NCBI RefSeq assembly: GCF_003334405.1
Contig: NZ_QOWM01000047.1
Length of the DNA stretch: 1,133 nt
Reading direction: 5' to 3' (one strand)
Source: Escherichia coli
GTDB lineage: Bacteria > Pseudomonadota > Gammaproteobacteria > Enterobacterales > Enterobacteriaceae
Made by a program: the position numbers and the translations under genes
In this document: positions 1 through 1,133 of the stretch, piece by piece
Position numbering within the stretch: the first letter of the stretch is position 1
Layout of the letters: every line of letters begins with the position of its first letter
The notes under the pieces: generated by a model
The model's database searches: none
Seen by the model: only the letters and a program-made list of their open reading frames with translations
What the model was told of the DNA's origin: nothing

Positions 1-1133
1 AAAAACTGGATCGACAAAGAAGAATATCCGCAATCCGCAGCCATCGACCTGCGTTGCGTAAATATGGTTGCCGATCTGTGGCATGCGCCTGCGCCGAAAA
101 ATGGTCAGGCCGTTGGCACCAACACCATTGGTTCTTCCGAGGCCTGTATGCTCGGCGGGATGGCGATGAAATGGCGTTGGCGCAAGCGTATGGAAGCTGC
201 AGGCAAACCAACGGATAAACCAAACCTGGTGTGCGGTCCGGTACAAATCTGCTGGCATAAATTCGCCCGCTACTGGGATGTGGAGCTGCGTGAGATCCCT
301 ATGCGCCCCGGTCAGTTGTTTATGGACCCGAAACGCATGATTGAAGCCTGTGACGAAAACACCATCGGCGTGGTGCCGACTTTCGGCGTGACCTACACCG
401 GTAACTATGAGTTCCCACAACCGCTGCACGATGCGCTGGATAAATTCCAGGCCGACACCGGTATCGACATCGACATGCACATCGACGCTGCCAGCGGTGG
501 CTTCCTGGCACCGTTCGTCGCCCCGGATATCGTCTGGGACTTCCGCCTGCCGCGTGTGAAATCGATCAGTGCTTCAGGCCATAAATTCGGTCTGGCTCCG
601 CTGGGCTGCGGCTGGGTTATCTGGCGTGACGAAGAAGCGCTGCCGCAGGAACTGGTGTTCAACGTTGACTACCTGGGTGGTCAAATTGGTACTTTTGCCA
701 TCAACTTCTCCCGCCCGGCGGGTCAGGTAATTGCACAGTACTATGAATTCCTGCGCCTCGGTCGTGAAGGCTATACCAAAGTACAGAACGCCTCTTACCA
801 GGTTGCCGCTTATCTGGCGGATGAAATCGCCAAACTGGGGCCGTATGAGTTCATCTGTACGGGTCGCCCGGACGAAGGCATCCCGGCGGTTTGCTTCAAA
901 CTGAAAGATGGTGAAGATCCGGGATACACCCTGTACGACCTCTCTGAACGTCTGCGTCTGCGCGGCTGGCAGGTTCCGGCCTTCACTCTCGGCGGTGAAG
1001 CCACCGACATCGTGGTGATGCGCATTATGTGTCGTCGCGGCTTCGAAATGGACTTTGCTGAACTGTTGCTGGAAGACTACAAAGCCTCCCTGAAATATCT
1101 CAGCGATCACCCGAAACTGCAGGGTATTGCCCA
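1..1133 (+). CDS. gadB: Glutamate decarboxylase (PLP-dependent, group II decarboxylase family), internal fragment truncated at both ends; about residues 82-458 of the 466-aa GadA/GadB protein
   Basis: Frame 1 on the + strand is open across the whole window (377 codons, no stops). The translation matches the E. coli GadA/GadB sequence as I recall it, including the SxSGHK PLP-lysine motif (codons at 568-585), the IDIDMHID segment (463-486) and the C-terminal region [17 protein letters not shown] (1081-1131). Codon usage (CTG, CCG, GGT, CGT, AAA rich) is typical of E. coli. GadA and GadB differ almost only in the N-terminal residues, which are outside this window, so the gadB symbol is a guess between two paralogs. 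Confidence 0.96.
568..585 (+). other. PLP-binding active-site motif S-A-S-G-H-K; the Schiff-base lysine codon AAA is at 583-585 (Lys276 in GadB numbering)
   Basis: Direct translation of 568-585 gives SASGHK. An S-x-x-x-H-K motif carrying the pyridoxal-phosphate lysine is characteristic of group II PLP decarboxylases. The residue number follows from window codon 1 being Lys82. Confidence 0.85.

Follow-up and report, generated by a model that had tools for sequence, protein, structure and literature searches.

The window, the whole 1,133-nucleotide stretch of Escherichia coli DNA that we analysed, is almost certainly an internal fragment of gadA, the gene of the AR2 glutamate decarboxylase, and consists of the core that is homogenised with gadB by gene conversion. 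This is a textbook gene and an ordinary one, fully explained and already known, whose product has been crystallised and assayed, and the window is no longer a candidate for an undescribed system. Its wider interest is confined to the fact that it coincides with a long near-exact gadA/gadB repeat kept by gene conversion, which has itself been published. The original prediction, made from the sequence alone, is supported and is hereby refined in two respects: in K-12 the gene is gadA rather than gadB, and the window is the core homogenised by gene conversion, a known phenomenon.

Reading frame, identity and protein family

The original prediction had held that a single stop-free frame crosses the whole window and that its product is GadA/GadB. 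The results show that frame +1 (window nt 1-1131) has no stop among its 377 codons, and that the remaining five frames contain 9, 19, 14, 11 and 1 stops. Neither a start nor a stop of frame +1 lies inside the window, which is thus wholly intragenic. The frame extends past both edges and, because it runs off both ends, has no entry in the mechanically produced list of open reading frames.

In MG1655 the window corresponds to nt 244-1376 of the 1401-nt coding sequence of gadA (b3517), with 100% DNA identity over 1133 nt, and mapping to ER1709 placed it at the same gadA coding positions. It covers codons 82-458 of 466 together with two bases of codon 459, that is, about 81% of gadA, taken from its middle. 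Annotated gadA genes in many complete E. coli genomes, among the matches listed, are likewise 100% identical at the DNA level. At the protein level, a phmmer search of the PDB found the translation identical to residues 82-458 at 377 of 377 positions (E=1.4e-269); the chains with this complete identity include 1xey (GadA) as well as 1pmm and 2dgk (GadB), the last being an N-terminally truncated form of GadB. Identity near 100% over 377 amino acids to the E. coli enzymes had been anticipated, and 100% was found.

Family assignment gave the same answer. The predicted match to the pyridoxal-dependent decarboxylase domain was obtained with PF00282 (Pyridoxal_deC; E=4e-99, 332.3 bits), covering model positions 66-375 of 375. 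The NCBIfam equivalog for glutamate decarboxylase, TIGR01788, scored 597.9 bits (E=9.8e-180) over profile positions 67-430 of 431, with 377 of the 466 residues present, against a curated cut-off of 380.4 bits. Membership of another PLP decarboxylase family was considered and rejected: the models for MfnA, for histidine decarboxylase and for PanP each remained far under their own cut-offs. Among PDB chains, glutamate decarboxylases of other organisms (about 380 bits) were followed by sphingosine-1-phosphate lyases at no more than 80 bits. The best match was to Gad itself and not to a different PLP decarboxylase family, and identity did not fall below 80%, the two outcomes that the original prediction had named as counting against it. 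The protein also carries the S-x-H-K motif of the group II PLP-dependent decarboxylases, with Lys276 in ASGHKFGLA and His275 before it, and Asp86, the signature residue of bacterial Gad, is encoded at window nt 13-15. The window protein is the type member of the glutamate decarboxylase family.

Residue n corresponds to window nt 3(n-82)+1, and the features of the window are the following.

1..1133, plus strand: internal part of gadA, codons 82-458 and 2 nt of codon 459 (open frame, DNA and protein identity)
1..795, plus strand: residues 82-346, which make up most of the PLP-binding domain, 58-346 (limits from PMC12961736)
1-906, plus strand: match to PF00282, query residues 1-302 (Pfam)
13..15, plus strand: codon of Asp86, a residue that binds the substrate gamma-carboxylate and comes from the neighbouring subunit of the functional dimer (role from PMC12961736)
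399, 456 and 936 (coding nt 642, 699 and 1179), plus strand: synonymous C/T sites that tell gadA from gadB in K-12, with C in gadA and T in gadB at 399 (MG1655 comparison)
574..576, plus strand: the sole TCA codon, Ser273, whose reverse complement is the single stop of the antisense frame (codon count)
583..585, plus strand: codon of Lys276, the lysine that forms the Schiff base with PLP; motif S-G-H-K-F (role from PMC12961736)
655..696, plus strand: beta-hairpin, residues 300-313 (residue mapping; role from PMC12961736)
796..1131, plus strand: most of the C-terminal domain, residues 347-458 (limits from PMC12961736)
End of 796..1131, plus strand: beginning of the C-tail plug (452-466), with 7 of its 15 residues (PMC12961736)

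The residues Lys276, His275, Asp243, Thr212, Ser126 and Asp86 are all encoded within the window. His465 lies beyond it by 7 codons and is encoded in both gadA and gadB of MG1655 (...QQNSFKHT). The window likewise lacks the N-terminal residues, those that refold when the pH is acid (PMC12961736).

The gene is present throughout the species. A megablast search against 5426 complete E. coli genomes returned a match in all 5426 (median 2 places per genome). Identity at the best place was at least 99% in 3266 records and lay between 95 and 99% in 2166. Loci that match exactly lie in the arrangement ccp-gadA-gadX-gadW-mdtFE of the acid fitness island, which is the context of the identical copies, and gadB adjoins gadC, with gadB upstream.

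Several observations accompany this survey. Some E. coli genomes hold up to 10 places that match the window. Plasmid records account for six matching places, one of them a 50-nt fragment that ends a 3.7-kb record (NZ_AP027522.1 3672-3721). In E. coli TUM10008 (NZ_CP135658.1), gadA (locus nt 2258-4435) is split by IS1A, with the transposase at 2553-3250; the element sits just within the 5' edge of the region equivalent to the window, and both halves of gadA are annotated as pseudogene fragments.

Assignment to gadA and concerted evolution with gadB

The choice between gadA and gadB is the sole ambiguity in the identification, as the window contains no flanks that would fix the locus. GadA and GadB differ at five residues (3, 5, 6, 9 and 22), all of them upstream of the window, and are identical over residues 82-458. 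The fragment could accordingly come from gadB, the copy of the gadBC operon, the more so as the K-12 copies differ at only 3 of the 1133 DNA sites and gene conversion shuffles core sequence between both loci. We consider this origin unlikely. Compared with MG1655, the window shows no mismatch to gadA and three to gadB, all of them synonymous C/T differences, and among the matches listed the 100% identical ones that have a specific gene name are gadA or lie in the ccp-gadA-gadX context. The window is thus gadA in a K-12-like genome, an assignment that depends on three sites which gene conversion can move between loci. In divergent E. coli lineages such as O157:H7 17B6-2 (98.4%), the copy nearest the window is, among the matches listed, annotated as gadB; because of gene conversion, core sequence does not reliably track the locus across strains.

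The distribution of differences along the two K-12 genes marks the extent of this core. They differ at 31 nucleotides, with 26 in coding nt 1-243, 3 in nt 244-1376 and the others at nt 1377 and 1395, and the uneven spread between the first 243 nt and the 1133-nt window is significant (Fisher P=2e-17). The window edges fall one base inside the paralog differences at coding nt 243 and 1377. The window is the maximal near-identical repeat shared by gadA and gadB, which suggests that it was picked as an intragenomic repeat.

We compared the two loci across the genus, locating them in species-representative genomes by a degenerate DNA pattern for a 14-residue protein stretch. Loci were retrieved from E. 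albertii, E. coli E69, E. whittamii, Escherichia sp. MOD1-EC7003 and Escherichia sp. E1V33, and copies were assigned by their downstream gene, gadX for gadA and gadC for gadB. The E. whittamii copies, with 119 nt of gad each, were left out. Because several loci are truncated inside gad, the comparison of five species (K-12, E. albertii, E69, MOD1-EC7003 and E1V33) was restricted to coding nt 584-1376, or 793 sites; gad is full-length only in K-12, E. albertii and one E69 copy.

Within one genome, gadA and gadB differ at 3, 4, 6, 9 and 13 of the 793 sites, as against 34-83 differences between gad copies of different species. The two genes group by genome and not by locus in 5 of the 5 species compared. 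Over the full window region, copies from K-12 and E. albertii differ from each other at 96-99 positions, and the within-genome pairs at 3 and 5. The paralogs stay distinct in the first 243 nt, where the K-12 pair differs at 26 sites and the E. albertii pair at 20, the latter mostly at nt 6-64. This pattern is genus-wide concerted evolution by recurrent gene conversion, and it has already been published: PMC10362622 lists as its ref. 32 the work of Bergholz et al. 2007 (Mol Biol Evol 24:2323) on gadA/gadB gene conversion, which we cite by way of that paper.

The same near-identity of the core, maintained by gene conversion, is the reason why draft assemblies break inside gad. Draft Escherichia contigs start or stop within the gene at coding nt 1283, 179, 442 and 94, which would be expected of assemblers that collapse the near-identical core, and 454 assemblies of K-12 likewise break at gadA/gadB (PMC3045373). 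Scans based on repeats or on assemblies probably flag the window because of this long near-exact gadA/gadB repeat.

One of the retrieved loci is anomalous. The gadB copy of MOD1-EC7003 (locus ~10302-10180, coding nt 559-626) has an in-frame stop, E200*, and six differences from its own gadA are clustered within 70 nt of the end of the locus. This may be either poor sequence at the contig end or a real pseudogene.

Search for further elements in the window

We also assessed whether the coding sequence overlaps a non-coding element such as an sRNA, a riboswitch-like structure, an internal promoter or a recombination signal. Rfam returned no match on either strand of the window, even at E<=1. Promoter-like sites in the window numbered 0, compared with 0.8 expected, and Chi sites were absent from it with 1 mismatch allowed, so that their proposed role as conversion signals was dismissed. 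Nothing spoke positively for an embedded element; the minus strand carries two terminator-like hairpins, no more than chance would give (1.0 +/- 0.9 expected). The repeats found, a 12-nt direct repeat in two copies (392-403 and 452-463) and a 14-nt palindrome (654-673), both lie in coding sequence, and they were not taken as meaningful elements, since short repeats of this kind are often chance matches.

Variation among three Escherichia lineages tells of constraint on the protein. Selection is purifying: third codon positions account for 127 of the 136 variable sites, and for every 78-101 nucleotide changes between lineages only 3-7 amino acids change. No significant trough in synonymous variation was detected: the lowest 30-codon window had 5 variable third positions where 10.1 were expected (P=0.03, uncorrected for the 70 windows), and the three lineages share no invariant run longer than 12, close to the permutation mean of 12.6. 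With the Rfam, promoter, terminator, repeat, Chi and synonymous-constraint tests all negative, a non-coding element overlapping the gene is very improbable. We attach similarly little credence to the idea that the homogenised gadA/gadB core holds an unrecognised cis-element, be it a transcript, internal or antisense, or a signal that sets the boundaries of the conversion tract (coding nt ~243 and ~1377).

A second gene could in principle lie antisense to gad, in frame -3, where a 178-aa open reading frame occupies 574-1110 on the minus strand. This frame has 1 stop in 377 codons, compared with 11-14 in the other minus-strand frames and 9.75 predicted from the codon usage of neighbouring genes. 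However, a stop in this frame requires a sense TTA, CTA or TCA codon, and these occur 0, 0 and 1 times in the window; CTG alone makes up 24 of its 31 leucine codons. The strong codon bias of gadA, with few TTA, CTA and TCA codons, is the reason why the frame is nearly free of stops. Between K-12 and E. albertii, moreover, the antisense reading accumulates 90 amino-acid changes and the sense reading 7; the lone stop has moved, from window nt 576 in K-12 to 318 in E. albertii; and no promoter-like site is present on either strand. We therefore rejected the antisense gene, which is not conserved as coding and has next to no chance of being real, as a by-product of codon bias. The claim that gadA accounts for the entire window thus withstood the Rfam, promoter and terminator, repeat, antisense-frame and synonymous-constraint tests, in which nothing else was found.

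Enzymatic function and comparison with known enzymes

Gad and the antiporter GadC cooperate in glutamate-dependent acid resistance. As the enzyme of AR2, GadA would convert L-glutamate to GABA and CO2 with the consumption of one cytoplasmic proton per turnover, and GadC, encoded beside the paralog gadB, would swap GABA for fresh glutamate. PLP would be bound as a Schiff base to Lys276, and the distal carboxylate of the substrate by Asp86 from the adjacent subunit. The enzyme would be active only below about pH 5.5, its C-terminal tail plugging the active site at higher pH. Recurrent gene conversion within the genome keeps the gadA core near-identical to the gadB core.

The enzymology and the pH switch in this scheme come from the literature on the identical full-length protein, and would apply to the window product by virtue of that identity. 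E. coli Gad is a PLP-dependent homohexamer, a trimer of dimers, which converts L-glutamate to GABA and uses up one proton per cycle (PMC12961736). Its activity peaks at pH 4-5 and can no longer be detected from pH 6 upwards; it is auto-inhibited by the C-tail, and chloride is an allosteric activator (PMC12961736). Above about pH 5.5, His465 and Lys276-PLP form a substituted aldamine and the active site is shut (PMC12961736). Experiments on the identical protein have established that it converts glutamate to GABA with an acidic pH optimum (PMC12961736).

Among known systems, K-12 GadA (b3517, NP_417974.1; PDB 1XEY) is identical in DNA and in protein and has the context of the exact matches, ccp-gadA-gadX; there is no difference from it, and the window merely comes without codons 1-81, codons 460-466 and the stop. 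K-12 GadB (b1493, NP_416010.1; PDB 1PMM, 1PMO, 2DGK) is identical over residues 82-458, has 99.7% identical DNA and is alike in its enzymology, but differs at the three synonymous sites and occupies a separate locus upstream of gadC. Other bacterial and plant glutamate decarboxylases (PDB 7x4y, 5gp4 and 3hbx, among others) have the fold and the PF00282/TIGR01788 assignment in common with the window protein (E about 1e-109 to 1e-113), but score about 370-380 bits where the E. coli enzymes reach 897 bits, and so are clearly further away.

Follow-up and report, generated by a model that had tools for sequence, protein, structure and literature searches.

A 1133-nt glutamate decarboxylase record of Escherichia coli very probably represents a collapsed gadA/gadB repeat contig

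Glutamate decarboxylase is a pyridoxal-phosphate enzyme, and the decarboxylation of glutamate consumes a proton in acid resistance. Escherichia coli carries two genes for it, gadA and gadB, and the DNA analyzed here raises the question of which of the two it comes from. The window, by which we mean the whole stretch of DNA analyzed, is 1133 bases long and makes up the entire record. It is an internal fragment of a glutamate decarboxylase coding sequence (positions 1..1133, + strand) that covers codons 82-458 of gadA/gadB and 2 nt of codon 459, without a start codon, a stop codon or any flanking sequence. Frame 1 of the + strand runs without interruption from the first base of the window to the last.

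We next considered what the window encodes. The 377-residue translation scored 597.9 bits against the NCBIfam glutamate decarboxylase model TIGR01788, aligning with profile positions 67-430 of 431; this is an equivalog model, and its curated cutoff (380.4 bits) was exceeded. PF00282 is recorded for the product with this translation. The motif SGHKFG was located in the translation, and its lysine, encoded by the AAA codon at positions 583..585 (+ strand), is Lys276, which we take to be the PLP-binding lysine known from the GadA and GadB structures. Both structures, GadA (PDB 1xey) and GadB (PDB 1pmm), match the translation over residues 82-458 with an equal score of 896.9 bits; these residues are identical to those of 1xey, and the same residues are identical in K-12 GadB. 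An Rfam scan of both strands of the window gave no match. The longest antisense open reading frame (574-1110, minus strand, 178 aa) had no match among the NCBIfam families. It most likely arises as a by-product of coding on the sense strand, and none of the other-frame reading frames listed for the window amounts to more than such a by-product.

To place the fragment, we compared it with both loci of K-12 MG1655, ccp-gadA-gadX and pqqL-gadB-gadC. A previous reading, made from the sequence alone, had described a pair of nearly identical genes at different loci, one (gadA) next to gadX and the other (gadB) next to gadC, and this is the arrangement seen in MG1655. Nucleotides 244-1376 of K-12 gadA (b3517), a neighbor of gadX within the acid fitness island, are 100% identical to the window. 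K-12 gadB (b1493), which forms an operon with gadC, is identical at 1130 of 1133 nt and encodes the same residues 82-458; the three mismatches are all synonymous, and the sequence-only reading was right to expect only differences of this kind. They fall at window positions 399 (gene nt 642, Thr214), 456 (gene nt 699, Asp233) and 936 (gene nt 1179, Tyr393), all on the + strand, and at each of them the window and K-12 gadA have C while K-12 gadB has T. Across the window span, the two reference genes consequently share exact stretches of only 398, 56, 479 and 197 nt. Over their full length they differ at 31 of 1401 nt, of which 26 lie in nt 6-243, three within the window and two beyond it (nt 1377 and 1395). 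The divergence is thus 26/243 at the 5' end versus 3/1133 in the core, nt 244-1376 (binomial P = 1.1e-15, Fisher P = 1.8e-17). The five amino-acid differences between K-12 GadA and GadB, at residues 3, 5, 6, 9 and 22, are all upstream of the window, as had been anticipated for the N terminus. Judged against the K-12 reference alone, the window carries the gadA allele at 3/3 of the in-window sites.

Do these three sites identify the paralog in other strains? We sampled eight gadA and eight gadB loci across the identity range, assigned each by the genes on either side of it, and included the K-12 pair as well, giving nine loci of each paralog. In nt 1-243 there were 15 fixed differences between gadA and gadB, all of them in nt 6-93, and five shared polymorphisms. 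In the span of the window, nt 244-1376, no paralog-specific base was fixed among the nine gadA and nine gadB loci, and 38 polymorphisms were shared between the paralogs. The last stretch, nt 1377-1401, had no fixed difference and one shared polymorphism. The window span contained 75 variable sites among the 18 loci, 70 of them synonymous. Positions 399 and 456 were polymorphic at both loci among strains, and position 936 was C in four of the nine gadB loci. Read together, positions 399, 456 and 936 were C-C-C in eight of nine gadA loci and T-T-C in the remaining one; the nine gadB loci comprised T-T-T (two), T-T-C (one), C-C-T (three) and C-C-C (three). We therefore rejected the three sites as paralog markers, given the absence of fixed differences in the window and the presence of the exact window at true gadB loci, described below. 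Aligning both reference loci and counting paralog-specific SNPs, the check proposed in the earlier reading, gave three of three matches to K-12 gadA, none of them fixed across the sampled loci. With no fixed differences in nine plus nine loci, and with the exact window at true pqqL-gadB-gadC loci, we found no clear locus-specific differences, and the claim that the paralog is unresolvable within the window holds.

The same sample speaks to how the two cores are related. Mean pairwise differences in the core were 20.0 between gadA loci, 21.1 between gadB loci and 20.5 between gadA and gadB of different strains, while gadA and gadB of one genome differed at 3 and 10 sites in the two genome pairs sampled. 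Among the sampled loci, core sequences clustered with strain lineage and not with locus. A homogenized core next to a protected 5' end is what concerted evolution by gene conversion typically leaves behind, and we infer RecA-type ectopic recombination as the homogenizing process. That the gad duplication is homogenized by gene conversion is already known biology: PMC10362622 and bioRxiv 10.1101/188599 cite Bergholz et al. 2007 (Mol Biol Evol 24:2323) for gene conversion between gadA and gadB. As far as it is described in those citing works, the concerted evolution found there has the same signature as our sample, namely a 5' end that has diverged and a homogenized core with shared polymorphisms and grouping by lineage. 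The suggestion that these genes are candidates for gene conversion thus agrees both with the sampled loci and with published work.

The boundary of the homogenized tract at nt 244 is common but not universal. At nt 213 and 234-243, gadA of NZ_CP134717.1 (RIVM_C036204) has the bases typical of gadB, so that the homogenized tract extends farther 5' in that lineage. Another sampled locus, gadA of NZ_CP061101.1 (1EC213; locus 620-2020), contains an internal stop (E397*) and is annotated as a pseudogene. At 399/456 it has the gadB-type T,T, and its nearest sampled core is that of an O26:H11 gadB, at two differences.

We then asked where the exact window is placed in complete genomes. All 5426 of 5426 complete E. 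coli genomes matched it, with a median of two places per genome; some genomes had up to ten places instead of the usual two, and six places were on plasmids. In a plain search with the window, 24 of 60 evenly spaced rows were exact, which corresponds to ~2,118-2,209 records among the 5,426 complete genomes. The best place in these 24 rows was labeled gadA in 20 and generic 'gad' in four, and the exact window was located at gadA in ~40% of the 5,426 genomes.

The exact window also occurs at gadB. When the window was joined to the gadB-specific downstream flank and used as the query, 36 records among the 5,426 genomes matched at 100%, all annotated as gadB and gadC. With the gadB-specific 5' end placed ahead of the window, at least 60 records were exact, including E. 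coli W, LY180 and several K-12 derivatives; spread sampling found one mismatch in the record near rank 93, which sets an upper bound of ~92. In other words, gadB is identical to the window at 1133/1133 nt in ~60-92 other genome records. Three of the 36 records found with the downstream flank were read base by base and have pqqL upstream, gadC downstream and the exact window inside. They are gadB-type at 26/26 of the 5' sites and at both 3' sites, and gadA-type at 399/456/936. The reverse chimera, a gadB-type core with gadA flank, matched one record exactly and many with one or two mismatches. Had the window been cut from one locus only, these placements would favor gadA over gadB by ~25-35 to 1 (~96-97%).

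Two records met in this search deserve mention. In NZ_CP135658.1 (TUM10008), one gad copy (2480903-2482812) is interrupted by IS1A, so that the window aligns in two pieces; the split copy is annotated as 'gad', 'IS1-like element' and 'pyridoxal-dependent decarboxylase'. NZ_AP027522.1 (LR-31), a record of 3,722 bp, contains the end of pqqL and the 5' end of gadB and stops 50 nt into the window. Its end, within a 'complete' assembly, appears to be a further assembly break within the repeat.

The ends of the record are informative in themselves. The left end, position 1, is the first base past gene nt 243, which is T in gadA and C in gadB in 17 of the 18 sampled loci. The right end, position 1133, is the last base ahead of gene nt 1377, which is G in gadA and A in K-12-type gadB. 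Only one of the 269 possible 1133-nt windows within the gene has both ends adjoining sites at which the paralogs differ. The MG1655 subline CP097883 provides a genome in which precisely this segment is shared: its gadB has gadA-type bases at 399/456/936, there are 28 differences between its gadA and its gadB, and the longest stretch that the two share without a mismatch covers 1133 nt, from nt 244 to nt 1376, and equals the window at every base.

If the window has the extent of the maximal repeat, then many public short-read assemblies should contain whole contigs of the same extent, and such recurring contigs were indeed found. The exact 377-aa translation occurs in 584 index blocks, and in 583 of the 584 the longest contig carrying it is shorter than 2 kb. 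Nine of the ten places listed are whole 1133-nt contigs, from NCBI draft genomes, Logan assemblies and ENA metagenome assemblies, and several of them are present in 10 or in at least 20 samples. These nine contigs, which come from different lineages, start and end at the same bases as the window. Each departs from it at 1-21 synonymous sites, so that none is identical to it at the nucleotide level. At positions 399/456/936, the public 1133-nt contigs read C-C-C, C-C-T, T-C-C or T-T-C. The tenth place is a 4.5-Mb scaffold, JBPYCA010000001.1, whose gadA locus holds an exact copy of the window with a 100-N gap on either side. The flanking contigs on the gadA side overlap this copy by exactly 77 nt on each side, and overlaps of this sort are typical of de Bruijn graph edges. 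The window itself upholds the proposal that such duplicates are candidates for assembly collapse: its length and ends are those of the maximal gadA/gadB repeat and of many public 1133-nt contigs.

Protein records give a similar picture. The exact protein is found on 174 contigs, under the NCBI name 'glutamate decarboxylase, partial', and the same protein cluster holds further partial products of 353-432 residues on contigs of 1.0-1.3 kb. E. coli and Shigella contribute many other 'glutamate decarboxylase, partial' products to the 90%-identity cluster; these have 207-456 residues and lie mostly on contigs of ~0.6-1.3 kb. Such partial products on short contigs suggest gad contigs that are collapsed or broken and end elsewhere.

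Contig breaks at these genes have been described before. PMC3045373 names gadA and gadB in its list of repeats at which K-12 assemblies break into separate contigs, and Table 6 of that work gives a contig break at gadB of NCM3722 at 1568677-1569826, in old MG1655 coordinates. Assembly collapse at gadA/gadB is an already known technical consequence. Compared with the collapsed repeat contigs that short-read assemblies yield for tufA/tufB, gadA/gadB, rRNA operons and IS elements, the window has the length and the ends of a repeat edge; it does not differ from collapsed contigs at duplicated genes and is a textbook instance of them. With an assumed coordinate offset between MG1655 sequence versions, the NCM3722 break would start at about gene nt 244 (+/- 1 base), the same left boundary as that of the window.

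Taken together, we infer that the window very probably originated as a collapsed gadA/gadB repeat contig, one sequence that stands for both paralogs. Our model suggests that gene conversion between the two distant loci would keep the gad cores (nt 244-1376) nearly or fully identical, while the first ~93-243 nt of gadA and gadB stay distinct. A short-read assembler working on a de Bruijn graph would then produce a single contig, running from the first shared base to the last shared base, because it cannot distinguish the two cores. For a contig of this origin, the question of which paralog it is has no answer from sequence. Three points speak against a collapse: the record length of 1133 could reflect some other windowing rule, none of the nine short public contigs has the exact nucleotides of the window, and the window matches gadA exactly in ~2,100-2,200 complete-genome records. 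The first and third would suit an excerpt from gadA, next to gadX, in a strain that is K-12-like or of phylogroup A/B1; the end positions would then be a coincidence or the product of a windowing rule. Such an excerpt would agree with the complete identity to MG1655 gadA, including all three K-12 gadA alleles, with the gadA labels among the 24 exact rows and with the C-C-C found at eight of nine sampled gadA loci. We nevertheless consider it unlikely, as both ends coincide to the base with the limits of the identical tract, just as they do in nine independent 1133-nt contigs, and the record has no flank at all and no site fixed between the loci. In contrast to gadA itself, the window has neither the 5' end specific to gadA (nt 6-93, with the 15 fixed differences) nor the ccp/gadX flank that would mark it as part of the gadA locus. 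The 5' end specific to gadB is likewise missing from it, as is the gadC flank. An excerpt from a gadB locus upstream of gadC, with its core converted to the gadA-type haplotype, is highly improbable: the exact window does exist at true gadB loci (36 records via the downstream flank and ~60-92 via the 5' end, three of them confirmed base by base in the pqqL-gadB-gadC context), but this placement is ~25-35 times rarer than that at gadA (60-92 versus ~2,100-2,200 records), and the end positions would be as unexplained as under an excerpt from gadA.

A collapse could also have joined copies that were not identical. Here, the two copies would differ at a few sites, for example 399, 456 and 936, the bubbles would have been removed, and the C-C-C of the window would be an arbitrary consensus present at one locus or at neither. 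Bubble removal is established assembler behavior, and the K-12 reference copies differ at exactly these three positions inside the same boundaries. The varying combinations at the three sites in public 1133-nt contigs fit this possibility, and so do the J53 assemblies, with gadA T-T-C and gadB T-T-T in CP028702 versus gadB C-C-C in the J53 hybrid CP068706. On the other hand, genomes whose copies are identical over exactly nt 244-1376 are on record, so bubble removal is unnecessary to explain the window. We regard a merger of non-identical copies as possible but less likely than not; the window by itself fits truly identical copies and merged few-site variants equally well.

With the window read as a very probable collapsed contig, the consequences are mainly practical, and knowledge of the enzyme and of acid resistance is unchanged. 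Sequence alone does not tell whether a read, contig or variant call within gad nt 244-1376 belongs to gadA or to gadB. The three K-12 SNPs are unfit for telling the paralogs apart in other strains, and even in derivatives of K-12 they are unreliable. Expression analysis, mutation calling and typing of one particular locus have to draw on its first ~93 nt or on the genes that flank it, and contigs like the window should be labeled as a two-copy collapsed repeat, not as one gene.

Finally, laboratory derivatives of K-12 vary at the three sites. The combination C-C-C at 399/456/936 was found at gadB of MG1655 sublines, C600, MT102 and a J53 hybrid. Conversely, gadA is T-T-C in J53, and in NCM3722, DH5a, TG1 and MG-phbCAB-3-5 it has zero or one mismatch to a gadB-type core. 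It is possible, although we hold it only tentatively, that these sites flip by real ectopic gene conversion, repeatedly and in both directions, on laboratory timescales and between loci 2 Mb apart. If the flips are real and not assembly or polishing errors, positions 399/456/936 would be a ready-made natural reporter of the conversion rate.

The two J53 assemblies, nominally of one laboratory strain, illustrate the difficulty. In NZ_CP028702.1, the longest stretch shared by gadA and gadB is 935 nt. In the hybrid J53-p1-pV-hybrid-1 (NZ_CP068706.1), gadB is C-C-C, and C,C at 399/456 is present at neither locus of NZ_CP028702.1. Subline differences, real conversion or polishing errors may account for this disagreement. 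We also considered whether a hybrid assembler had pasted one collapsed node into both loci. This was not supported for CP028702, in which the cores differ at nt 1179; it may have occurred in CP097883 and in other assemblies with gadB C-C-C.

The J53 chromosome also differs from that of MG1655 in the orientation of these loci. In NZ_CP028702.1, the regions at 1.98-2.03, 2.20-2.23 and 2.30-2.33 Mb carry fdnG, gadB, ydiK, yeaG and nudL in the MG1655 orientation, whereas gadA, at 0.216 Mb, lies in the orientation opposite to that of MG1655. This switch between the gadB side and gadA indicates a large inversion relative to MG1655, at whose ends copies of IS5 may lie.

Follow-up and report, generated by a model that had tools for sequence, protein, structure and literature searches.

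What does this 1,133-base stretch of E. coli DNA (the window) encode, and does the part of the gene that it covers carry an intact active site? Our data place the window inside the E. coli gene for a PLP-dependent glutamate decarboxylase, most probably gadA, of which it covers codons 82-458. We put this identification as a decarboxylase gene fragment at about 97%, and nothing in the window speaks against it. The gene is already known, its function is textbook knowledge, and the residues considered below have already been defined by crystal structures and mutagenesis.

Frame +1 of the 1133-base window is open from end to end, with no stop in 377 codons, which bears out the stop-free frame that the original prediction had described for residues 82-458. 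The other five frames contain 9, 19, 14, 11, and 1 stops, and in mononucleotide shuffles (n = 2000) the longest open run had a mean of 124 codons and a maximum of 303. The protein translated from the window matches crystallised E. coli GadB at 100% identity over residues 82-458 (1PMM_A and seven further entries, E~1e-269), and GadA over the same residues (1XEY_A); the match to an N-terminally truncated GadB (2DGK_A) is also 100%, at residues 68-444 of that chain. Numbering taken from the crystal chains sets window codon 1 as Lys82 and codon 195 as Lys276. Profile searches place the protein in the same family: the NCBIfam equivalog TIGR01788 (“glutamate decarboxylase”) scored 597.9 bits (E = 9.8e-180; curated cut-off, 380.4) and aligned with the truncated query from profile position 67 to 430 of 431, and Pfam PF00282 (Pyridoxal_deC, the group II PLP-dependent decarboxylases) scored 332.3 bits (E = 4e-99) over model positions 66-375 of 375. 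Codons 1-81 and 459-466 lie outside the window, and with them the start and stop codons, the N-terminal segment, Thr62/Phe63, and the His465 plug.

The one other frame with few stops raises the question of whether the plus frame is a real gene at all, or whether the functional element is instead a structured RNA or the 178-codon ORF that an ORF scan finds on the minus strand (574-1110), in a frame (minus frame 3) with a single stop in the whole window. We give this idea practically no chance: the plus frame is a 100% match to a crystallised enzyme, only gadA is annotated at this place in complete genomes, and alleles differ by synonymous changes when read in the plus frame. A GC3-rich coding frame (GC3 is 0.64 here) is moreover expected to have long antisense shadow ORFs opposite it, and an Rfam scan of both strands at E-values up to 1 returned no match. 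The minus-strand ORF is most likely such a shadow of a GC3-rich gene, with no annotation or RNA family behind it. A repeat search of the window found nothing meaningful, the only hit being a 14-nt imperfect palindrome at 654-673, of a size that arises by chance.

The original prediction had placed the PLP Schiff-base lysine, Lys276 of an SASGHK motif, at positions 583-585, and an IDIDMHID segment containing the conserved Asp243 at positions 463-486. Translation of the plus frame returned both exactly there, with AAA as the lysine codon and Asp243 as the last residue of its segment. To relate these and other residues to a plant homolog, we aligned the chain sequence of Arabidopsis thaliana GAD1 (AtGAD1, PDB 3HBX), residues 82-308, to the window. 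The resulting features are:

Positions 1-1133, plus strand: internal fragment of a coding sequence for glutamate decarboxylase (codons 82-458 and 2 nt of codon 459), identified from the open frame, GadA/GadB identity, TIGR01788, and PF00282.

Positions 13-15, plus strand: Asp86, which at acid pH moves into the active site, where it binds the distal carboxylate of glutamate (PMC12961736).

Positions 133-138, plus strand: Ser126-Ser127 of a GSSEA motif, in the loop that binds the PLP phosphate; Ser127 aligns with AtGAD1 Ser127 (PMC11357613).

Positions 244-246, plus strand: Gln163, on one face of the PLP ring sandwich; aligns with Gln164 of 3HBX_A, called “Gln163” in PMC11357613.

Positions 391-393, plus strand: Thr212, a cofactor-binding residue; aligns with AtGAD1 Thr213 (PMC11357613).

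Positions 463-486, plus strand: IDIDMHID, residues 236-243 by translation, ending in the conserved Asp243.

Positions 484-486, plus strand: Asp243 (codon GAC), the probable carboxylate partner of the PLP pyridine nitrogen; aligns with AtGAD1 Asp244.

Positions 490-492, plus strand: Ala245, which covers the PLP ring on the face opposite Gln163; aligns with AtGAD1 Ala246 (role from PMC11357613).

Positions 568-585, plus strand: SASGHK, residues 271-276 by translation, with Ser273 and His275 ahead of the Schiff-base lysine; His275 aligns with AtGAD1 His276, a cofactor-binding residue (PMC11357613).

Positions 583-585, plus strand: Lys276 (codon AAA, numbered from the crystal chains), which forms the internal aldimine (Schiff base) with PLP (PMC12961736); aligns with AtGAD1 Lys277.

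The original prediction had named alignment to a GadB crystal sequence as its check. Since the window is 100% identical to crystallised GadB over residues 82-458, every PLP-contacting residue that falls within it is the same as in the solved enzyme: Ser126/127, Gln163, Thr212, Asp243, Ala245, Ser273, His275, and Lys276 are all present, as is Asp86. The S-x-H-K motif around the Schiff-base lysine, characteristic of group II PLP-dependent decarboxylases and fold-type I PLP enzymes, appears here as SASGHK. That Lys276 is the residue joined to PLP, as predicted, is stated directly for the E. coli enzyme (PMC12961736).

For the role that the original prediction gave to Asp243, the support is indirect. 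IDIDMHID contains three aspartates (residues 237, 239, and 243), of which the last is the relevant one. In fold-type I PLP enzymes, the partner of N1 is an aspartate that lies some 30-35 residues N-terminal to the lysine, and Asp243 is a conserved aspartate about 33 residues ahead of the Schiff-base lysine. Its surroundings are also closely similar in the plant enzyme (HIDAASGGF in the window, HVDAASGGF in AtGAD1). In the AtGAD1 structure, PLP is bound to Lys277, its ring lies between “Gln163” and Ala246, and Asp244 forms a salt bridge with the pyridine ring; Phe63, Ser127, Thr213, and His276 of AtGAD1 are described as occupying the same positions as in GadB (PMC11357613). Homology to Asp244 and the general rule for fold-type I enzymes together support the proposal that Asp243 pairs with the pyridine nitrogen of PLP. 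We argue by way of AtGAD1 because the open full-text literature that we searched, whose reach does not extend to the primary GadB structure papers, yielded no relevant paper naming Asp243 of GadB. A mention of Asp243 in PMC9081730 belongs to ornithine decarboxylase, not to GadB.

AtGAD1 belongs to this family too: over residues 82-308, it shares 117 of 226 aligned residues with the window. It differs by a one-residue insertion before Gln164, and by a calmodulin-binding C-terminus where the bacterial enzyme has the His465 plug (PMC11357613). Position 163 of 3HBX_A is a valine and the glutamine is residue 164, so that “Gln163” in PMC11357613 appears to be a numbering slip.

The PLP-dependent conversion of L-glutamate to GABA and CO2 (EC 4.1.1.15) has been demonstrated for the identical protein (PMC12961736). 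On established knowledge of this identical enzyme, the protein encoded in the window is predicted to work by the glutamate decarboxylase mechanism. Lys276 would hold PLP as an internal aldimine until glutamate displaces it by transaldimination, giving an external aldimine. With its pyridine nitrogen protonated and held by Asp243, the ring would then act as an electron sink for the loss of CO2; a proton would be taken up at C-alpha and GABA released, so that each turnover would use one cytoplasmic proton. This proton consumption, together with the GadC antiporter, is the basis of glutamate-dependent acid resistance (AR2). Above about pH 5.5, His465 attacks the Lys276-PLP imine to give an inactive substituted aldamine, and the enzyme is locked (PMC12961736).

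E. coli K-12 carries two genes for this enzyme, gadA (b3517, PDB 1XEY) and gadB (b1493, PDB 1PMM/1PMO/2DGK). Their proteins differ only at residues 3, 5, 6, 9, and 22 (Q3, L5, L6, F9, and A22 in GadA), all outside the window; over residues 82-458, GadB shares Lys276, Asp243, and its remaining PLP contacts with the window. The choice between the two genes falls to the DNA. Over nt 244-1376, gadA of K-12 MG1655 and gadA of strain E2865 both match the window at 100%, and K-12 gadA shows no difference from it in DNA or protein; in these two strains the identical copy is an intact 1401-nt (466-codon) gadA lying between ccp and gadX. K-12 gadB, which is placed upstream of gadC, differs from the window at three sites (window positions 399, 456, and 936), all synonymous. 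We also compared six further gadB alleles from various E. coli lineages, sampled across the range of identity, which differ from the window at 2, 5, 12, 18, 22, and 29 sites. Nucleotide differences thus number 0 to the gadA of MG1655 and E2865 and 2-29 to the seven gadB alleles, a small sample (n = 7) of genes between which gene conversion is possible. As none of the seven gadB alleles is identical to the window, gadA is most probably the better call, resting on three synonymous sites and this small gadB sample.

An origin in gadB, the copy upstream of gadC, or in a collapsed assembly of both paralogues is unlikely, though it deserves weighing. GadA and GadB are identical in protein over residues 82-458, the gadB differences can be few (three sites in K-12, two in TA8571), and through gene conversion between the two copies a gadB allele could come to match the window exactly. 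The edges of the window also fit such an origin: at gadA nt 244 and 1376, they lie immediately inside the differences between K-12 gadA and gadB at nt 243 and 1377, as expected for a shared core, so the window corresponds to the near-identical core common to both paralogues. Against this, 0 of 7 gadB alleles matched the window exactly whereas the MG1655 and E2865 gadA genes did, and among the matches listed in complete genomes, all 14 contiguous 100% matches (14/14) are annotated gadA. Were the fragment from gadB or a collapsed assembly, neither the encoded residues nor the mechanism would change. The position of the edges would fit a short-read contig of a collapsed repeat, or a window chosen at a repeat boundary.

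The gadB alleles also speak to selection. The 88 nucleotide differences in the six further alleles lead to only two amino-acid changes (D384E and D153N), and codons 243 (GAC) and 276 (AAA) are invariant in all seven gadB alleles compared. Such almost purely synonymous variation indicates that the protein is under strong purifying selection. The differences are partly clustered, for example at window positions 204-222 and 792-810 in IHE3034 and GPEC403-625, and recombination or gene conversion, whether between lineages or between paralogues, may account for this patchiness.

A further question is whether the source copy is intact. The original prediction had argued for a functional gene rather than a pseudogene and limited that claim to residues 82-458, a limit that was rightly drawn; beyond the window, we infer that the gene is complete and functional in the source copy. 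The window has matches in all 5426 of the complete E. coli genomes (5426/5426), with a median of two places per genome, corresponding to the two paralogues. At least 80% of the window is covered at a place in 5420 of these genomes, and six have no such place. With one exception, every copy that we inspected is complete at 1401 nt, its one stop codon standing at the end. The exception is strain TUM10008 (NZ_CP135658.1; positions 1258-3435 of locus L010 from it), where gadA is split by IS1A 36 nt into the region equivalent to the window; each of the two pieces matches the window at 100% identity and is annotated as a pseudogene fragment. Identity of a fragment is thus by itself no proof of an intact gene. 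Both gene ends lie outside the window, and a disrupted source copy with its lesion beyond these 1133 bases could be imagined on the model of TUM10008, or of the six genomes in which coverage of the window stays below 80% at every place. We consider this highly improbable, given the near-universal coverage among complete genomes, the complete 1401-nt genes found at every inspected place but one, the lack of any lesion within the window, and the almost purely synonymous variation, which points to selection on the protein.

Taken more broadly, an atypical source copy, whether a rare plasmid-borne or multi-copy instance or one disrupted outside the window, is very unlikely; if it were true, an intact active site here would be no sign of a functioning gadA on the chromosome. 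Among complete E. coli genomes, plasmids carry six of the places that match the window, and the number of places reaches 10 in one genome. In strain LR-31, a record of 3722 bp (NZ_AP027522.1) carries a partial “pyridoxal-dependent decarboxylase” at its end. The plasmid places, the 10-place genome, and the LR-31 record may represent assembly fragments or mobilised copies.

Since gadA and gadB are among the best-studied genes of E. coli, the finding carries little weight as a discovery. Its value is one of annotation: the fragment can be labelled as glutamate decarboxylase, probably gadA, codons 82-458, with the active site intact within the region seen.

Follow-up and report, generated by a model that had tools for sequence, protein, structure and literature searches.

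A probable gadA fragment of Escherichia coli encodes the wild-type pH-responsive beta-hairpin of glutamate decarboxylase

Introduction

What do 42 bases inside a fragment of an Escherichia coli glutamate decarboxylase gene encode, is the encoded element intact, and how much does it tell about the pH response of the enzyme? The beta-hairpin of residues 300–313 is described as one of three pH-dependent moving parts of this enzyme (PMC12961736, PMC10133459, PMC11357613); the range is stated explicitly in PMC12961736, and the identical range is given, citing Capitani et al. (2003), in PMC10133459 and PMC11357613. An earlier note on this DNA had placed this hairpin in codons 219–232 of the window (the whole stretch of 1133 bases that was analysed), considered it unaltered and took this to suggest normal pH gating. 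We conclude with high confidence that the segment is the wild-type beta-hairpin (residues 300–313) of E. coli glutamate decarboxylase, a mobile active-site lid whose tip carries the conserved Tyr305-Leu306-Gly307.

Results and discussion

Identity of the gene fragment

The 1133 bases constitute one open frame throughout (plus strand, frame 1; Table 1). A sequence search of the PDB aligned residues 1–377 of the translation to residues 82–458 of the 466-residue E. coli GadA/GadB with no mismatch, i.e. 377/377 amino acids are identical to PDB entries 1xey, 1pmm and 2dgk, and codon 1 of the window corresponds to residue 82 of the 466-amino-acid chains of 1xey (GadA) and 1pmm (GadB). In agreement with this identity, the translation scored 597.9 bits against the glutamate decarboxylase profile TIGR01788 (cutoff 380.4), the query being a fragment, and matched Pfam PF00282 (group II PLP-dependent decarboxylases) with E=4e-99.

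Table 1. Features located in the window, with positions counted from its first base.
Feature	Position	Strand	Detail
Inner part of a glutamate decarboxylase gene, probably gadA	1..1133	+	Gene nt 244–1376; residues 82–458 plus 2 bases of codon 459
Asp86 to Glu89 codons	13..24	+	KNWIDKEE opens the window
His275-Lys276 (PLP-binding lysine)	580..585	+	CAT AAA in frame; kept in 95% and 94% of family representatives
Mobile beta-hairpin of the PLP-binding domain, residues 300–313	655..696	+	Translation, numbering, literature
Tyr305-Leu306-Gly307, hairpin tip	670..678	+	Kept in 94%, 92% and 89% of 62 representatives
Gln309-Ile310-Gly311, returning strand	682..690	+	E. coli residues in 3%, 8% and 3% of 62 representatives
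Residues 452–458 (PKLQGIA), first 7 of the 15-residue autoinhibitory C-tail	1111..1131	+	Translation

The amino acid sequence of the window cannot tell the two E. coli paralogs apart, since the five amino acid differences between GadA and GadB (residues 3, 5, 6, 9 and 22) all lie upstream of it. The genes themselves are distinguished by their surroundings, gadA adjoining gadX/gadW and gadB lying upstream of gadC, and the window carries no flanks. The nucleotide sequence of the window shows 0 differences from nt 244–1376 of gadA of strain K-12 MG1655 and three from K-12 gadB, all of them synonymous (window positions 399, 456 and 936). Among the matches listed, those with 100% identity are annotated gadA and are located between ccp and gadX/gadW; a chance match is ruled out for the window, its full 1133 bases being 100% identical to annotated gadA genes. 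Judged by its nucleotides, the window is therefore probably the gadA paralog, by virtue of three synonymous sites only and in a pair of genes that undergo gene conversion. The earlier note spoke of GadB; the protein is the same over this region, and the DNA is that of K-12 gadA (0 vs 3 nucleotide differences).

Copies of gad genes in E. coli

The DNA of the window was found in all 5426 complete E. coli genomes, with two places in the median genome. In the region of the window, K-12 gadA and gadB differ at three nucleotides, 26 of their 31 differences being concentrated in nt 1–243 of the gene; over the window region, 19–39 nucleotides separate K-12 gadA from the gadA alleles found in other strains. 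The two paralogs of one genome thus resemble each other more closely than orthologs from different strains do. Gene conversion between the two genes would be expected to leave this pattern, which Bergholz and co-workers reportedly described in 2007. Some genomes matched the window at as many as 10 places, and plasmid-borne gad copies were found at six places with the full window as query and at five with the hairpin segment, which suggests occasional extra or fragmented gad copies in E. coli. In strain TUM10008 (NZ_CP135658.1, 2480903–2482812) the match to the window is split in two, and an IS1A-family transposase is annotated between the parts; an IS1 insertion appears to have disrupted one gad copy of this strain.

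Position and structure of the hairpin

The 42 bases of the segment (plus strand, frame 1) are codons 219–232 of the window and residues 300–313 of the enzyme, as the earlier note had it; translation, PDB numbering and comparison with gadA and gadB of K-12 MG1655, both of which give an identical peptide at these residues, bear out the position, and the published hairpin range bears out the name. The view that the hairpin is unaltered likewise stands, the peptide being an exact match to the sequences of the reference GadA/GadB structures. The identification is correct but ordinary, as this is a well-described textbook element with nothing novel about it.

An AlphaFold2 model (mean pLDDT 91.8), computed from GadA aligned to 60 representatives of the family, places two strands at residues 301–305 and 308–312, connected by a two-residue turn, Leu306-Gly307. 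A turn at residues 308–311 was also considered and was rejected, given that the model puts it at 306–307; it follows that the conserved Tyr-Leu-Gly forms the tip of the hairpin and that Gln-Ile-Gly lies on the returning strand. The pLDDT falls locally to 85–87 at the hairpin, compared with 96–98 in its flanks, a dip that is compatible with mobility of the segment and is no proof of it. Among solved structures, the model fitted E. coli GadA and the low-pH and neutral-pH forms of GadB best (TM 0.91–0.96); it is itself a monomer that has inter-subunit contacts and either pH state outside its reach.

Variation of the segment within E. coli

A sensitive blastn search detected the hairpin 42-mer in 5426/5426 complete E. 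coli genomes at a DNA identity of at least 90%, the best copy being at least 99% identical in 3165 records, 95–99% identical in 637 and 90–95% identical in 1629; the hairpin copies in E. coli number 10,808. A megablast search had found it in 3253 genomes, as if the segment were missing from about 40% of them; the shortfall arose because that program requires a 28-base word match, and blastn overturned it. Five variant E. coli alleles spanning these identity classes were translated, and in all five the hairpin peptide was constant, although rare non-synonymous hairpin variants may occur beyond them. These alleles carry one to five changes in the 42 bases, all at third positions (672, 675, 678, 684, 690 and 696), and differ from the window at up to 39 nucleotides over its full length. 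Because synonymous third-position changes have accumulated here with no amino acid change in the hairpin, the plus-strand reading frame is, as far as these alleles indicate, under strong purifying selection. D384E (window positions 907–909) was the sole amino acid difference within the window among the seven alleles compared; this conservative exchange is present in gadA of O157:H7 MB9-1 and in gadB of YZLc1-3.

The same data make it scarcely credible that the 42 bases carry an overlapping nucleic-acid signal, whether a structured RNA or a gene on the opposite strand: there is an ORF of 178 amino acids on the minus strand (574–1110), the longest antisense ORF, but an Rfam search of the window on both strands found no family reaching the threshold, and the free variation of third positions among natural alleles under a constant sense peptide indicates coding constraint on the plus strand only and suggests that the minus-strand ORF would be a by-product of codon usage.

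Conservation across the family

Among 1.84 billion representatives searched, 839 matched at E<=1e-30, and 62 near-full-length representatives, each no more than 63% identical to GadA, were aligned. Over its full length, the hairpin shows average conservation in this set (mean entropy 2.15 bits vs a protein median of 2.18 bits). The average conceals two very different halves. Tyr305-Leu306-Gly307 at the tip is kept in most representatives (Table 1) and is nearly invariant also in the alignment of GadA with 60 representatives, whereas the entropy of Gln309-Ile310-Gly311 is at the 79th–93rd percentile of the protein; Asn302, Gln309, Ile310 and Gly311 are choices of the E. coli lineage, found in only 3–8% of the representatives. 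Variability of the segment, which the earlier note had regarded as telling against its reading, was thus encountered in part: the tip is near-invariant (89–94%), while few stretches of the enzyme vary more than the returning strand.

Lid or plug

The identity, numbering, secondary structure and conservation of the hairpin were computed in this study, and its pH-dependent movement and the plug mechanism are taken from the literature. In the account from the De Biase laboratory (PMC12961736), the hairpin shuts the way into the active site in the acidic, active form and is slightly displaced at neutral pH by the C-tail, which plugs the site; mutants that lack the C-tail or are altered at His465 are active at higher pH (PMC12961736). 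A review places the emphasis differently, the hairpin and the C-terminus together causing steric hindrance to the substrate at neutral pH (PMC11357613). We give more weight to the former account because that laboratory co-authored the structures. The mechanism would then run as follows: in the acidic form, the hairpin would cover the entrance to the active site, with the C-terminal tail being disordered; at neutral pH the tail (residues 452–466) would become ordered, push the hairpin slightly aside and plug the site, and His465 together with the imine of Lys276 and PLP would form a substituted aldamine, which would switch the enzyme off. Closure of the hairpin at acid pH may also deliver a catalytic or gating tyrosine, Tyr305, as homology would suggest.

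The earlier note had the hairpin and the C-terminal tail occlude the active site at neutral pH. This version is partly supported, since the review (PMC11357613) agrees with it; by the account of PMC12961736, however, the tail is the plug and the hairpin is displaced, and the hairpin would be more a lid of the active form than a plug at neutral pH. The opposing reading makes the hairpin mainly an inhibitory gate, which would join the partner subunit's C-terminal tail in plugging the site at neutral pH; we consider this unlikely. The joint hindrance of access by hairpin and tail described in the review speaks for it, but the hairpin covers the entry at acid pH and is displaced by the tail at neutral pH in PMC12961736, and mutants without the C-tail or with an altered His465 are active at higher pH, which already points against the hairpin as the plug. 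Moreover, the tip tyrosine is found in about 94% of the family, including Arabidopsis GAD1, which is more in keeping with a catalytic or lid role than with an inhibition specific to E. coli.

Apart from the hairpin, several other elements of the enzyme can be located in the window. Lys276, which forms the aldimine with PLP (PMC12961736), is present in its translation together with His275, Asp243 and Thr212, residues that are 89–97% conserved in the family alignment. Near the start of the window are Asp86, which binds the gamma-carboxylate of the substrate and reorients with pH, and Glu89, an earlier engineering target for the pH range (both PMC12961736). The autoinhibitory tail is represented by its first seven residues; K-12 gadA, which is identical to the window, encodes the intact full tail PKLQGIAQQNSFKHT. 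His465 lies beyond the end of the window at residue 458, and the N-terminal residues 1–15 also fall outside it. The step from an unaltered hairpin to normal pH gating consequently goes too far for a window that stops at residue 458, short of His465, and that begins after residues 1–15.

The segment matters little beyond annotation, being a wild-type textbook element of an enzyme of glutamate-dependent acid resistance. There are two useful corrections, namely that the plug would be the C-terminal tail with His465, the hairpin with its conserved tyrosine being mainly the lid of the acidic form, and that normal pH gating cannot be vouched for from a window that stops at residue 458.

Comparison with known glutamate decarboxylases

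The closest known systems are the E. coli enzymes themselves, GadA (1xey) and GadB (1pmm at low pH, 1pmo at neutral pH and 2dgk, the autoinhibited aldamine), with which the protein is the same over 377 residues, the window being only a fragment of them. The glutamate decarboxylase of Levilactobacillus (Lactobacillus) brevis (5gp4) possesses a homologous beta-hairpin or flexible loop, Tyr308-Glu312, within the hairpin VFKVSYLGGELPTM, which shares the Tyr-Leu-Gly-Gly tip. It differs from the E. coli enzyme in its overall sequence (about 44% identity) and in its returning strand, which reads Glu-Leu-Pro in place of Gln-Ile-Gly. The L. brevis loop Tyr308-Glu312 is important for catalysis, and Tyr308 is crucial for decarboxylation (PMC7761890). 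This tyrosine and Tyr303 of the Bacteroides thetaiotaomicron enzyme align with E. coli Tyr305, for which we infer a catalytic role by homology. A literature search turned up no paper that names Tyr305 in connection with the hairpin.

Mutations in the hairpins of the L. brevis and L. plantarum enzymes (S307N/S308N and E312S/E313S) raise activity near pH 6 (PMC10133459, PMC7761890), and the E. coli counterparts of the mutated L. brevis residues S307 and E312 are Asp304 and Gln309. With L. brevis E312S and S307N as the parallel, it is conceivable, if rather improbable, that the returning strand Gln309-Ile310-Gly311 helps, besides the C-tail, to set the pH at which the E. coli Gad enzymes switch off. 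Were this so, hairpin variants would offer a means, as yet little exploited, of tuning E. coli GadA/GadB. The split between an invariant Tyr-Leu-Gly tip and a variable Gln-Ile-Gly strand gives enzyme engineering a modest practical hint.

The hairpin of the B. thetaiotaomicron enzyme also shifts its conformation with pH, and it is said to sit nearer the substrate site (PMC11357613); a structure of the Y303F mutant of this enzyme has been deposited (7x4l). Both the B. thetaiotaomicron enzyme (7x4r/7x4y) and Arabidopsis GAD1 (3hbx) have the same fold as the E. coli enzyme and a homologous hairpin with Tyr-Leu-Gly, at 44–45% identity. To go by the title of a 2009 report by Gut and co-workers, plant GAD1 is said to be additionally regulated by calmodulin.

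Follow-up and report, generated by a model that had tools for sequence, protein, structure and literature searches.

The 1,133-nt stretch of Escherichia coli DNA analysed here (the window) breaks off shortly before the end of a glutamate decarboxylase gene. This raises the question of why the sequence ends within the C-terminal tail, which regulates this enzyme, and of what the rest of the tail is likely to be.

Identity of the gene in the window

Translation showed that frame 1 is free of stops across all 1133 bases, and alignment of the window to ER1709 gadA gave zero mismatches. The window corresponds to nt 244-1376 of the 1401-nt gadA coding sequence (L001 3001-4133, within the CDS at L001 2758-4158). 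In full-CDS numbering, codon 1 of the window encodes Lys82, and the window runs from K82 to A458 and ends with the "CA" of codon 459. Megablast searches found a match to the window in all 5426 complete E. coli genomes, at a median of two places per genome, and in many of these genomes gadA is 100% identical to the window over its full length. The best 20 matches listed are all annotated as gad or gadA, glutamate decarboxylase. The translated fragment scored 597.9 bits against TIGR01788, the NCBIfam equivalog family for glutamate decarboxylase, which is above the curated cut-off of 380.4 bits, and full-length GadA scored 693.4 bits. Among solved structures, the full-length protein is identical to GadA in PDB 1xey (chain 1xey_A, matched over its full length), and it likewise matched the GadB structures 1pmm (chain 1pmm_A), 1pmo, and 2dgk from end to end. 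The open reading frame, the identity to gadA, and the TIGR01788 match together mark the window (positions 1-1133, plus strand) as an internal gadA/gadB fragment containing codons 82-458 and the first two bases of codon 459. Judged by its sequence, the gene is that of an E. coli glutamate decarboxylase, either GadA or GadB.

The comparison with known enzymes was consistent at the level of single residues. Over residues 82-458, including PKLQGIA, the window protein is identical to E. coli GadB (1pmm, 1pmo, 2dgk), and it shows no difference from E. coli GadA (1xey). The PLP-binding lysine motif S-x-H-K is present as SGHKFG, where His275-Lys276 lie at positions 580-585 (plus strand) and Lys276 forms the Schiff base with PLP (PMC12961736). 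The other residues assigned here by coordinates are also wild-type, as they are in GadB: Asp86 at positions 13-15 and the β-hairpin of residues 300-313, which moves with the tail in the pH switch, at positions 655-696, both with roles taken from PMC12961736, and Glu89 at positions 22-24, whose role in the pH profile was established through an E89Q/Δ452-466 variant (PMC4335662); all three are on the plus strand.

The opposite strand of the window contains a stop-free open reading frame of 178 amino acids (window 574-1110, minus strand). This reading frame had no NCBIfam match at E ≤ 0.1, and a search of both strands of the window against Rfam at E ≤ 1 gave no match. On these two results we rejected it as a gene, and it is probably a by-product of codon usage on the sense strand.

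The start of the C-terminal tail and the pH switch

Positions 1111-1133 of the window read in frame 1 as PKLQGIA followed by two leftover bases (CA). The full protein has 466 residues, with His465 as the penultimate one, and the C-terminus of GadA (WP_000372240.1) is PKLQGIAQQNSFKHT followed by a stop. By translation and full-CDS numbering, the seven residues encoded at positions 1111-1131 (plus strand) are exactly Pro452-Ala458, where the initial annotation had placed them, and they open the 15-residue tail; chance is not at issue because this is a direct reading of the coding sequence. Positions 1132-1133 (plus strand) are the first two bases of the codon for Gln459, as given by the alignment and the list of gadA/gadB differences. 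Eight codons (459-466) and the stop lie beyond the 3′ end of the window, and the annotation was likewise correct in counting the penultimate histidine among the missing residues.

The annotation had also described this segment as the start of a tail that plugs the active site, which agrees with published work on EcGadB. There, the C-tail consists of the last 15 residues, 452-466, which are disordered below pH 5.5 and lock the active site at neutral pH (PMC12961736; PMC4382515). In the locked state, the distal imidazole nitrogen of His465 is covalently bound to C4′ of the Lys276-PLP Schiff base, and the resulting substituted aldamine, which is inactive, absorbs at 340 nm (PMC12961736; PMC4382515). 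The switch between the two states is cooperative and half-complete near pH 5.3, or 5.7 with chloride (PMC12961736; PMC4382515), and conservation of the tail between the GadB proteins of E. coli and Brucella microti is seen at Pro452, Phe463, His465, and Thr466 (PMC4382515). Although GadB was the subject of this structural and kinetic work, the results also apply to GadA, since the two proteins do not differ beyond residue 22. The feature is confirmed as the beginning of the autoinhibitory C-tail of GadA/GadB, a tail whose biology is already known.

For the gene in the window, the published switch would operate as follows. Below about pH 5.5, the tail would have no ordered structure and would leave the active site open. 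With increasing pH, it would fold into the active-site funnel, where the deprotonated imidazole of His465 would attack C4′ of the Lys276-PLP Schiff base and give the inactive substituted aldamine. The enzyme would in this way shut itself off after consuming enough protons.

The further claim that tail integrity governs the pH range of activity holds with a qualification. The tail does contribute, and a Glu89Gln/Δ452-466 variant is active up to pH 7 (PMC4335662). However, Asp86, Glu89, the N-terminal 15 residues, and the 300-313 hairpin also shape the pH range, and His465 variants remain pH-dependent, losing activity between pH 5.5 and 6.5 (PMC12961736; PMC4335662).

Other group II PLP glutamate decarboxylases share the core of the enzyme. 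Plant GAD1 (3hbx) and the lactic-acid-bacterial enzymes (5gp4, 7x4y) belong to the same fold family and have the same catalytic core, with PDB E-values of about 1e-125, but the alignments to these relatives reach no further than query residues 445-459, and the last position of the TIGR01788 profile corresponds to about residue 448. In place of the tail, plant GAD1 has a calmodulin-binding C-terminal extension. From these alignments, the tail from residue 452 on is a lineage-specific appendage outside the shared core, and its integrity must therefore be read directly and not inferred from a family match.

The window ends and the gadA/gadB repeat

We compared the two paralogues to ask why the window ends where it does. 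K-12 gadA and gadB differ at 31 nucleotides, of which 26 lie within nt 1-243; the others are at nt 642, 699, and 1179, all of them synonymous, and at nt 1377 and 1395. The amino-acid differences between GadA and GadB are confined to residues 3, 5, 6, 9, and 22, all upstream of the window, and the proteins are identical from residue 23 onward. Two of the discriminating sites adjoin the window directly: nt 243 (T/C) at its start and nt 1377 (G/A) at its end. The latter is position 3 of codon 459, which is CAG in gadA and CAA in gadB, and is the first discriminating base 3′ of the window. The window most likely ends at position 2 of this codon because the next base differs, being G in gadA and A in gadB.

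A simpler explanation would be that the window is an arbitrary cut of a single-copy gadA whose ends fall at the difference sites by coincidence. The nucleotide identities are in keeping with this idea, since the window matches K-12-type gadA at 1133/1133 bases and the K-12 reference gadB at 1130/1133, differing from the latter at the three synonymous sites (window positions 399, 456, and 936), and the annotations of the best 20 matches listed are all gad or gadA. However, a 1133-nt window can be placed in the gene at 267 positions, and only 1 of them has discriminating sites at both neighbouring bases. Moreover, in NZ_CP097881.1 the exact window occurs in gadA and again in gadB, and the longest stretch that these two genes share without a mismatch is nt 244-1376, which has the same length of 1133 nt. 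The exact window also lies inside gadB in many other genomes: a construct of the window with gadB flanks matched at 100.0% over 1561 nt in at least 40 complete genomes, which implies that gadB in many genomes lacks the three internal differences seen in the K-12 reference and is identical in its DNA to the window. We consider an arbitrary cut very improbable on this evidence.

The same results led us to reject an assignment of the window to gadA over gadB, given that the exact window occurs inside gadB in many genomes and in both genes of one. Instead, we infer from the coordinates alone that the window is most likely a repeat-collapsed contig that represents both gadA and gadB. As the common block of the two genes, the window is not assignable to either paralogue, and two continuations are expected. 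On this reading, the 3′ cut-off is technical, not biological.

The three internal sites vary among K-12-derived sequences. At gene nt 642, 699, and 1179, the MG1655 reference gadB (L003 2146-3546) reads T, and the gadA-type C is found at all three sites in the gadB of several K-12-derived assemblies (three of MG1655, J53, C600, and an O16:H48 isolate). The gadB of the re-sequenced MG1655 NZ_CP097881.1 (L005 561-1961) was compared with the reference gadB. Either true gene conversion between the two genes or an assembly-polishing step that made them uniform could account for C at the three gadB sites.

The tail beyond the window

The initial annotation had predicted that the sequence would continue as QQNSFKHT followed by a stop, and this ending was found in all ten of the related gad copies that were read. 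These copies were ER1709 gadA, MG1655 gadB, gadA and gadB of NZ_CP097881.1, and six more loci, namely gadB of Res13-Lact-PER13-34 and gadA of CFSAN067215 (both among the less identical junction matches), the disrupted gadA genes of TUM10008 and NWU_4, and two gadB copies with 26 and 30 base differences from the window. Phe463, His465, and Thr466, followed by the stop, are present in every one. We also searched with a 128-nt junction query that joined the last 100 bases of the window to the 28 bases through the stop codon. The query was matched in 5426/5426 complete E. coli genomes and at least 80% covered, at an identity of at least 95%, in 5419 of them; the identity at the best place was at least 99% in 5239 records and 95-99% in 192.

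Together, these results indicate that the missing 25 bases are almost certainly the rest of CAR CAG AAC AGC TTT AAA CAY ACC TGA, which would encode QQNSFKHT-stop. Written as a single sequence, the predicted 3′ continuation is almost certainly (G/A)CAGAACAGCTTTAAACA(C/T)ACCTGA, where the tail of the source genome is inferred from other genomes. The two continuations that we expect would encode one peptide: GCAGAACAGCTTTAAACACACCTGATAACATAACG in gadA, leading toward gadX, and ACAGAACAGCTTTAAACATACCTGATAACGTTTAAC in gadB, leading toward gadC.

Further 3′ of the gadA stop in ER1709, outside the window, an inverted repeat (CCGAATGCCCAGC ... GCTGGGCATTCGG) is present at L001 4176-4222, shortly after the double stop TGATAA. 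A terminator scan found a terminator-like site at L001 4202-4219, and the inverted repeat is probably the gadA terminator. At the equivalent place, gadB has a different hairpin.

Several complete genomes carry unusual gad loci. In TUM10008 (NZ_CP135658.1, L007 1258-3435), IS1A is inserted in gadA near window position 37, and the 3′ part of the gene, including the tail, is unchanged despite the insertion. In NWU_4 (NZ_CP123008.1, L006 2501-2584), gadA is reduced to its last 84 nt, which lie directly after yjeJ and before gadX; the remainder of gadA and the genes that normally lie upstream of it were removed by a deletion or rearrangement. Copies of gadB with about 96% identity occur on two large, non-mobilizable replicons labelled as plasmids, CP054253.1 (L010, 252 kb) and NZ_CP141085.1 (L011, 385 kb), of which the second has the chromosomal neighbourhood pqqL-gadB-gadC-digH and the first has part of it. 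Another three "plasmid" gad matches are chromosome-sized records of 4.8-4.9 Mb. These records look more like chromosomal sequence that was mislabelled or split than like mobile gad genes, and the plasmid-labelled gad matches gave no sign of a mobile gad gene with an unusual tail.

The remaining alternative is that the source copy has an altered tail, produced by natural truncation, frameshift, read-through, or fusion, or by engineering (for instance, replacement of His465 or removal of the last residues), which would give activity over a broader pH range. The window does stop before codons 459-466, engineered tail variants have been described (PMC12961736; PMC4335662), and natural disruptions of gad loci occur, if rarely, as illustrated by the IS1A insertion of TUM10008 and the 84-nt 3′ remnant of NWU_4. 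The common engineered form, Δ452-466, is ruled out by the presence of codons 452-458 in the window. Against the other forms, the canonical ending is kept in 10/10 copies, even at the disrupted gadA loci and in the gadB genes with 26-30 differences, and the junction is preserved in 5419/5426 genomes. An altered tail is therefore very unlikely, more so than the arbitrary cut considered above; the chance that the source tail differs from the canonical one is small because the ten copies and the junction matches across 5426 genomes agree. Least probable of all is that the source gad copy, or one of two such copies, has a non-canonical C-terminus, such as one that lacks His465, is truncated, or reads through the stop; if true, this would mean a decarboxylase active near neutral pH in a natural isolate.

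We conclude with high confidence that the window is the central and C-terminal body of the PLP-dependent GadA/GadB with the start of the C-tail, that it is most likely ended by the collapsed gadA/gadB repeat, and that a canonical tail almost certainly lies beyond it. What is new is that each end of the window adjoins a site that discriminates gadA from gadB. The practical lesson is a technical one: the two genes share an exact block of about 1.1 kb that is merged into a single sequence, and calls of the N-terminus, the tail, and the paralogue therefore need flanking sequence or long reads. The tail and His465 of E. coli GadB are a well-characterised case of enzyme autoinhibition, already used for engineering GABA-producing strains.

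Follow-up and report, generated by a model that had tools for sequence, protein, structure and literature searches.

The hexamer repeat in the gadA coding sequence of Escherichia coli is almost certainly an incidental by-product of coding that serves no function in itself and at which no slippage can be observed. The initial annotation had regarded the repeat as most likely a mere consequence of the peptide that it encodes, and this reading is borne out, as no length polymorphism was found at the strain, metagenome or family level. The question put by the initial annotation is thereby closed for a repeat that shows neither length polymorphism nor maintenance at the DNA level, and the repeat as such matters very little.

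The gadA window and its hexamer repeat

The window, which here means the whole stretch of DNA that was analysed, is 1133 bases long, and its frame 1 is open over the whole length. Among complete E. coli genomes, gadA of the K-12 strains MC4100 and DH10B is 100% identical to the window, and the earlier call of the gene as gadA/gadB was therefore correct. The translation matches residues 82-458 of GadA in the PDB (1xey_A) with E = 1.4e-269, and taken together the same residues of 1xey_A and of GadB (1pmm_A) give E about 1e-269; the Pfam family PF00282 (Pyridoxal_deC) is matched with E = 4e-99. The window thus belongs to GadA/GadB, which are group II, fold-type I PLP-dependent decarboxylases of PF00282, and in comparison with E. 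coli GadA/GadB (PDB 1xey, 1pmm) it is the reference allele of gadA, with no difference. Throughout, the number of a Gad residue is that of the window codon plus 81, so that the fragment comprises residues 82-458. All 5,426 complete E. coli genomes contain a gad match; the median copy number is two, corresponding to gadA and gadB. The features discussed below are as follows.

1..1133, plus strand: internal fragment of gadA (glutamate decarboxylase alpha), from the identity to gadA, the open translation and the PDB and Pfam matches
463..474, plus strand: two perfect tandem copies of ATCGAC, coding for I236-D237-I238-D239
475..480, plus strand: degenerate unit ATGCAC with 2 mismatches against ATCGAC, coding for M240-H241
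481..486, plus strand: third perfect ATCGAC, coding for I242-D243, of which D243 is the conserved Asp predicted to pair with the PLP pyridine nitrogen
580..585, plus strand: codons of H275 and K276, the latter being the lysine of the S-G-H-K motif that forms the Schiff base with PLP; active-site context

The repeat at window 463-486, ATCGACATCGACATGCACATCGAC, lies in frame 1 and is translated as IDIDMHID. Its units, ATCGAC ATCGAC ATGCAC ATCGAC, correspond to I236-D237-I238-D239-M240-H241-I242-D243. The coordinates, the units and the peptide that had been described from the letters alone are exact, and Tandem Repeats Finder returns the same coordinates, with a period of 6, 4.0 copies and 77% matches; its score of 34 falls below the usual threshold of 50. 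The exact period-6 register within the repeat extends over 14 nt and comes from the two perfect adjoining copies.

A 12-nt near-repeat was also observed in the window. Its copies, CCTACACCGGTA (window 392-403) and CCGACACCGGTA (452-463), are 60 nt apart, match at 11 of 12 positions, and code for Y-T-G-N and D-T-G-I, respectively. The second copy adjoins the hexamer repeat. This looks like a chance match. The remaining direct and inverted repeats of the window are short, have two copies and are at chance level.

Codon choice and the strength of the repeat

The hexamer repeat is no more than chance would give. A Tandem Repeats Finder score of at least 34 was reached somewhere in the window in 160 of 2000 dinucleotide shuffles (8%) and in 220 of 2000 codon shuffles (11%). 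Synonymous redraws were also made, in which the peptide was fixed and codons followed the usage of the gadA window outside the repeat, where ATC accounts for 13 of 19 Ile codons and GAC for 13 of 23 Asp codons. In these redraws, the first two hexamers were identical in 28% of cases, and all three Ile-Asp hexamers in 9%. Thus, the DNA repeat follows from the peptide. The peptide pattern XY-XY-..-XY appeared in only 0.5% of protein shuffles and is rarer than the DNA repeat. A slippage-prone SSR is expected to have several perfect units beyond chance; what is found here is a perfect pair of adjoining units, followed by a degenerate unit and a single further copy.

In Escherichia, the segment leading into the putative PLP-binding residue D243 is Ile-Asp-Ile-Asp-Met-His-Ile-Asp, and in the mechanism that we propose its three Ile-Asp pairs become the same six bases because E. 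coli prefers ATC for Ile and GAC for Asp in gadA.

ATCGAC occurs 5 times in the window versus 0.67 expected in dinucleotide shuffles, and this over-representation is the point in favour of another explanation, namely that the repeat functions within the coding sequence as a DNA or RNA element, such as an iterated ATCGAC protein-binding site, an mRNA structure or a regulatory signal. Such an element is extremely improbable here. All five occurrences are in-frame Ile-Asp codons. Moreover, a search of both strands of the window against Rfam at a permissive threshold gave no match, and the local RNA fold of the repeat region is no better than that of shuffles (z = -1.0).

As a separate observation, the window has five Ile-Asp dipeptides, and ATCGAC is the in-frame spelling of every one of them (window 10-15, 43-48, 463-468, 469-474 and 481-486). 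Under independent codon choice with the gene's own usage, such five-of-five spelling has a probability of about 0.0045, a figure calculated post hoc. The uniform spelling may reflect a codon-pair preference, and it is a mild regularity.

Synonymous changes in sister species

Evidence on maintenance at the DNA level comes from the close relatives of E. coli. A codon-independent scan for the 13-residue peptide of the segment was made with one genome per species, and among 100,044 species representatives the peptide is confined to Escherichia. The repeat is present in E. coli and in Escherichia sp. E1V33. In E. albertii, both gad copies have the spelling ATT GAT ATC GAC ATG CAT ATC GAC, which gives the same peptide, and Escherichia sp. 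MOD1-EC7003 has ATC GAC ATC GAT, by which the tandem is broken and the peptide kept. Relatives at 66-68% identity have LDIDIHVD or ISVDIHVD, without identical adjoining hexamers. Since the tandem is lost through synonymous codons in E. albertii and MOD1-EC7003 but the peptide stays the same, it is the peptide, and not the DNA repeat, that is under selection. DNA maintenance beyond what the peptide needs, which is another property tested for in slippage-prone SSRs, is therefore not seen, given these synonymous breaks and the 9-28% of codon redraws that repeat the hexamers.

The same breaks largely refute the notion of a DNA or RNA element, since the repeat has decayed synonymously in sister species; in addition, distant homologues retain the length of the peptide, not the DNA pattern.

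In E. albertii, E. coli E69 and Escherichia sp. E1V33, the two paralogous copies of a genome spell the segment alike. A literature search on gadA/gadB gene conversion returned incidental mentions only; the alike spelling is consistent with homogenisation of gadA and gadB within a genome.

The encoded segment in the active site

An AlphaFold2 (AF2) model of the window protein has a mean pLDDT of 94.2. In this model, DSSP assigns a helix at 139-153, an ordered link GIDID and a strand MHID at 159-162 (window numbering). I236-D239 are thus placed in the ordered helix-strand link, with pLDDT about 98, and D243 ends the predicted strand. Alternation along a beta-strand was considered as the full cause of the Ile-Asp periodicity and is only partly supported, since DSSP puts just MHID in a strand.

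D243 and A245 (window D162 and A164) align without gaps to D244 and A246 of Arabidopsis GAD1 (AtGAD1). Asp244 of AtGAD1 forms a salt bridge to the PLP pyridine nitrogen, and the roles given for D244 and A246 are pairing with the PLP nitrogen and ring stacking, respectively (review, PMC11357613). A literature search on Asp243 of GadB or of glutamate decarboxylase yielded nothing usable, and the role of D243 was assigned via the alignment to AtGAD1 D244 together with the statement in the review. By this alignment, D243 is the predicted cofactor-binding Asp, two residues before the putative ring-stacking Ala, A245. The SGHK motif is found at window residues 192-195, which are Gad residues 273-276, and Lys276 is the PLP lysine of E. 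coli GAD (PMC7761890). The suggestion that the repeat sits in an active-site region agrees with these assignments, as its final codon is that of D243, aligned to Asp244 of AtGAD1, the salt-bridge residue of the PLP nitrogen.

Conservation across the protein family

A family search over 1.84 billion cluster representatives gave 150 relatives, of which 142 cover the segment. The motif H-[VI]-D-[AG]-A is carried by 135 of the 142, and the representatives share at most 50% mutual identity. In 132 of these 135 homologues the length from G235 to F249 is the same; among the remaining three, one is a truncated fragment and the other two have a single-residue change upstream of position 238. Indels between residues 238 and 249 are absent from the 135 distant homologues. 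As the motif H[VI]D[AG]A had served to select this set, it would be circular to read the invariance of H241, D243 and A245 from it, and an unfiltered alignment of 41 sequences was used instead. In that alignment H241, D243 and A245 are invariant, H275 (window H194) is invariant as well, and K276 (window K195) is nearly so.

The family consensus of the repeat segment is [L/W/I]-D-[I/V]-[P/D]-[I/L/V/M]-H-[V/I]-D. Homologues have L, W or I at position 236, mostly D at 237, I or V at 238 and mostly P at 239, and LDIDIHVD is common among closer relatives. Judging from these alignments, the triple Ile-Asp of E. coli arises by the conservative changes L236I, I240M and V242I on a D239 background, and it is not itself conserved. 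Thus, the attribution of the repeat to a conserved peptide holds for H241, D243 and the hydrophobic positions only, whereas the triple Ile-Asp is Escherichia-specific.

On the proposed mechanism, selection on the peptide would keep H241, D243 and A245 fixed and positions 238, 240 and 242 hydrophobic, and the spacing from the preceding helix to the cofactor-binding Asp would be fixed too. A gain or loss of 6 bp would move the fixed residues relative to the cofactor, and the absence of 6-bp variants described below would be due to this displacement. From the fixed spacing and the conservation, we infer that a 6-bp Ile-Asp indel would inactivate the enzyme.

Length variation in genomes and metagenomes

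Length alleles were sought with synthetic queries of 122-152 nt, in which the repeat was altered by -6, +6, -12, -18 or +12 bp and flanked by 58 nt of wild-type sequence on either side. The junction k-mer of the -6 bp allele is ACCGGTATCGACATGCACATCGACGC, and that of the +6 bp allele is GGTATCGACATCGACATCGACATGCAC. The queries were run against 5,426 complete E. coli genomes, with 5,431 matching records and about 10,815 gad copies, and an allele with the queried change is expected near 100% identity and at top rank. None of the -6, +6, -12, -18 and +12 bp alleles was found among the about 10,815 gad copies of these 5,426 genomes. The best wild-type matches were 140-bp alleles aligned with a gap, at identities of 95.7% (-6), 95.9% (+6), 91.4% (-12), 87.1% (-18) and 92.1% (+12), and the identity distributions of the synthetic queries were the wild-type distribution lowered by the gap.

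The top match of the -18 bp query was a 138-bp allele at 87.7%. It was rejected as a repeat-length variant, since the bases missing from it are the CC at window 458-459, upstream of an intact repeat; one record carries it. This allele is gadA of E. coli O104:H4 2011C-3493 (NC_018658.1), where the deletion is located four bases before the repeat and the annotation marks the gene as frameshifted. The deletion is a singleton among 5,431 records and may be a mutation private to this strain or a sequencing error. The allele also served as a positive control. Used as a query, it scored 100%, and exactly one record was at 99% identity or above; hence the search can detect singleton indel alleles. Searching all complete E. 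coli genomes with synthetic indel queries thus provides a quick test for rare length alleles, down to singletons. One further length variant was seen in the complete genomes besides that of 2011C-3493, a 1-nt deletion at window 506 in gadB of strain SCU-482 (NZ_CP053247.1), which is annotated as frameshifted. The adjoining gadC is annotated as frameshifted likewise, and for this reason the deletion in gadB is probably an assembly error.

In eight divergent alleles sampled, the 24 bases of the repeat are identical and SNPs are confined to the flanks. Metagenomes gave the same picture in a sample that is small (25 copies) but independent of the genome set. With exact flanks and 0-23 nt between them there was no match in the metagenomes, and with 24-54 nt allowed, the spacing was exactly 24 nt and the 24-mer the same in 25 of 25 copies. 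An alignment of many alleles had been suggested as the way to look for 6-bp indels at this position, and indel alleles of 6, 12 or 18 bp are absent from the 5,426 genomes, from the 25 metagenome copies and from the family segment. The length polymorphism in repeat units by which slippage-prone SSRs are recognised is thus seen neither in the 5,426 genomes nor in any of the 25 metagenome copies.

Slippage and known repeat systems

The initial annotation raised the possibility of in-frame slippage, and nothing supports actual slippage here. A stronger form of the idea is that the two perfect ATCGAC copies are a true hot spot of replication slippage, in which in-frame gains and losses of Ile-Asp inactivate the enzyme and are purged by purifying selection. 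Misalignment between adjoining direct repeats is an established mechanism, the copies are perfect and adjoining with 14 nt of exact period-6 register, and the strong constraint on the segment means that selection could mask such events. Population data are blind to mutation rate, so that rare slippage events purged by selection would go unseen, and all of the counts above would be compatible with a modest increase in mutational input that selection then clears. A hot spot of this kind is nevertheless very unlikely. There are two perfect units only, in a repeat of chance level. Inactivated gad copies persist in the population, with an IS1 insertion and frameshifts, and none of these involves the hexamer repeat; the survival of such disabled alleles (IS1 insertion, 1-nt deletion, 2-bp deletion) indicates that purging is not instant. 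This persistence is perhaps due to the redundancy of gadA and gadB. Despite it, a hexamer indel is found in 0 of about 10,815 copies. Furthermore, sister species have lost the perfect tandem synonymously, with no sign of consequence.

It could also be imagined that the ATCGAC tandem acts as a switch, in which mutation would now and then insert or delete an Ile-Asp beside the putative PLP-binding Asp and would reversibly silence one of the two redundant Gad paralogues in frame, at a rate too low, or through variants too short-lived, to be caught among about 10,800 copies. We consider this scarcely credible, and an incidental origin in coding is preferred over both forms of slippage.

Comparison with known repeat systems points in the same direction. 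In lacI, three tandem CTGG units form a short tandem-repeat mutational hot spot within the coding sequence. The gadA repeat is similar in that direct repeats adjoin each other within an open reading frame, and misalignment during replication is possible in principle. In contrast to lacI, it has two perfect units, its unit is a multiple of three so that a change would be in frame and cause no frameshift, and about 10,815 gene copies show no variant allele. The simple-sequence contingency loci of Haemophilus, Neisseria and Campylobacter consist of many perfect units; their length is highly polymorphic, among strains as well as inside a single strain, and they switch expression. They share with the gadA repeat a position within the coding sequence, where changes in length alter the protein, but the gadA repeat is without many perfect units, length polymorphism or expression switching.

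Other gad matches in complete genomes

Several matches of the genome search have an unusual form or location. One gad copy of strain TUM10008 (NZ_CP135658.1) is split by an IS1A element, and its match is in two pieces. Five or six gad-fragment matches are on plasmids and not on chromosomes, and at least one of the plasmid matches is a 3.7-kb record that contains no more than bases 1-50 of the window.
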